This document shows positions 1 through 64,000 of a stretch of DNA of 64,000 nucleotides, in pieces. The DNA comes from an uncultured Azospirillaceae bacterium (GTDB lineage Bacteria > Pseudomonadota > Alphaproteobacteria > RF32 > CAG-239). The position numbers and the translations under genes are program-made. The stretch lies in the NCBI GenBank assembly GCA_964410325.1, contig CAYPFN010000005.1, forward strand, positions 9,087 through 73,086, given 5' to 3'. The notes under the pieces are model-generated. The model had not been told where the DNA came from. It saw only the letters and a program-made list of their open reading frames with translations, and searched no databases. Every line of letters begins with the position of its first letter. The stretch's first letter is position 1.

Positions 1-2523
1 CTGCGTCAGTAATTTAACATATGGTGTTTCACCACAACCAGCGCAAGCTCCTGAATATTCAAACAAAGGCTGAATAAGCTGCGTTGTTTTCGGCAAGTTT
101 TTAACCACTTCCGTTCTTTTGACATACGGCAGCTTTTCAAAGAATTTCCAGTTTGCCTTCTGCGCCTCGAGCTGATTTTCGATATGATCCATATTAATGG
201 CTTTTCTTGACGCATCAGCCTTATTCTTTGCTGGGCAGACGGAAACGCAAATACCACAACCAGTGCAATCTTCTGGAGAAATCTGCAGAATGAATTTCTT
301 ACCAGCAAATTCTTTACCCTTATAATCTGATGATTTTAAAGTTGCCGGAGCACCCTGCAGCTCATCATTAGAAGCTACTTTCATACGGATAACGCCGTGC
401 GGACAAACCAAAGAACACTTGCCACACTGGATACAGGTGTCCGGATCCCAAACCGGAACTTCAGTAGCAATGCAACGTTTTTCATACTGCGTCGTGCCTG
501 TCGGCCAGGTGCCATCAACCACTTCGGCAAAAGCTGAAACCGGTAGCTGGTCACCACGATCGGCAATGATTTCACCGGTCAGTTTTTTAACAAATTCCGG
601 AGCATCGGCCGGAACAGGAGCCTGACGATGGAATTTGGAAGTAACACTTGCCGGATATTCCACTTTATGCAGATGTTCCAAAGAAGCATCAACTGCTTCA
701 AAATTTTTCTGCACGATAGCATCGCCTTTTTTGCTGTAAGTTTTCTTAATTGCCGCCTTAATTTGTGAAATTGCTTCATCTTTCGGCAGAATGTTTGAAA
801 TTGCAAAGAAACAAGTCTGCATAACCGTATTGATGCGTTGTCCCATGCCGGTTGCGCGGGCAACTTCAATAGCGTTAATCGTATAAAACTGCAGTTTCTT
901 GGCAATAATTTCTTCCTGAACTTCTATCGGCAGATGATCCCAGATTTCATTTTCTGCATATGGCGCATTCAGCAAAAACGTTGCCCCTGGTTTAGCAATT
1001 TTCAAAATATCGACTTTATTCATAAACGGAAATTGATGACAGGCCACAAAATCCGCCTTATTAATAAGATAAGCCGATTTAATCGGATTATCTGAAAAAC
1101 GCAGGTGTGAAGTTGTCATGGAACCAGATTTGCGAGAGTCATACACAAAATAGCCCTGACCATATTTGCCGGCATCTTCAGCGATAATCTTAATTGAGTT
1201 TTTATTGGCACCGACCGTACCGTCTGCACCCAAACCATAGAACACAGCGCGCACAACGTCTTTCGGCTCCGTATCAATTGCATCGTCAAACGGTAAAGAT
1301 GTTTTGCTAACATCATCCGTAATACCGACAGAAAATCCGTTAATCGGATTAGCAGACAGGCCATTGTCAAATACCGCTTTGACCATACCCGGCGTAAACT
1401 CTTTGGAAGACAAGCCGTAACGGCCACCGACAATCTTCGGCATTGAGCCGAGTTTGCCATTGGCATAAGCCTGGCTCAAAGTGGCAACAACATCCAGATA
1501 AAGTGGCTCGCCGGTAGAACCTGATTCTTTAGTGCGATCCAGAACCGAAACCACTTTAACACTTTTTGGCAATGCTTTTAAGAAAGATTCTTCCGGGAAA
1601 GGACGATACAGATGAACTTTCATCACGCCAAACTTGCCACCGTTGGCATTCAAATAAGCAATAGTTTCTTCAACCGTTTCAGCACCGGAACCCATAATCA
1701 CGATAACTTCTTCGGCATCTGTCGCACCGACATAATCAACCACATGATATTGACGACCGGTAATTTTGGCAAATTTATCCATTTCCTCGGCAACGATACC
1801 TTCAACCTTTTTATAATACGGGTTAGCAGCCTCCCGACCCTGGAAAAAGACATCCGGATTTTGCGCCGTACCGCGGATAACCGGTTTTTCAGGACGCAGT
1901 GCGTGTTTGGCATTGAAAGAATAATCAACGCCTTCAAGCATTGCCCGTAAATCATCGTCAGACAAAAGCTTAATTTTTTTGATTTCATGAGATGTTCTGA
2001 ACCCATCAAAGAAATGCATAAACGGCACACGCGAACGCAAAGTTGACGTTTGTGCAATAGCAGCCATATCATGAGCTTCCTGAACTGAGTTCGAACAAAG
2101 CATGGCAAAACCGGTCTGACGGCAGCCCATTACATCGGAATGGTCACCGAAGATTGATAAGGCATGATAAGCCAAAGAACGGGCAGCGACATGCATCACA
2201 AACGGCGACAGTTCACCAGCGATTTTATACATATTCGGAATCATCAACAGCAAACCCTGAGAAGCCGTAAAAGTAGTAGTCAAAGCACCAGCCTGGATAG
2301 AACCATGGCAGGCACCGGCAGCACCGGCTTCAGACTGCATTTCCTGAACTTCTGGCACAATGCCCCACAGATTTTTCTGTTTGGCTGCCGACCATGCATC
2401 AGCCCATTCGCCCATCGGTGAAGACGGGGTAATCGGATAAATGACACAGACCTCGTTCATGCGGTGGGCAACAGAAGCTGCGGCTTCGTTACCGTCCATC
2501 ATTTTCATTTTTACATCTGACAT
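1..2523 (-). CDS. nifJ: pyruvate:ferredoxin/flavodoxin oxidoreductase (PFOR, NifJ/YdbK type), N-terminal ~840 aa; the gene runs off the window start
   Basis: One uninterrupted minus-strand frame from ATG at 2523 (RBS AAGGATG) to position 1, absent from the ORF track because it has no stop in the window. Translation begins MSDVKMKMMDGNEAAASVAHRMNEVCVIYPITPSSPMGEWADAW. Two ferredoxin-type motifs (CIQCGKCSLVCP, CTGCGICVSVCP) and ...GACAGCGETPY lie near the edge. The small minus ORFs in the track are other frames of this gene. Confidence 0.85.
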   Translation of the reverse strand, partial: MSDVKMKMMDGNEAAASVAHRMNEVCVIYPITPSSPMGEWADAWSAAKQKNLWGIVPEVQEMQSEAGAAGACHGSIQAGALTTTFTASQGLLLMIPNMYKIAGELSPFVMHVAARSLAYHALSIFGDHSDVMGCRQTGFAMLCSNSVQEAHDMAAIAQTSTLRSRVPFMHFFDGFRTSHEIKKIKLLSDDDLRAMLEGVDYSFNAKHALRPEKPVIRGTAQNPDVFFQGREAANPYYKKVEGIVAEEMDKFAKITGRQYHVVDYVGATDAEEVIVIMGSGAETVEETIAYLNANGGKFGVMKVHLYRPFPEESFLKALPKSVKVVSVLDRTKESGSTGEPLYLDVVATLSQAYANGKLGSMPKIVGGRYGLSSKEFTPGMVKAVFDNGLSANPINGFSVGITDDVSKTSLPFDDAIDTEPKDVVRAVFYGLGADGTVGANKNSIKIIAEDAGKYGQGYFVYDSRKSGSMTTSHLRFSDNPIKSAYLINKADFVACHQFPFMNKVDILKIAKPGATFLLNAPYAENEIWDHLPIEVQEEIIAKKLQFYTINAIEVARATGMGQRINTVMQTCFFAISNILPKDEAISQIKAAIKKTYSKKGDAIVQKNFEAVDASLEHLHKVEYPASVTSKFHRQAPVPADAPEFVKKLTGEIIADRGDQLPVSAFAEVVDGTWPTGTTQYEKRCIATEVPVWDPDTCIQCGKCSLVCPHGVIRMKVASNDELQGAPATLKSSDYKGKEFAGKKFILQISPEDCTGCGICVSVCPAKNKADASRKAINMDHIENQLEAQKANWKFFEKLPYVKRTEVVKNLPKTTQLIQPLFEYSGACAGCGETPYVKLLTQ

Positions 2524-2782
2524 TTAAGCATCCTTAAAAATTTTAAGTTACACAAATAAAAAAAGTCCTGCAGATGAGACGGTTTAACGCCTGATCTTCC
2601 GGCCTTTCTGGTTTAGAAATTAAATTCTGCGTGTTTGATAGCATATTATGCGGAAATTGCAAGTTTTTTTTGACTTTTTTCAAAGGATTTTAGCATATTC
2701 GTCCAGTCTAAATTTTTATGATTGACAAAATTTGCCACAGAGTATAACGTGTTGGTAATAAATATTATTAATTATATCAATT

Positions 2783-3319
2783 ATGAAGCTAAAAGAATAT
2801 TACCAAAACAGAAACAGTTTCTGTAACATCTTCACGGATGCAGAACTGAAACAAGACATTTCCAACTTACTTGGAATTTCCGTATTCGTTGAAAATCCGG
2901 CTTTAAAATCAATTAAAGAGAAAAAACAAATTCTAATCGAAAATCATGACAAAATCCTGGGATTTGCATACTATTTGCTAGACTATCAGGGCATTCATGA
3001 TCAAGTTTTTGAAAGTCAAATCGAATTGTTCCAAATATTTGCCGGAATGATTTTTCTGAAGAGAATTCCATTTGCAGACGCAGAACACCGTCTGCTGGAA
3101 ATCAGCCAGAAATATGAATTGGCAACTGTATATCCAGAAAAAGAAAATGTAGCCAATTTCATTCTTGGCAACATTGAAAAATTCAGCCAGGATGAATTAA
3201 AACAAATCTGCCACAAGATTGAAAAAGCTTCAGTCGTTGAGTTTCTGGGAGAAGAATCCGTGCAGATTCTATACAAAATTTGCCGTTCGAAAACCAGCTG
3301 GTTGAGCAAATTTTTCTAA
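2783..3319 (+). CDS. hypothetical cytoplasmic protein (178 aa), no recognisable domain
   Basis: Clean ORF, TTGACA-type promoter at ~2721, shared terminator downstream. Confidence 0.5.
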   Translation: MKLKEYYQNRNSFCNIFTDAELKQDISNLLGISVFVENPALKSIKEKKQILIENHDKILGFAYYLLDYQGIHDQVFESQIELFQIFAGMIFLKRIPFADAEHRLLEISQKYELATVYPEKENVANFILGNIEKFSQDELKQICHKIEKASVVEFLGEESVQILYKICRSKTSWLSKFF

Positions 3320-3332
3320 ACCAGCACTCTAC

Positions 3333-3365
3333 AAAAAACCCCGCTTTTCAAGCCGGGGTTTTTCC
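3333..3365. terminator. bidirectional rho-independent terminator between the hypothetical gene and thyA
   Basis: GC hairpin AAAACCCCGCTTTTCAAGCCGGGGTTTTT flanked by A and T runs. Confidence 0.6.
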
Positions 3366-3379
3366 TTGGAACGAAATGC

Positions 3380-4165
3380 CTAAACAGCCACTTTGCCTTT
3401 CAAAACACCATAACTTTCATAACTTTCAAGCGTAAAATCTTCATATTTAAAGTCATTAATGTTTTTCACATCAGGATTAATTTTCATCTTCGGTAGCGGC
3501 AAAGGTGTACGGCTTAACTGTTCCCGCACCTGCTCAAAATGGTTGTGATAAATATGTGTATCACCCAAAGTATGCACAAACTCACCCAATTTCAAACCGC
3601 AGACCTGAGCAATCATCATCGTCAACAAGGCATACGAGGCTATATTAAACGGCACGCCCAAAAACATATCGCAAGAACGCTGATATAACATACATGAAAG
3701 CCTATCTCCAGAAACATAAAACTGAAACATCATATGGCACGGTGGCAGTTTCATTTCATTAATTTTACTAACATTCCATGCAGAAACAATCATCCGCCGA
3801 TCATTGGGATTTTTCTTTAACGTTTCAATCACATTGGCCAGCTGATCAATTCCCTCGCCGTTCCAATTGCGCCATTGCGAACCATAAACCGGACCAAGAT
3901 TGCCGTTCTCATCAGCCCATTCATTCCAAATGCGCACGCCATTATCTTGCAGATACTTAACATTTGTATCCCCTTTAATAAACCATAAAAGTTCATAAAT
4001 AATACTTTTAAGATGAACTTTTTTAGTTGTTAGCAACGGAAAACCATCATTTAAATCAAAACGCATTTGCCGGCCGAAAACCGAACGCGTTCCAACCCCG
4101 GTGCGATCCATTTTATCCACGCCGTTTTCCATAACATCGCGCAGTAAATCAAGATATTGCTTCAT
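3380..4165 (-). CDS. thyA: thymidylate synthase ThyA
   Basis: 261 aa, strongly E. coli ThyA-like ([11 protein letters not shown]...DRTGVGT...LPPCH..QFYV). Confidence 0.95.
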
Positions 4166-4743
4166 TTGTTTTCTCCCGTGTTTTCAATTGCTTTAAAGAT
4201 ATGTTTTAGAATAGCGCAGTCTATAAAATCGCCTTTTTTGAGCCACACCGAAGTAACAACCATGTCTTCCTCATAATCTTTTGATATTTTCTGATATTTT
4301 TTATGCATTATTTCAACACACGGCGTTATATCAATTTTCGGACCGTCAAGCGCCGGATTGATTTCACCTTGATAAACGCAATCTACTACAATATCTGGCC
4401 GTAGTTTATCCGATGCGTTCATAAATGTTTTGTATATACTGGCGCCACCAGCCAAATAAAACGTACCACTCCGAGCCTTAAACTCATTAACATCCGTAAT
4501 TACAAAATGATTTTGTTCATCAGAAACTTCATAATCCGGATTAAAGCTCAAAACATAAATTTTACGGTTCGGCAGTGTCCGATTAGGAAAACTTTCATAG
4601 GTCTTTTCCCCGGCAATCAGATTTTGCCCTTCGGTCAAACGGCGGAAACGTTTAAAATCAGAAGATATATGCCACGGAATATTCGCGCCTACTCCTATAA
4701 TATTATCATCTTTATGGCGGCACCAAACCGCAATAATCGTCAT
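4162..4743 (-). CDS. folA: dihydrofolate reductase (divergent FolA)
   Basis: 193 aa, N-terminus [22 protein letters not shown], 4-bp overlap with thyA (thyA-folA operon). Confidence 0.7.
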
Positions 4744-4922
4744 AACGATCTCCTTCCCTAACTACTGTCTGTAAGCATAACAGCCAGACGTAAAATTTCA
4801 AACGCTTTTAAACTTATATACAAGCCGGATAAATAAACCGGAAAACACCTTTACATATTAAGACTTATTTTAATATTTAGGATTATTCTAAACAGAAATT
4901 AACTCAAATCAGGAAAACAAAT

Positions 4923-5969
4923 ATGTTTCTATTTTTTCAAGGGATTGAAATTCCCGTGCTTATTCGAGCCGGAGCGGCATTTTTTACGGCTTTGATTTTA
5001 TCTCTAGCTTTCGGCAACAGCGTCATATCTTTTTTGCGATGCCGCCAGCATCACGGCCAACCAATCCGCACGGATGGACCACAAAACCATTTAACTACCA
5101 AACAAGGCACGCCGACTATGGGCGGCTTGCTAATTTTGGCTGCGACAATAACCTCCATAGTTTTATTTGCCAACATCCGTTACCATTTTATTTGGGTCTG
5201 CCTTTTGGTTTTGCTGGCCTATGGTGCAACCGGATTTATTGACGACTATATCAAAGTCACCAAAGAAACACCTAACGCCTTAACGGCCAAAGCCAAGCTC
5301 TTTATTCAGTTTATAACCGCCGTTGTCGCCGTAACAATCATTACCGCTGCAACCCCGAATGCCTCGGATACAATTCTGTCCGTACCGTATTTTAAGACTG
5401 TTTTTAACCTTTCTTGGTTATACATTCCTTTTGCCGTCATTGTCATATCCGGCGCTTCAAACGGCGTAAACTTAAGTGACGGTTTGGACGGCTTGGCTGC
5501 CGGACTGCTTATCCTAGCTTTTTCGTTCTTTGCTGTTATTGCATTTATTGTCGGAACGCCACTGGCGAAAAACTTTTCTTTTATCTACATTCCGCGCAGT
5601 GATGAAATTTCCGTCGTTTGCGCCGCCGTTGTTGGCGCCTGTTTAGGCTTTTTACGGTTTAACGCTCCTAAAGCCAAAGTATTTATGGGAGATACTGGTT
5701 CTCTCGCTTTGGGCGCTTTGCTCGGCACAATCGCGGTAATCGTCAAACAAGAAATTTTGCTTGCCATTGCCGGTGGATTATTTGTTATTGAAACACTTTC
5801 CGTCATTATACAGGTTTTCTGGTACAAAAAAACCGGCAGGCGTTTTTTTAAAATGGCTCCCATTCATCACCACTTCGAACAACTCGGCTGGAAAGAAACA
5901 ACCGTAGTCGCCCGTTTTTGGCTAACAGGTTTCATTTTTGCTGTCATTGCTCTGGCTTCACTGATTTAA
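4923..5969 (+). CDS. mraY: phospho-N-acetylmuramoyl-pentapeptide transferase MraY
   Basis: 348 aa polytopic membrane protein with MraY motifs (PTMGG, DDYIKV, NGVNLSDGLDGLA). Confidence 0.95.
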   Translation: MFLFFQGIEIPVLIRAGAAFFTALILSLAFGNSVISFLRCRQHHGQPIRTDGPQNHLTTKQGTPTMGGLLILAATITSIVLFANIRYHFIWVCLLVLLAYGATGFIDDYIKVTKETPNALTAKAKLFIQFITAVVAVTIITAATPNASDTILSVPYFKTVFNLSWLYIPFAVIVISGASNGVNLSDGLDGLAAGLLILAFSFFAVIAFIVGTPLAKNFSFIYIPRSDEISVVCAAVVGACLGFLRFNAPKAKVFMGDTGSLALGALLGTIAVIVKQEILLAIAGGLFVIETLSVIIQVFWYKKTGRRFFKMAPIHHHFEQLGWKETTVVARFWLTGFIFAVIALASLI

Positions 5970-5991
5970 CTTCGGAAAGGAGAAAAACACC

Positions 5992-7125
5992 GTGTTTGCA
6001 TTTTCAAGATTAAGCCGTAGCCGCATGGCAAATTGGTGGTGGACTGTTGATAAGGTTACTTTGAGCTTAACGCTGGTCTTGATTTTCATCGGTGTTTTTT
6101 TGGTTTTTTCGGCTAGTCCTTCTGTTGCTCGACGGATTGGTTTCGGCGACTATCATTTCATCAAACGTCAGCTTGTATTTATCATTATTGCGTTATTTAT
6201 CATCTTTTTCCTCTCCCTCCAGCGCCTTAAAACAATCCGTCGGATTGCAATTATCGGTTATGTTATCACACTGGTATTAATGTTGTTGACGCTTTTCTCT
6301 GGTTATGAAACCAAAGGCGCCTCTCGTTGGATAAGGCTTTTCGGCTTTTCTCTACAGCCTTCCGAATTTATCAAACCAACCTTTGTGGTTGTATCAGCCT
6401 GGCTATTGGACGGCAGTAAAAAATTTGAAGATTTTCCAGGCGGGCTACTTTCCGCCAGTTTATTTGTCTTAACCGCTGGCATGCTGCTCCTGCAGCCTGA
6501 TGTCGGAATGACAATTATTGTTTCATGTATTTGGGGGTTTCAATTATTTTTAGCTGGCCTGCCGATAGCCCTGGTCGCTGTTTTAGGCTTGGTCGCCATT
6601 GCCGGCTTAATTGGCGTTTATTTTACTTTTGAGCATGTCCATAATCGGATTCAACAGTTTTTAGCCTCAGGCGATAATATCGGCTACCAGGTGCGGAAAT
6701 CTCTGGAAGCTTTTGCCAATGGCAACCTTTTGGGACGAGGCCCTGGCGAAGGCAGCGTAAAACTTAATTTGCCAGATGCGCATACCGATTTTATATTTTC
6801 CGTTGCCGGCGAGGAATTTGGAATTTGGCTGTGTTTAATTTTAATTATATTATTCAGCATTATCGTTATCCGTTCCCTGATACTATCTTTAAAAGATAAT
6901 AACCTGTTTATTGTGTATGCATCTGCTGGTTTGGCGGCGTCCATAGGGTTGCAAAGCATTACTAACATGGCTTCATCACTGCATCTGATGCCGACCACAG
7001 GAGTGACCTTACCTTTTATTTCATACGGCGGATCATCTTTATTCGCTTCAGCGATAACTATTGGCATGCTTCTAGCCATAACTCGTAAAAACTCTTCAGC
7101 CGAAGACAAAGACGGACCTTTTTAA
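5992..7125 (+). CDS. ftsW: SEDS-family cell division protein FtsW (GTG start)
   Basis: 377 aa, ...PTTGVTLPFISYGGSS motif, lies between mraY and murB. Confidence 0.85.
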   Translation: MFAFSRLSRSRMANWWWTVDKVTLSLTLVLIFIGVFLVFSASPSVARRIGFGDYHFIKRQLVFIIIALFIIFFLSLQRLKTIRRIAIIGYVITLVLMLLTLFSGYETKGASRWIRLFGFSLQPSEFIKPTFVVVSAWLLDGSKKFEDFPGGLLSASLFVLTAGMLLLQPDVGMTIIVSCIWGFQLFLAGLPIALVAVLGLVAIAGLIGVYFTFEHVHNRIQQFLASGDNIGYQVRKSLEAFANGNLLGRGPGEGSVKLNLPDAHTDFIFSVAGEEFGIWLCLILIILFSIIVIRSLILSLKDNNLFIVYASAGLAASIGLQSITNMASSLHLMPTTGVTLPFISYGGSSLFASAITIGMLLAITRKNSSAEDKDGPF

Positions 7126-7143
7126 AAAAGAAAGGAAAAACAC

Positions 7144-8064
7144 ATGTTTGACAACTTATTCAAAAAAACTCTGATAGATATGCTTCCTGAAGTTCGCGGA
7201 AAATATTTTAAAAATGTTCCTTTAAATAAGCATACTTGGTTCGGCGTCGGCGGTCCGGCGGAAGTAATGTTCATTCCTGAAGATCTCGACGATTTATGCC
7301 ATTTTCTAATAAGGCGTCCTTATAACGTTCCCGTCTGCCTTATCGGTGGCGGCTCAAACCTATTGGTGCGCGACGGGGGAATTCCGGGAGTAGTTATCAA
7401 ACTTGACAGCCCCTATTTCCGACAAATTAAAATCAACCAAGATTCCATCACCTGTTTTGCCGGACTAAAAAACATTGAATTAAAGAAAACATTATTGACC
7501 GAAGAAATAGGTGGCTTAGAATTCTTGTGCTCCATTCCGGGATGCATCGGCGGTTCAATCAAAACCAATGCCGGATGTTTCGGCAAATGCCTTAAAGATG
7601 TTTTAGTTAGTGCCGTAATTGTAGACGGTACTGGCGGAGTCAAAGAAATCATCCCCGACGATCTACAGCTCTCCTATCGTAACAGTTTATTTCCCGATGA
7701 CTGGATAATCGTTTCCATTACTTTAAAAACGGAAAAAAGCTCGCGGGAAAATATTAATAAAATTTTGGAAGAACAAAAAGAATATCGTATAAAACACCAA
7801 CCATATAATGAAAAAACTGCTGGATCTACTTTTAAAAATCCGGAAGGGTTAAAAGCTTGGGAACTCATAAAAAAATCAGGCTGTGCAAATTTACACATCG
7901 GCGGAGCCAAAGTTTCCGAAAAACATTGCAACTTCTTAATCAATACCGGCAAGGCTACGGCGGCTGATATTGAAACTTTAGGCGACACAATCGTCCAAAA
8001 AGTAAAAGAACACACTTCCATTACTTTGGAATGGGAGGTCAAAAAAATAGGAATTAACAAGTAA
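7144..8064 (+). CDS. murB: UDP-N-acetylenolpyruvoylglucosamine reductase MurB
   Basis: 306 aa, FAD-binding N-terminus WFGVGGPAEVMF, MurB C-terminal domain. Confidence 0.85.
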   Translation: MFDNLFKKTLIDMLPEVRGKYFKNVPLNKHTWFGVGGPAEVMFIPEDLDDLCHFLIRRPYNVPVCLIGGGSNLLVRDGGIPGVVIKLDSPYFRQIKINQDSITCFAGLKNIELKKTLLTEEIGGLEFLCSIPGCIGGSIKTNAGCFGKCLKDVLVSAVIVDGTGGVKEIIPDDLQLSYRNSLFPDDWIIVSITLKTEKSSRENINKILEEQKEYRIKHQPYNEKTAGSTFKNPEGLKAWELIKKSGCANLHIGGAKVSEKHCNFLINTGKATAADIETLGDTIVQKVKEHTSITLEWEVKKIGINK

Positions 8065-8066
8065 AA

Positions 8067-8921
8067 ATGTTATCGTTTTTTTTAAAAAAATTCTCCCAAA
8101 AGAAACGCGAAAAACCCTTTCAGGGAAAGAATCGCATTTTTCTGCCTGTCGAAATTCCTTACCGCATATTGGGAAATATACTTATCTTGGGAGTTATCGC
8201 TTCCATCTGTGCCATTTTAATTACCATCAGGGATGATCTTATCAATAAAAAAGTCGAAAGTCTCCTGAACGATTTTTATACTTTTTCCTTACATCACGGT
8301 TGGGCCATAGATGATATTTTAATCCAAGGGCGGGATAAAACCTCTCTTCAGGATTTGCAAAATAAAATAAACATGAGCAGAAACCATAATATTTTGCAGG
8401 TAGATTTACGTGAACTTAAAAACGCTTTAGAAGAACTTCCCTGGGTTAAAAGCGCAGAAATCCGTCGCCACTTTTTCCCTAACATACTGCAAATTCGTCT
8501 TCATGAAAAAGAAATTATTGCTTTATGGCAATACGGCAACAAATTTTATCCTGTCGATACAACCGGTAGTCTGATTGATGTGGCATACACGCCAGATAAG
8601 CCAGCTTTAATTATCGTCGGTCGGAATGCGCCGAAAAAAATCAATGATTTATTAAAAATAACCTCGGTAAATTCCGAACTGCATCAACGGATAAAAGCCG
8701 CTATTTTATATGCAGGGAGGCGTTGGGATATCGTATTTGATGACATTGAAAACGGCATTACCGTCAAACTTCCGGAAAAAGATATTGAACAAGCTTGGGA
8801 AAAATTTGCAAAAATAAATACCAGGCACGGACTTCTTAAGCGTAAATTAACCATCATAGATTTACGATACGATAATAAAATAAGTGTAACCGTAGACAAT
8901 TCGGATCTTCCCGAAAAATAA
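8067..8921 (+). CDS. ftsQ: cell division protein FtsQ (POTRA domain)
   Basis: 284 aa, single TM then POTRA (VDLRELKNALEELPWVKSAEIRR..ILQIRLHEKE). Confidence 0.75.
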   Translation: MLSFFLKKFSQKKREKPFQGKNRIFLPVEIPYRILGNILILGVIASICAILITIRDDLINKKVESLLNDFYTFSLHHGWAIDDILIQGRDKTSLQDLQNKINMSRNHNILQVDLRELKNALEELPWVKSAEIRRHFFPNILQIRLHEKEIIALWQYGNKFYPVDTTGSLIDVAYTPDKPALIIVGRNAPKKINDLLKITSVNSELHQRIKAAILYAGRRWDIVFDDIENGITVKLPEKDIEQAWEKFAKINTRHGLLKRKLTIIDLRYDNKISVTVDNSDLPEK

Positions 8922-8945
8922 AATTTTTCTGGACAGGAGAACAAA

Positions 8946-10199
8946 GTGAATCATTCTTTTAACCGGTCTTCTTCTCTGGCAACTTTAGACATAGGCTCGT
9001 CTAAAGTATGCTGTTTAATTGCCCACATCGGCCGCGATAAAAGAATCGAAATTGTCGGGCACGGCTACAATGCTTCCCATGGCATAAAAAATGGCATCAT
9101 CACCGATATAAATCAGGCAACATTATCAGTGTGCAACGCCGTTGAGACTGCTGAACAAATGGCTAATGAACGCATAAACCGCATCATTGTCAACGTTTCC
9201 GGAGAAAAAACCCGAAGCCTTATACGTAGCACCGCTATTTCTTTGCACAAAAACCGGCCGATAAGTGATGCTGATATTGAAAAATTAATAAATAAGGACA
9301 ATTCAAAAATAAATCTTGCGAATAACGAGCTTATTCATTGTCTGCCGACAAACTACCGCATTGACAAAGGGGAACCACTCAAAGATCCTCGCGATATTTA
9401 CGGCGAAAACTTAAGCCTGGATATCATGTTAGGCTTCTATCCAGCAATGCTTTATAAAAACCTGTCCGCCGTTATTGAAAACGCACATTTGGAAATTGCC
9501 GGGAGGGCTTTTTCCGCTTATGCTTCCGGCCTAGCCTGCCTGGTTGAAGATGAAAAAGAACTCGGTGCCACGATTGTTGATATTGGCGGTGGCACCACAA
9601 GCATCGCTACATTCAAAAACGGATTTCCCATTCATTTTTCGACCATTCCTGTTGGTGGCAACAATATCACCAATGATATTGCTTGGGGTTTAACAACCTC
9701 ATTTGCCCACGCCGAAGACTTAAAAAATCGGCACGGTTGCGCTTTTCTTATCAGTCAAGATGAGGCAGAGATTATTAATGTCTATCCGGTTGGCGAAGAA
9801 GATGACAATTCTATCCGCCAAATTCATAAATCTGACTTAATTAACATCATTGCCCCGCGGGTTGAAGAAATGTTTGAAATGATTGCGCATAAATTAAATG
9901 AACACGGTCTAAAGAACCTTACCAGCCATCGAATTGTTTTGACCGGTGGCAGCAGCCAGCTACCCGGAATCCGCGATATAGCCAATTTGGTTTTGGACAA
10001 GCAAGTACGTCTAGGAATTCCGCGCAACATTCCGAGTATACCGAAAATCCTTTACAATCCGACGTTCTCCACATCTTTGGGAATGTTGTTGTTTGCTCTC
10101 AACTATAATGAGCGCAAACCTCCGAAATTATCCAGACGGACTTCCGTTGAAACCGGCGGTTTGAATAGAATATTTTCCTGGTTTAAACAAAATTTTTAA
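8946..10199 (+). CDS. ftsA: cell division protein FtsA (GTG start)
   Basis: 417 aa actin-like ATPase (DIGSSKV..., VDIGGGTTSIA). Confidence 0.9.
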   Translation: MNHSFNRSSSLATLDIGSSKVCCLIAHIGRDKRIEIVGHGYNASHGIKNGIITDINQATLSVCNAVETAEQMANERINRIIVNVSGEKTRSLIRSTAISLHKNRPISDADIEKLINKDNSKINLANNELIHCLPTNYRIDKGEPLKDPRDIYGENLSLDIMLGFYPAMLYKNLSAVIENAHLEIAGRAFSAYASGLACLVEDEKELGATIVDIGGGTTSIATFKNGFPIHFSTIPVGGNNITNDIAWGLTTSFAHAEDLKNRHGCAFLISQDEAEIINVYPVGEEDDNSIRQIHKSDLINIIAPRVEEMFEMIAHKLNEHGLKNLTSHRIVLTGGSSQLPGIRDIANLVLDKQVRLGIPRNIPSIPKILYNPTFSTSLGMLLFALNYNERKPPKLSRRTSVETGGLNRIFSWFKQNF

Positions 10200-10313
10200 T
10201 GCGCTTCTGCTTAACTTCTGCATAAAAGATTGAACTAAATAAGCTTTAGTAACTAAACCTTAATTTATTAGGGGTATCATGATAAGCAAGTAAAGAATCA
10301 ATTTGGGAGTATA

Positions 10314-12053
10314 ATGAATATGTCCATTAACTTAGCTGTAGCTGACACAACCATCACCCATTTAAAACCAAGAATCGCCGTTATTGGCGTTGGCGGTGGA
10401 GGTGGCAATGCCGTCAACAATATGATTGCTAAAAATCTGGAAGGGGTTGATTTCATTGTTGCCAACACTGATGCCCAAGCTCTGGCACATTCTTCAGCAA
10501 GTCGCAAAATCCAGCTCGGTTTGGAAATTACGCAGGGGTTAGGCGCCGGTGCACGTCCAGAAATTGGCAAAATGGCTGCCGAGGAAGCAAAGGAAGAAAT
10601 TGAAAAAGAACTGGAAGGTTCAAACATGGTTTTCATCACGGCTGGAATGGGCGGTGGCACAGGTTCCGGCGCTGCACCAGTGGTGGCAAAAATTGCAAAA
10701 GAAAAAGGCATTTTAACTGTCGGTGTCGTTACAAAACCTTTTGATTTTGAAGGCAAAAAAAGAATGGAAACTGCTGAAGAGGCCGTATCCAAATTTACTG
10801 AAGAAGTTGACAGTATTATCATTATCCCCAACCAGAATTTGTTCCGTATCGCCGATAAAAACACCACACTTGCCGACGCTTTTATCATGGCCGATAATGT
10901 TTTATATTCAGGAGTTCGTTCCATTACGGATCTGATGATGATGCCGGGTCTGATAAATCTCGATTTTGCCGACATCAAAAGCATCATGGAAGATAAAGGA
11001 AAAGCAATTATGGGTACTGGCGAGGCCGAAGGCGAAGATCGTGCCCGCATTGCCGCGGAACAGGCTCTTTCCAACCCCCTGCTTGATGACTGCTCAATGA
11101 AAGGCGCCAAAGGCGTTTTGATTAACATCACCGGCGGTAATGATATCACGCTGATGGAAATTGATGAAGCGGCCAACATCATCAAAGCGGAAGTTGACGA
11201 TAATGCCAACATTATTTTCGGCTCTAGCTACGACGATTCACTGGCTGGAAAAATTCGGGTTTCCATTGTTGTAACCGGAATTAACAATCAGCTCAATAGC
11301 CGACAAAAAGAAAAGCTTAGCAATACGGCCACCTATATAGACGCAAGCTATATGCCCGCCATTGAACAGGATATTCTCCAAGAACAAAATCAACAAAACA
11401 TTGACGCCAATCTGGAAAGATTTTCTGCCAATAGCCAAACAATGGAAGAAAAAACACCAGCAGATGATAATGATACTGCCGAAGAACCAGAAACTCCTCT
11501 TCCGACGGAAATGCCTGATGTTATTATGCCGGGAAATAATGAAGAAAACAGCGTCGAAACTAATTTCAATGAAGATGCCCGGGAGGATTTCTCAAAATTT
11601 GAAGATTATGACATGTTGGAAAAATCAAAGGCCATTCCGGATGCACCGCAGGCCTCTGCCCTCTTTAGCGCAATTATTAATAAAAGCGCCTCAACAGAAC
11701 ATAAGCTGAAAGACGAAAACCGTCTGGAAGATATCATGCCAGATGATAAGGATGTTTTTATGAGCCGCACCTCTATTAATACCATTGAAGAAGAACCAGT
11801 ATTATTCCCAGAACATAATACGCATTTTGCCGAAAGAACTGAAGAAAAAGAAGAAATTAGCGAATTGCCTGGTAATAAACCGAATTTTATTGATAAAATC
11901 TTGGGCATTTCCCGGGCGCGGAAAAACCGCAAAGAACAATATTCCGAACCAGCTATGCCACATTTTTCTGCCGAAGAACCGAATGATATGGTTTCTTCCA
12001 ATGATGATGAATTGGAAAACCTTGACATTCCTTCTTTTTTAAGAAGAAAATAA
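10314..12053 (+). CDS. ftsZ: cell division GTPase FtsZ with long acidic C-terminal linker
   Basis: 579 aa, GGGTGSG tubulin motif, ~250-aa E/D/N-rich linker, conserved C-terminal peptide DIPSFLRRK. Confidence 0.95.
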
Positions 12054-12073
12054 ACTAAAATTCAAATCCTGTA

Positions 12074-12104
12074 AAACCGACCATATTTCGTATGGTCGGT
12101 TTTG
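12074..12104 (+). terminator. rho-independent terminator after ftsZ
   Basis: AAAACCGACCATA-TTTCG-TATGGTCGGTTTT. Confidence 0.7.
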
Positions 12105-12742
12105 GCTACAATTAACAACAATAGATTTCTGCCTGCCCTTTCTTATTTCAAAATCCAAAATAGACACTTTAAATACATTCTCTTCCACATTCAGCTCACC
12201 ACTATTACCAAACCTTTCTGGATAGGACATGATTGTTCTCAACTCTTATCGTTACTCTGCTGGACCGACCCATAATACCAACATTTAATATTGAAAAAAT
12301 CTGCATAAAACAGTGTACGATACTCAACCAAACAACCAATATGCTTATATGTTTGCGATAGCGGTACATTTTAACCGGATTTTTCACCACATCCGTAGAA
12401 ACCGATACGCTTTCTACTCCGACAAATCCCTACAGCGTAAAATTAAGCATCATGTCGATAGCACTCACATATCATTTCCGGTAACATCACAACCACCCAT
12501 ATAGGTATCGGCATTAAAACAAAACCAACCCCAAAACACCATACCGATACTCATAAAAAGAGAATAATCTTTCATATCTCCAAATCGCATCTTTTGCGCC
12601 GAATATTGCAGTGTAAACAATTACAATCGAAATCAAGCTGTTTAATCTCTGCGCCAGACCATCTCACAAATCTTTAGAAGCCCCGCAAAATTTTGCAGGG
12701 CTTCTAAAAAACTCTAATATTTTTTATTATCACCGTTGCCAG

Positions 12743-13510
12743 CTATAAAATTTCAACTTCATCAAACTCTGTTTCGTCCGTTGTTAAAACATCATCCGTT
12801 TCCAGAAGCATTTTTTCTTCTTCGTTTTCAGTTTTACGACGGCGACCTCTTTTTTTCTTAACTGGCGTTTTACGGCTTAAGACATCTAACACATAATTTC
12901 CTACCACTTTGTACAAATCGATCAAATGATTGTTATACATATGATCGCCAGACTCAATCATAGCAAAATCAACCGATACGCTGCGCTGCATATTTAGACG
13001 TCTGGCCAATGTCGCCACCTGTTGCGGATTAACAATTTCATCAGCGCCGCCCTGAATGATTAAACCAGAAGTCGGACACGGTGCCAGAAAAGAAAAATCT
13101 TTTTCATTTGCTGGCGGCGAAACAGCAACAAAATTATTAATATCCGGACGGCGCATTAAAAGTTGCAAGGCAATCCACGCTCCAAAAGAATAGCCAGCAA
13201 TCCAACATTGCCGCGCATCAGGATTCTGATTCTGTAGCCAATCTAGAGCAATTGTTGCATCTGAAAGTTCACCCGGACCGTCTTCAAACATGCCCTGCGA
13301 ACGCCCTACTCCTCTAAAATTAAAACGCAGTACCGAAAAGCCCAAATCTTTAAAACAGCTGAACAAACTATATACAACTTTATTATTCATTGTTCCGCCA
13401 TATTGCGGATGTGGATGCAAAATCAGGGCAACCGGAGCATCAGGGCGTTCACTTTTATGACAGCGCCCTTCCAGGCGGCCAGCATGACCGTTAAACAAAA
13501 CTTCAACCAT
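12743..13510 (-). CDS. alpha/beta-fold hydrolase (COG2945-like) with K/R-rich then acidic C-terminal tail
   Basis: 255 aa, GYSFGA nucleophile elbow, ...KKKRGRRRKTENEEE...DEVEIL tail. Confidence 0.7.
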   Translation of the reverse strand: MVEVLFNGHAGRLEGRCHKSERPDAPVALILHPHPQYGGTMNNKVVYSLFSCFKDLGFSVLRFNFRGVGRSQGMFEDGPGELSDATIALDWLQNQNPDARQCWIAGYSFGAWIALQLLMRRPDINNFVAVSPPANEKDFSFLAPCPTSGLIIQGGADEIVNPQQVATLARRLNMQRSVSVDFAMIESGDHMYNNHLIDLYKVVGNYVLDVLSRKTPVKKKRGRRRKTENEEEKMLLETDDVLTTDETEFDEVEIL

Positions 13511-13577
13511 ATATAATTCTCTTTTTTATCATTAATTTACTTTTTTTAAGTTAAATTATCATAACATTTATAATAAA

Positions 13578-14297
13578 ATGTTAATTTTTCTAAGGAATAT
13601 ACAAAAAATGAAAAGAAAAAACAAGTCTATAATTTTAGAAGATTTGGATTCTGTCATTGACCGCGATCCAGCAACCTCATCCAGAGCGCAAGCGCTGCTT
13701 TTTTCCTCGGGTTTTCATGCAATTGCCCTATATCGCCTCAACCATTGGTTATGGCAAAAAAACTGGAAGTTAACAGCGCGTTTTTTCTCTCAGGCAACTC
13801 GGTTTTTGACCGGCATTGAGATTCATCCAGGTGCAAAAATCGGCAAAGGCTTTTTCATTGACCACGGCATGGGCGTCGTGATTGGCGAAACCACACAAAT
13901 CGGCAGTAACGTGACTTTATATCATGACGTTACTTTAGGTGGCACAACGGTTTTTGATAAAAACGGAAAAAAAATAGACAAGCGCCATCCTACCATCGGC
14001 AACAATGTCATTATCGGCTCCGGCGCCCAGGTTCTGGGTCCCATCAAAATTGGCAACAATGTTAAAATCGGTTCCAATGCCGTTGTCGTTAAAAATATCG
14101 CAGCAAACCAGACGGTTGTCGGTGTTCCAGCTCATACAACGGAAAAAAATCAAAATACAGATAAAAAATTTTGCGCTTATGCCATTGGTAAAGATACCCC
14201 TGATCCGATAGATGAAGATATAAAAAAGCTGCAAATTCAAATCAAACAACTGCAGAAAGAAATAGACAAATTAAAAACGCAAAATAAAATGCAATAA
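13578..14297 (+). CDS. cysE: serine O-acetyltransferase CysE with C-terminal coiled-coil extension
   Basis: Hexapeptide core DHGMGVVIGETTQIGSNVTLYHDVTLGG. Tail ...IKKLQIQIKQLQKEIDKLKTQNK. An alternative ATG at 13608 has a weak SD. Confidence 0.8.
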   Translation: MLIFLRNIQKMKRKNKSIILEDLDSVIDRDPATSSRAQALLFSSGFHAIALYRLNHWLWQKNWKLTARFFSQATRFLTGIEIHPGAKIGKGFFIDHGMGVVIGETTQIGSNVTLYHDVTLGGTTVFDKNGKKIDKRHPTIGNNVIIGSGAQVLGPIKIGNNVKIGSNAVVVKNIAANQTVVGVPAHTTEKNQNTDKKFCAYAIGKDTPDPIDEDIKKLQIQIKQLQKEIDKLKTQNKMQ

Positions 14298-14374
14298 TAT
14301 TGTAACTATTATTTTAATATTTTTTATGTTAGAATAAAAATATCTTGAAAAGCAGTCGCGCAAAGGAGAAAGAT

Positions 14375-14992
14375 ATGATTAAATTTTCATCTGTATTACC
14401 TGCCGCCATAGCATTGTGTTTACTCACAGCAACCGCCCGTGCCCAACTGCCAGCTAATCCATGGATACCGCAACCACCTTCCCCAAATGATGGTTATTTC
14501 GGTGATGACGTAGGAAATGGAACTGGCGGAGATATCACCGATTCGCCTATTTATGCCGATGGTCCGACCGGTGGTGAAATTCTACCAGTCGATCCTTGGG
14601 CGCGTGCTCGTGACCGTAGCAGTATTCGCACTTGGCGTGGCAGCGGCCAGCACGGAAAATTAAATTATATCGGCGAAGCCACTACCTATACCACAGCCAT
14701 GGGACAGGAGATGATCGCCCCTGAAGTCAATCGACACAACATGATCGTTATGCTCGAACATTTAAGAAATATGGGGTATAACATTCCTACTTCTTATGAC
14801 CAGAAAATTAAAGATATGCCGTCCGACTACAAAGAAACTTTGCAGCAAAGCCTGCAAGATGTTACTTCCAGTGCCGGAGACGATCCTTTAAGTCTGATGT
14901 TCTCAAACGTGTATAATATTATGGAAAATTATACCGGACTTGACTTTAATAATTTATTGTTCAATACCATGGATATTTTAGGAACAGATTAA
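14375..14992 (+). CDS. secreted hypothetical protein (signal peptide MIKFSSVLPAAIALCLLTATARA)
   Basis: ATG at 14375 preceded by AAGGAG, no domain recognised. Confidence 0.55.
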   Translation: MIKFSSVLPAAIALCLLTATARAQLPANPWIPQPPSPNDGYFGDDVGNGTGGDITDSPIYADGPTGGEILPVDPWARARDRSSIRTWRGSGQHGKLNYIGEATTYTTAMGQEMIAPEVNRHNMIVMLEHLRNMGYNIPTSYDQKIKDMPSDYKETLQQSLQDVTSSAGDDPLSLMFSNVYNIMENYTGLDFNNLLFNTMDILGTD

Positions 14993-14993
14993 A

Positions 14994-15728
14994 ATGGTAT
15001 TACAACAGACGCTTTGTCCAGTAATCATTTTGGTTCATCCGCAAATGGCTGAAAATATCGGCATGGCCGCCCGTGCTATGCTGAATTGTGCTTTATATAA
15101 CCTGCGGCTGGTCAAACCGAGGGAAAATCATCTTTCAAAAAAAGCATTGGCCGCCTCTTCCGGCGCTGATAAAATTCTACAAGATGCTGAAACATACAAT
15201 TCAACGGCTGAGGCGGTAGCTGACTTGAATGTAGTTTATGCCACGACAGCCCGCCGCCGCAACCAGATAAAAACCGTCTATACGGCTGAAAAAGCTATGG
15301 AGCCACTTAACCATATGCTAAAATCTGGCAATCGCTGCGGTATTTTATTTGGCCCAGAGAGAACAGGACTTGAAAATGATGATGTATCCTTAGCCGATGC
15401 CATTATCGAAATTCCGCTGAATCCGCAGCATTGTTCTCTAAATTTATCACAAGCGGTTTTGCTTATCGGTTATGAGTGGTACAAAACCCAAGTTAGTATT
15501 CCCGCCGAACAATTTATCACCAACACAACCCATCCGGCAGCCAAAGAACACGTTTTCAGATTCCTGGAATTTTTGGAAGATTCTCTAAAAGACTTCAAAA
15601 ATCTGCAAGATGAAGATAAACGCCCAACCTTATTGCGTAATCTACATAACATTTTTACGCGCGGCCAAATGACCGAACAGGAGTTAAATACTCTTTACGG
15701 CATCATCAATCATTTTCGGCAAAAATAA
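14994..15728 (+). CDS. SPOUT (SpoU/TrmH, TrmJ-like) RNA 2'-O-methyltransferase
   Basis: 244 aa, PVIILVHPQMAENIGMAARAM..., 1-nt gap to upstream gene. Confidence 0.75.
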   Translation: MVLQQTLCPVIILVHPQMAENIGMAARAMLNCALYNLRLVKPRENHLSKKALAASSGADKILQDAETYNSTAEAVADLNVVYATTARRRNQIKTVYTAEKAMEPLNHMLKSGNRCGILFGPERTGLENDDVSLADAIIEIPLNPQHCSLNLSQAVLLIGYEWYKTQVSIPAEQFITNTTHPAAKEHVFRFLEFLEDSLKDFKNLQDEDKRPTLLRNLHNIFTRGQMTEQELNTLYGIINHFRQK

Positions 15729-15735
15729 CTAGTTT

Positions 15736-16134
15736 CTATTTTTCACAAACTGATGGATATGTCCATATTCCCGTAAGCTTGCCACATAATTCCAGCTTAA
15801 AATCATATTTACAATTACGGCTGCCTTCATCATAAGCTTTATCGTTGCGTAGACAGATCGTACGCACCATCTCATCAGTTATGCAATCTGTTTTATAACG
15901 ACAGTTGTCAATCTGTTCAATTTCTTTAGTTGTTAGTTGAATACAGCCAAAATTTTCGCCCCATTTCAAACAATCATTCCGACAGCGATTCTCATCATAA
16001 TCCCATACCATGGCATTGTTCAGGCATTGATTGATTTTATGGCTTTCCAAAGTTCTAAATACGACATAACTTGCAATCAGAACAAGCAATACCCCAAAAA
16101 CAACTTTTATTTTTTTACGCAATCCTCTAGTCAT
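15736..16134 (-). CDS. small membrane-anchored cysteine-rich protein (10 Cys), unknown
   Basis: 132 aa, N-terminal TM then Cys-rich extracytoplasmic domain. Confidence 0.45.
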   Translation of the reverse strand: MTRGLRKKIKVVFGVLLVLIASYVVFRTLESHKINQCLNNAMVWDYDENRCRNDCLKWGENFGCIQLTTKEIEQIDNCRYKTDCITDEMVRTICLRNDKAYDEGSRNCKYDFKLELCGKLTGIWTYPSVCEK

Positions 16135-16152
16135 TTTTTCTGCTCTTCTCCT

Positions 16153-18345
16153 TTATTTACAACGCACACGCTTAAGCGCTGCGACATTTCGGATAAATTC
16201 TTCCCTATATTTTATATCTTCAAGTTTGACCGGCAAGCGTCTCCGCCAATTCGGATACTTATCTATATCCGTTCCGGGCAGATTTTGTTGCTCTGCAACG
16301 CCGAAGATATCTTCAAGCTGCACCATAACTACTTTACTTGGCGCCTGAACTGCTAGATTATGCACTGCTTCCTCAATCCCTTCTGGATACCCTTCACCAT
16401 ACAAATAATTACCGCGGCGTAGCCGATCTTCCGGCCAAAAATGTCCGATATCAAGTGCTGACAACAACAAATAACGATCACGTTCTCTGGTTTTATATGC
16501 GCTTAACCGTTCTTCATCATTAAGCATATTCAAAGAATGTTTCAACTCAATATCATATCCAAACCACCACATCTTCAAAGGCGGCATATCGTGCGTGCCA
16601 ATAGAGATAAAAGCATCTTTCGGGTAGTCTTGAGGCATTTTAAAATCACCGCAACCACTATTCCAGCGTTCTGACCACAACACGCTAATAGAATAAATCT
16701 GCCGTTCTTGGATTTTATCCAAAAAGCCCTCTGGTACATTACCTATACTTTCTCCGACAATCACACATTTATGTAAATAGCTTTCCAGTGTCAAAAGATT
16801 GAGCATATCGTCAAAATTATAGTAAATATATGTACCTTCATCCTTATTATCAGGTATTACGAACAGGCGCATCATCCCCATAACGTGGTCAATCCGCAAA
16901 GCACCGGCATAAGCCATATTAGCGCGTAAAATTTTCAGATAAGGCTCATAAGCGCGATTTTTCAATTCATATGGATTAAAGGCGCCCAAACACCATTTCT
17001 GTCCTTGCGGGAAAAAAGCATCCGGCGGGGCGCCGGCACCTGCTTTATCAATAAAAACATACCGGTCCATCCATAATTCAGCACTGTCTTTACAGACACC
17101 GACCGGCAAATCGCGGTATAAACCGACTTTTAATCCAAGCTCTTGAATTTTTTCATAAACAAATTTTAACTGGCGATCGGCTTCAAATTGTAAAAATTTA
17201 AAAAAATCAATAAGTTCGCAATTTTGTTTTTTAAATTCAGCAACTCCCAAAGACTGCGGATTCTGCAGCGTTTTATCCCAAGCCTGCCACCCGCCTGTTG
17301 CTGTTTTAAACTGCTGGTGATAAATAGCCTGATATGTCGCCAGCATTTCCAAATCATATCCCTTCTCTTGTTCAAAAATTGTAAATTCCCGAAAATAATC
17401 CTTATCATTTTTCATCTTGGCAAATAATTGGCGCAGGACTTTTATCTTAAGATTATAAACTTTGGTATAATCAATCAGATCTCCCCGCCGGGCATCATCA
17501 ATTTCCTGAAACAGAAGATCATTTTTAACTGCTTGAAACCCCGGCACTTTTTCCACATCAATATAAATCGGATTTAAAAACAGACGACTGATTGAAGAAT
17601 ACGGACTGGCATTTTCAGGACAGTCATGGAATAGAACATTAAGAGGATTTAAACCGATAACATCAGCGCCGTTTTGGGCGCAAAGCGTTGCAAAATCTGC
17701 TAAATCGGTAAAGTCGCCCACACCCCAATTGCGGTCGCTCCTCAGTGAATAAAGCTGCAGGCTACAACCCCAGAGTTTTGCGCTTTCAATCTCAGGCGTC
17801 GTATAGCATTTTTCTGGCGCAATAGCTAAAATCGTCAAATACTTTTCTTCACCACACTCCAAAACCATATCATAATATCCGTACACTGGTTTATCTTGCA
17901 AATTAAACCATACTTTAACCCGCTCCCGGCTACCGGTCGTTCGGCTCTCATCACTCACATTCATCACAAACGCAACATCCTGCGCTTTGGCATTTATATC
18001 CGCAACATCTCGCGGAAATATCTGTATATTAATCGGTTTATCAAGTTGTTTTCTATCTAAAATTGCCGAAAATTTTAAATCGTTACAACGCAAAATAATG
18101 ATATTTTCAAGCGTCTTTTTCCAAGATAAAAGTTCTGCCCTTTGCAAGGATGCTGCAATATCTTCTTGCGTTTTGACATTATACCCGTATTGCGCACAGA
18201 AAAACTTAATAACATCTTCGCTGACTTCATAAGACTTCTTGCTGATGCCGCCATCTGAAAACTGTCTGGCTATGCCAAGTTTATCTGCCAACAAACATAA
18301 TTTTTCTTCCATAAGCCACCTCCATATACGCAGCAACTGCAGCAA
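16153..18345 (-). CDS. malQ: 4-alpha-glucanotransferase (amylomaltase, GH77, long MalQ type)
   Basis: 730 aa, GH77 catalytic region. Confidence 0.9.
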   Translation of the reverse strand: MLQLLRIWRWLMEEKLCLLADKLGIARQFSDGGISKKSYEVSEDVIKFFCAQYGYNVKTQEDIAASLQRAELLSWKKTLENIIILRCNDLKFSAILDRKQLDKPINIQIFPRDVADINAKAQDVAFVMNVSDESRTTGSRERVKVWFNLQDKPVYGYYDMVLECGEEKYLTILAIAPEKCYTTPEIESAKLWGCSLQLYSLRSDRNWGVGDFTDLADFATLCAQNGADVIGLNPLNVLFHDCPENASPYSSISRLFLNPIYIDVEKVPGFQAVKNDLLFQEIDDARRGDLIDYTKVYNLKIKVLRQLFAKMKNDKDYFREFTIFEQEKGYDLEMLATYQAIYHQQFKTATGGWQAWDKTLQNPQSLGVAEFKKQNCELIDFFKFLQFEADRQLKFVYEKIQELGLKVGLYRDLPVGVCKDSAELWMDRYVFIDKAGAGAPPDAFFPQGQKWCLGAFNPYELKNRAYEPYLKILRANMAYAGALRIDHVMGMMRLFVIPDNKDEGTYIYYNFDDMLNLLTLESYLHKCVIVGESIGNVPEGFLDKIQERQIYSISVLWSERWNSGCGDFKMPQDYPKDAFISIGTHDMPPLKMWWFGYDIELKHSLNMLNDEERLSAYKTRERDRYLLLSALDIGHFWPEDRLRRGNYLYGEGYPEGIEEAVHNLAVQAPSKVVMVQLEDIFGVAEQQNLPGTDIDKYPNWRRRLPVKLEDIKYREEFIRNVAALKRVRCK

Positions 18346-18347
18346 AA

Positions 18348-20423
18348 TTAAACATTAATTTCAATTACCACCACCGACCATGCCGGCACCATAATTGTTT
18401 TTCCCGGCTCCAGGGCCAAATCTTGCTCGATTTTTCCAGATGTATCCAAAACGAATTTCCATTTTTTTGTTCTTTTTAAAAGCGGAAGTTGCCAGGAAAC
18501 ATCTCGGTTTTCGGCATTAAATATTGTCATCAGCAGCCGACCTGGAACGTACGCTATATATGCCAAAGACCGGCGTCCGTCGGTATGCCAGTCGTCATCC
18601 GTAAATTCGGTTCCTCGTTCCGTATACCATGCCAAATCTTTAAACCCTCTTTTATTAAAAGATTTTCCGGTAAAAAAATACTCATTTTTAAAAACATTTA
18701 ATCGCCGGCGTAATTTAATCAAATTATGAACATAACGGGCAAAATTCCGATCAGCCATCGTAATAGCTTCCCACACAATCCAAGTAATAACATTATCCTG
18801 ACAATATGGATTGTTGTTGCCAAACTGCGTATTAACAAATTCATCACCAGCAAATATCAGTGGCGTTCCGAATGAAAGCAACAGGGTTGCCATCAAGGCT
18901 CTTGCCCGGCGTTGTCTATTTTGATTAACATTAGAATCTTCCGTCAACCCTTCAAGGCCGGAATTCCAGCTCCAGTTGGCATCGCTCCCATCACGATTGT
19001 TCTCACCATTAACTTCATTATGTTTCTGGTTATACGCAACCAAATCACTTAAACAAAAACCATCATGCGACGTAATAAAATTAACGCTACTCCACAAGTT
19101 TCGATTATTGTGACCAAAAATATCACTTGATCCGGCAATTCGGCTGGCAAATTCGCTCACTTGGCGTTCATCGCCACGCCAAAAGCGCCTAACGATATCG
19201 CGAAAACGATCATTCCATTCAGCCCATCCCGGCGGATAAGCGCCGATCTGATACCCACCAACGCCGATATCCCAAGGCTCGGCAATCATTTTAACCTGTC
19301 TTAACACTTCATCTTGGCGGGCGGCCATTAAAAAACCGCTATGATTATTAAAAACAGTGTCTACTCGGCTCAGGCTTGAGGCTAAATCCAAACGAAAACC
19401 GTCAACATGCATTTTTTCAACCCAATATCTCAAAGAGTCCATCACCAGCGTCAAAACATTCGGATTCTGCAGGTTAAACGACGCTCCGCAACCTGTGCTG
19501 TCATAATAAAAACGCTTATTATTTTTATCCAACGTATAATAACTCTCATTATCAATCCCGCGATAACAAAGTGTCGGCCCAAGCTGATTTCCTTCACCAG
19601 TATGGTTATAAACCACATCCATAATAACCTCCAGTCCATGGCTGTGCAAGGTCTTAACCATAGCCTTAAACTCATTAATATCGCCATTAACCAAATATGC
19701 CGGTTCCGGCGCAAAAAAGGCCAGCGTTTCATACCCCCAGTAATTAAGTCTGTCCTTACCGATTTTTTCTCTGAAAAAAGCCTGAGAGGGCAAAAGTTCA
19801 ACCGCCGTTATTCCTAGCCATTTCAAATAATTGACAATACTTTTGGAAGCTAATCCCGAAAATTTGCCACGGCATTTATCTTCAACCCGTGGATGTAGCA
19901 ATGTATATCCTTTAGGGTGCGTTTCATAAATAACGCTTTCGCAGAAAGAACGTCGCGGATGTTCATCGTCCTCCCAATCAAACCCCTCATCATCAACCAC
20001 TACGGCCTTGGGAACATAGGGCGCACTATCAAGTTCCGAAAAAGATAAATCTTTTTCTGGACTATCCAAATCATAACCAAAAATCGCCTTATGCCAGATT
20101 AATTTTCCCGCCAATTGTTTAGCGTAAGGATCCAGCAGCAGTTTATGATGATTAAACCTTTTGCCGCTCAAAGGCTCATAAGGCCCGTATACCCGGTAAC
20201 CATACAACTGTCCGGGCTCTAGTCCCTGAACATAAGTATGCCATATACCATGGTCGTTTTCCATAATTGCAATCCGCAACTGTTCGGTAACGCCACTCTT
20301 ATCAAACAAACACAGTTCCACTTTTTCGGCATTAGCCGAAAACAAAGCAAAATTAACCCCATTACCGTCATAAGTGGCACCCAGCGGATAAGTCTTTCCT
20401 GGGCGGATTTTAACTGACTGCAT
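18348..20423 (-). CDS. glgX: glycogen debranching enzyme GlgX (GH13)
   Basis: 691 aa, GH13 motifs (VIMDVVYNHT, GFRLDLAS, EPWD). Confidence 0.9.
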   Translation of the reverse strand: MQSVKIRPGKTYPLGATYDGNGVNFALFSANAEKVELCLFDKSGVTEQLRIAIMENDHGIWHTYVQGLEPGQLYGYRVYGPYEPLSGKRFNHHKLLLDPYAKQLAGKLIWHKAIFGYDLDSPEKDLSFSELDSAPYVPKAVVVDDEGFDWEDDEHPRRSFCESVIYETHPKGYTLLHPRVEDKCRGKFSGLASKSIVNYLKWLGITAVELLPSQAFFREKIGKDRLNYWGYETLAFFAPEPAYLVNGDINEFKAMVKTLHSHGLEVIMDVVYNHTGEGNQLGPTLCYRGIDNESYYTLDKNNKRFYYDSTGCGASFNLQNPNVLTLVMDSLRYWVEKMHVDGFRLDLASSLSRVDTVFNNHSGFLMAARQDEVLRQVKMIAEPWDIGVGGYQIGAYPPGWAEWNDRFRDIVRRFWRGDERQVSEFASRIAGSSDIFGHNNRNLWSSVNFITSHDGFCLSDLVAYNQKHNEVNGENNRDGSDANWSWNSGLEGLTEDSNVNQNRQRRARALMATLLLSFGTPLIFAGDEFVNTQFGNNNPYCQDNVITWIVWEAITMADRNFARYVHNLIKLRRRLNVFKNEYFFTGKSFNKRGFKDLAWYTERGTEFTDDDWHTDGRRSLAYIAYVPGRLLMTIFNAENRDVSWQLPLLKRTKKWKFVLDTSGKIEQDLALEPGKTIMVPAWSVVVIEINV

Positions 20424-20493
20424 TCAATCTCCTTTTATCTATAAACTTTTTAGAATAATATATGTAACACAAAAAGATTAATTTTTTTCTATT

Positions 20494-22692
20494 TTATCTG
20501 ATTGGTTTAATAACAATGGTTGACAACGGCGGCAAAACAACTTCAATTGAATAAGGTTTCATATTCCATCCTATCCATTGCGTCTCAAGCAGACCTTCGT
20601 TTTTAACACCGCTTCCCCAATAGTTTTTATCATCACTGTTAAAAATTTCCTGATAACGGCAAGCTTCATTGACACCCACCCGGAAATTATGGCGCACAAC
20701 CGGCGTAAAATTACAGATTATAATCAGATAATCATCCGGGTTATGACCGCGGCGGATATAAGAAATAACGCTATCGTCACAATCGGCATGATCAATCCAT
20801 TCAAACCCGCGATAATCAAAATCTATTTCATATAACGGTGCATTACCCTTATACATTAAGTTCAAATCCCGCACACAATTCTGCATGCCTTTATACATCG
20901 GATACTGAAGTAAATGCCAACGCAAACTCTCACTGGAATTCCATTCCCAATCCTGCCCAAACTCACAACCCATAAATAAAAGATTTTTACCTGGATGCGT
21001 CCACATAAAGCCATAATAAGCGCGCAAATTTGCAAATTTTTGCCATTCGTCGCCCGGCATTTTACCCAACATTGACCCTTTACCGTGCACAACCTCATCA
21101 TGCGAAATCGGCAGAATGAAATTTTCATTAAAGGCATATAAAAGTCCAAAAGTCAAAAGCCCATGATGATATTTGCGGTGCACTGGCTCATGACTGATAT
21201 AACGTAGCGTATCATTCATCCAGCCCATATTCCATTTATAGCCGAAACCCAAGCCACCCATGGAAGTCGGTCGGGACACCATCGGCCATGCCGTCGATTC
21301 TTCGGCACAGGTCAGTACGCCATGATTTTCCCCGTATACCAATTCATTCATTTTTCTTAAAAACGAAATAGCCTCCAGATTTTCATTGCCGCCATATTGA
21401 TTCGGTATCCACTCACCCGGCTCTCGGGAATAATCCAAATACAGCATGGAAGCCACCGCATCAACTCGCAAACCGTCGATATGATATTCTTTCATCCAAT
21501 ACAAGGCGCTGGCACACAAAATATTACAAACTTCCGTACGTCCGTAATTATAAATTTTAGTGCCCCAATCCTTATGTTCACCTTTGCGCGGGTCAGCATG
21601 TTCATACAAATGCGTTCCGTCAAATTCTACCAGTCCGTGCCCATCCTTTGGAAAATGCGCCGGAACCCAATCCATGATGACACCGATATTTGCCTGATGA
21701 AATCTATCAATCATATAACGGAAATCATCTGGCGTACCAAAACGCGATGTAGGTGCAAACAATCCCGTAACTTGGTATCCCCACGATGCATCCAGCGGAT
21801 GTTCACACAAAGGTAAAAACTCTACATGCGTGAATCCCATATTTACGACATACGGCACCAAATAATCGGCAAATTCGCGATACGTCAAATACTCTTCACC
21901 ATGCTCGCCTTTACGCCGCCATGAACCCAAATGAACTTCATAAATAGACATCGGTTTATCAAAACTGTTATAAGATTCCCGATATACCATCCACTCTCTG
22001 TCATTCCAATTATAATGATTTAAATCATAGACAATGGAAGCTGTTTTCGGACGTTTTTCAGCATAAAAAGCTACCGGATCAGATTTACACAAAATATAAT
22101 TCTGCTGAGTTTTCACTTCATATTTATAAACCTCGCCTTCACCGATTCCCGGAATAAAGATATCCCAAATACCACAGGTCGGATGTTTGCGCATCACATC
22201 AACTCGACCGTCCCAGGCATTAAAATTTCCCACTACGGAAACGCGTTTGGCATTCGGCGCCCACACGGCAAAACCGACACCTTTAACGCCATCCATTTCC
22301 ATGACATGCGCGCCAAGTTTTTTATAGATATCATGGTGATTCCCTTCGGCAAAAAGATAAATGTCTATATCGCCCAAAGTCGGCTGAAAACGATAAGTGT
22401 CTTCCTTAACGTAAACATTTCCCGAATCATTTGTGATTCGAAAACGATATTTGAAATAATCCAGCGGGCCAAAATTGATTTGATAAAACCCCCGCTCATC
22501 AAGACAGGTCATCATACCTAAAGAATTATTATTTTCATCCAAAAGTTCCACGGCTCTGGCATGAGGTTGGTAAGTGCGGATAAACACATTCTTGCTACCC
22601 TTATCACGATGGATTCCCAAAACCGCAAAAACATTGCCATGATCGCCATCAATTACCGCATTCATTTCTTCTTTAGATAATAGATTTTCCAT
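20494..22692 (-). CDS. glgB: 1,4-alpha-glucan branching enzyme GlgB
   Basis: GH13 branching-enzyme motifs. Preferred start is ATG 22692 with GGAGG RBS; the track start is 22728. Confidence 0.95.
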
Positions 22693-22874
22693 TAAACCTC
22701 CTGATGTTATATAGTCAAAATAATACATTATTTAACACTTAACTTATATCTATAAAGGCATCTCAATTTAAATGCAAGAAAATAACTATACATTTTGTAT
22801 GTATTTAATATTGACTGATAATTTTTTTGCATATATATTAATCAATGTTTAGAACCTATTATTGGAGTATCACT

Positions 22875-23096
22875 ATGAATGAAAATTATATCAAGGAAGC
22901 AGCTTATTATTTATGGCAAAATGCTGGCTGCCCGTCTGGACAAGATGAAAAATTCTGGTCTATGGCTGTAGAACAACTTTCTTCTTGTTCAAAACCATCT
23001 TGCAAAAAATCTGCTTGCAAAAAATCATGCTCTTCTAGCTCTTCTTCCAAGAAAACAGCTACTAAAAGCACATCTAAAGTAAGCAGCAAAAAATAA
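22875..23096 (+). CDS. DUF2934-family small protein with Cys/Lys/Ser-rich low-complexity tail
   Basis: MNENYIKEAAYYLWQNAGCPSGQDEKFW matches the DUF2934 consensus; GGAG RBS. Confidence 0.55.
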   Translation: MNENYIKEAAYYLWQNAGCPSGQDEKFWSMAVEQLSSCSKPSCKKSACKKSCSSSSSSKKTATKSTSKVSSKK

Positions 23097-23118
23097 TATA
23101 AGAACAAATCTTATAATA

Positions 23119-23151
23119 AAAAACACTCCTTTTCACAGGAGTGTTTTTTAT
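23119..23151 (+). terminator. rho-independent terminator after DUF2934 gene
   Basis: AAACACTCCT-TTTCAC-AGGAGTGTTTTTT; a second hairpin lies at 23161..23189. Confidence 0.7.
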
Positions 23152-23199
23152 TACCAAGACAAAAAAACTCGGTTTTAAACCGAGTTTTTTCCAAAGCTG

Positions 23200-23880
23200 A
23201 TTACTGCCTTCAGTCGCAGATTTGTTCTTGCGACGACACTTCAATCGTATAAGTCAACACAGATTTTCCCTCGACTAGCACCTCAATTTACCATTCAAAA
23301 ATACTGGCAGATTTAGTGTTTCCTGAAATATTTTCGACGGTGACTTTTGCTTCATTATCGGATTCTGCGTAAAAATAATTTTTTGATTTTCACTACTGCC
23401 ATTATTAAAAGTGACTTCCGCATCATAGCCACTAACAATATTAACGCGCCAACAGCTATTCGGATTCTACTTCTGTTTTTCCTCGGATTTTTTTGTAACC
23501 TTCACAACTTTTCCATCAACAAAAACCTCAAAAAACTACCGAAGTTAACCTCATTTTTTCACCTGTGGCAACATAGCCGATAGCGTTTTCGCCGACAAAC
23601 CGCATATTGCCATCCTTATCATTTTCATAAAAGGAACAATGTCTGGCAGAACGTGCACCCTTCTCTGGATGCTTCCGGTTAATTGGCCGTATACCACGCC
23701 TTATGGCCTGTTTTATCCGCGTACACCGAACAAAAATATTCAAAAATTTTTAGATACTCTAACTGAACATTTTTATCCAAACAAATAATAGATATACTCT
23801 GTAAATTTATTTTTTTCGTAAAACGCACCATAAAAAAATCCGTCCCGAAAGACGGATTTTTTGTAAACAAAAACCAAATC
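23200..23880 (-). pseudogene. degraded gene remnant (possible adhesin/passenger-domain fragments)
   Basis: 680 bp with only short broken frames; minus-strand translations give fragments such as DAEVTFNNGSSENQ and NMRFVGENAIGYVATGEK. Confidence 0.25.
23832..23862 (-). terminator. terminator of OMP gene (bidirectional)
   Basis: AAAAAAATCCGTC-CCGAAA-GACGGATTTTTT. Confidence 0.7.
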
Positions 23881-23884
23881 CGGA

Positions 23885-24409
23885 TTAGAAATGATATCTG
23901 ACACCAACAGAAATTTCATTTAAGTCATCCAGAACGCTCTTATCAACCCAAACATGGCGATACATAGCGCGGACAGCCCACTCATCCGTAATGTTATACT
24001 GCAAACCAGCGCCTAAACGATAACCCCAACCGCTATCATTATCTTTGTTATATTTAGCATCATACCAACCGGCACCAACGGAACCGATAATTTCATATTC
24101 GCCATAACATCCCAGCGGCAGATAACCCTGAATATCTAAACCATAAGCCTGAATCTGGGAACGATAATCAGCTTTGTGTTCTTTTTTAGACAATTGATAA
24201 AAAGCTTCAACGCCAGCATAGGGCGAAATTTTTGTTCCAAGAGCAATCGTGCCTGAATGTGCTTGACCTGCCATAATGCCATCCATTGACGAATCATGGT
24301 CAACAAAAGAGTATGTGTAATCAACACCAGCATAAGGTGTGAATTCCACAGCGTTGGCATTGTAGGCAAATAAACCAGCAACGCCTGCTAACAATAACGT
24401 CTTCTTCAT
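23885..24409 (-). CDS. small outer-membrane beta-barrel protein (OmpA-like TM/Opa-like family)
   Basis: 174 aa, signal peptide, alternating amphipathic strands, C-terminal ...VGVRYHF. Confidence 0.8.
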   Translation of the reverse strand: MKKTLLLAGVAGLFAYNANAVEFTPYAGVDYTYSFVDHDSSMDGIMAGQAHSGTIALGTKISPYAGVEAFYQLSKKEHKADYRSQIQAYGLDIQGYLPLGCYGEYEIIGSVGAGWYDAKYNKDNDSGWGYRLGAGLQYNITDEWAVRAMYRHVWVDKSVLDDLNEISVGVRYHF

Positions 24410-24654
24410 TATAAACGTCCTTATAAAAAATAAAATTTACCACTATTTTTCTACATCTTAAAGATATACAGTAATAAGTTAATCCGATTCGATTTTTTAT
24501 GCAAACACAAAAAAATAAATATTAACACAATAACGCATCTAGGGTATGTATATTCAATGTGGATTTATATTTTAGGGATCTTTAATCTAATCTAAAAGTA
24601 TAATATATACATATCATCAACATATTATGAAAATAGATTTTAAGGAGTAAAGAT

Positions 24655-25599
24655 ATGAAATATGCGCAATTAAACAGCGGAGGGGAAATACCCTTTATCG
24701 GCCTCGGAACTTGGAAATCAGAACCAGGAAAAGTTTATCAAGCTATTCGCTGGGCTCTAAAACTCGGATACACCCATTTTGATTGTGCTTCGGCTTACGG
24801 CAATCAGACAGAAATCGGCCAGGCTTTGCATGATGCTTTTAAAGAAGACAACTTAAAACGTGAGGATCTATTTATCACATCAAAATTATGGAATGACTCG
24901 CACGCTCCCGATGACGTTCTTCCCGCTTTGGAAAAAACTTTAAAAGAACTCGGTCTTGACTATCTTGACTTATGGTTAATGCATTGGCCGATAGCTCAGC
25001 AAAAAGGCACCGGCGTTCCTTTTAGCGATACCGAAATGATTTCTCTAAACGACATACCACTCGAAACCACCTGGTTCGAGATGGAAAAAGCTTATCATGC
25101 CAGACTTGTAAAAGCTATAGGCACCTCAAATTTCGGCCCAAAAAATCTGCAACTGTTGCTTGACAAAGGAGAAGTCATGCCAGCCGTCAATCAGGTAGAA
25201 TGCCATCCCTATTTGCAGCAGAACACGCTTCTAAGCTTTTGCCAAAAGAACCAAATTGCATTAACCGCTTACTCGCCGCTTGGTTCCGGCGACCGCGCCG
25301 CTCGTTTAAAACATGAAAATGAGCCGTGTCTGCTGGAAGATACTATTATTGTCGGCCTTGCCAAAAAGCTAAACGCTACGCCGGCGCAAATCATTCTTGC
25401 CTGGCAAATGCAGCGCGGCGTTATCGTTATTCCCAAATCTATCCATGAGCAACGCCTGCAGGAAAACATAGCTTCCGTTAACATTATTCTGGATGATGAG
25501 GATATGCGTAAAATAGCATCTCTTGATAAGGATTACCGTTTCATCGATGGCAATAACTTTAAATACGGCGACTATACTCCGGAAAATATCTTTGCCTAA
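24655..25599 (+). CDS. aldo/keto reductase (2,5-diketo-D-gluconate reductase-like)
   Basis: 314 aa, IPFIGLGTWK...DCASAYGNQ...LWNDSH motifs. Confidence 0.9.
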   Translation: MKYAQLNSGGEIPFIGLGTWKSEPGKVYQAIRWALKLGYTHFDCASAYGNQTEIGQALHDAFKEDNLKREDLFITSKLWNDSHAPDDVLPALEKTLKELGLDYLDLWLMHWPIAQQKGTGVPFSDTEMISLNDIPLETTWFEMEKAYHARLVKAIGTSNFGPKNLQLLLDKGEVMPAVNQVECHPYLQQNTLLSFCQKNQIALTAYSPLGSGDRAARLKHENEPCLLEDTIIVGLAKKLNATPAQIILAWQMQRGVIVIPKSIHEQRLQENIASVNIILDDEDMRKIASLDKDYRFIDGNNFKYGDYTPENIFA

Positions 25600-25668
25600 T
25601 TAAAGACTTATTAAATTATTGCTGATACAATACTTATATTGGCATTATTTTTTATAAAGGATTTTAAA

Positions 25669-25929
25669 ATGAAAGCTTTAATTTATCTAATCGGCCTAAT
25701 CGCCATTGTAGTTTTAATTGTCTGGTTCGGTTATGGCATAACACCAGAAAATCAATGGAACTGGATTAAAAGTTATACAACCGATGCTTCAAGCGAAATC
25801 AGCAAACAAATATCAGATACCGAAAGCAGCGCCAGTAAACTCAAAGATCGCTTAAACGAACGTTTTGATGAAGCCGCCGATGTATATCAAGGCAAAGAAA
25901 AAGAAGACCCTTTTCAATATAATCAGTAG
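25669..25929 (+). CDS. small single-TM protein
   Basis: ATG with AAAGG SD, MKALIYLIGLIAIVVLIVWFGYG, terminator 25947..25986. Confidence 0.45.
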   Translation: MKALIYLIGLIAIVVLIVWFGYGITPENQWNWIKSYTTDASSEISKQISDTESSASKLKDRLNERFDEAADVYQGKEKEDPFQYNQ

Positions 25930-25946
25930 GTTTTAATTATCCGTTT

Positions 25947-25986
25947 ACAACAAAACCCTGTAATTTTTCAGGGTTTTGTTGTAAAG
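25947..25986 (+). terminator. rho-independent terminator
   Basis: ACAACAAAACCCTG-loop-CAGGGTTTTGTTGT. Confidence 0.65.
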
Positions 25987-26255
25987 AAAAAACATTCTTC
26001 AAACTAAAAAACACACCCTTTATTCAGTACAGATTCGTTTCAGTTTAAATTCAGCATTTCATTCAACTTACACATTATTTTATACGAACTTTGTTATTTT
26101 ATACGGACTTTTAAAAATTGTTGAATATTTTTATTTCCGCCAATCCATAAAACCAGCTTAATTCCCCTACGCTGCTTAAAGCAGGCTGTTTTTTTTCTCG
26201 ACATAAATAAAAATCGTTGTATACTTTCCATGGAAAAAACAACAAACCCAAAAAA

Positions 26256-27314
26256 ATGATATTCAACTCCAGACAAGAAGTTTTAGAAGCTCTGCGCCAT
26301 GCAGCCAAAGGAAAGGAAAGGCAAGAGATTCTAAACATTAAAAACAACCGCGATTTTATTAAGAACAGCGGTGCAAACGTTACGCTGACATCCGGCAAAA
26401 TCCGCAATGGAAAAACCATCAAGGAACAAATCCAAAACATCCATGTCGGCTTAATCACCCGCCTTAATGCCAAAACCAGAAAGCCAGACGGAATCGGCGC
26501 ATTGGGAGGTTTGGCAGAAAGAACATCAGAAGAAGAATTTGCCGCTTTGTCTGAAAATCAGCGTCGCAAACTCATAAACGTCAAAGACGACATCATCATC
26601 AAAAATAATCGGGTAATGCTGACAAACGATATTAACATTATCAGAATAAACAATGTTATGCGCGAAACCCGTGAAGAACTCGAAAATCTGGGAATAAGCA
26701 ACTACCATTTACCCGGCAGCAAAATAAAACTGATTGATATGCCAGAGGTTCGCGATGATAATTATGCCGTCAACATTTGGAATGGAAGTGGCTGCGTTTG
26801 GGCAATCACACCTTATTGCCATACTTTGGAATGCCCGCCACAAACTTTGCGGCTTTTAGCACGGCATTCACAAAATATTCAAAACCATCAAAAAAACTCG
26901 GAAGCGGCTGAATTTATCGTTTTACCTCTGTTTGAAGCCTTAAAACGCTTTGGCAATTACCAAGGTTCCATTTGCTTGGAAGACGGTCGCAACGCCCAAA
27001 CAGATTACCGCTATCCACACGAATGGCTGGCAGCCTGGCATATTGTCGCTACGGCACTCCGCCATGATAATAAAAAAATCAACCAGTTAATAAATGAACT
27101 GCAAGAAGAAACGCCTTGGCAAATTGGTTTCCGGATGGCGGCGGAAAAAATGGGCAAAGATTTAAATTTTATCACCGACATGTTAAAAGTCAGTCCCGAT
27201 ATTTTTGAGAAAACCGAATATAAATGTTCTTCTGCCGAAATGCCTGTTTTAAAAGCTGAAAACCGCCTGCTCCAAGCACAACATAAAAATAATAACGGTT
27301 CTCTGGATATTTAA
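26256..27314 (+). CDS. hypothetical protein (~352 aa), no recognisable domain
   Basis: Long clean ORF, preferred start ATG 26256 (the track uses TTG 26217); no signal peptide. Confidence 0.5.
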   Translation: MIFNSRQEVLEALRHAAKGKERQEILNIKNNRDFIKNSGANVTLTSGKIRNGKTIKEQIQNIHVGLITRLNAKTRKPDGIGALGGLAERTSEEEFAALSENQRRKLINVKDDIIIKNNRVMLTNDINIIRINNVMRETREELENLGISNYHLPGSKIKLIDMPEVRDDNYAVNIWNGSGCVWAITPYCHTLECPPQTLRLLARHSQNIQNHQKNSEAAEFIVLPLFEALKRFGNYQGSICLEDGRNAQTDYRYPHEWLAAWHIVATALRHDNKKINQLINELQEETPWQIGFRMAAEKMGKDLNFITDMLKVSPDIFEKTEYKCSSAEMPVLKAENRLLQAQHKNNNGSLDI

Positions 27315-27542
27315 AAATTTCTAAGGCACATTACATTAGGACGGAAAGGAAAATAAAACAAGAATCGTCCACTCTACACCGTTAAAAAATTTTCAATCGG
27401 TTATAAAGATTTCCGATTAGCGATGCCTATGTGTTTTTATCGGATTTTCCGTTTTAATAATCGGCATTTATCAATTTTATATCAGTCGTCCGATTATTGC
27501 GGACACACAAAGGATATTTGTCAATAATTGAGTTTAGGTCTT

Positions 27543-28229
27543 TTATTTTTTGGCGGTCGGCATCACAATCCCGCAGGAAATCACCAACTTTAACCCATCT
27601 TCTACTGACATATCCAAACGAATAACATCTTTTTCCGGAACAAAAAGCAAAAAGCCGGAAGTTGGATTCGGCGTCGTCGGAACAAAGACATTAAGCATTT
27701 TTTCTTTAAACTTTTCGGCTGTTTTACCTGTGGTTTCAGCGCTGACAAAACCAATAACCCATACGCCTTTGCGCGGATATTCCAACAAAACGACCTGGTT
27801 AAAAGATTGTTTCTGATTGGAAAAAAAAGTTTCAAAAACCTGCTTTAACAGAGAATAAACACTGGAAATAAAAGGCATCTTGGAAACTATTGTTTCTCCC
27901 AGCCGCACGAAAAACCGCCCCACATATCCTGTTGTCAGCATACCGATAAAAATTAAACCGGCCAGCAAAATAAAAACACCAGCGCCAGGAACATCAAACG
28001 GCATATACAGACCAAACTGAAACTTTGGCGGAATTAAACTGTTAACATGATAATCAATATACAGTATCAACTTATAAGCCATATAAAAAGTTATCGTTAC
28101 CGGCGCTGTTACCAAAATCCCCGTAAAAAGATAAGCCTTCAGGTGGTTTAACATACGGGCAAAAACGCCACACCGTCTCCCAGAACAATTTTCGTTTTGT
28201 TGCTCTTGTTTTTTCAGCATATCATCCAT
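27543..28229 (-). CDS. DUF502-family membrane protein
   Basis: Two TM helices and the LLEYPRKGVWVIGFV motif typical of DUF502. Confidence 0.65.
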   Translation of the reverse strand: MDDMLKKQEQQNENCSGRRCGVFARMLNHLKAYLFTGILVTAPVTITFYMAYKLILYIDYHVNSLIPPKFQFGLYMPFDVPGAGVFILLAGLIFIGMLTTGYVGRFFVRLGETIVSKMPFISSVYSLLKQVFETFFSNQKQSFNQVVLLEYPRKGVWVIGFVSAETTGKTAEKFKEKMLNVFVPTTPNPTSGFLLFVPEKDVIRLDMSVEDGLKLVISCGIVMPTAKK

Positions 28230-28266
28230 TTCCTTTCATTCTGCCACAGACAAATCGCGGATAATT

Positions 28267-30024
28267 TTATGAAGCTTTCATCATATCTTCAATGATAAAT
28301 TGCACCGACGCATTACCTTGCCAGATATCTTTGCGCAGTTGTCCAGCAACATGAAAACGTTCGCCTTTAGCCTGCAACATTGCCGCACCAACAGCCGTAT
28401 CCGCCGCTCGAAAAGCAATCGCCTTCAAACTGCCGTCGCCATCTGATCCCAAATAACAACGGACATGGCCGCTACCGATAACCGACGGCCGAATAATTTT
28501 AACATTTTCAATAACAATTCTTGGTTCAGGATTACCAGCGCCAAAAGGCTCAATATTTTGGAACTTTTCCGCCAAATCCAAATTAGCCCCCGAAAGACTG
28601 ACAACACCGTCAATCCCGATTATCGGCGCAACAGCTTCATTACCAAGTTTTTCCCTAACATATTCGCCGGCGAATTCTTTAAATGGCAGCAAATTTTCCT
28701 CATTAAGAGAAAATCCGGCCGCCATAGTATGTCCACCGCCTTTGGTTAAAATCCCCTTTTCTTTAGCCGCCATAACCAAAGCACCCACATCTATCCCCGG
28801 AATAGATCGGGCAGAACCTTTCACTTCATCATGTTCAATTGACATGACAAACGCCGGAAGATTATATCTTTCCTTAAGCTTGCCGGCAACAATACCAATG
28901 ACGCCCTGATGCCAATCCGTCCCTGACACAAACGCAATCGGATATTTCTGTGGCTCGCCCTCCAGTTGTTCAATCGCCTGCAGCAAAACATAAGCTTCAA
29001 TATCTTTGCGTTCAAGATTAAATTTGTTCAGCTCTTCCGCTAATGATTTTGCTGTCTGTTCATCTTTGACGCAAAGCAAGCGATTGCCAGCCGTGGCATC
29101 GCCAACTCGGCCACCGGCGTTAATGCGCGGACCTAAAACATACCCTAGATGAAAAGCCGTCGGCGCCTCATTTAATCCAGCGACATCAGCCAATGCTTTT
29201 AACCCCAAATTTTGCCGCAAAGACATAATTTTCAACCCTTGTTTGACATAAGCCCGGTTCAAACCCAAAAGCGGTACCACATCGCAAACCGTGCCTAGAG
29301 CAACCAAATCCAGAAGTTTAAGCAAATCTGGCGCGGCATGATTTTCGTAATATCCAGACAAACGTAGCTCCCGATTAACCGCTACAATCAACAAATAGAC
29401 CACTCCAACCGCCGCCAGATATTTCAAATAAGGATAATCATTTTCCTCATCAAGCCTTTTAGGGTTTACTACCGCCAAAACTTTCGGAAGACGCGTTTCC
29501 GTTTCATGATGATCTATCACTAAAATTTCAAATCCGTCAGCCGCAGCTTTATCTAACACTTCAAATGCTGTTGTGCCGCAATCCGTTGTCACAACCAGTC
29601 TGATATCATGAGCAGAAAACTCTTCAAAAGCTTGAAAACTTGGTCCGTATCCCTCCTCCCGGTCGGGAATATGCACCCAAACCGGCAAACCGAAAAATTC
29701 TAAAAATTGTCGCAAAACCGAACTTGATGTTGCGCCGTCAACATCATAATCGCCGATAATCCCGATTTTTTCACCGATGGTCACCGCTTTAGCCAGACGC
29801 CTGGCCGCCACATCCATATCTTTCAGACACGATGGATTCGGCATTAAATTTTGCAATTTCGGATGCAGGAATGTTTCAACCCCGTCTGCGGTAATGCCAC
29901 GCGCAACCAAAATTCTTGACACCAAATACGGCAGATTAAACTGCTGACACAGCATTTCCGTTTGCCGTTCATCAGCCTCCGTCTTTTCCCACAAATTTCC
30001 ACCTAATGATTTTTGACCATTCAT
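28267..30024 (-). CDS. recJ: single-stranded-DNA-specific exonuclease RecJ
   Basis: 585 aa, DHH (VIDHH) and DHHA1 domains. Confidence 0.9.
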   Translation of the reverse strand: MNGQKSLGGNLWEKTEADERQTEMLCQQFNLPYLVSRILVARGITADGVETFLHPKLQNLMPNPSCLKDMDVAARRLAKAVTIGEKIGIIGDYDVDGATSSSVLRQFLEFFGLPVWVHIPDREEGYGPSFQAFEEFSAHDIRLVVTTDCGTTAFEVLDKAAADGFEILVIDHHETETRLPKVLAVVNPKRLDEENDYPYLKYLAAVGVVYLLIVAVNRELRLSGYYENHAAPDLLKLLDLVALGTVCDVVPLLGLNRAYVKQGLKIMSLRQNLGLKALADVAGLNEAPTAFHLGYVLGPRINAGGRVGDATAGNRLLCVKDEQTAKSLAEELNKFNLERKDIEAYVLLQAIEQLEGEPQKYPIAFVSGTDWHQGVIGIVAGKLKERYNLPAFVMSIEHDEVKGSARSIPGIDVGALVMAAKEKGILTKGGGHTMAAGFSLNEENLLPFKEFAGEYVREKLGNEAVAPIIGIDGVVSLSGANLDLAEKFQNIEPFGAGNPEPRIVIENVKIIRPSVIGSGHVRCYLGSDGDGSLKAIAFRAADTAVGAAMLQAKGERFHVAGQLRKDIWQGNASVQFIIEDMMKAS

Positions 30025-30215
30025 TTTTCAAAACTCTTTTATTTAAGCGCTTCAATTTTAAACGCCAACATGTTGATTTGTGTCAAAATATAACATTTCC
30101 CTAAATAAAACAAGCAAAATTAAAAACTATTTATTTATAGAGACATTTTTACGTTGCAAATTTTCTGAAAATGTAATAAGTTGTTTTTATCCGTTATTTC
30201 TTGAGGAGGTTGTTC

Positions 30216-30668
30216 ATGATATCTAAATGTATTAAATTATTCGCCGTCATCTTATTGTTAACCGCTTGCGGCAAAAAAGACGACAAACTAACTGAACTAG
30301 TGTTTGTAACATCCGATGGTTCCATAACCTATCAGATTGAAACGGCTCTTACTAAAGAGGAAATGTCTCAAGGTCTGATGAACCGTGAAACTCTGGCAGA
30401 AAATTCCGGCATGTTGTTTGTCTTGCACGGACAGAATGAAATCGCCATGTGGATGAAAGATACATATATTCCTCTGGATATGGTTTTTGTTAATCAAGAA
30501 GGCAAAATTATCTGGATTTACAAAAACGCCGAACCTTTGTCCACCCATCTGATTCGTCCGCAAATCACGGAATCCCTATCTGCTGTGATTGAAATCAATG
30601 CTGGCGATGTGGATAAATACGGTATCAAAGTCGGCGATACAGTTCAACATAAACTGATAAATGGATAA
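30216..30668 (+). CDS. DUF192 (COG1430) lipoprotein
   Basis: ATG 30216 after GAGGAGG, lipobox LLLTAC, GLMNRE...MWMKDTYIPLDMVFV core. Confidence 0.7.
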   Translation: MISKCIKLFAVILLLTACGKKDDKLTELVFVTSDGSITYQIETALTKEEMSQGLMNRETLAENSGMLFVLHGQNEIAMWMKDTYIPLDMVFVNQEGKIIWIYKNAEPLSTHLIRPQITESLSAVIEINAGDVDKYGIKVGDTVQHKLING

Positions 30669-30674
30669 AATTTT

Positions 30675-30701
30675 ACCCTGCCACTCTGGCAGGTTTTTTT
30701 T
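30675..30701 (+). terminator. rho-independent terminator
   Basis: CCTGCCA-CTC-TGGCAGG + T8. Confidence 0.8.
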
Positions 30702-30978
30702 ATTTGAAAGCATTAACAAAACTCAAGCCTTTCTGATGCATAAGCTTTTTAAAAGGATACATAAAGCCTAAACCTCATAATAACTTCTATCCTTCTCCTG
30801 TATGGGTTAAAAAAACATGGATTGGTTTTGATGGTTTCATACACATCCACAAAAAATTATTTCAATCTAGCAATTCCAGCAGGACAAAATATTATTTGTA
30901 AGGCTTGCCATAAAGCAACACAAAACGCCGGATAAAAATTTATGCCGGCGTTTTACTTGGAAAAATCAGGATTTAAAC

Positions 30979-31740
30979 CTAATTGTACTTAAGCTTGTTC
31001 CACCCTTTAGGTTCTTGCTGTGTCGCTTTATTTTCTTCTGGCTGTTTTGGCACCTGCCAATTACGAACTGGAGCCTGCTGCGCTTTTTCCAGAACCAATT
31101 CCCGCTGTTCACTATTTTGTGGCACACCGATAGGCAGAATTTGCCCCAGCAAAGCCGGAGACACAAAAGTCATCTTCCTTTTCTCATAAGCTTCAATAAT
31201 AGCATTTTCAACTGCCGAAGCCGGTGAAATATTAAAGGTATTGATACTTCCGGCATAAAATACCGAAAAAGCATAACAGGGCGATGAAAACAGCACATCC
31301 GTATAATCCACACCGCGAATAAAACGCAACATCAGCCTTGGCTGGATGATGCATTGTGCCACCACATTGGAAACACTTTCCTCTTTTTTCAAAAATTCAT
31401 CAATAAACAACTGAATTTCCGCCTGACTTAACATGCCGCAAAATCCCGTAACCGCCATACTGTCAATCAAATATCCTTTGTAATCTGCATCTGGAGCTGT
31501 AACTGTATAACAAAAGGCCTGCTCAGCTTCCGTAATATTACGCATAGCATTAACCGGTATAGTATCGCGCATTTTCTGAGTAATGTCCTTTTTTTCTTCT
31601 GTCTTTTCCTGCTCCTGCCGACGCCAACTGTTGCGATCCTGCTTAAATGATTCAACACCTTCCGCCCCTTGCGCTAAAACATTAGTCGACATTAACACAC
31701 TCAAAACAAATACAAAATTTATCAGAAATTTTACTTTCAT
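30979..31740 (-). CDS. secreted hypothetical protein
   Basis: ATG 31740 with GAGGAG RBS, signal peptide MKVKFLINFVFVLSVLMSTNVLA. Confidence 0.55.
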   Translation of the reverse strand: MKVKFLINFVFVLSVLMSTNVLAQGAEGVESFKQDRNSWRRQEQEKTEEKKDITQKMRDTIPVNAMRNITEAEQAFCYTVTAPDADYKGYLIDSMAVTGFCGMLSQAEIQLFIDEFLKKEESVSNVVAQCIIQPRLMLRFIRGVDYTDVLFSSPCYAFSVFYAGSINTFNISPASAVENAIIEAYEKRKMTFVSPALLGQILPIGVPQNSEQRELVLEKAQQAPVRNWQVPKQPEENKATQQEPKGWNKLKYN

Positions 31741-32019
31741 TTCAAAGCTCCTCAAAAATCTGTTTTTTAATATAAATAACCAATTCTAAAAGTTCAATGA
31801 AAAAATTGTGTTACCCTAACCTGTTACCAAAAAAAGACAACTGTTTTTATATTCCAAAGACGAGCCGATTATGGTATCAGATCTTGCCTTTGAAGCGCCG
31901 TGGCTTTTAGCGGAATGAAAATCAATAAACGGCGCAAAAGCGAGGCCTCTCGTACTCTCCTCGTCATAAACTTTTACAAGGTTATTCTAAATAAAAAACT
32001 TTTGTGGTTTTAAACAATG

Positions 32020-32877
32020 TTACCGACCAAACACAGATCGCCACAAAATTTTGATTTTATCACTGATTCTGATGCGCGGTTTAGGCGACATAATTTCCCA
32101 TCCACGATTTTGCATAATATCGAAATAACACCGATAGATATGCAAAATAACGCGAAGAGGACGCATTTTTCTAGATTCAGCATTATCAAGCAAGGCAAAT
32201 GCCGCGTCAAAATCCGCCGCAACCATTTTAGCTAGTTGTTCACGCACGGCGATCAGATTTTTATCAGTAATGACAGTCTGCGGATCATGCGAAAAAATCC
32301 CCGCCTTCTGCAAAAGTTCGGCAGGCATATACAAATGTCCGGCCAACGCATCTTCTTTAATATCTTTAAGCATGTTCGTAAACTGCATCGCCCGTCCGAA
32401 ATGTCCAGCCAATTTTCTTTTTTGCTCTTCCGGCATACCGTTAATAATGCTAAGCAGAATATAAGCCGGAATTTCAGCCGTTCCGTGACAGTATTTATAA
32501 AAAGTATCAAAATCAGGTGCCTGCAACGGTTTAGGAAAATCCAAAAACGTACTGTTCAAAATTTCGAAAAAATCTTCTTTTTTAATTTTAAAACGCATAC
32601 AATTTTTATAAATTCGTCGCCCGATATCCGTCGCCGGAACTTTTTTATCATAAATATTTTCCAGTTCCTGTTTCCAGGTATTCAGCACTTCTTTTTTTTC
32701 TTTTTCTGGCAAACTGCCATCCACCACATTGTCAATATGGCGGCAAAAAGCATAAAGCGTATAAATAGCTTCCCTTTGCGCTTTCGGGAACCCTCTGACG
32801 CTCCAAAACAGGGTTGCCTGTGATTTTCTGACCAATTTTCCGATTGAACTCATTTGTTTTCCTTTATTGTTCGGCAC
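32020..32877 (-). CDS. squalene/phytoene synthase family protein (HpnD/CrtB-like)
   Basis: 285 aa, YAFCRHIDNVVDG aspartate-rich motif and second D-rich region. Confidence 0.75.
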   Translation of the reverse strand: MPNNKGKQMSSIGKLVRKSQATLFWSVRGFPKAQREAIYTLYAFCRHIDNVVDGSLPEKEKKEVLNTWKQELENIYDKKVPATDIGRRIYKNCMRFKIKKEDFFEILNSTFLDFPKPLQAPDFDTFYKYCHGTAEIPAYILLSIINGMPEEQKRKLAGHFGRAMQFTNMLKDIKEDALAGHLYMPAELLQKAGIFSHDPQTVITDKNLIAVREQLAKMVAADFDAAFALLDNAESRKMRPLRVILHIYRCYFDIMQNRGWEIMSPKPRIRISDKIKILWRSVFGR

Positions 32878-32945
32878 CTGTTTTCAAGCGCGCCATCCAT
32901 ACCAAACATATACTAACAATTTTTGCAAGTCAATCAATGTTTTTC

Positions 32946-34331
32946 TCAATCAACCTCTGTTTTATCTTCATTTTTCAAAGCGCTAACCCAATCTTCCAAA
33001 TCCGCCAGCGCCCTCCGGCAGTAAACCTCTTTACGTTCCCGCCCTTTCAACCGGCATAATTTTCCTTTATTTGTCATTTGCAAAGGAAGCTCTGGAAAAA
33101 GTCCGAAATTAATATTCATCGGTTGATAATGCTCCATATCGGTTGTGTCTGACAAATGGGCCAACATGGAACCCAAAGCCGTCGTTTTTGGTGGCAGAAG
33201 CGGCTCTTTATCCTGCAGCAACATTGCTGCAAAATATCCAGCCAAAAGACCGATTGCGGCGCTTTCCACATATCCCTCACAACCGGTAATCTGTCCGGCA
33301 AACATAACATTAGGCCGTATTCTCAAACGCAAAAATTTATCCAAAAGCACCGGACTTTTAATAAACGTATTTTTATGAATACCGCCCAACCTGGCAAACT
33401 CGGCATTTTCAAGTCCCGGAATTGTTCTGAAAATCCGCTGCTGTTCACCATATTTAAGCTTCGTTTGAAACCCGACAATATTCCTTAACGTATCTTCCTT
33501 GTTATCTTGCCGAAGTTGCACAACAGCATAAGGTTTATCCGCCTTGTGCGGATTAGTCAGCCCAACCGGTTTCATCGGACCAAACATCAGCGTATCGCGA
33601 CCACGTTCCGCCATTACTTCAATCGGCAAACAGCCGTCAAAATACTGTGGTTCTTCAAAATCATGAAATTCAACTTTCTGAGCTTCTAAAAGCGCATCCA
33701 CAAACCGATAATACTCTTCTCTGGTAAGCGGACAATTAATATAATCGCGCGCACTGCCTTTATCATAACGCGATTGATACCATGCCTTAGAAAAATCAAC
33801 ACTATTGGTATAAACAACTGGAGCAATTGCGTCATAAAAAGACAGTGCTTGTCCGTCAATCTGTTCTAAAATAGATAAAGCTAGAGATTCGGAAGTCAGC
33901 GGACCAGTTGCGACAATCGTCATCGTCTCCTCTGCTGAAGGTAGTTCCGTAATTTCCCGATAAACAATTTGCACACATGGATGTTGCCACAATTTTTCGG
34001 TTACATAAGAGGCAAAAGCATCTCGATCAACAGCCAGAGCACCACCGGCTGGAACTTTTGTATTGTCAGCCGCGCGCATAATAAGAGAACCAGCACGGCG
34101 CATTTCTTCATGCAAGAGACCAACGGCATTATGTTCGCAGTCGTCGGAACGCAAAGAATTAGAACATACCAGTTCCGCGAAATCCTTACTTTTATGCGCC
34201 GGCGAAAACTTTTGCGGCTTCATCTCGTACAAACTGACTTTTACGCCACGTTCGGCAAGTTGCCAAGCAGCCTCGCAGCCAGCCAGTCCTGCACCTATAA
34301 CATTAACCGTTTTCTTTTCCATCTCGGTCAT
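32946..34331 (-). CDS. trmFO: methylenetetrahydrofolate--tRNA-(uracil54-C5)-methyltransferase TrmFO
   Basis: 461 aa, FAD-binding [16 protein letters not shown], Gid/TrmFO architecture. Confidence 0.9.
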
Positions 34332-34449
34332 CCTTTTTATTCCAGCCTACCGATTGTTTTATCGTTTCCGAGCGTAAATGTAAATAAAAAACATCCTTTC
34401 CGTATTAAACTTTTTTTAAGTCTATAATATTATACTGATTAAAACTATA

Positions 34450-35529
34450 TTGAGATGGATAATGATAAAATTAGTTTTATTTTTGTTATTTTTGCCAACG
34501 GTTTCTTTCAGCGCCGACACCGTCGTTTTGCCGCTTAATCTGCAAAATACCGACAGCGATGTTGAAGTCAGCAGAATTCCAGAAATTCCTTTTATGGATG
34601 AAGAAGATCTGAGTTTTGACCATTCCGTTGATGCTTTCGGCGAACCGATCAACTTAGATACTGAGGCGCCTATTCCTCCTGCAGAGGCTCAAAAAATTCA
34701 CGAAGCGGCTGCTCAAGAAACGAATCCCAGTGTTGATGTCAGACAATCGTTAAGCGACAACCTCCGCCAGAATGCTCCTGATGAATTTCAAAACACCCAG
34801 CCACAAACCAGTGGCACCAGCTGGGTTGGGCAACTCATTTCTTCAGCCAAAGAAAATATTCAAAACACAGGATCCAAAAAAAATCCTTTGGCCGACATGC
34901 TTGAACAAAGCCAGGGACAAAACCGCCGTTCCAACGTATCGGTTTTTGACATATCAGGCGTTATGCTCCGCATGTCTTATAAACAAGCTGAAGAAGCTTT
35001 AAGCAAACGTGGCTATAAAAAAACCATGCAAAAAATGGATATTCCCAACTTTATTCGCTGGCGCAATGAAGAAAAATGCCGCAATCAGGGCATTATCGGT
35101 TACGAGCGCCTAGAAAACTGCGTTATCCGCCTGGCCGGAAAAGAAAATTATCAATTTATTTCCCAAGCCCAGTTTAACAAATACGACACTCAAGAAACCA
35201 TACACATATTTTTAACCAGCAATTTTACAAATAATAAAATCTACAAAATAACCTATCGTTCCGAAGCCGCTAACAATACCGGCAACAGTCCGAAAGCTCT
35301 GTATCTGCGCAATATCAAAGTTTTTGATTTCTGGAAAAAAATCAATCAAAAATACGGTGTTCCAGATGATACCCGGGATGTTACATGGGGATTAGGCGGA
35401 AACAAGCCTTATATGCGTGCCGCCACGGGATTTTTGGTTTTGGAAGATAATATGTTAAGAGAGTTGGATTACACGCGCATGTCTCGCGAGGACCAACGCT
35501 TTATGAACACGGATTTATATACATTTTAG
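34450..35529 (+). CDS. secreted hypothetical protein
   Basis: Signal peptide ...FLLFLPTVSFSAD, 10 bp upstream of chpT. Confidence 0.55.
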   Translation: MRWIMIKLVLFLLFLPTVSFSADTVVLPLNLQNTDSDVEVSRIPEIPFMDEEDLSFDHSVDAFGEPINLDTEAPIPPAEAQKIHEAAAQETNPSVDVRQSLSDNLRQNAPDEFQNTQPQTSGTSWVGQLISSAKENIQNTGSKKNPLADMLEQSQGQNRRSNVSVFDISGVMLRMSYKQAEEALSKRGYKKTMQKMDIPNFIRWRNEEKCRNQGIIGYERLENCVIRLAGKENYQFISQAQFNKYDTQETIHIFLTSNFTNNKIYKITYRSEAANNTGNSPKALYLRNIKVFDFWKKINQKYGVPDDTRDVTWGLGGNKPYMRAATGFLVLEDNMLRELDYTRMSREDQRFMNTDLYTF

Positions 35530-35538
35530 GAATATCAC

Positions 35539-36156
35539 ATGTCTGATAATTTATCGCCTTGCATAATAACTGAGATTGTCTGCACTCGGTTGAGTCATGA
35601 CCTGATCGGCAATATCGGAGCCGTAGCCAACGCTGTGGAAATTATAAATGACGACCCAGCAGAAATCGATGACATCAAACCCATCCTGGAAATTAGTTCG
35701 CAGACGCTGACCGCACGCTTAAAATTTTTCCGCCTAGCTTTCGGATTAAACAACACCGCGCCTAAAAACACAAACGAAGTACAACAGATTGCCACTGATT
35801 ATATATCAACCATCGGTAGCCGGCAAACGCCGATTAGCTTAAAAATCAACATCAATACACCAGCACTTTATAAAATTGTATTGCTGAGTATCATGTCATT
35901 GGCGGATGTCTTTATCCGTGGTGGCATACTTGATATAAAAGAAACCTCTCAGGGGCTGAGCATTGAGGCCAAATCTCCCGCCCCTTTATCTGCCAGTAAG
36001 TTGCAAACTTTTAAACAATGCCTTTCTGGGAAATATCCATCGGAAAATCCCGCCCAATTCGCTCCATTACTTTATATGTTAAAAATATTGGAAACCTCTC
36101 CGGTCAAAATTACGCTGGAATACAATGAACAACAGGCTATTTTGCGGATTGCCTGA
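35539..36156 (+). CDS. chpT: histidine phosphotransferase ChpT-like (CtrA phosphorelay)
   Basis: 205 aa; CTRLSHDLIGNIGAVANAVEI aligns with Caulobacter ChpT ARLCHDFISPASAI (phospho-His region). Confidence 0.55.
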   Translation: MSDNLSPCIITEIVCTRLSHDLIGNIGAVANAVEIINDDPAEIDDIKPILEISSQTLTARLKFFRLAFGLNNTAPKNTNEVQQIATDYISTIGSRQTPISLKININTPALYKIVLLSIMSLADVFIRGGILDIKETSQGLSIEAKSPAPLSASKLQTFKQCLSGKYPSENPAQFAPLLYMLKILETSPVKITLEYNEQQAILRIA

Positions 36157-36448
36157 GCCATTCCCGCCAAGGTTTTTCTTCTATCAGCAGCTCTTCAACT
36201 CGTGGTTTGGCTCCTTCTTTATAAACAAAGACAACTTCCGTTTTTAAATCATCCTGAGTTAAAAGCAAATCAATCTCTTGGATATCTTCTTCCGGAAGAT
36301 AATAACGATATGTATAATTAAAAAGCTCAACTGGACAACGCTTTCTGTTAAACTGCGAGCAATCGGTCAAATTCCAATCCGGCTGTAGATTTAAGTAATG
36401 TCCAGCAATCAAATCCCGTGGATCATAACCGCACATACGAACCACCAC
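36137..36448 (-). CDS. small hypothetical protein; start uncertain (the frame is open upstream to ~36529; ATG options at 36463/36472)
   Basis: ORF with GTG start in the track; contains GHYLNLQP, faintly resembling the GDYXXLXY family. Confidence 0.3.
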   Translation of the reverse strand: MVVRMCGYDPRDLIAGHYLNLQPDWNLTDCSQFNRKRCPVELFNYTYRYYLPEEDIQEIDLLLTQDDLKTEVVFVYKEGAKPRVEELLIEEKPWREWLRQSAK

Positions 36449-36546
36449 AGCCTGTTCGGCATGAAATGCATATTCAGTTCTGAGTAGCTATAAAACAAGA
36501 AAAACCATCGGAAAAAGCAGAAATACTCCTAAAATATATTTCTTGT

Positions 36547-37680
36547 TCATCGCAATTTCTTTTCCTGTAAACGCTGTGTCAGTCTGGCGGCAATCAACAT
36601 TAACCCCAACAGCAGAAAACCAGAAACTATCAGACCGATACCAGTTTGCATCAAACCTCCCCAAAAATCCATATATATCAGAAAAATCCGCAATGCCGCC
36701 AAGGCAAAAACCACATTAAGCAGGCGGCGGGAACGGTTATGATAAGCATAAATGCCTGTTAAGGCCAATAAGGCGAATGATAACAGAAAAGATAACGGCA
36801 ACAAGCTACCGAAAAATATAATCAGCATCAGAAAGGGAATATAATTTGGCCGTTTTCTGAGTTTTTCTATATAAAAAGACAACATCGTCATAGCGGCGGC
36901 AATCAGAACCAAACAACCCCCCAAAGCCCCTTCTATGCGATAAGGAACAAAAGACGTAACCAAGAAGTTTCTTTCAAAATCCATAAAGAAAATTGCTAAA
37001 ATGACATCAAAAACCAGCCAATATCTCAATGCCTTAACAAATCCCATGACATAATGCGGAAAGAACAGACGCAGTAGCTGATACAGCAAAAACCATACAA
37101 AAAGCCACAGAACCCCTACAGAATATTGCCAGCTTTCCGTAAACAAACGCAAAAACAGAGACAAACTCTGGCTTTGCTCAACATAATCTAACAAAGAAAT
37201 CCATAAAACCAGCAACACGACAAACGGCAAAACAATTTTTCGGGAAAAAAATGTCAGCGGAAATACCAAAATCGACCACAACAAAAAAGCCGACAAGCCA
37301 TCCAGTGGTAATTGATAAACCTGCACAATCAACCCGATGGAAGCCAACAACAGAATGGCAAATAATATACTCAGGCTTTCAAACCACAGATTCTTTCCCT
37401 GATTATAAAACATCCATGTTGCACCGCCAGCAGCCGCCAGCAAAATAAAATCACTAATCAGTTTAATAACCGACGGAATAGCGGTCCAATTGGCGGCAAT
37501 AATGGAAACAATGCCTAAGCCGATACAAACCAGTGCCAATGCCATAAATCCGTATAACAAATAAGGCTTGGCATGACGTTTTTCATAAGCAATAATCGCC
37601 CGTCCCTGTTGATAGGAAATCAACCCGATTTTCTGCCACCGTTTAATTTTTTTTGCCAAATTCATTAAAATTCTCCCCAA
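36547..37680 (-). CDS. polytopic membrane protein (DUF2157/DUF4401-like)
   Basis: 377 aa, ~9 TM helices, N-terminus KIKRWQKIGLISYQQGRAII. Confidence 0.45.
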   Translation of the reverse strand: MGRILMNLAKKIKRWQKIGLISYQQGRAIIAYEKRHAKPYLLYGFMALALVCIGLGIVSIIAANWTAIPSVIKLISDFILLAAAGGATWMFYNQGKNLWFESLSILFAILLLASIGLIVQVYQLPLDGLSAFLLWSILVFPLTFFSRKIVLPFVVLLVLWISLLDYVEQSQSLSLFLRLFTESWQYSVGVLWLFVWFLLYQLLRLFFPHYVMGFVKALRYWLVFDVILAIFFMDFERNFLVTSFVPYRIEGALGGCLVLIAAAMTMLSFYIEKLRKRPNYIPFLMLIIFFGSLLPLSFLLSFALLALTGIYAYHNRSRRLLNVVFALAALRIFLIYMDFWGGLMQTGIGLIVSGFLLLGLMLIAARLTQRLQEKKLR

Positions 37681-37981
37681 GGAATAACTATATACATTTA
37701 CTCATATTTTAATACGCTTTCTTAAAACCGCAAGCGATATTAAGCATTTATCCTAGCCTCACCTAAATTCTTCAGGATATATCTTCACCGTATGCGAATA
37801 TCAGCTCGTTATCTTCCTTCCGTTCAAACATTAAATATCTTTAGGAAAAAGAATGTCTACCGAATCAAGAAATTATCCTGCCAGCGGTATATTTATTCAT
37901 AAAAGCGTCGGTTTTCTGCCTTATTTCATTGTAAATAAAAAAACTTGCCTCTCCAAGAGACGTTTCCTTAAAACTTTAAAG

Positions 37982-38008
37982 TTGCAAAAAAAAAAAACGG
38001 TTTATAAT
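37982..38008 (+). promoter_or_regulatory. sigma70-like promoter TTGCAA-(15 nt incl. A12 tract)-TATAAT upstream of cysteine-rich secreted protein gene
   Basis: TTGCAA 37982-37987, A12 37986-37997, TATAAT 38003-38008. Confidence 0.45.
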
Positions 38009-38196
38009 AAATCGTATAAGCCCTTTACGGAGGTTGTTTTATGGCTTGTTTGTTAATTTATACCCTTTTTCTTCCTGCCGCCTGCTTCCTCAAGGCGTTT
38101 CTTCCTCACATGCCTATATATTATATCGTCTCCCAGAAAGCTCCGCGGCAGGACCTTCCGTTTCTATTCTTCGTTCGTTATTTAGGAGTTTATATT

Positions 38197-39009
38197 ATGT
38201 TTATTAAATTTTCTTTCTTTGGCGTTTTAACGCTTTTATCCACTTCTTCTGCTTTGGCTCTGACTTGTGTCAACGACTACGGCGGTACTTCCTCTTGCGC
38301 TAGCAACACTACCGCCGCAGGAGATTGTGAAACTTTAGGTTACTCAACTTCCGATGTCGACAACTGCGAGCATTATCTCTATTGCCCCTTTGATACTTCC
38401 TACAAAAGGTGTGTTACTCAATCTGAAACATCTGAAACAGTAGAAGACTGTTCTGATTATACTTTAGAATCCTGCCCGACTGGCGCTATTTGTGATATCT
38501 GTTATCAAACTTCCGAATCAGGAGGCATTGCCTATTTTAAAAGATATTACAAAATTACCTCCTGTGAGGAGGGATATACAGAAACTACCAATCTCACTAC
38601 TGGCGCCATAACCTGTACAGAGAATGGGTTTAATCTGGGTGATCTTATAGAGGATGACATGAATTCTGAAGAAGAGTCTGATCCATGTGATGACAGGACA
38701 ACATATCCAATCAAATGTACAAACGGTAGCGAAACAACATGCTTCGAAGAAGACCCCTGTAAGGGTGTTAGTGGATGTGAATGGCACTGTGATACCATTG
38801 CCGGCAACGATAGCAGTAGTAGCGATAGCAGTAGCAGTGGTGGCGGTGGTAGTGCATGCGATGACGAATGCTCGCTAGGTTTGAACACATGTGACTGCTT
38901 ACTATGTAAGGATCCAAAGTATTGCGAAACTGATGAGGCGAAGCGGGCTTGCTGTGGTGAACTTGAAGAACGAGAAGACAGTATAAATAAAGAGGCAGAA
39001 AAACTTTAA
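38197..39009 (+). CDS. secreted cysteine-rich protein with Ser/Gly-rich linker
   Basis: ATG 38197 after AGGAG, signal peptide MFIKFSFFGVLTLLSTSSALA, ~36 Cys, SSSSDSSSSGGGGS run. Confidence 0.65.
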   Translation: MFIKFSFFGVLTLLSTSSALALTCVNDYGGTSSCASNTTAAGDCETLGYSTSDVDNCEHYLYCPFDTSYKRCVTQSETSETVEDCSDYTLESCPTGAICDICYQTSESGGIAYFKRYYKITSCEEGYTETTNLTTGAITCTENGFNLGDLIEDDMNSEEESDPCDDRTTYPIKCTNGSETTCFEEDPCKGVSGCEWHCDTIAGNDSSSSDSSSSGGGGSACDDECSLGLNTCDCLLCKDPKYCETDEAKRACCGELEEREDSINKEAEKL

Positions 39010-39025
39010 TTAAAATCAGCAATTA

Positions 39026-39059
39026 TAAAACGCCCCGTGGGTTTATCGGGGCGTTTTTT
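39026..39059 (+). terminator. rho-independent terminator
   Basis: AAAACGCCCCG-loop-CGGGGCGTTTTTT. Confidence 0.85.
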
Positions 39060-39369
39060 ATTCAATCTTTACAAAAAATTCTGCATTTAATACAAGGAAA
39101 ATTCAGAAAACCAAAAGAAGAGATGATTATTTTGCAACGCAAAGTTTATCGGGAAACAACCAACGGCCCGATCCATACTGTGGCCGGACAAACATAAATC
39201 AGACTTGGCAAATATGATGAAATTATTCGTTCTATGGACCTTTGGTTATTTCCATTACACCCCCAACATCAAAAGCAACCCCAAATATGTAAACCAAATC
39301 AAAATAATTTAGTTGCTTTTATCACAGCACTTTCATAAACTGTTATTAATTTAAATAAAGGCTGTAAAC

Positions 39370-40068
39370 ATGAAAATTTTACTAGTGGAAGATGATCTAA
39401 AACTCGGATATTTGCAAAAGCAGCTGTTAGAAATTTCTGGCTTTGAAATTACCTGGGCAACCGACGGTAAACAGGCTTTGGAAGAATTTCAGATATCAGA
39501 TAACAACTGTTTTGACGTCATTATCCTTGATTGGATGCTGCCCGAGATATCTGGTATTGAAATTTGTAAAATTTTGCGGGGACCAAAATTTAATTATCAA
39601 GGCGGCATCATTTTCGTAACCGCCAAAGACAGCTTGGAAAACTGCCTCCAGGGTTTAGAAACCGGAGCCGATGATTATATCGTCAAACCTTTTCAAAACA
39701 CAGAGCTTATTGCCAGAATAAAAGCCGTTAACCGCCGAAAAGCCAAACCCTTTGTAGACGATATCTACCAAAAAGGCGCCTATGTCATTAACAACAGTCT
39801 GCAAACCGTTTCCTGTAATAATACTACTCTTCAGTTGACCAAAAGAGAATTTGCCCTGTTTAAAATATTATTCATCAACCAAAACTGCATCATTCCTCGT
39901 TCGACCATACTGGAAAAAGTTTGGCCTGATAATTTGGACATTTCCGATTCCAGCATTGATTCTTACATTTATCTACTGCGCAAAAAATTATCTTTATTTG
40001 GCAATACCCTGCAGATAAAATCCGTTAAAAACATAGGATACAGCCTGGAGATACAAAATGGAATTTGA
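39370..40068 (+). CDS. OmpR-family response regulator
   Basis: Receiver D-box (ILDWMLP) plus winged-helix C-terminus. Confidence 0.9.
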   Translation: MKILLVEDDLKLGYLQKQLLEISGFEITWATDGKQALEEFQISDNNCFDVIILDWMLPEISGIEICKILRGPKFNYQGGIIFVTAKDSLENCLQGLETGADDYIVKPFQNTELIARIKAVNRRKAKPFVDDIYQKGAYVINNSLQTVSCNNTTLQLTKREFALFKILFINQNCIIPRSTILEKVWPDNLDISDSSIDSYIYLLRKKLSLFGNTLQIKSVKNIGYSLEIQNGI

Positions 40069-41326
40069 TAAAATCCGCAAGCATCTGGTTTGGAAATATA
40101 CCATTGTTACCACAATCATGCTGATAAGCATCCTCTCTATCAGCTCATATCTAAATTTGCACCTGACTTATACGGCTATTGAAGAAACCCTCTCCGATTA
40201 CCTGATCGAAGAGGTCCACGAGGCTAAACAAAACCTCCGTCATTCCCATGTTAGCATAGAACCAGTCAGCTATATCAATCCCAATACCAACACACTCATG
40301 AGCCTGTGGTACAGTCAAGACAAACTGGTCCACGCCGAAGTCCCAGATGATCCGCTTATCCGCGAGGAATTGATCAAACGCATTATGTCGGGCCACCATT
40401 CCGAACAAATGATATACAAGGAAAAAATCAACAACAAATGGACATTCTTGGTCATGAGCCAAAACATCAAAGACGCAAACGGCAGAACCGGCAGAGTCAT
40501 CGTTATCAGCAATATTTCCAAACTGGAACGAAATTTTTCATATTTTTTCCATTGTTTTTCTTTAGCCATCTTTCTGCTGGGTCTTCTTTCGTTCTTTTTA
40601 GGCAATTTTTTTGCGGCTCGTGCCATCCGCCAGATAAATAACGTTATGGAACGTCAAAAACGTTTTGTTTCCGACGCTTCGCATGAATTACGCACGCCTT
40701 TAAGCATTATGCTGGCCTACACCGAACTTTTGGAACACAAAAAATCTCCCGAAACTTTGCGCAGATTAAAAGATGAAATTACCTCCATGGCAGATCTGAC
40801 CGGACGCTTGCTACAATTTGCCCGTTTTGACAACAACCAAATATCGTTTAATCCTGAAACTTTTGATTTAAATACTTTTCTTGAAACACTTATCAAAGAC
40901 ATATCCTTACTGGCTAAAAGCAAAAGCATCAGCATTCACGCCAATTTTTCACAAAACCATCTTCTCCTGACGGCAGATAAACTCCTGCTCAAGCACCTGT
41001 TGTACATTCTTTTAGATAACGCTCTCAAATACAGCCCTGAGAAATCCGTAATTTCATTATCTGCCGGCAAAGAAAAAAACAACGTTGTCATTGAAGTTCG
41101 GGATCAGGGCATTGGTATTGCCGAGAAAGACTTAAAACATATTTTTGAAAGATTCTACCGTGCTGATAAAGCGCGCAGCCGCAATGCCGATCAGGGGCTT
41201 GGTCTTGGCCTGTCTTTTGCTTGGCTGATTGCCCAGCGGCATGGCGGAAAAATTGATGTAAAAAGTACCGTAAACCACGGAAGTACATTTAAAGTAATTT
41301 TGCCACCGCCCAAAAACACAATCTAA
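40058..41326 (+). CDS. sensor histidine kinase (HAMP-HisKA-HATPase)
   Basis: H-box SDASHELRTPL, N/G boxes, 2 TM; overlaps the regulator by 11 bp. Confidence 0.9.
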   Translation: MEFDKIRKHLVWKYTIVTTIMLISILSISSYLNLHLTYTAIEETLSDYLIEEVHEAKQNLRHSHVSIEPVSYINPNTNTLMSLWYSQDKLVHAEVPDDPLIREELIKRIMSGHHSEQMIYKEKINNKWTFLVMSQNIKDANGRTGRVIVISNISKLERNFSYFFHCFSLAIFLLGLLSFFLGNFFAARAIRQINNVMERQKRFVSDASHELRTPLSIMLAYTELLEHKKSPETLRRLKDEITSMADLTGRLLQFARFDNNQISFNPETFDLNTFLETLIKDISLLAKSKSISIHANFSQNHLLLTADKLLLKHLLYILLDNALKYSPEKSVISLSAGKEKNNVVIEVRDQGIGIAEKDLKHIFERFYRADKARSRNADQGLGLGLSFAWLIAQRHGGKIDVKSTVNHGSTFKVILPPPKNTI

Positions 41327-41329
41327 AAC

Positions 41330-42697
41330 TTATTCCGGTATAACACTTACGCAAAAACCATTCTCGGTATTTTCAAACCGCAGATTGCAATGATAATAAT
41401 CAGCAATCAATTTTACAATCGAAAGCCCCAGTCCGCTACCTTTTTCATTTTGACCAGACGGCCGGTAAAAACGCTGACCGAGCTTGGAAAGGTGTTCCTC
41501 TTCAATTTTAACACCACTGTTAGAAATTTTAAATTCATGTTCATCGGACGTTAAAATTATCTCTGCCCCTTCTGGACTGTACTTTACGGCATTCTCAACC
41601 AAATTGCGAATAAGCGTTGCAATTAACGCCTGACTGCCTTTGTCAACCGGACCAGCAGCCACCGTCCGGAAAATAAATTTAATTTTCTTTTTCATGGCTT
41701 TTTGTTCATATTCACCGCAAACAGTCCGCGCAATTTCCCGCCAATCTAAAACATCTTTTTCCTGTTCATCAGCGGCCAAAGAAACATCTAAACGCGACAA
41801 AGCCAGAAGCTGCTCCACCAGATGCACCGCCCGCCGCAAACCCTGTGCAAGATTTTTCACCGCTTTTTCCCTAGCCTGCTTATCATCCGCGGACATTTCC
41901 AACACCTCAAGTTGCACATTAAGCGCCGTCAAAGGCGTGCGCAGTTCATGTGCGGCATCCGCCACAAAACGCCGCTCCCTTTGAAAAGTACTTTCAATGC
42001 GATAAAGCAAACCATTAACGGCATTAACCAGTGGCATAATTTCACTAGGCAGACCGTCGGCCGAAAGTGGCGAGAGATCTTCGGAACAACGCCGTTTTAT
42101 ATCCCCAACCAACTCGCGCAACGGCTGAAACTCCCGAACAATCACCCAAAGCATTAAAATCAAAAGCACCAACAGGCCGATAATCCACGGCGTCATAAAT
42201 TCTTCAATCATGTCCCAGGCGATATCGCTGCGATATTCCAGCTCCTGCCCGACCGCAATAATAAAATTGCCGTCGGCTGATTTAATACGAATAATCCGCC
42301 ACCAGTCACCGTCATTTTTTTCATTAAAAAACGCGCCTGTCTGCGTTTGGTAAGCAAAATGCTTACCTTCTTCATTATCGTCAAAAATCCGTCGCCCGTT
42401 TAAATCAAACACGGCAAAACCGATAGCATCGTCATCATCGTCGGCATGGCGTATGTCTTTCAAGACCTTATTGGTTTTATCTCTTATTTCTGAATCAATA
42501 TGTCGCCAGTCTGCCGAGGCAAGGCTGCGGGCCAGAGCCATCTGATAAGTATCAAAAAACTCATCAATGGATTCTTTAGTTTCTTTCCATGACAAAGCAC
42601 TGGCCAGTGCGCCGACAACCGCAAAGACCAGCGTAAAAACAATCATCAAGCGGGTTTTTAAACTGAATTTTTTCATTAAAAATCTCCATCTTGCCAC
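41330..42697 (-). CDS. sensor histidine kinase, QseC-like
   Basis: H-box ADAAHELRTPL, periplasmic loop between 2 TM. Confidence 0.85.
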   Translation of the reverse strand: MARWRFLMKKFSLKTRLMIVFTLVFAVVGALASALSWKETKESIDEFFDTYQMALARSLASADWRHIDSEIRDKTNKVLKDIRHADDDDDAIGFAVFDLNGRRIFDDNEEGKHFAYQTQTGAFFNEKNDGDWWRIIRIKSADGNFIIAVGQELEYRSDIAWDMIEEFMTPWIIGLLVLLILMLWVIVREFQPLRELVGDIKRRCSEDLSPLSADGLPSEIMPLVNAVNGLLYRIESTFQRERRFVADAAHELRTPLTALNVQLEVLEMSADDKQAREKAVKNLAQGLRRAVHLVEQLLALSRLDVSLAADEQEKDVLDWREIARTVCGEYEQKAMKKKIKFIFRTVAAGPVDKGSQALIATLIRNLVENAVKYSPEGAEIILTSDEHEFKISNSGVKIEEEHLSKLGQRFYRPSGQNEKGSGLGLSIVKLIADYYHCNLRFENTENGFCVSVIPE

Positions 42698-42712
42698 ATC
42701 CGGAATACACTC

Positions 42713-43369
42713 CTATTCCTCCATGATATAACCGATTTTGTTAATAGTCCGCACCACATCTTTGCCCAATTTTTTACGCAGATGATGCACATGCACCTCC
42801 ACCGCATTGCTTTGCACATCATCATCCCATGAATAAAGTTTCTCTTCAATAACCGCTTTGGAAAGCACGCGATTTTTATTAAGCAGCAACAACTCCAACA
42901 ACGCCACTTCCCGCGGCGCCAGTTCCACTGAAACACCGTTTTTTGTAACCTGTTTAGTTGCCGGATTAAATTTAATATCCTTAAAACATATCTCTGCCAC
43001 GGCATAACCGCCCTGCCGGCGTATCAGCGCATTCAGGCGGGCAATAACTTCCTTGAGCGAAAACGGCTTGGCCAGATAATCATCAGCACCTTTGTTTAAG
43101 CCTAAAATCCGGCTATCAACATCGCCCCGTGCCGTCAAAATCAGCACCGGCTCAATTTTACCTTTATCACGCCAGTGCTTTAAAATTGTCAGACCGTCGA
43201 TTTCGGGCAGCCCCAAATCAAGAATAACAACGGCGTAAGGCGCTTGGAAAAGCGCCTCTTCACCATCGGCCCCGTTATCAAACCAGTCAACATTGAATCC
43301 GTTCTTTTCAAGTCCGGTTTTAATGCCATCGCCGATTAAATTATCATCCTCAATCAGAAGCACACGCAT
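42713..43369 (-). CDS. OmpR-family response regulator, QseB-like
   Basis: MRVLLIEDDNLIGDG...VILDLGLP. Confidence 0.9.
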   Translation of the reverse strand: MRVLLIEDDNLIGDGIKTGLEKNGFNVDWFDNGADGEEALFQAPYAVVILDLGLPEIDGLTILKHWRDKGKIEPVLILTARGDVDSRILGLNKGADDYLAKPFSLKEVIARLNALIRRQGGYAVAEICFKDIKFNPATKQVTKNGVSVELAPREVALLELLLLNKNRVLSKAVIEEKLYSWDDDVQSNAVEVHVHHLRKKLGKDVVRTINKIGYIMEE

Positions 43370-43380
43370 TGTTTATCCAC

Positions 43381-43755
43381 TTATTTCTTAAGCTCTATGG
43401 CGTCCACGTCAATTTCAGTTTTAAAAAAGTCTTTGTCAACCTCGCCTCTGATAACAACCGTATCATTCGGCGTAACCGTTAAGCCACGCCAATCGTCATC
43501 ATCAATTTCCACCGTAACCGAACCGGTATTATCCGAAAACATGTAGCGTTCTCCGCCAAGGCTCTGCTCAATTTTACCTTCCAGCACAACCGCCGTATCA
43601 TCACCCATTTTCAAAGCTTCAGCAACGGTAGAAGTTGACAATCCCGGGCCTTGAAAACCGCCTGTATGAACAGGTCCGTTAAAACCCTGCGCCACAGTGG
43701 CGGATGCAAACCCCAAAACAACCGCCAGCGTCACAACGGATAACATATTTCTCAT
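43381..43755 (-). CDS. YgiW/BOF (OB-fold, DUF388) periplasmic protein
   Basis: 124 aa with signal peptide, immediately upstream of the qseBC-like pair. Confidence 0.7.
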   Translation of the reverse strand: MRNMLSVVTLAVVLGFASATVAQGFNGPVHTGGFQGPGLSTSTVAEALKMGDDTAVVLEGKIEQSLGGERYMFSDNTGSVTVEIDDDDWRGLTVTPNDTVVIRGEVDKDFFKTEIDVDAIELKK

Positions 43756-43933
43756 AACTTTTCTCCTTAAAATAAAATAGTGTTTGTTTTGTTTACATCC
43801 TTAATTCAACATTACAAACTTAAGGAACGCTTAAGGAAATATTTTTTTATTTTACCCCGAAATTTTTTCTTTAAAACAAGAAAAAGCCATAGAAAACCGC
43901 CATTTTTATACATCAAAAAAATTTATAAACAAA

Positions 43934-44386
43934 TTATGCTTTCGTGATAGATTTAATTTCCGGCGCAAAAATTCTTTCCTTTTCTGCGGCTAGATACCGG
44001 TTGCGGCACGCCGAATCTATACTGCCTTTTTTTAAGGCTTCCGTATAAAACGCAATTTTATAATCCACCTTTTCCATATGCTTTTTTAATTGCCCCAATT
44101 GTTTTTCCAACTGCTCTTTCTGCTTTTTAAACAATTCCAACCGCTCAGAAATCGTTTCATCGCCTTTTAAACACATATCAATATACTGTTTAACATCTTT
44201 AAGGTGCATACCGCAACCTTTAAGGCATTCTATAATAATCAGCCATTCAATATCTTTTTCCGTAAAAACGCGAAGGCCTGAACCGCTCTTGCTCATTGCT
44301 GGTAGCAACCCTTCTTTGTCATAATACCGCAACGTATGGGTTGTCAAACCCATTCTTTTGGCAACCTGACCGATTGTATAACCCAT
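43934..44386 (-). CDS. MerR-family transcriptional regulator
   Basis: MGYTIGQVAKRMGLTTHTLRYYDKEGLLP HTH. Confidence 0.85.
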   Translation of the reverse strand: MGYTIGQVAKRMGLTTHTLRYYDKEGLLPAMSKSGSGLRVFTEKDIEWLIIIECLKGCGMHLKDVKQYIDMCLKGDETISERLELFKKQKEQLEKQLGQLKKHMEKVDYKIAFYTEALKKGSIDSACRNRYLAAEKERIFAPEIKSITKA

Positions 44387-44585
44387 TTTTTCCTCCTGTG
44401 CTCATATCTAAACTGATTCGCCTACTTTGTCAATCAATTGTTTAACCTTAAGTTAACTCTAATCTTTTTATGACTATGAAAAAATACACATCATCAAAAA
44501 TAGCTCTTGACTTAAAGTTAGCTCTAAAGATTAAATTAAAACAAAATAAAAAAATATTTTTAAATACATGATTAAGGAGAAAAAC

Positions 44586-45179
44586 ATGAAAAAACTCACC
44601 ATTATGGCGCTTGCCCTGTTTGCCGTAGCTAACGTGCAGGCAGCCGAAACAAACGACACAAACACTACAACCAACACACTGGAGGAAACCGCAATGGCTC
44701 AGGACGCCCCGAAAATTCTGGTCGCTTATTATTCCTGGTCGGGAAACACCAAAAAAGTTGCTGAAAACATTCATCAAAAAGTCGGTGGCGATATTTTTGA
44801 AATCCAAACCGTGCAAACCTATCCGGAAAAATACCGCGCCACCACGACACAGGCTAAAAAAGAAATTAATGAGGGCTATCGTCCGGAATTAAAAACTGCG
44901 GTTGACAACATTGACCAGTATGACGTTGTCTTTTTAGGTTCACCAAACTGGTGGGGAACAATTGCGCCGGCTGTCAGCACATTTCTGGCCAATTATAATT
45001 TATCAGGCAAAACCATTGTTCCGTTTATCACACATGGTGGTGGCGGTGAGCAAAACACGGTTAAAGACTTAACTGCTCAGTGTAACGGTTGCGTCATTGT
45101 TTCCGAACCATGGGTCGGTTACAGCAGCCGCACCATAGGCATCACTGACTGGTTGGAAGATTTAGGCTATATTGAATAA
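44586..45179 (+). CDS. signal-peptide-bearing flavodoxin-like protein (Flavodoxin_4 type)
   Basis: ATG 44586 after AAGGAG, signal peptide, KILVAYYSWSGNTKKVAENI flavodoxin phosphate-binding loop. Confidence 0.7.
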   Translation: MKKLTIMALALFAVANVQAAETNDTNTTTNTLEETAMAQDAPKILVAYYSWSGNTKKVAENIHQKVGGDIFEIQTVQTYPEKYRATTTQAKKEINEGYRPELKTAVDNIDQYDVVFLGSPNWWGTIAPAVSTFLANYNLSGKTIVPFITHGGGGEQNTVKDLTAQCNGCVIVSEPWVGYSSRTIGITDWLEDLGYIE

Positions 45180-45211
45180 ATAAGTGCTTCCCGATTCTCT
45201 AACACCTTATA

Positions 45212-45242
45212 TAAAAAAACCGGAAAAATTCCGGTTTTTTTT
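45212..45242. terminator. bidirectional terminator between convergent flavodoxin-like genes
   Basis: A7-ACCGGAAAAATTCCGGT-T8. Confidence 0.85.
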
Positions 45243-45256
45243 ACCTTGTGGCAATT

Positions 45257-45886
45257 TTATTTTTGCGACAGCAAATTATTCAGCCAAACCGCAATTTTAT
45301 TATCCACCGCTGCATCATATTTTTCCGGAAGATTGTTAAATGATGCCGGAGCCTGTAAATCTGCATTTTTGGCTTTCATTTCAAAATCTTTGAAAAATGT
45401 GCCGGCATTGCTTCCCTGAGTTGAAAAAGGCACAACTTTTTTACCTTTAAAATCAGTCTGCTCTAAAAAGGCCAACCCCGGTGTCGCTGCCGTATACCAC
45501 CAAACCGGAAACCCAACAAAAACCCAGTCATATTCGGAAAATTCAGGCATTTTTCCTGATAAGGTCGGATATTTTCCTTCTTTAAGCTGTGCACGTGCCT
45601 TCATATAAAACCACAGATTCGTATCAAATTTTTCGGCCGTTTTTATTTCATAGATATCCGCATCGGTCTTAGCCCGGATACGTTCGGCAATGTCCTTGGT
45701 ACGACCGGTTAAAGAATAATAAACCACCAGAACTTTGCCAAAATTGCCGTTAACCGCAACCTGCGCTCCTTGATACGGCGCCATTTCCTTTTTATTTTTC
45801 TGCGCCACCCGGTACAAATGGATTCCGCTGGCCACCAAACTGGCAACCGCGATAACCACAAGCCCGTAAATAACACATTTTAACAT
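45257..45886 (-). CDS. membrane-anchored flavodoxin-like protein (paralog of 44586..45179)
   Basis: N-terminal TM, KVLVVYYSLTGRTKDIAERI. Confidence 0.7.
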   Translation of the reverse strand: MLKCVIYGLVVIAVASLVASGIHLYRVAQKNKKEMAPYQGAQVAVNGNFGKVLVVYYSLTGRTKDIAERIRAKTDADIYEIKTAEKFDTNLWFYMKARAQLKEGKYPTLSGKMPEFSEYDWVFVGFPVWWYTAATPGLAFLEQTDFKGKKVVPFSTQGSNAGTFFKDFEMKAKNADLQAPASFNNLPEKYDAAVDNKIAVWLNNLLSQK

Positions 45887-45951
45887 ACTTTCCCTCCTCC
45901 AAAAACAATTCCCAAAATACTGACGTACTGCTTACATTATAAGCAGATTTT

Positions 45952-46951
45952 TTATTTTGCCAACCGTTTATGCAAAATCTGCAGCAATTTAATTTTCTGC
46001 ATACGGAAAGCCCATAACGCCAAAATTTTTACCGGCCCCAACAGCCAAAACTTAAAATGCTTATCTTTCACAATCGGCTGCAGATAATCGTTAACCAGCG
46101 CATACAGCGCTCGTTCCGCCATTGGCTCGTACCGCTCAAGCACTTCTCCGACAAACATACCATAAGCATATTTGGTTGCCGTTTTATCAAGCAATGTTTG
46201 CACGAAAGGAAATCTTTGTCCCAAACCGACAATTTCCGCAAACAAATCCTGATATTCCGCAATCCGCTTTTCTGAAAGTTTTTGTAACGTCTGCGATGTT
46301 TCAAGTTGGCGATACGCCAAAAGTTCCTGCGTACAGACAACGGCCTTTCGACTGTTAAGCAAAACCTCAATATTAAACAACATATCGTTGATTGCCGGGA
46401 GCTTCAAAGAAAAGCGGATGTTTTTCAAAAGCTCTGCTTTATAAAGCTTCTGCCACATCAAGCTACCGATTTTTTTCTTGTGGCAAAATTTATCGATAAA
46501 CGGTCGTTCTGTTACAAATTTATATGTCGGCAACAGCTCATAATACTCCTTAAAGTTGTACCCCCCCCCGGCCGACAAATTTACAGTAGCTACAGCAGCT
46601 GATATCAGCATCCGTTTCCCGTAGATTATGATATAAAATTTCCAAATACTGCGGATGATAAATATCATCATGATCGCAAAAAGCAATATATTGCCCTTTC
46701 GCTATATCCAAAGCATAATTGCGGCTGGCGCTGCCACCTTGGTTTTCTTGCCGAAAAACTTTAAAACGCGCGTCATTGCCGGCAAATTTTTCCAATATTT
46801 CCTGCGACTTATCCGTTGAACCGTCATTAACGCAGATAACCTCAAAATCCGTAAAAGTCTGTTGTTGGATAGCAACTAAGGTTTCAGCCAAAAAATCTTG
46901 AGCATTATACACTGGAACAATTACCGAAATGCAAACCGTTTTATCCGACAT
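45952..46951 (-). pseudogene. GT2-family glycosyltransferase interrupted by a frameshift at a G9 tract (phase-variable candidate; in frame with 8 or 11 G)
   Basis: N-terminal ORF (MSDKTVCISVIVPVYN...DGSTD...) stops 12 codons after the tract. The C-terminal ORF 45952..46686 continues in the -1 frame. ATG 46951 overlaps the GT4 stop (TGATATG). Confidence 0.75.
46561..46569. repeat. C9 (G9 on coding strand) homopolymer inside GT2 gene
   Basis: Read directly: ...gttgta ccccccccc ggccgac... Confidence 0.95.
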
Positions 46952-46952
46952 A

Positions 46953-48011
46953 TCATCTTCCTCCGACAACCTGTTTAAGACATTTATCCAACGTTTCGGC
47001 AACATTCGTAAGCGAATAAACATTCCGGCATAGCTCATAACCTTTCTGAGCGGTTTTAGCTGCCTCGTCCGGATTATGCAAAATTTTTTCTAAGCAATTT
47101 GCCAAAGCATGATAATTTCCCTTTTCAAACAGATAACCCGCTTCCGGTTGTTTGGCAAAAATCTCGCTCGGCCCTTCCGCCGTAGAAGCGACAACCGGCA
47201 ATGAATATTGCATCGCCTCCAGCAAAACAATCCCAAACGGTTCATAAATCGAAGGCAAAACAAAAACATCTATTTTACCGTAAAAATCATCTTTATCAGA
47301 AATCCAACCCGGTAAATAAACTGCATCCTGCAAATTGTTTTCAGCAATCAGGCGACGGATTAATTCGTCTTCCTGTGGATATTGTGGCTGGCTACTCCCT
47401 GCCAGAACTGCCTTAAAAGGTATTTTATTTTGGCGCAAAAGCGCTAATGCCCGAATAAAATCAGGGAAACCCTTCATCGGGTCAAATCTGCCGATAGCGC
47501 CAATAACCGGCGGATTCCTAAATCCTGAAAAAGGTTTATACGCTTTTTCATATGTCAACATATTCGGAATCACAAAAATCTTTTCTGATTCCAGCCCCTT
47601 GTCAACGAACAAACGTTTTTGATATTCTGTAATGGAAAAAACCGCATCGCATTTATCAATCAGCTTAAATCTCGGATTATGCGCTACGGCAATAATTTTA
47701 ACACCCAAAAGCCGCGCAACCGTTTTGATAATCGGAATAGATTTTTTAGTATGGCAGATGATAAGGTCCGGATTAAATTTTTTAAGTTTAAAATAAAGTG
47801 GCAGAATTAAAAAATAATTATACCGGCTGAACGGCAGAAAAACCGTATCTATGCCGGATCTTTCCAAATCTTTTCTAAGTTTTGTTTTGGTGGAAACCAC
47901 AGCCAAAACCTGATGACCTTTAAGCCGCAGAGCCGCATTGTAATCCAGAAATGCCTGTTCGATGCCACCTAAAATTTTACTGGTCATAACATTGACAATT
48001 TTCATGCGCAT
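46953..48011 (-). CDS. GT4-family glycosyltransferase
   Basis: 352 aa, C-terminal EPFGIVLLEAM motif, coupled to neighbours on both sides. Confidence 0.85.
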   Translation of the reverse strand: MRMKIVNVMTSKILGGIEQAFLDYNAALRLKGHQVLAVVSTKTKLRKDLERSGIDTVFLPFSRYNYFLILPLYFKLKKFNPDLIICHTKKSIPIIKTVARLLGVKIIAVAHNPRFKLIDKCDAVFSITEYQKRLFVDKGLESEKIFVIPNMLTYEKAYKPFSGFRNPPVIGAIGRFDPMKGFPDFIRALALLRQNKIPFKAVLAGSSQPQYPQEDELIRRLIAENNLQDAVYLPGWISDKDDFYGKIDVFVLPSIYEPFGIVLLEAMQYSLPVVASTAEGPSEIFAKQPEAGYLFEKGNYHALANCLEKILHNPDEAAKTAQKGYELCRNVYSLTNVAETLDKCLKQVVGGR

Positions 48012-48014
48012 TTC

Positions 48015-48927
48015 TTAAGCCACCTTCAGCGTTCCATCTAAAAATTTTTCCAAAAACGTTCCGGCGACATTTTTATTTTTATCATATTTATAACTTAATT
48101 TATGAATCTTGGTTTCTTGTTGCAGCTTATTCCACAACCTGTCATCATACGGCGTAAAAAAGTTATGCTCTAAACCATAACAAATATCATCATAATAAAC
48201 AGGTACTTTATCCCAAAGCGCTTTACTTACCGCATCCTGCTCAATCATCAAATCAAAAAACAGATGATACAAAAAATAATTCAGCATATGGTTTTCATGG
48301 CGCCAATATTCAAACATCAGCCGCCGCATATTGCTTATTAGCTGATCTCCTCTTTGGGCTTTCAAAAACCAATTGTTAGATTTAAGATGTGAGCGGGAAT
48401 GAAAAGCAAAAAAATCCGCGCTGGTAATATCTGCTGGCAGAGCCGCCGTAAGAAAAACCGTCGCGTCAATCCAAATGCCACCGTTCTGGCTTAAAAGCGC
48501 CAGCCTGAGCAAATCGGAAAACTCCGTGTTCGTAATATAGCCTTTTCGCCATTTTTCATAAATATATTCTGGAATATCCGCGTATTGGGAAATATTTTCG
48601 TTATCAATAACTGTTAAGGTATACCCCCCCCCGGGTATTATCGCGTATACTTTCCAAACATTTCTTCACCACTGCCGGCGCTTTATCTTCTCCCTGTAGC
48701 CAACAGAGCCATATCCGATCGCCACCGCACTTCGCCACTGGCATTTCCATATTATTGCGCAAAGCATACAAATAACGCTGGAGATATTTCTTTTCCGCCA
48801 CGGTCGTCCATGCCTTAAGCTGCTTTTTGCGTTCCTTTTTATCGGCATAAAGCAATGCCACCGCTAATCTGAAAAATGTTTTCTTCACCCATACATACCA
48901 ATACGCAACCTTTTGCATCTCTGTCAT
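48015..48927 (-). pseudogene. DXD-motif glycosyltransferase (Caps_synth/Gly_transf_sug-like) interrupted by a frameshift at a G9 tract (phase-variable candidate)
   Basis: N-terminal ORF (start ATG 48927) ends ...DNTRGGVYLNSY* after the tract. With 8 G it reads through into ORF 48015..48512 (...GGYTLTVIDNENISQYADIPEYIYEKWRKGYITNTEFSDLLRLALLSQNGGIWIDATVF...). Confidence 0.75.
48624..48632. repeat. C9 (G9 on coding strand) homopolymer inside first glycosyltransferase of the operon
   Basis: Read directly: ...ggtata ccccccccc gggtatt... Confidence 0.95.
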
Positions 48928-49100
48928 CCTTTTTTGATAAGGGCTCAATTTATGATTTATGTATGATTTATAGAGAGGTTATTTCCACAAAATTGTTTAA
49001 TAAAGCCAATCATTAAAAATCTTTGCTAAATTATTTGATAAGAATTTATATTTCAATTCTGCTTTAATAATCTAAAAGGATTTATAGTGTCATACGCTAA

Positions 49101-49766
49101 TCATATTTGAGCGTTGATAATAATAAAAATTTTATACCAAACCGGACTACTTAAAACAATATGTTTTCCCAATTTTCCCCAACTATCATAAAGCCACACA
49201 CCGTTAAAAAAACAATAAACGTTACGTGCGAAACCCCGAACAGTCGGGCAATTCGCACCTTGAGAACTTTTTGTTCCTGCATTTGGTAAATTCATTCCCG
49301 CCCCAGATTTTTTTATTGATGATTTTTGTTCTTTTAATCCAGCCAAGCGTTTTGCCTTCGGCTTTAAGGCGGGCCAAAGCCTCTTTGGTGCACTACTAAA
49401 TAAGATTGCGCTCAATTTCGTCCGACAAGCCGAAAACCCAAGCCAAACTTTACTTCGAATACCCGTTCCCAGCCTGTAGTTATCTTTAATCGTCCAGACC
49501 TGCGTTTCCTTTTGCCTGCAGATATTCAACTGCAAAAGATTGCCCCCAATCCTCGAGAGCGACGGACAAAGCAGAACATCCACCTTTTTCAATTCCTTAA
49601 GAAGCTTGCCCAACTTTCGTTCTTCAAAGTTCTTCGCACCGCTGATAACCTCATACACCCAGCCGTCAATCAGCAACCCATTATACTCTGAAAAAGCATT
49701 GATTTCAAATTATTAATTTTCCAGTGTCTGCTTATCGGTGCTTACTCGTATATATCCATAAATCAT
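49101..49766 (-). pseudogene. small serine recombinase (invertase/resolvase family) pseudogene
   Basis: ATG 49766 gives MIYGYIRVSTDKQTLEN then TAA. The rest continues in another frame (…ERKLGKLLKELKK…LSRIGGNLL…YRLG…), paralogous to 52804..53394. Confidence 0.7.
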
Positions 49767-49887
49767 CTGTCTTCCCCTTATTCAGATATTAAAAAAATCA
49801 AGCTTAATCTCCTCGCACCAACTTGTTGTTTTTAATCTGATATTAAGGAAAACATCATAAAATAATTAAAACTATTGGAGAAAAATC

Positions 49888-50607
49888 ATGAAAAAACTGA
49901 TAATTTACATTTTTTCTGCCATGATTTTAATCAGCGGCGTCAACGCTCAAAGCAATAGCCTGGATGCTGTCCTTTCCGACATTCCGCAAAATCCAGAAAG
50001 TGCTTTGGTCTTTATCCACGGACTTGGTCAAGACGGCATCGCCATGCAAAAAATTGCCGCAAACTTCAAAGATCGGCTTCCAGATACTGCCCTCTTCTAT
50101 CCGACGGCACCAGACAAGGCACCACGTCAAGGCTATCAATGGTTTGTTATTCCAGCCTTTGGGGCTAAAATGGCAGATATTGATATTTATGAAGAAATGT
50201 TGGATGATGCCGTTTCAAATGTTGATGTTTTGCATGAGCTGATTGACAATATTCACAACGAAATGGCTATCCCTTATGAAAACATCCATGTCGCTGGTTT
50301 TTCGCAAGGCGGTTTAATGACCGTTTTAACGGCCTTGACTTATCCGCACCAGCTCGGACGCTCCGTTTCGTTTTCCGGCGTACCGCTTATTCTTACGGAA
50401 GATTTTGACACAGACATTTTGGTTTCCGAACCGGAAATTTTATTAATCCAAGGCGATAACGACAGCATTATTCCGCCAGACAGCCTGAAATTGACTCAAG
50501 AAGCTTTAGAAAGTTTAGGCATCATACCGCAAACGGTCATAATCAACCGCATGCGCCACGAAATTTCCCCCACCGCGCAGCAAAAGATGCTGGAATTTTT
50601 GCAATAA
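49888..50607 (+). CDS. secreted phospholipase/carboxylesterase-family alpha/beta hydrolase
   Basis: Signal peptide, FIHGLGQDG, GFSQGG nucleophile elbow. Confidence 0.8.
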   Translation: MKKLIIYIFSAMILISGVNAQSNSLDAVLSDIPQNPESALVFIHGLGQDGIAMQKIAANFKDRLPDTALFYPTAPDKAPRQGYQWFVIPAFGAKMADIDIYEEMLDDAVSNVDVLHELIDNIHNEMAIPYENIHVAGFSQGGLMTVLTALTYPHQLGRSVSFSGVPLILTEDFDTDILVSEPEILLIQGDNDSIIPPDSLKLTQEALESLGIIPQTVIINRMRHEISPTAQQKMLEFLQ

Positions 50608-50906
50608 CTTGATGTTATGATATTTTTCAAGATTCCACGCCACCTTATCATTGAAACGCTGTCGGGTTACATAATCCAGACTGGGCTGTCTATTTGGAAA
50701 AGAACGGTAAACAGAAACTTTATTTTGTACCTGAAACCTGAACTCCAAAGGCTCTGATTTTATTTTATGGTTTGCAACCAGAAGAAGCCCTGAAGCTTCA
50801 TTGCGGATATAAACATTTAGGGCTCTTGATAATATAATAATTAAACGATATAAAATTTCCCAAAGATATACTCTAAGGTAAGCTAACTTTCTCATCGTAT
50901 TTATCC

Positions 50907-51890
50907 TTAACCTTTTTTAGAGTAAGATAGAATTGGCAATATACCCAACAGATAAATTTTCACTTTATCTTTCCTTTTTTTGATTTTTATCAGTGGAATA
51001 CAATGAAATAATTTTACGCAATACATAACTTTAGGTGTTTTTGATATATTTAAAATTTCATTCAAAATCAGTTCTAATTGTAATTCATGAAAAAATGGAG
51101 TTGTTTTTGCATAATTCCAATATAAATTTTCACCTAAAACATCTTTTTTTACCCACGGACGAATACCATTTTTTCCCGTATAATGTAAAATAAAACATTG
51201 TTTTGATGTTTGTATAAAATTTTTTAAATCCAAGTATAACGGTGTCAAATCTACCACAAAGTTATAGCAATCTGGTAAAATATCGTATTTTTTATTGAAT
51301 ACAACATTAAGTATATCTTGATCAGGCATTGATAATTTTTGTTTCATTTCTAACGTTTTTTTTATTAAAACATCCATGACATTATTATTTCGCCAGAAAT
51401 CACAATCTATCAATAACAGTCCACTATTAAAATAAAGATGAGAAGCATCTATTTCTAAATTTTTCTTATATTTTTTATACACATTTATGTTATATTTTTC
51501 ATCTAAATAAGGAACGGCACCTAATCCATTATCTATATTTATGTTAAAAATTTCTAAAATATCACCACACACAATCATATCTGAATCAATGTATAATGCT
51601 TTTTTTAATTCGGGTTTTAATTGAGGAATTAAATATCGAGAATACATGTTCAGTGAAAAATGTTCTAAATTTGGAAATTGTTCAAATATAGACATTGGTA
51701 TTTCAATAAATTCAATTGTATGGAGAGTTTTGGTTAGCATCTGTTCTAGCTTGTTTTTAGAAATGCTGCTAATACCACCATCTAATATGTAAAAATTTAT
51801 ATTGCTTTTTGTATTAGATATAATTGAAGCTATCGTTACGGTGGCATATTTAATGTATTGTTCATCTGAAGCTAAAAAAACAGGTATCAT
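50907..51890 (-). CDS. GT8-family glycosyltransferase (LPS alpha-1,3-galactosyl/glucosyltransferase-like, RfaJ/LgtC type)
   Basis: 327 aa, IPVFLASDEQYIKYATVTIASI, DSDMIV DXD motif; the most AT-rich gene in the window. Confidence 0.85.
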   Translation of the reverse strand: MIPVFLASDEQYIKYATVTIASIISNTKSNINFYILDGGISSISKNKLEQMLTKTLHTIEFIEIPMSIFEQFPNLEHFSLNMYSRYLIPQLKPELKKALYIDSDMIVCGDILEIFNINIDNGLGAVPYLDEKYNINVYKKYKKNLEIDASHLYFNSGLLLIDCDFWRNNNVMDVLIKKTLEMKQKLSMPDQDILNVVFNKKYDILPDCYNFVVDLTPLYLDLKNFIQTSKQCFILHYTGKNGIRPWVKKDVLGENLYWNYAKTTPFFHELQLELILNEILNISKTPKVMYCVKLFHCIPLIKIKKRKDKVKIYLLGILPILSYSKKG

Positions 51891-52422
51891 CTCATTAATC
51901 CATTTCTCATTTCAATTTTAAATTTAATAGAAAAATTCCATAGTTGTAGAATGTACTTGGTATATATCTGCTCATTCAAAACTATTTTCATACTTTTAAG
52001 TCTTATTCCTAAGAAATCCCAACGATTATTCCAAAAAGTAAATTCCATAAAATCAACGTTTGTGCATAATCGAACGTTTATGCATAAAGTTATTAAGACA
52101 TAACCAATTATATCAGTGAAAGCCTTTGTTTTCTTAGTGTTTAAATAAAAAATTTATCTTGTAATTAAAAATAATTTATGTAAGATGAAATACATAAAAT
52201 AAACGTTCCAATTTGATTAATTACGCGACAATATACAATCATATAGTCTTAAATGAATAAGAGATAAGGTGTAATTACCCAGAAGACATAATTGCCATAA
52301 AAAAGGAAAAAATATGGCAAAAGAAAATTCATTGGTAGCAATACCCCCAATAGATATGTTGCAAAACGCACTTATTTTTCTCAAAACAACTTGGATTTTT
52401 TAAAGAAAATGAAAAAAAGTTC

Positions 52423-52451
52423 TTGACCTTATAAAAAAATACCTATATATA
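52423..52451 (+). promoter_or_regulatory. sigma70-like promoter of tRNA-Glu
   Basis: TTGACC-17 nt-TATATA, ~20 nt upstream of the tRNA 5' end. Confidence 0.5.
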
Positions 52452-52470
52452 TGCCTTGTCTTAAATATAT

Positions 52471-52545
52471 GGTCCCATCGTCTAATGGTTAGGACATCAC
52501 CCTTTCACGGTGGTAATATGGGTTCGAATCCCGTTGGGATCACCA
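52471..52545 (+). tRNA. tRNA-Glu (anticodon UUC)
   Basis: Folded by hand: acceptor GGTCCCA/TGGGATC, anticodon loop CTTTCAC, T-loop TTCGAAT, 3' ACCA; terminator hairpin 52553..52586. Confidence 0.9.
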
Positions 52546-52803
52546 ATTCAAACGGCAGTCATGAAAATGGCTGCCTTTTCTTTTATCTCCATGCCTTATA
52601 AATTAGAATCTCGTTAGGTTTTGGAATTGTAGATAAGGTATATATAAAAGTTTGGCCGTTATGATATTTTTTTATCTTAAACTTACGCACAGATTGAGTT
52701 TTTACCACTCATTTATGAATGATATTTGATTTTAGCGTGTTTTTCTATTAGTTTTTTTCTGTTCTTATAAATAATTTTAGAAACATATTTATAAGGATAA
52801 AAA

Positions 52804-53394
52804 ATGATATATGGATATATAAGAGTCAGCACTGACCATCAAAACATTGCAAACCAACATCACGAAATTGAAATTTTTTCTCAAAAGCAAAATCTTATAA
52901 TCGATAAATGGATTGAGGAAATTATTTCTTCAAGAAAGCCTTTACAAGAAAGAAAACTTGGAAAACTCTTAAAAAAATTAAAAAAAGGAGATATTCTCAT
53001 TGCAACAGAGCTTTCTAGATTAGGACGTAATCTACTAGAAGTGATGGGAATATTACAAAAATGTCTAGAAAAAGATTGTCAGATTTGGACTTTGAAAGAA
53101 AATTATCGATTAGGGGCAGATATCCAATCTAAAGTTTTAGCTTTTGCTTTCAGTTTAGCAAGTGAAATTGAGAGACAATTAATTTCTGAACGAACCAAAT
53201 TATCTTTGCAAAGGCTAAAAGATGAAGGCAAACACCTTGGTAGACCATATGGTTCATCTTACCAAAAATTACAAAAACAACATGATAGAATAAAAAAGTT
53301 AACTGAAAAAGGTTTATCTAAAGCTGAAATTTCCAGAAGTTTAAATTGTTCTTGGTTAACGATTCATCGCTATATCCAAAGAAATTTCAGTTAA
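52804..53394 (+). CDS. small serine recombinase (DNA invertase/resolvase family, Hin/Gin size)
   Basis: 196 aa, YIRVSTDHQ catalytic-serine motif, LSRLGRN, C-terminal HTH. Confidence 0.85.
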   Translation: MIYGYIRVSTDHQNIANQHHEIEIFSQKQNLIIDKWIEEIISSRKPLQERKLGKLLKKLKKGDILIATELSRLGRNLLEVMGILQKCLEKDCQIWTLKENYRLGADIQSKVLAFAFSLASEIERQLISERTKLSLQRLKDEGKHLGRPYGSSYQKLQKQHDRIKKLTEKGLSKAEISRSLNCSWLTIHRYIQRNFS

Positions 53395-53580
53395 TATTAC
53401 AACATCTATTATGCTTAGACTTCTTTTCAGCAATGGCAGGAAGTCTTTTTTTTATTTTTTTACACTTTTAAAATCTCATTTTTTAGTCTGTGGATTTGAT
53501 TTTTTTAATTACTTTTATTAAATCCGGCTATCCACAGTTCGTTTATTGAGTTGTATGATATATATAAAAAAATCCAACCA

Positions 53581-54648
53581 TTATTGCTCAACATTGATGG
53601 CTCGCACGATTTCGCTGGCATGCACCAGTTTAATATTTTTGGAACCTAAAGTTTTAAGCCAGTCTTTTAAAGCTAGATAGGTTTGGCTTTTAGGATGGCA
53701 AATAGCTATGGCAAAACCTTTTTTGGCGGCAATTTTTTCAGCCGCTTCCAACTGTTTCATAATATAAGCATAATCGTTTTCATTATCCAAGAAAACATCT
53801 CGCCCGGCAAAATCAACACCATCTTCCTCAGCCAGCTCTCTGCCTTTAGAAGAAGCCGTCGTTTTTGAATCCAGAAAAAACATCTGCCGATCTTTTAAGA
53901 TATTCATAACCCCGCCCAATTTTTCCTTATCTTCAGTAAATTTACTGCCCATATGATTATTGATTCCACTGACGGCAATACCATCAAACTTGGCCAGCAT
54001 TTGCCCAAACATATTGCGAATGGTTTCTACATCCATATCGGTCATCAAAGTATCTGGCGCCAAACTTGCCGGAACTTTCGGTTCCATCGGCGCATGAATC
54101 ATAATTTCATGACCGGCAGCCTCAGCCGCAGCCGCCAACTGCGCCAGATTTTTTCCATATGTCAGAAAAGATGAAGTCAACGGTGCTTCAAGCGATATTA
54201 TATCTTTGGTGCGCGTCTGATTAATTCCCATATCATCAATCACCACCGCCAACAACGGTGTTTCAACCATAATCCTATCCAAAATAAGCCGCTTACGAGC
54301 CTCTTCTGTTTTATCCGTGGCATTCATAACAACCACTTCTTCTATCGGTTCAGCCACATCTGCCTGTTCAGTCGCCTCATCGGGCTCATTTAAAACCTCA
54401 GGATCAGCCGTCACATATTCATGGTGCATTATAAAATCGCCAATTATATCAGCTTCGGAATATTCTTCCGAAAATTCCTCATCAGACATAACCACCACCG
54501 CCAAAGGCAAGCTCTTTTCAGACGACTGGAACTTTAAATATCCAACAAAGATTCCCCCCAGAAAAAACGCTAACAGTAGCAAAGCCAAAAGCACCGCAGA
54601 TAAATACGGTGCCATAATTTTCCACAAGCTTTGCAATTTATCAGTCAC
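53581..54648 (-). CDS. divergent polysaccharide deacetylase (YibQ family)
   Basis: 355 aa, N-terminal TM, LAVVIDDMGIN...HAPMEP core. Confidence 0.7.
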   Translation of the reverse strand: MTDKLQSLWKIMAPYLSAVLLALLLLAFFLGGIFVGYLKFQSSEKSLPLAVVVMSDEEFSEEYSEADIIGDFIMHHEYVTADPEVLNEPDEATEQADVAEPIEEVVVMNATDKTEEARKRLILDRIMVETPLLAVVIDDMGINQTRTKDIISLEAPLTSSFLTYGKNLAQLAAAAEAAGHEIMIHAPMEPKVPASLAPDTLMTDMDVETIRNMFGQMLAKFDGIAVSGINNHMGSKFTEDKEKLGGVMNILKDRQMFFLDSKTTASSKGRELAEEDGVDFAGRDVFLDNENDYAYIMKQLEAAEKIAAKKGFAIAICHPKSQTYLALKDWLKTLGSKNIKLVHASEIVRAINVEQ

Positions 54649-54654
54649 AATCGC

Positions 54655-56127
54655 TTAATCCCTCTTGCGCAATGTCGGAAAGGCTATAACATCACGGATT
54701 GTTTCTGCCCCGGTCAAGAAAATAGCCAAACGATCAATCCCCATGCCCATACCTCCTGACGGCGGAAAACCATTTTCCAGAGCCGTTACAAAATCTTCAT
54801 CCAACATTTGCGCCTCATCGTCCCCTGCTTCGCGAGCGGCAACCTGGGCCTCAAAGCGTTCCCGCTGTTCCAGCGGATTGGAAAGCTCAGAATAAGCGCA
54901 CCCCATTTCCATACCCGCAACATACGCGTCAAAATGTTCTACCAAACGCGGATTAGTACGATGTGTTTTTGCCAAAGGCGAAACATCACGTGGCATATCC
55001 ATCACCAAAATCGGTTCAATCAAATTAGCTTCCACTTTAGCATCAAAAACTTCTTGAACAACCTTGCCCCAGGAAGTGCATTCAGATGCATCAACCCCGG
55101 CTGATTTTGCCATAGCCTGAGCTTCTTCCAAAGTTTCAGCCTGCATCAAATCGATTCCGGCATATTCTTTAACTAAATCAACAATAGATTTACGCGCGAA
55201 AGGTTTACCCAAATCAATCCGATGACCATTAAACTCTACTTCAGTCGTCCCCAAAACGCTTTTCGCAACATACGCCAGCAAATCCGGAATAAGTTCGGCC
55301 ATTGTGTTATAATCGGCATACGCCTGATATGCCTCCAAAGCCGTAAACTCCGGATTATGGCTTTTATCAATGCCTTCATTACGGAAATTGCGACCGATTT
55401 CAAAAACCCGGTCAAAACCACCAACCACTAAACGTTTTAAATAAAGTTCTGGTGCAATACGTAGATATAAATCCATATCCAAAGCGTTATGATGCGTCAC
55501 AAACGGCTTAGCATTGGCGCCACCCATAATCGGATGTAGCATCGGCGTTTCCACTTCCAAAAAGCCGTGCTCTTCAAAATAACGGCGGATTGCTGAAGTA
55601 ATTTGACAGCGTTTTTCAAAGATTTTACGACTGTCATCATTCATAATAAAATCAACATACCGTTGACGGTAACGCGCCTCCACATCAGTCAGACCATGGA
55701 ATTTTTCTGGCAGCGGCTGCAAAGCTTTGGCAATAATGTCAAATTTTTCCGCAGCAACTGAAAGCTCGCCTCTGGGCGTTCGGCGGATATAGCCCGTTAC
55801 CCCGATAATATCGCCGACATCAAGATATTTCAACCGCTCGATTTCTTCTTCCGACAAATGATTTTTATGACAAAAGACCTGAATTTTACCGGATTTATCT
55901 TTCAAATCAATAAACATGCCACTGTTGCGTACGGCCATAGCTCGACCGGCAATCGTTACACGATCTTCCGTATCAACGCCGTTTTCCAGGTTTTTGTATT
56001 TTTCCTGCAAATCCGCTGCATAAGCATTTTGTTCAAATTTATAAGGATACGGATTATAGCCTTTTTCCTGCAAAGCCTTTAGCTTTGCCAATCTTGATTC
56101 GCGATGAACATTGGTTTCTGTTGACAT
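54655..56127 (-). CDS. lysS: lysyl-tRNA synthetase, class II
   Basis: 490 aa, OB anticodon-binding domain plus class II motifs 1-3. Confidence 0.95.
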
Positions 56128-56236
56128 TATTTTTCACCCATTATTTAACTCTCGGTGTTGGATTATAAAAGCATGATTTATATTTTTCAACTCATTTTAT
56201 ATAGATAAAATCAATTTTTAAATACCAAGAAAAAGA

Positions 56237-56269
56237 TTGACATTACCATCAAAAGAACTAAACTAGAAC
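56237..56269 (+). promoter_or_regulatory. lexA promoter (TTGACA ...) with alphaproteobacterial SOS box GAAC-N7-GAAC overlapping the -10 region
   Basis: TTGACA 56237-56242; GAACTAAACTAGAAC 56255-56269, 25 bp upstream of lexA ATG. Confidence 0.6.
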
Positions 56270-56294
56270 AAATTGAATCGCTAAAGAAACATTA

Positions 56295-56951
56295 ATGCTG
56301 ACAGAAAAACAATACAGACTCTTGCTTTTTATTAACAAAACAACTAAAGAAACTGGTTGTTCCCCTTCGTTTGAAGAAATGAAAAACGCCATCGGGCTTA
56401 AATCAAAATCCGGTATTCACGCACTGATTAACGCTTTAGAAGAACGCGAATTTATCCGCAAGCTTCCCCATAAAGCTCGGGCATTGGAGGTCATCCGCAT
56501 GCCTAAATTCAAACCTAAAGCCGTCATTGAGGAAGAAAAAAAGCGTGAAAACGCTTTACATCATGCGTCAGCACAAATTCCTTATTACGGAAAAATTGCC
56601 GCTGGTATACCGATTGAAGCCATTGCTAACGAAACGGAAATGTTCTCAATTCCCTATAACATGGTTGCCCATGGCCAATACTATGCTTTAAGGATTGAGG
56701 GCGATTCGATGAAAGAGGCCGGCATATTAGACGGCGACACCGCCATAATTAAAAAATCCGATAATGCCAACAACGGCGAAATTGTTGTTGCCTTGATTAA
56801 TAATAGCGAGGCCACTTTAAAAGTCTTGCAGAAAAAAGGTCCTGAAATCTGGCTGATTCCATGCAATAAAAACTACGAAATCCGTAAATTTGATGCCCAA
56901 TGTGTAAAAATTCAAGGCATTTTAAGCTCAATCATCCGCAATTATCATTAA
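56295..56951 (+). CDS. lexA: LexA repressor (alphaproteobacterial type)
   Basis: N-terminus MLTEKQYRLLLFI..., S24 peptidase domain (Ala-Gly cleavage site, GDSM, K). Confidence 0.9.
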   Translation: MLTEKQYRLLLFINKTTKETGCSPSFEEMKNAIGLKSKSGIHALINALEEREFIRKLPHKARALEVIRMPKFKPKAVIEEEKKRENALHHASAQIPYYGKIAAGIPIEAIANETEMFSIPYNMVAHGQYYALRIEGDSMKEAGILDGDTAIIKKSDNANNGEIVVALINNSEATLKVLQKKGPEIWLIPCNKNYEIRKFDAQCVKIQGILSSIIRNYH

Positions 56952-57530
56952 TCTCTGTTGCCGCAATCCTGACCATACTGTTCTCCCCGCCTCGTTTCCT
57001 CATATGATTAAGACACATTATCCTCCGTCTTATCAGGTTTATGCGCCTCTTCTGCCCATCATATTTATAAGATACACCTACCAGCATCTATGAAACAAAC
57101 CTTTAAAAACCGCATCAATACACTTACTTAAGAGGCATATTTTTTGAATGTTCAATACCCTCTTCGCACACCGGCACAACAGTTGCACAGATGTTTGTCA
57201 ACGTGATTGTGAGAAAGAGAAACATTGGGCAAGGATAATAATTTGATCAAGTGTTTGCCAAGGTGGCAGTCATCTTTATGTTTATGCCTAAATTTAGTGA
57301 ACAAATCCGCAATAAAAATCACATATGTTCTCCAGTTTCGATTCTACCTAAAATGAATGTAGATAATGTTGTATGCCTAATCAAACCCAACACATGACCT
57401 AAAAAAACATCTGCTGCCAATGCTATGCTTCTTTATTCGGTAGCTTAGTTTGGAAGCTATTTTTCACGTATAAATTTTGCCCCGGAAAACCGGGGCAGTT
57501 TATATTCAAAATAAATCTAAAGTTTCACAT

Positions 57531-58091
57531 TTAGAATTGTTCTTGCAACTCAAAGAAATAAGCCTGCGGATGATCACAAACCGGACATTTTTCCGGAGCT
57601 TTCGGGCTTTCAACGCGATGACCGCAATTAGCACATTCCCAAATAACTTTAGTCGGACGCTCAAAGATTTTACCTTCACACAAAGAATTAAGCAATGCCC
57701 GATATCTTTCTTCATGGCCTTTTTCAATTTTTCCGACCGATTCAAACAAACCGGCAATCTTGGTAAAACCTTCCTCGCGAGCTTCTTTAGCCATACGATC
57801 GTACATGTCCGTCCACTCATAGTTTTCACCGGCGGCGGCATCTTTCAGGTTTTCAATTGTTGAGGAAATTTCACCACCATGCAGCAATTTAAACCAAATT
57901 TTAGCATGCTCTTTTTCATTATTAGCTGTTTGCGCAAACTTGTCACCAATAATGTTATAGCCCTCTTTTTTTGCTTTGGAAGCATAATAAAGATATTTGG
58001 TATGAGCCTGCGATTCACCAGCAAAAGCCTCTTTTAAATTTTGTTCAGTTTTTGATCCTTTTAGTTCCATTTTAACTCTCCTTAAATACAA
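57531..58091 (-). CDS. rubrerythrin
   Basis: 186 aa, ferritin-like diiron domain plus C-terminal rubredoxin-like CANCGH...CPVCDH. Confidence 0.9.
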
Positions 58092-58200
58092 TTATTTTAG
58101 TAAGCACATTGCTATCCCTTGTCAACAAGTAATATGTTATTGACATAACTTTTTTGGATTTTATGTTTTCCGCGTCACCGCCGCCATATCAAGCGTTCTT

Positions 58201-59670
58201 TTACATTTCCCCTGTTTCGCTTGTTCCGGAAACCGCCGCAATTTCTTTTTCCTGATTAGCCTCAGCCTTAACTTTAGCCACAACCTTTTTAAACGCGGCC
58301 AGTTTATTTTCCGTCAGATTTTCTCCAGTTGCCGCCTTAACTTTCAAGGGATCAACTTTTTTACCGTTACGCACAACTTCGAAATGAAGATGAGGGCCTG
58401 TTGACTGACCTGTACTGCCGACATAGCCAATAACCTGCCCTTGCTTGACCCGTACTCCCGGACGGATACCTTTGGCAAAGGAATGCATATGGGCATACCC
58501 TGTTGAATATTCCGCATTATGTCGAATTTGAATGTATTTACCATATCCTCCATACCATTTTGCCATAGTCACGACTCCGTCACCGCTGGCATAAATTTGT
58601 GTACCAGACGGCGCAGCATAATCCACGCCGTCATGATTTTTATACACCTTCAAAATCGGATGAAAGCGGCGACCAAACCGTGATGAAATGCGGGCTTTTT
58701 TAAATTCCATCGGTTTTCGGTCAAGATTCTTTTTCAGTGCCAGTCCTTTTTCATCATAATAATCCACATGTCCGGAATTATCTTCGAAACGGTAAAGTTC
58801 ATATTTTTCTTTACCCAGCTGCAAAGCAGCAAAGATAATATTTCCGCTCTTAACCACGCTGCCGTCCTGAGCCAGCCGACGTTCATAACGAACTTCAAAC
58901 TGGTCTCCGGAACGAACATCGCGGCGAAAATCAACGCTGAAAGAAAATATATCAATAAAATTGCCAATAACATTAGACGGAACGCCTGCATCGCCCATGG
59001 CTGTCGACAAATTGCCGTTAATCACGCCTCTGATTGTTTTGACATCATCAATCAGTTGATCCTGCTCCTTGCGAGAAACATACTCACCTTCATTATTCTT
59101 TTCCACGATATAACGCGTGCCACTAACCGGTTCAATCATAATCCGGTCAACAGAAACGACATCTTCGTTTTCTCCCGCAAAAGAAGAAGTAATGTAAAGT
59201 GTTTGTCCAACTTTAATATAACGGGCGTCAAAAACATTTTTAAATGCCACATAAATGTTACTTGCCTCGGTGTAACTCAGCCCTTTATTGGTTAAAATAC
59301 CAATAAAACTGTCCCCTTTGGCGACTTTAACCACATCCTCATTAAACGGTTTTTCGGCAACCACATCCGCCGTTTGAACATTTAGCGAATCTTCAACATT
59401 TTCTTCCGAAAAATTTTCTGAATTAAAAGCAACTACCGTATCTTCTCCATAAAACGCCAGATTCTCATCTGCCACGGCTGAAACATATTCCGGAAATTCC
59501 TCCGGAGCCATTTCCGATAGTTCGATATTTTTAGGTATTGAAGCCTCAACATTATTATTATTACGCACCGAAACAATCAAAGCGCAAGTTACCACAAAAG
59601 CATAAAAAAACAACCATGTGCGTTGACGCGACATCCGCCGACTTTGAATTCTGATTTTGTTAAAATCCAT
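58201..59670 (-). CDS. M23-family metallopeptidase (LytM domain)
   Basis: 489 aa, N-terminal TM, C-terminal GSTGQSTGPHLHFEV. Confidence 0.85.
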   Translation of the reverse strand: MDFNKIRIQSRRMSRQRTWLFFYAFVVTCALIVSVRNNNNVEASIPKNIELSEMAPEEFPEYVSAVADENLAFYGEDTVVAFNSENFSEENVEDSLNVQTADVVAEKPFNEDVVKVAKGDSFIGILTNKGLSYTEASNIYVAFKNVFDARYIKVGQTLYITSSFAGENEDVVSVDRIMIEPVSGTRYIVEKNNEGEYVSRKEQDQLIDDVKTIRGVINGNLSTAMGDAGVPSNVIGNFIDIFSFSVDFRRDVRSGDQFEVRYERRLAQDGSVVKSGNIIFAALQLGKEKYELYRFEDNSGHVDYYDEKGLALKKNLDRKPMEFKKARISSRFGRRFHPILKVYKNHDGVDYAAPSGTQIYASGDGVVTMAKWYGGYGKYIQIRHNAEYSTGYAHMHSFAKGIRPGVRVKQGQVIGYVGSTGQSTGPHLHFEVVRNGKKVDPLKVKAATGENLTENKLAAFKKVVAKVKAEANQEKEIAAVSGTSETGEM

Positions 59671-59830
59671 TATAAGAAACCCTGTTATTCAAATCTCATA
59701 ATACAATGCAATGAAGCTATTTTTTTTTCAAGCAGATAATAAAGTTATACAGCACTAAACATATTTTATAAGTGTTTACAAAAAGTTACCTTTAACAATA
59801 AAAAATATATATAAAGATAAAAAAAAGACT

Positions 59831-59859
59831 TGCATTTATATTTTTTGTTATGTATAAGA
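59831..59859 (+). promoter_or_regulatory. sigma70-like promoter of tRNA-Asp
   Basis: TTGCAT-17 nt-TATAAG, 17 nt upstream of the tRNA. Confidence 0.45.
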
Positions 59860-59875
59860 GGTGCATTAAAAAGCT

Positions 59876-59952
59876 GGGGGCGTAGTTCAGTTGGTTAGAA
59901 TACATGCCTGTCACGCATGGGGTCGCGGGTTCGAGCCCCGTCGCTCCCGCCA
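59876..59952 (+). tRNA. tRNA-Asp (anticodon GUC)
   Basis: Near-identical architecture to E. coli tRNA-Asp; anticodon loop CTGTCAC, CCA end; terminator 59958..59990. Confidence 0.9.
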
Positions 59953-60109
59953 GTTAATAAAACACCCGTCTCAAAAGACGGGTGTTTTATTAATTGCCGA
60001 AAGACACACCTGAAATCAGCCTTCCTTTCAATAACCATTATAGACGAGCGCCATAAAAAAGACTTTGTCGCTTAACGGCAAACAAAGTCTTAAAGCAAAT
60101 AAGCAGGCT

Positions 60110-60490
60110 TTAACCATGGCTGGCAAGAGAGGCAATGTGCAGCTTGATTTCCTGTAAAGCCACCCGATAAAGCGTGCCTTTAGGTTCTATTTCGCCAGTC
60201 TGGGGATTTCTGTCCGTAAAAACGAAGTTTTTTAAAAATTCCTTTGGCGAAATAAATTTCGGTTCATCGCAGCTACCATACACCAGTGTAGCTCCCATAA
60301 TAAGCATTCTCCCCGCGTAGCGACAGGATGAACCATTCCAGATGAAGAAGCGATCTTCTCCATACTTTTTGCCAAGATAAGTCTTTTCTTTATTCTTGGC
60401 ACAAAACCAACTCTCCGGATTGTTTTCCGCCTCATTCCATAACCTATGGAACTCCGCCTCATCAATCCGCGGTAATACATGTTTTTTCAT
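60110..60490 (-). CDS. hypothetical protein (126 aa)
   Basis: Clean ORF, no recognised domain. Confidence 0.45.
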   Translation of the reverse strand: MKKHVLPRIDEAEFHRLWNEAENNPESWFCAKNKEKTYLGKKYGEDRFFIWNGSSCRYAGRMLIMGATLVYGSCDEPKFISPKEFLKNFVFTDRNPQTGEIEPKGTLYRVALQEIKLHIASLASHG

Positions 60491-60846
60491 ATCTTAATAA
60501 TTTTTTAACAAGCAAATTTTACGCCTAAAAATAATTTTTAGCAAGAACATTTTTATAAATAACGTTCAATAGAAAACTTAGTTGCTGGCAAAATTTTCAA
60601 CCCCACATCAAAAAAACATTCTGCCGATGCCGAAAACAACCGCGTATGTTTATTATAGAAATGCTCCACAGTAAATCAACCGCTACTACCGCTACTTTTA
60701 TAAAGTATTTGTTTCAAGCTTTAATGACAGCATCAGGAAACAGATGGTCACAAACATTCGTTTATCGGCTTGCCGAATATATCTCAATGATTTTTTAACC
60801 AGTGGATTATATGATAAAACCGTTTTTAAGAAGGAAGGTTTTGCAA

Positions 60847-61494
60847 ATGGAAAAACACTGGTCAAAAATCGAGTATCTACATCAAAGCGTCACCAACCCT
60901 AACATTATCATCAAAGGCACACACAGCTATTATTCTAACGCTTATACTGAAAATTTTGAAGATTATGTGGTGCGTTACCTTTACGGCGATCAATACAGTC
61001 GCGAACATTTTGAAGCTCCTTTTCCTTATGACAAGCTTTATATCGGTAATTATGTCTGCATCAGCGCCGAAACGGTTATTTTAATGGGTGGCAACAACAC
61101 GCACCGCATGGATTGGTTTTCCTGCTATCCGTTTTTAGATAAAATTGAAGAGGCTTATGAACAAAAAGGCGATACCGTCATCGGCGACGGCGCTTGGATC
61201 GGCATGCGCGCCCTAATAATGCCTGGCATAAAAATTGGCGAAGGCGCAGTTATCGGTGCTGGAGCGATTGTGACCAAAGATGTTTCTCCATACACCATCG
61301 TTGGCGGCAACCCAGCATCTTTTATCAAATACCGCTTTACGCCAGAAATTATTCAAGAAGTGCTCAACCTAAAAATTTACAGCCGCCCAGAAAAAGAAAT
61401 TGAAGGTCTGATTCCACTGTTGTGCAACAATAATCTCGAAGAATTAAAAGCAGCCATATATGCTTTAAAACGCCTTAATAAGCAGGATCTGTAA
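60847..61494 (+). CDS. xenobiotic O-acetyltransferase, XAT hexapeptide family (CatB/Vat-like)
   Basis: ATG 60847 after AAGGAAGG. SVTNPNIIIKGTHSYYS, NTHRMDWFSCYPF and KGDTVIGDGAWIGMRALIMPGIKIGEGAVIGAGAIVTKDVSPYTIVGGNPA align closely with type-B chloramphenicol acetyltransferases. Confidence 0.8.
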   Translation: MEKHWSKIEYLHQSVTNPNIIIKGTHSYYSNAYTENFEDYVVRYLYGDQYSREHFEAPFPYDKLYIGNYVCISAETVILMGGNNTHRMDWFSCYPFLDKIEEAYEQKGDTVIGDGAWIGMRALIMPGIKIGEGAVIGAGAIVTKDVSPYTIVGGNPASFIKYRFTPEIIQEVLNLKIYSRPEKEIEGLIPLLCNNNLEELKAAIYALKRLNKQDL

Positions 61495-61495
61495 A

Positions 61496-62149
61496 ATGAT
61501 AGAAATCGTCTTGGACAAAAACTTCACAATTGATACTTTCCACAATCAGGCTTGTCCCGTATATGTTTTACCACATTTTAACGGCAAGGATATTTTTGAC
61601 TATCTGTCGCTGGCTCAAAATATTATCGCTTATTTTTCTGATAACAGAGTTGGCATCATTCGCTTAAAAGATGAAAGATGCAATCGCAACATGCTGGCAT
61701 TGGCCCTGTTTATAGAGTCTTGCCGAACAGAAACAATATTAGAATGTGCCGTTTTCAAGATTAAAGACTATGAACAGGCTCTTGCCGAATATAAACCTTA
61801 CATAAGTTTAAGCTATGCAATGAAGCTGGCTCTTCGGCTTTGTCATCAACCGCCCGCTGATACATATCATGAACTTAAGAATATGCAATATTTAGGGCTA
61901 GACATCCACGTTGATTATCTGAAAAATAAAATATATTCAACACTTCCCGGTAGCGGCCTTCCTTGCCGTTTCACCACGCATACGACATCCGAAGCCATTA
62001 TAGCCGCGGCTACGCTTAAAGCTTTATCCCTCGCCAAAAGCGGCGCGCATATCGAATTTGAAATCAACATTAACAATCAAGATACTTATATCAACCAGGA
62101 TATGATTATCAGCCGCATTATTGAAAATGTCCATCCATGGATACATTAA
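61496..62149 (+). CDS. hypothetical protein (217 aa) translationally coupled to the XAT gene
   Basis: ATG 1 nt after the XAT stop (TAAAATG); no domain recognised. Confidence 0.5.
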   Translation: MIEIVLDKNFTIDTFHNQACPVYVLPHFNGKDIFDYLSLAQNIIAYFSDNRVGIIRLKDERCNRNMLALALFIESCRTETILECAVFKIKDYEQALAEYKPYISLSYAMKLALRLCHQPPADTYHELKNMQYLGLDIHVDYLKNKIYSTLPGSGLPCRFTTHTTSEAIIAAATLKALSLAKSGAHIEFEININNQDTYINQDMIISRIIENVHPWIH

Positions 62150-62252
62150 CCGCCCAAACATCCTTATCTGAAGAAACAGCTGGTTTTGCCCTGTTTTTAA
62201 ATTTGCCCTGAAGACAAAATATGCCCATCTCTGAGTTTTGAAAACTATATGC

Positions 62253-62282
62253 AAAAAAAAGCAAGCCCTGCAATGCGGGGCT
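62253..62282 (-). terminator. terminator of fadL-like gene
   Basis: On the minus strand AGCCCCGCATTGCAGGGCT followed by T8. Confidence 0.8.
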
Positions 62283-62310
62283 TACCTATAAAAACGGATA
62301 AATCTTCGGC

Positions 62311-63594
62311 TTAAAACTTGTAGTTCAGCGACAAACCGAACAACTGAACCGAATTGGTATAATCCGCCGTTACATGACTGCCGTCGTTGCCGGTCAAAGA
62401 TGTATCCAGATGAGCGTCATGAGCTTTAATATAAGTATAAGCCAGATCAAAGCTCAAATGGTCGTTATACTGATAATTTAAACCAGTTGAATACCAGATT
62501 CTGTCAGAATCCGGAATACGCGGCGTCCGATGTTGCAACCTAACCGCGCTTTGGTCATAAGCCAAACCTAAACGCCACTTCCATTGGTGGTCAATCTGAT
62601 AACTGGCACCAATGGCAAAAAAGTTGGTATCGCGCCAATTCTCTTTAACTTGGCTTAAAACTTCGCCATCAGCATCTTTGACAATCAGATTTTTAAATGA
62701 ACTCCAGAAAACCCGCTGATATTCAGCCATAACCGCCCATTTATCATTAATCTGGTGAAAAATACCCATAGACAGCATTTCCGGCGTTCTTAAGCGCGCA
62801 CTGATATCTCCGCTAAGCGAGGCAGCAATGTCTGGAACGGTAGAAGAGGCATCCAGATCGCCACGCAGCTTATGTTTAACATCGCTACGATAAGCAAGAC
62901 CAACACGCGTATTTTCATTAAATTCATACATAGCACCTAATTGATAACCGATATCAAACGCATCACCTTCCATGGCCGCATAATACGGATATTGGCTATA
63001 CACGGCTCCGGTATTGGTCAGACGCGCTTTAACATACTGCATCTGCAGGCCGGCACCCAAAGATAATTTATCCGTCACTTTATAAGCCGCCATCGGCGTA
63101 ACCGTAACCGTCGTCAGTTTAGAGGTAATACCATGGTCCGAACCAACCCAATCCTGGTCATATTTGGTAATCATGCCGTATGGGATGTTTAAGGCCAACC
63201 CCAAAAAAACCTTGTCATTCAGCTGGTGCGAAATTGTGGCGTTCGGTGCCACGGAGGCATGCACGATATTATTAATATCTGAGCCACGCGAACCGTCGCC
63301 TTGCACATTGGAAGCTTCTGCCCGTGGCGCAATATAAGTGCCACCGATATTCAGCTGCGTACCTTTCTGACGGGTTAAGCCCGCTACATTAAAATAAGCA
63401 TAGGAATTATTTTCGGCACCAGCCGTTGCGCCGGCAAAAGCATTGCCTTGCGCAGCTGCAGACTGTTCTCTCAAATGAAAGCCAGCCGCATTGGCATTGG
63501 CAGCCAACAAAATCGTGCCTAATGCCGTCATCGTTAAAGCTATGTTGTTTTTCATAAGTTTTTTTTCACTTCTATAGTTAATCCAAAGCAACAT
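62311..63594 (-). CDS. FadL/TodX-family outer-membrane hydrophobic-compound transporter
   Basis: 427 aa, signal peptide, beta-barrel ending ...LSLNYKF. Confidence 0.85.
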   Translation of the reverse strand: MLLWINYRSEKKLMKNNIALTMTALGTILLAANANAAGFHLREQSAAAQGNAFAGATAGAENNSYAYFNVAGLTRQKGTQLNIGGTYIAPRAEASNVQGDGSRGSDINNIVHASVAPNATISHQLNDKVFLGLALNIPYGMITKYDQDWVGSDHGITSKLTTVTVTPMAAYKVTDKLSLGAGLQMQYVKARLTNTGAVYSQYPYYAAMEGDAFDIGYQLGAMYEFNENTRVGLAYRSDVKHKLRGDLDASSTVPDIAASLSGDISARLRTPEMLSMGIFHQINDKWAVMAEYQRVFWSSFKNLIVKDADGEVLSQVKENWRDTNFFAIGASYQIDHQWKWRLGLAYDQSAVRLQHRTPRIPDSDRIWYSTGLNYQYNDHLSFDLAYTYIKAHDAHLDTSLTGNDGSHVTADYTNSVQLFGLSLNYKF

Positions 63595-63877
63595 AATATG
63601 CCCGATGCCTTACCTATTATTTATTTTTGCTTGTAACATTTGCGGCATATTGTCTGTCAAAATGTACATAATATGTTACGTTGCAGTTTTATACATAAAA
63701 TTTGCCGATAAAGCAAGGGATTAAAACACAACAATGCATAAATTTTAAATTTGCATTTAATATCAATATGTTAACCTGGGCTCTTCCGCAACTGTCCACT
63801 AGGCTATTTTTTATCTTTACAAAAAAGTCCTTTTTGTATACAAGACTTTATATGGTGTAAACTGTGGAGTAAAATTT

Positions 63878-64000
63878 TTGAATAATTTCGTCAAATGGTG
63901 CTTACGTACTTTCTTTTATATATTCAAAACCAGATGTACAATCGAATTTAAGGCCAAACAATTGCCTAAAAAGGGTGTTTATGTATCCAATCATGTTTCC
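63878..64000 (+). CDS. 1-acyl-sn-glycerol-3-phosphate acyltransferase-like (PlsC family), N-terminal fragment; runs off window end
   Basis: TTG start; ...KGVYVSNHVS is the start of the H(X)4D acyltransferase motif. Confidence 0.35.
   Translation, partial: MNNFVKWCLRTFFYIFKTRCTIEFKAKQLPKKGVYVSNHVS

Follow-up and report, generated by a model that had tools for sequence, protein, structure and literature searches.

A poly-G tract in a glycosyltransferase gene is a probable phase-variation switch in an uncultured gut-associated alphaproteobacterium

Introduction

Poly-G switches in glycosyltransferase genes are textbook knowledge for a few mucosal pathogens; a passage of PMC11868660 puts forward database bias as a possible cause. 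One of the best parallels to the locus described here comes from Campylobacter jejuni, which is not known to have mismatch repair of the MutS/MutL type. Its genes wlaN (Cj1139c) and cgtB encode LOS β-1,3-galactosyltransferases and each contain an intragenic poly-G tract (PMC7142995). In Neisseria, lgtA, lgtC, lgtD and lgtG, as well as the pgl pilin glycosyltransferase genes, carry poly-G/C tracts of usually 9–20 units in their coding regions, and the resulting glycoforms are combinatorial (PMC5953494). Among Alphaproteobacteria, the badE gene of Bartonella krasnovii, which encodes a trimeric autotransporter adhesin, contains intragenic A9 and G9 SSRs that gain or lose bases in experimental evolution, and its ON/OFF state varies among wild isolates (PMC11466379).

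The present analysis concerns a G9 run, designated tract 1, in a family-2 glycosyltransferase (GT2) gene of an uncultured gut-associated alphaproteobacterium. The gene lies in a 64,000-nucleotide stretch of a metagenome-assembled contig, referred to as the window. The run is probably a hypermutable SSR that serves as a translational phase-variation switch, that is, a contingency locus. With nine units, it reaches the threshold of at least 9 that PhasomeIt applies to poly-G/C tracts (PMC5953494).

The closest functional parallel is wlaN. Both genes are ON with 8 G, OFF with 9 G and ON with 11 G (PMC7142995). The tract is located about one third into the gene in both cases, at nt 331 of 912 (36%) in wlaN and at nt 383 of 999 (38%) in the GT2 gene, and wlaN isolates, like the assemblies described below, have differing tract lengths on otherwise near-identical flanks (PMC7142995). 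C. jejuni and the window organism are also both gut-associated and AT-rich. They differ in class and phylum, C. jejuni belonging to Campylobacterota and the window organism to Alphaproteobacteria, and the likeness is one of tract position and phase logic. Substrate and phenotype are established for WlaN (a GM1 mimic), whereas the GT2 enzyme is predicted from sequence.

As in the lgt and pgl systems, two tracts in one operon would be combinatorial here. However, the Neisseria hosts are human nasopharyngeal Betaproteobacteria whose tracts tend to be longer, and switching has been shown experimentally there, whereas here it is read from assemblies. Like the GT2 gene, badE is an alphaproteobacterial gene with an intragenic G9, and gain or loss of one G shifts its frame, making it a direct precedent for the class. 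Unlike the GT2 gene, it encodes an adhesin of a cultured blood-borne pathogen, and its mutations were watched in real time. Because of badE, SSRs of this kind are not without alphaproteobacterial precedent, and the original prediction overstated its case in holding that poly-G switches are not normally alphaproteobacterial (PMC11466379). A literature search found no report of such switches in these gut lineages or in alphaproteobacterial glycosyltransferases.

The mechanism itself is a textbook one and no new mechanism is involved. The new elements are the taxon, the metagenome-level evidence of ON and OFF states, and the link to an Mpi-like invertase. The locus represents a conserved contingency locus in a gut/rumen-associated alphaproteobacterial lineage known only from metagenomes, with ON and OFF alleles visible across samples, and a second switch is probably present in the same operon. 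The known host range of the mechanism would thereby extend to commensal Alphaproteobacteria, and ON/OFF polymorphism at such sites proves detectable from public assemblies alone.

Organization of the locus

The GT2 gene belongs to a tightly packed three-gene operon on the − strand, which sequentially encodes a Caps_synth transferase, a GT4-type transferase and GT2 (Table 1). The TAA stop codon of the Caps_synth gene (48015–48017) is followed by the GT4 start codon ATG at 48011. The TGA stop codon of the GT4 gene (46953–46955) is separated by one base from the GT2 start codon ATG at 46951, which is preceded by GGAGGAAG. A hairpin, CTGCTTATAATGTAAGCAG on the − strand, is found just past the GT2 stop codon and likely represents the end of the operon and its terminator.

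Table 1. Features of the operon and its surroundings in the window.
Feature	Coordinates	Strand	Basis or remark
Hairpin	45928..45946	-	Just past GT2 stop; terminator-like site, scored on + strand
Family-2 glycosyltransferase (GT2) gene	45952..46951	-	ORFs and PF00535; last in operon; OFF phase
Tract 1, G9 homopolymer on coding strand	46561..46569	-	Inside GT2; G9 = OFF, G8 or G11 = ON
GT4-type glycosyltransferase gene	46953..48011	-	352-aa ORF; PF00534 (Glycos_transf_1, E=1e-36) and PF13439 (Glyco_transf_4); intact, middle operon gene
Caps_synth-family (PF05704) glycosyltransferase gene	48015..48918	-	Both halves match PF05704; first operon gene; split by tract 2
Tract 2, second G9 on coding strand	48624..48632	-	In Caps_synth gene; G9 = OFF, G8 would be ON
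Decayed Mpi-family serine invertase (resolvase) gene	49166..49765 (approximate)	-	tblastn against intact orthologue; directly upstream of operon

The order of the genes is conserved as abhydrolase, invertase, Caps_synth, GT4, GT2, two further genes in some lineages, flavodoxins, MerR, BOF protein and response regulator. The GT4 gene is conserved across the syntenic loci. The operon has no neighbouring genes for a flippase, a polymerase or export, which suggests that its enzymes decorate a glycan assembled elsewhere, in the manner of LOS outer-core extension. The GT2 product would decorate a surface glycan, such as LPS/LOS, which the original prediction had assumed as the target, capsule or a glycoprotein.

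The nearest named relatives of both GT2 and LysRS are all entries labelled 'MAG: Alphaproteobacteria bacterium'. The assignment to Alphaproteobacteria is thus based on names given by submitters. The genome named 'uncultured Alphaproteobacteria bacterium BRZ_LA bin12', of a lineage designated A, is the closest syntenic one. Homologues at a greater distance are found in rumen MAGs from goat and cattle.

Reading frames and predicted structure of GT2

Positions 46561–46569 of the window read CCCCCCCCC on the + strand (C9), corresponding to G9 on the coding strand. The coding-strand context is ...TGT AAA TTT GTC GGC CGG GGG GGG GTA CAA CTT TAA, in which the tract ends with the first base of the GTA codon. 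The N-terminal frame starts from ATG 46951, encodes 133 aa and terminates at a TAA codon at 46552–46550 (listed ORF 46550..47038). The C-terminal frame is the ORF 45952..46686 on the − strand, with its stop at 45952. The sequence and the ORF list confirm the split of the gene by G9 as originally predicted, including its frames and coordinates. The truncation point was predicted less accurately: rather than ~12 codons past the tract, the stop lies three codons after it (V-Q-L-stop).

Removal of one G (G8) yields a 332-aa protein and G11 yields one of 333 aa, in line with the prediction that 8 or 11 G would fuse the two halves into a GT2 of ~332 aa. A change of a single unit toggles the gene between a full-length product that is colinear with its homologues (G8, 332 aa) and a truncated one (G9, 133 aa). 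The G8 fusion matches Pfam Glycos_transf_2 (PF00535) with an E value of 5.8e-37 and a score of 127.6 bits, against a cut-off of 23.3. It aligns without gaps across the junction to the homologues P0001 and P0002, with the pattern ...(R/P)GGYNFKE.... The junction reads CKFVGRGGYNFKEY in the fusion, and CKFVGPGGYNFKEC and LKFALRGGYNFKER in the closest homologues.

The best PDB sequence matches of GT2 are GT2 enzymes (5hea GalT1, E=5e-29). The AF2 model of the ON form has a mean pLDDT of 90.7 and a pTM of 0.89, and its N-terminal half is composed of alternating β and α elements. A DHDD motif (D93-H-D-D96) is conserved in the family alignment. The residues encoded by the tract, 128–130, are situated in a coil (residues 127–142) that follows the strand 117–126 and is the lowest-confidence internal stretch of the model. 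In the family alignment, no block is more variable than the one that contains them. The extra glycine of the G11 form should therefore be tolerated. The 133-aa OFF product retains the DHDD motif and loses every element past residue 133.

The proposed switch would operate as follows. Slipped-strand mispairing during replication would add or remove one G:C pair at tract 1. With 8 G, or 11, codons 1–127 would be in frame with the remainder and a GT-A-fold enzyme of 332 aa would be made. With 9 G, the ribosome would meet a stop codon three codons on and release a 133-aa stub, in which the nucleotide-sugar half with the DHDD motif is kept and the acceptor half is lost. Switching may be frequent and reversible within a clonal population, and it may be selected for by phage or host-immune pressure. 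Bacteria that are proficient in mismatch repair may switch a tract of 8–9 G slowly. With GT2 at the downstream end of the operon, its OFF state should leave the other operon genes unaffected.

Recoding of the tract of the GGAGGCGG type would lock the gene in the ON form.

Base composition and codon usage

The two G9 tracts stand out from the base composition of the window, which has a GC content of 40%. On the + strand, the window contains eight C5 and two C6 runs (the latter at 36917 and 54554), no C7 or C8 run, and two C9 runs, whereas G runs do not exceed 5. For 64 kb, a first-order Markov model predicts 0.16 C runs and 0.02 G runs with a length of 9 or more, or ~0.18 in total, against the two observed. 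The two C9 runs, 2 kb apart, each interrupt a glycosyltransferase gene of the same 3-kb operon, and the coding strand reads G at either site. An A12 tract is also present, upstream of the ORF 38041–39009; both exact-protein look-ups for it came back empty.

The codons of tract 1 are equally unusual. GGG is the rarest glycine codon (12%), and the chance of R-G-G being written as CGG-GGG-GGG is 0.003 from codon usage. Among the Gly-Gly dipeptides of 42 long ORFs, tract 1 is the only site where Gly-Gly is written as GGGGGG.

Tract lengths in the same species and in relatives

Alleles of tract 1 were taken from the consensus sequences of 20 assemblies, in which tract lengths of 7, 8 and 9 occur (Table 2). 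Some ENA/Logan assemblies may derive from the same runs, so that there may be fewer than 20 independent samples. Several assemblies are of low coverage, with contig names giving 2.7–9.4x. A scan of GTDB genomes with the GT2 alignment returned lineage A and four rumen relatives that have no tract; the genome of the window was not among its matches. A scan of JGI metagenomes with a degenerate pattern across the tract gave 0 matches and added no alleles.

Table 2. Alleles of tract 1 in the window species and its relatives.
Group	Allele and phase	Sequences
Window species (99.6-99.8% nt identity)	G9, OFF	Window, L008, L009
Window species	G8, ON	L007
Lineage A	G8, ON	L001-L004
Lineage A	G9, OFF	L091-L095
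Lineage A	A+G8, OFF	L006, L090
Lineage B	CCC+G7, ON	L005
Lineage B	G8, ON	L097
Lineage B	G9, OFF	L096
Rumen homologues (51-54% identity)	No tract	L011-L014

The window strain itself is in the OFF phase. An ON allele of the same species is provided by L007 (Logan SRR7039261), whose 332-aa product, P0123, matches the predicted G8 fusion at every residue. Apart from the tract, 2.9 kb compared between L007 and the window contain no indel. L007 (G8) shows 0 mismatches in 930 flanking nucleotides to either L008 or L009 (G9). A second such case is found in lineage A, where L001 (G8) and L092 (G9) also have 0 mismatches in 930 flanking nucleotides. G9 is additionally present in lineage A on two other haplotypes that are 2–3 SNPs apart, indicating that the length change recurred in this lineage. 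Ungapped flank comparison is invalid for L006, L090 and L005, in which a register shift produces 262–301 spurious mismatches, and blastn was used for these three.

Length polymorphism at the exact site, the two cases on identical flanks and the ON allele P0123 together support the slipped-strand switch that had been predicted, with 8 or 11 G as ON and 9 G as OFF. The prediction had named two findings that would speak against it, a consensus error and a plain pseudogene. Neither fits the assemblies: besides the window, two more independently assembled contigs of the species have G9 and G8 is recovered as well, and the tract is the only lesion in a gene whose ON allele co-circulates.

Tract 1 occupies the same codons in three lineages, namely the window species, A and B. 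Between these lineages, GT2 is 68–71% identical and LysRS is 95–96% identical. The glycan locus has thus diverged far more than housekeeping genes, while the run of rare codons has been kept in place. Being retained across lineages and against codon bias, tract 1 is, as far as sequences can tell, maintained by selection.

Alternative explanations

The polymorphism could also reflect strain differences or recurrent gene loss. The homopolymer would then be a mere mutational hotspot and the G9 alleles dead-end nulls that persist as stable strain differences, with neither rapid reversible switching nor selection for mutability. We consider this unlikely. It would account for the abundance of OFF alleles, which are found in 11 of the 20 assemblies, but these alleles have no secondary lesions, and both frames of the window GT2 allele, the C-terminal one included, show 100% identity with P0123, the ON protein. 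Decay looks different at this locus, since the neighbouring invertase gene has several lesions whereas each glycosyltransferase gene has only one extra G. The length differences are seen between samples and in assembly consensus, as expected of stable strain differences; however, ON and OFF alleles share identical 930-nt flanks in two species, and a change from G8 to G9 is inherently reversible. The A+G8 allele of L006 and L090 does look like a fixed variant in a strain of 97.6% identity by blastn, and tract 2 has only ever been seen OFF. Against a simple hotspot, tract 1 has been kept in three lineages, in rare codons, despite ~30% amino-acid divergence. For annotators the locus is a caution, since such 'frameshifted pseudogenes' of MAGs probably represent functional genes in their OFF phase.

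A sequencing or assembly artefact is very unlikely. The true length would in this case be 8 G, the gene would be intact and G9 would be a homopolymer miscall. Errors are common in homopolymers, the window comes from a metagenome-assembled contig and related contigs have low coverage, yet another two independent assemblies of this species also show G9, and tract 2 is also G9 in one of them (L008). Logan assemblies, from which these contigs come, also yield G8 (L007), and the source of the G9 contig L092 also yields G8 (L001 and L002). The two window tracts are off by an identical +1, which might suggest a systematic error, but no other homopolymer frameshifts occur in the window, where all 40 remaining long ORFs are intact. 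Only the invertase gene is broken as well, and it has stop codons and a deletion instead of homopolymer slips.

Finally, the G9 allele might still be expressed, with slippage of RNA polymerase or ribosomal −1/+2 frameshifting restoring the frame in a fraction of transcripts and the tract adjusting how much is expressed instead of turning the gene off. Slippery homopolymers can support transcriptional slippage, mainly A/T runs of 9 or more, but G/C runs are poor substrates for it in E. coli compared with A/T runs. Most C. jejuni strains that were genotypically OFF for wlaN or cgtB still made sialylated LOS, for which mixed populations are another possible reason (PMC7142995), and this explanation, which leaves the circulation of both G8 and G9 alleles unexplained, is the least probable of all.

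A second tract in the Caps_synth gene

A second G9 run of the window, which the original prediction had missed, splits the first glycosyltransferase gene of the operon, so that the operon contains two candidate switches, both OFF in the window. The Caps_synth gene is divided into an N-terminal part, 48918..48604, and a C-terminal part that ends at 48015; the two match positions 11–76 and 116–277 of the PF05704 profile. The context of tract 2 is ACC CGG GGG GGG GTA TAC CTT AAC AGT TAT TGA, and with G8 the gene would read ...DNTRGGYTLTVIDNENISQYADIPEYIYEKW.... The corresponding 300-aa fusion shares 71–72% identity with its intact L001 and L005 counterparts (orthologues), and the alignment has a single gap of one residue, at the tract. 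Both tracts have the context CC-G9-TA, would encode R-G-G-Y when ON, and in the window exceed the ON length by one G.

Tract 2 has been seen only at the OFF length, in two assemblies (the window and L008), and it is absent from the Caps_synth orthologues of the sister lineages. The exact G8 fusion was not found in a collection of 15 billion proteins, where the two fragments are singletons. Tract 2 may switch as well. With both tracts, the operon could in principle give up to four glycan states. The Caps_synth OFF state leaves ~590 nt untranslated, and the resulting polarity could lower the expression of the downstream genes.

The upstream invertase gene

In all three lineages, a serine invertase gene that NCBIfam places in the Mpi family is found immediately upstream of the operon, a feature missed by the original prediction. 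The sister lineages have intact copies, whereas the window copy has decayed. On NCBIfam NF009949 (Mpi), 316 bits are reached by the L001 orthologue, above the cut-off of 272. In the window copy, codon 17 is followed by two stop codons in tandem; its other lesions are a deletion of four codons, a later frameshift and altered motif residues.

The location of an Mpi-family serine invertase beside a surface-glycan operon resembles the Mpi master invertase system of Bacteroides fragilis with its invertible polysaccharide promoters. Unlike in that system, the searches here detected neither flanking inverted repeats nor an alternative orientation, and the window copy adjacent to the operon is a pseudogene. 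Searches for inverted repeats around the invertase gene in the window, L001 and L005, including a targeted search, yielded nothing beyond weak AT-rich pairs, which lack conservation between lineages. No inversion was seen between L090 and L001 or between L097 and L005, which are colinear, although two assemblies per lineage make this a weak negative. The B. fragilis Mpi inverted-repeat motif, ARACGTWCGT, is not enriched, with 9 matches against 9.4 expected. The repeat, orientation and motif searches thus do not support an invertible promoter driven by the adjacent invertase, and with that copy being a pseudogene there is no evidence for inversion at this locus.

A more elaborate arrangement can be envisaged, in which glycan phase variation is layered and combinatorial. 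Two independent poly-G switches in one operon would be combined with control by the conserved Mpi-family invertase, acting through an unrecognised site or in trans on several glycan loci, including a GT8 island at 50.6–53.6 kb. This arrangement is unlikely. If true, it would unite the SSR strategy of Campylobacter and Neisseria with the invertase strategy of Bacteroides in one commensal lineage. The second invertase copy of the window adjoins a GT8 gene; this intact paralogue (52804–53394) scores 264.7 bits on NF009949, just below the cut-off.

A second G9 tract in the glycosyltransferase operon

The operon that carries the G9 tract of the GT2 gene (tract 1) contains a second G9 tract (tract 2) in its first gene, which encodes a Caps_synth-family glycosyltransferase. 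Tract 2 is one G too long (+1), and a G8 form is predicted from the reading frames to restore a 300-aa protein. Both tracts lie in the same CC-G9-TA context. Tract 2 is confined to the window species, and its recorded lengths, in the window and the same-species contig L008, are OFF only.

Features of the window and of related contigs
Feature	Position	Strand	Remark
Tract 2, G9	48624-48632	-	within 48015-48918; splits the Caps_synth-family gene
A+G8 form of tract 1	L006:1263-1270, L090:6260-6267		CCTCC-A-G8 replaces CCTCC-G8 or G9
Mpi-family serine recombinase gene ('master DNA invertase')	~49166-49765	-	NCBIfam NF009949
Mpi-family invertase orthologues	L001:3301-3900, L005:992-1591, L097:2329-2928, L090:3177-3776
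GT8 LPS alpha-galactosyltransferase-like gene	50907-51890	-	inside low-GC island
tRNA-Glu(ttc)	52471-52545	+	inside low-GC island
Mpi-like invertase, intact	52804-53394	+	264.7 bits, slightly below family cut-off
A12 tract	37986-37997	+	supplies most of the spacer (15 nt) in a sigma-70-like site
M23 peptidase gene	58201-59670	-	A9 run lies between this gene and tRNA-Asp
A9 run (T9 on +)	59720-59728	-	~50 nt upstream of M23 peptidase gene

Variation of the locus among lineages

Tract 1 takes an A+G8 form in two independent assemblies (L006 and L090) of a strain in sister lineage A that has diverged from L001 (97.6% identity). This allele looks like G9 with its first G mutated to A. It leaves the gene in the OFF frame, and G7 or G10 would then be needed for ON.

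LysRS (54655-56127) of the window species is 95-96% identical to that of sister lineages A and B, against only about 70% for the operon's three glycosyltransferases (45952-48918). The gene content of the operon also varies. Two genes are additional in lineage A and in some of lineage B (L097): the first encodes a 382-aa glycosyltransferase in lineage A and is a 359-aa ORF without a Pfam match in L097, and the second is a Fer4/FrhB/pyruvyl-transferase gene. This pattern is what surface-glycan loci usually show when they undergo diversifying selection or exchange alleles.

Invertase genes and a low-GC island

In all three lineages, an Mpi-family invertase gene is located immediately 5' of the operon. 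The sister lineages have an intact gene encoding 199 aa; the window copy is a pseudogene with multiple lesions. A search of its surroundings in the window and the sister-lineage contigs found no conserved inverted repeats and no flipped orientations.

The segment 50600-53600 has a GC content of 25-30%, versus 40-45% in its flanks. Between its GT8 gene and its intact Mpi-like invertase lie about 900 bp of non-coding sequence. Possibly the island is a glycan-modification cassette that was acquired, or else an inverton region.

A/T homopolymers elsewhere in the window

The A12 tract lies ~45 nt upstream of an ORF (38041-39009) whose product is Cys- and Ser-rich, contains an internal signal-peptide-like segment and has no Pfam match; exact-protein look-ups gave no further copies for comparison. 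The sigma-70-like site reads TTGCAA, ten A plus CGGTT, and TATAAT. Homopolymers located in the spacer of a promoter are a classical means of varying the level of transcription.

Follow-up and report, generated by a model that had tools for sequence, protein, structure and literature searches.

The locus considered here raises the question of whether a glycosyltransferase gene that is broken into two reading frames at a run of nine guanines is a gene resting in the OFF state of a slippage switch, a decaying pseudogene, or an intact gene misrepresented by sequencing. The gene lies in a 64-kb stretch of DNA, hereafter the window, which is Gram-negative chromosomal DNA encoding FtsA/FtsZ, GlgB/GlgX/MalQ, RecJ, LysRS, TrmFO and FadL; relatives of its LysRS with 83-96% identity are abundant in metagenome assemblies. 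An initial annotation had placed the interruption in the leading gene of an operon of three glycosyltransferase genes, and profile matches agree with this placement. The operon comprises the following features:

48015..48927, minus strand: gene A, a retaining GT-A glycosyltransferase of the Caps_synth (PF05704)/GT32-like type, interrupted by tract A; stop codon at 48015..48017
48624..48632, minus (coding) strand: poly-G tract A, read as G9 in the coding direction and as C9 on the plus strand, part of Arg-Gly-Gly codons
46953..48011, minus strand: gene B, an intact GT4 glycosyltransferase identified by profile match
45952..46951, minus strand: gene C, a GT2 glycosyltransferase interrupted by the twin tract; 332 aa at G8
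46561..46569, minus strand: the twin tract (tract C), G9 on the coding strand, in the third gene of the operon; ON at G8/G11

The initial annotation had described tract A as the second of two identical G9 runs about 2 kb apart, located precisely at a frame junction, and had proposed that the same loss of one G would mend both interrupted genes. These claims are borne out: C9 at 48624..48632 and its twin at 46561..46569 are separated by 2,063 bp, and in-silico shortening to G8 restores both gene A and gene C. Tract A is the exact junction of two minus-strand frames of gene A. The first runs from 48927 (or 48918) to 48604 and has the C-terminus ...TRGGVYLNSY*, as had been predicted for the G9 product, and the second is the frame of the ORF 48015..48512. 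When the tract was edited in silico from G7 to G14, the full-length product was toggled by the gain or loss of a single G. At G8, gene A is continuous into the downstream ORF and encodes 303 aa from MTEMQ, matching the approximately 303 aa given earlier, or 300 aa from MQKVAY; at G11 it is again continuous, with 304 aa and 301 aa from the same two starts. The MQKVAY start (48918) is the one chosen by the gene caller in L003, a Logan contig from a related strain. With G9, a stop is reached 7 codons past the tract, and with G7 or G10 a stop is reached 3 codons past it, such that the ON lengths are G8/G11, the OFF lengths are G7/G9/G10, and both OFF frames terminate early. An OFF gene A leaves roughly 590 nt of RNA untranslated, which might bring about transcriptional polarity. 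Gene B has its own Shine-Dalgarno-like site (AAGGTGG, 48027..48021) within the end of gene A, and it should therefore be translatable while gene A is OFF.

The repaired (G8) gene A protein matches PF05704 with 254.5 bits (E = 1.6e-75; curated cut-off 24.5 bits) over profile positions 12-277 of 278; PF04488, the 'DXD' sugar-binding region, is matched less strongly. The earlier description of the product as a DXD-motif glycosyltransferase is loose in one detail. The putative DXD site reads Asp154-Ala-Thr156, which is no strict DXD, and the stretch that contains it, WIDAT, is invariant in 17 homologues. An AlphaFold2 model of the protein (pLDDT 91.3, pTM 0.88) was matched by Foldseek to Och1, YeGT, SetA and glycogenin with probabilities of ~1.0 and low TM-scores (0.3-0.45), and the modelled fold resembles those of retaining GT-A glycosyltransferases, including Och1 (GT32), toxin-type glycosyltransferases and glycogenin. 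In this model, tract A encodes loop 97-102, between helix 85-96 and strand 103-107, which would place it in a surface loop of the enzyme. The site is variable in an alignment with 16 homologues, the others being one residue shorter and lacking Gly-Gly. The G9 product of ~104 aa would comprise N-terminal helices, one beta-strand and one helix, and given the position of the loop it would therefore lack the whole catalytic core, while the additional Gly present at G11 should be tolerated in the surface loop. The repaired protein keeps 57 of 57 family-invariant residues, including those encoded beyond the tract, and no second lesion is present across ~300 codons. The annotation of gene A as a capsular polysaccharide synthesis protein (Caps_synth), together with its GT4 and GT2 neighbours, suggests that its product may act on a surface structure.

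The initial annotation had also held that the tracts are unusual for this genome, and this is upheld by the distribution of G/C runs in the 64-kb window, which contains 11 runs of length 5, two of length 6, none of length 7 or 8, and two of length 9; the two G9 tracts are thus the sole G/C runs longer than 6. In dinucleotide-preserving shuffles, 0.20 C9/G9 matches were expected, and at least two occurred in 6 of 100 shuffles, so base composition taken alone is only suggestive. Both G9 runs nevertheless share a single 3-kb operon, where they lie on the coding strand at frame junctions. GGGGGG encodes none of the 75 Gly-Gly dipeptides in the 48 other ORFs, and the probability of CGG GGG GGG given Arg-Gly-Gly is 2.6e-3 from codon usage. 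Across 185 kb of related genomes, G/C runs of at least 7 are present solely at orthologous tracts of the GT2 gene. Placement by operon, strand and junction, codon choice, and rarity in the clade thus strengthen the case beyond composition. A search with TRF recovered no further noteworthy simple-sequence repeats. The longest A/T homopolymers in the window are both intergenic: an A12 run at 37986..37997, between divergent genes at 36547..37680 (minus) and 38041..39009 (plus), and a T9 run at 59720..59728, upstream of tRNA-Asp. These two runs could affect promoter spacing.

We then compared tract length across the available assemblies, which form a very small sample of one NCBI record and a handful of SRA runs; the strain comparison draws on Logan contigs from a few runs with consecutive accessions (SRR7039256 to SRR7039263), presumably belonging to one study. 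Tract A is G9 in three of three covering assemblies (the window, L003 and L009), which represent two haplotypes: L009 (SRR7039263, Logan) is 100% identical to the window, and L003 (SRR7039256, Logan) is a distinct strain with 99.6% identity and 41 differences in 9.8 kb. Exact-sequence probes for the gene A products of G5, G6, G7, G8, G10, G11, G12 and G14 found none, no ON allele of gene A was recovered among 15 billion proteins, and a protein search centred on the ON junction returned two OFF fragments only. A scan of the genome collection with the repaired protein recovered only a 54% relative (L001), which implies that the species of the window is missing from the species representatives, and scans of JGI metagenomes with the flanks of tract A around a variable gap, and with a degenerate twin-tract pattern, each gave 0 matches.

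For gene C, exact-sequence probes for G6-G14 matched only the G8 form and the G9 fragments. The exact 332-aa G8 (ON) product is present in the protein collection (P0125) and is encoded on L007, a third haplotype with 3 SNPs relative to L003 in 2.9 kb and 5 relative to the window. The twin tract is accordingly G8 in L007 (SRR7039261) and G9 in the window, L003 and L005. In sister species (~72% DNA identity), the GT2 orthologue carries an in-frame tract whose position is conserved; it reads G8 in L011 and C-G7 in L012. The combinatorial phase variation proposed in the initial annotation is therefore supported in one of its parts, as length variation is observed for the twin tract (G8 in L007 versus G9), and tract A is seen at G9 only. 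The Logan contig L005 (SRR7039257) begins at the first G of the twin tract, its positions 1..9 corresponding to window positions 46569..46561; this start is ambiguous, as it could reflect a within-sample mixture of lengths or, equally, low coverage or sequencing trouble at poly-G. The two tracts also share the context CC-GGGGGGGGG-TA (48618..48640 and 46555..46575), encoding Arg-Gly-Gly-Tyr when ON, which may be a coincidence or may reflect common origin or a sequence preference.

The three closest orthologues of gene A (72-73% protein identity, syntenic) have no tract and read AGA GGC AAT or AAA GGT AAA at this site, which makes tract A a recent acquisition of this lineage that adds one codon in a permissive loop. 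The out-of-frame arrangement is not conserved for either gene: gene A orthologues are in frame without a tract, and gene C orthologues are in frame with G8 or C-G7.

The surroundings of the operon were also compared among relatives, in which the gene order is hydrolase, resolvase, the glycosyltransferase operon where present, and flavodoxin. L011 and L012 carry the three-gene operon, L010 has an altered version of it, and L016 lacks it. In this last contig, from a sister species with a 96% identical LysRS, the hydrolase and resolvase genes are followed directly by flavodoxin (19793..21476). Since the operon is missing in L016, it is an accessory insertion adjoining the resolvase gene. Two further features lie upstream of gene A:

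49101..49676, minus strand: small serine recombinase (resolvase) remnant, directly upstream of gene A
50515..50895, minus strand: ORF, putative Caps_synth stub, which begins MRKLAYLRVYLWEILYRL and is similar to Caps_synth homologues at their N-termini, among them P0016 with MRKLAYFRVYLLKILYRL

The recombinase remnant lacks ~32 N-terminal residues, the stretch in which serine recombinases carry their catalytic serine; it also has a 4-residue deletion and a diverged C-terminal half. Its orthologue is intact in L012 and L016, and it is a 55% paralogue of an intact resolvase at 52804..53394. The ORF at 50515..50895 seems to be what is left of a second Caps_synth gene, cut short at the start of the convergent hydrolase gene. 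Decay of the resolvase remnant and the Caps_synth stub indicates that gene loss occurs in this region. We also considered an invertible promoter directly upstream of gene A, for which the best inverted repeat is 28 nt long with 71% identity (48937-48964 / 49754-49781); this repeat was rejected as evidence because it has no counterpart in L012. A promoter and terminator scan of 48.5-52.6 kb gave promoter-like sites that were not enriched over shuffles.

Poly-G switching of glycosyltransferase genes is a well-established means of evading phage and immunity in Campylobacter, Neisseria, Haemophilus and Helicobacter. In Neisseria, the poly-G or poly-C tracts of lgtA, lgtC, lgtD and lgtG are experimentally demonstrated switches of LOS glycosyltransferases. 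The present locus resembles that system in having several homopolymer tracts within one glycosyltransferase operon, with the prospect of combinatorial glycoforms and truncation by frameshift, but differs in enzyme families and host and in that switching is inferred here. The futA/futB fucosyltransferases of Helicobacter pylori likewise have a coding homopolymer, poly-C, that toggles the frame of a glycosyltransferase and changes the surface glycan; these genes also use translational frameshifting and heptad repeats, neither of which is seen here.

The closest parallels are in the LOS, capsule and flagellar glycan loci of Campylobacter jejuni. Like tract A in gene A, the tract of cj1139c (wlaN) is an intragenic coding-strand poly-G in a glycosyltransferase gene that is ON at G8 and OFF at G9, and cj1139 switches at 2-4e-4 per division (PMC3401435). 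Poly-G tracts in C. jejuni have a modal length of 9, lie on the coding strand and are weakly conserved between strains; mutations at G8 are mostly insertions and those at G11 mostly deletions, and the modal length of nine has been ascribed to these mutational patterns (PMC3401435). Further likenesses are the clustering of lengths at 9, the scarcity of G7/G8 elsewhere, a low-GC genome and several tracts per glycan locus (PMC3401435). The host here is nonetheless an alphaproteobacterium rather than a pathogen of the Campylobacterota, the enzyme is Caps_synth/GT32-like, the tracts number two in 64 kb, and switching was measured in C. jejuni whereas it is inferred here. By its sequence-level features tract A can be placed in the poly-G contingency class, observed length variation being a property of the twin tract alone. 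A full-text literature search returned no relevant report of poly-G phase variation in Alphaproteobacteria.

We consider it reasonably probable that tract A is a slipped-strand poly-G contingency switch that is currently OFF, and this is the explanation we prefer. Under this explanation, slipped-strand mispairing at the homopolymer during replication would add or remove one G. A tract of G8 or G11 would restore the frame of gene A and yield an active enzyme of ~300 aa, with one extra Gly at G11, and at G9, the state in the window, translation of gene A would end 7 codons past the tract. Tract A would thereby switch the first gene of an accessory glycan operon (Caps_synth/GT32-like, GT4 and GT2), gene B would still be translated when gene A is OFF, and tract A in combination with the twin tract could generate up to four glycan states. 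The switch reading is consistent with the frame logic, the predicted loop position, the lack of a second lesion, the 57 retained invariant residues, the codon choice and the polymorphic twin. On this reading, tract A would switch reversibly at a useful rate, the two tracts together would give combinatorial variation, the ON enzyme of gene A would modify a surface glycan, and phage or host immunity may select for switching. Evidence against a switch comes from the observation of tract A at G9 only, the decay of neighbouring genes and the weak shuffle test (6/100).

The same observations bear on the possibility that gene A is a fixed pseudogene, disabled when slippage added one G and now decaying, with the tract a mutational accident, which we hold to be unlikely. 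It would account for a G9 tract in both haplotypes and all three assemblies and for the lack of a gene A ON allele in the probes and the junction search; it is also in keeping with the decaying neighbours, namely the resolvase remnant at 49101..49676 and the Caps_synth stub from 50895 downward, and with an operon that is dispensable, being absent in the sister species L016. A decaying gene A would, however, have to have escaped any second lesion in ~300 codons while keeping all of its family-invariant residues, and a run of 8-9 G would have to have been built de novo, against codon usage, from an ancestor resembling AGA GGC AAT. Moreover, the twin tract of the same operon demonstrably toggles (G8/G9). 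The uniform G9 state itself loses force as an argument for fixation in view of C. jejuni, where mutational patterns, and not selection for particular switching rates, are held to account for the modal length of nine (PMC3401435); such a mutational bias to nine provides a neutral explanation for both tracts being at G9 in the population consensus. As a G9 tract is still reversible by slippage, the OFF state would therefore be no dead end.

The initial annotation had regarded a homopolymer artefact, with a true length of G8 and an intact gene A, as the main alternative to phase variation. Several observations could be read in this way, including the repair of genes A and C alike by one -1 correction, the fragmentary source contigs, which suggest low coverage, and the start of L005 at the twin tract, which would mark a difficulty of assembly there. 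G9 is repeated, however, in assemblies of two other runs, one of them a strain with 41 differences in 9.8 kb, and G8 is called at the twin tract by the same Logan pipeline (SRR7039261) as well as in an ENA assembly (L011), so data of this kind do tell G8 from G9. Coding-region A/T runs of at least 7 also leave their reading frames unbroken, and the housekeeping genes give full-length profile matches. These independent G9 calls, together with the G8 calls elsewhere, largely exclude sequencing or assembly error, and we judge an artefact to be improbable. We give still less credence, to the point of considering it very improbable, to an explanation in which G9 is decoded anyway through RNA polymerase slippage or a +1 ribosomal slip on GGG-GGG-G, with gene A expressed at a low level rather than OFF. 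The sequence would permit this, as tRNA-Gly could re-pair perfectly in the +1 frame and the nascent RNA could do so on its template, and G9 is the state of tract A in all samples. The orthologues of gene A are in frame without a tract, however, and gene C is in frame at G8 in its orthologues and in one haplotype, which indicates that the in-frame form is the ancestral working form; nothing in the data requires such a decoding mechanism.

If tract A is indeed a slipped-strand switch, the poly-G strategy would extend beyond the classic pathogens to an uncultured alphaproteobacterium known from metagenomes, with one tract conserved across species and the other newly evolved. It would also follow that frameshifted 'pseudogenes' at G/C runs in MAGs should be regarded as genes that may be OFF, not as errors.

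A different type of variation was detected upstream of the operon, where two features lie close together:

52072..52208: invertible segment of 137 bp with a 10-bp inverted repeat at either end (52199..52208 and 52072..52081)
52804..53394: intact small serine recombinase containing YIRVST, with a resolvase profile match

The inverted repeats read GAACGTTTAT at 52208..52199 on the minus strand and ATAAACGTTC at 52081..52072. The segment lies between tRNA-Glu together with the recombinase gene on one side and a glycosyltransferase gene on the other, and its orientation in the window is the reverse of that in L013 (5714..5849), a strain with 99.3% identity; both orientations within one strain were not seen. 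An adjacent recombinase, terminal inverted repeats and both orientations, in this case from different strains, are the features by which serine-invertase switches are recognised. Inside the segment, an extended -10 element (TGATATAAT, 52115..52107, minus strand) faces the GT8 gene in the window and faces away from the glycosyltransferase gene in L013. A two-hexamer promoter scan did not call this extended -10 site, and the segment is a candidate invertible promoter on the basis of the extended -10 element only. In Hin/Gin-type serine-invertase switches and gut 'invertons', a recombinase gene lies beside a segment flanked by inverted repeats. The present arrangement is similar in its small serine recombinase gene, its short segment found in both orientations and its position upstream of a surface-glycan gene, but differs in that the repeats are just 10 bp, the recombinase lies outside the segment and the orientations come from different strains.

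The genes next to the segment also differ between these near-identical strains, the cassette at 50918..52071 in the window being replaced by a different one at 5850..6879 in L013. The window encodes a GT8 glycosyltransferase (50907..51890, ~32% GC), and L013 encodes an unrelated 314-aa GT2. The GT8 cassette is 92% identical to positions 3173..4391 of L025, an unrelated contig, where it lies beside RgpF and GT2 genes, and the homology begins at the duplicated AAACGTTGATT site, which suggests a site-associated horizontal exchange of the cassette. L025 also has a complete Caps_synth gene next after the GT8 cassette. Positions 52051..52087, where the invertible segment has its right end, contain an 18-bp tandem duplication (ATGCAYAAACGTTSR twice), corresponding to two adjacent copies of a putative recombination site; no further copy of this motif is present in the window.

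The invertible segment and the cassette exchange suggest that several mechanisms of variation are stacked on one glycan locus. A broader interpretation, which we offer tentatively as possible but somewhat doubtful, is that the region forms a layered module for combinatorial glycan variation in a lineage without a described one. Such a module would combine two poly-G switches, an ancient one shared across species and one newly arisen in this species, with a recombinase-associated invertible promoter whose site bounds horizontally exchanged glycosyltransferase cassettes, and tract A would represent the de novo birth of a contingency locus.

Apart from the glycan locus, a cluster of 9 differences in 27 bp separates the window from L003 at 42872..42898, within a response-regulator gene (42713..43369). 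The cluster overlaps a 9-bp repeat, CAACAACGC (42887..42906), and it may represent a recombination patch or variation in repeat register.
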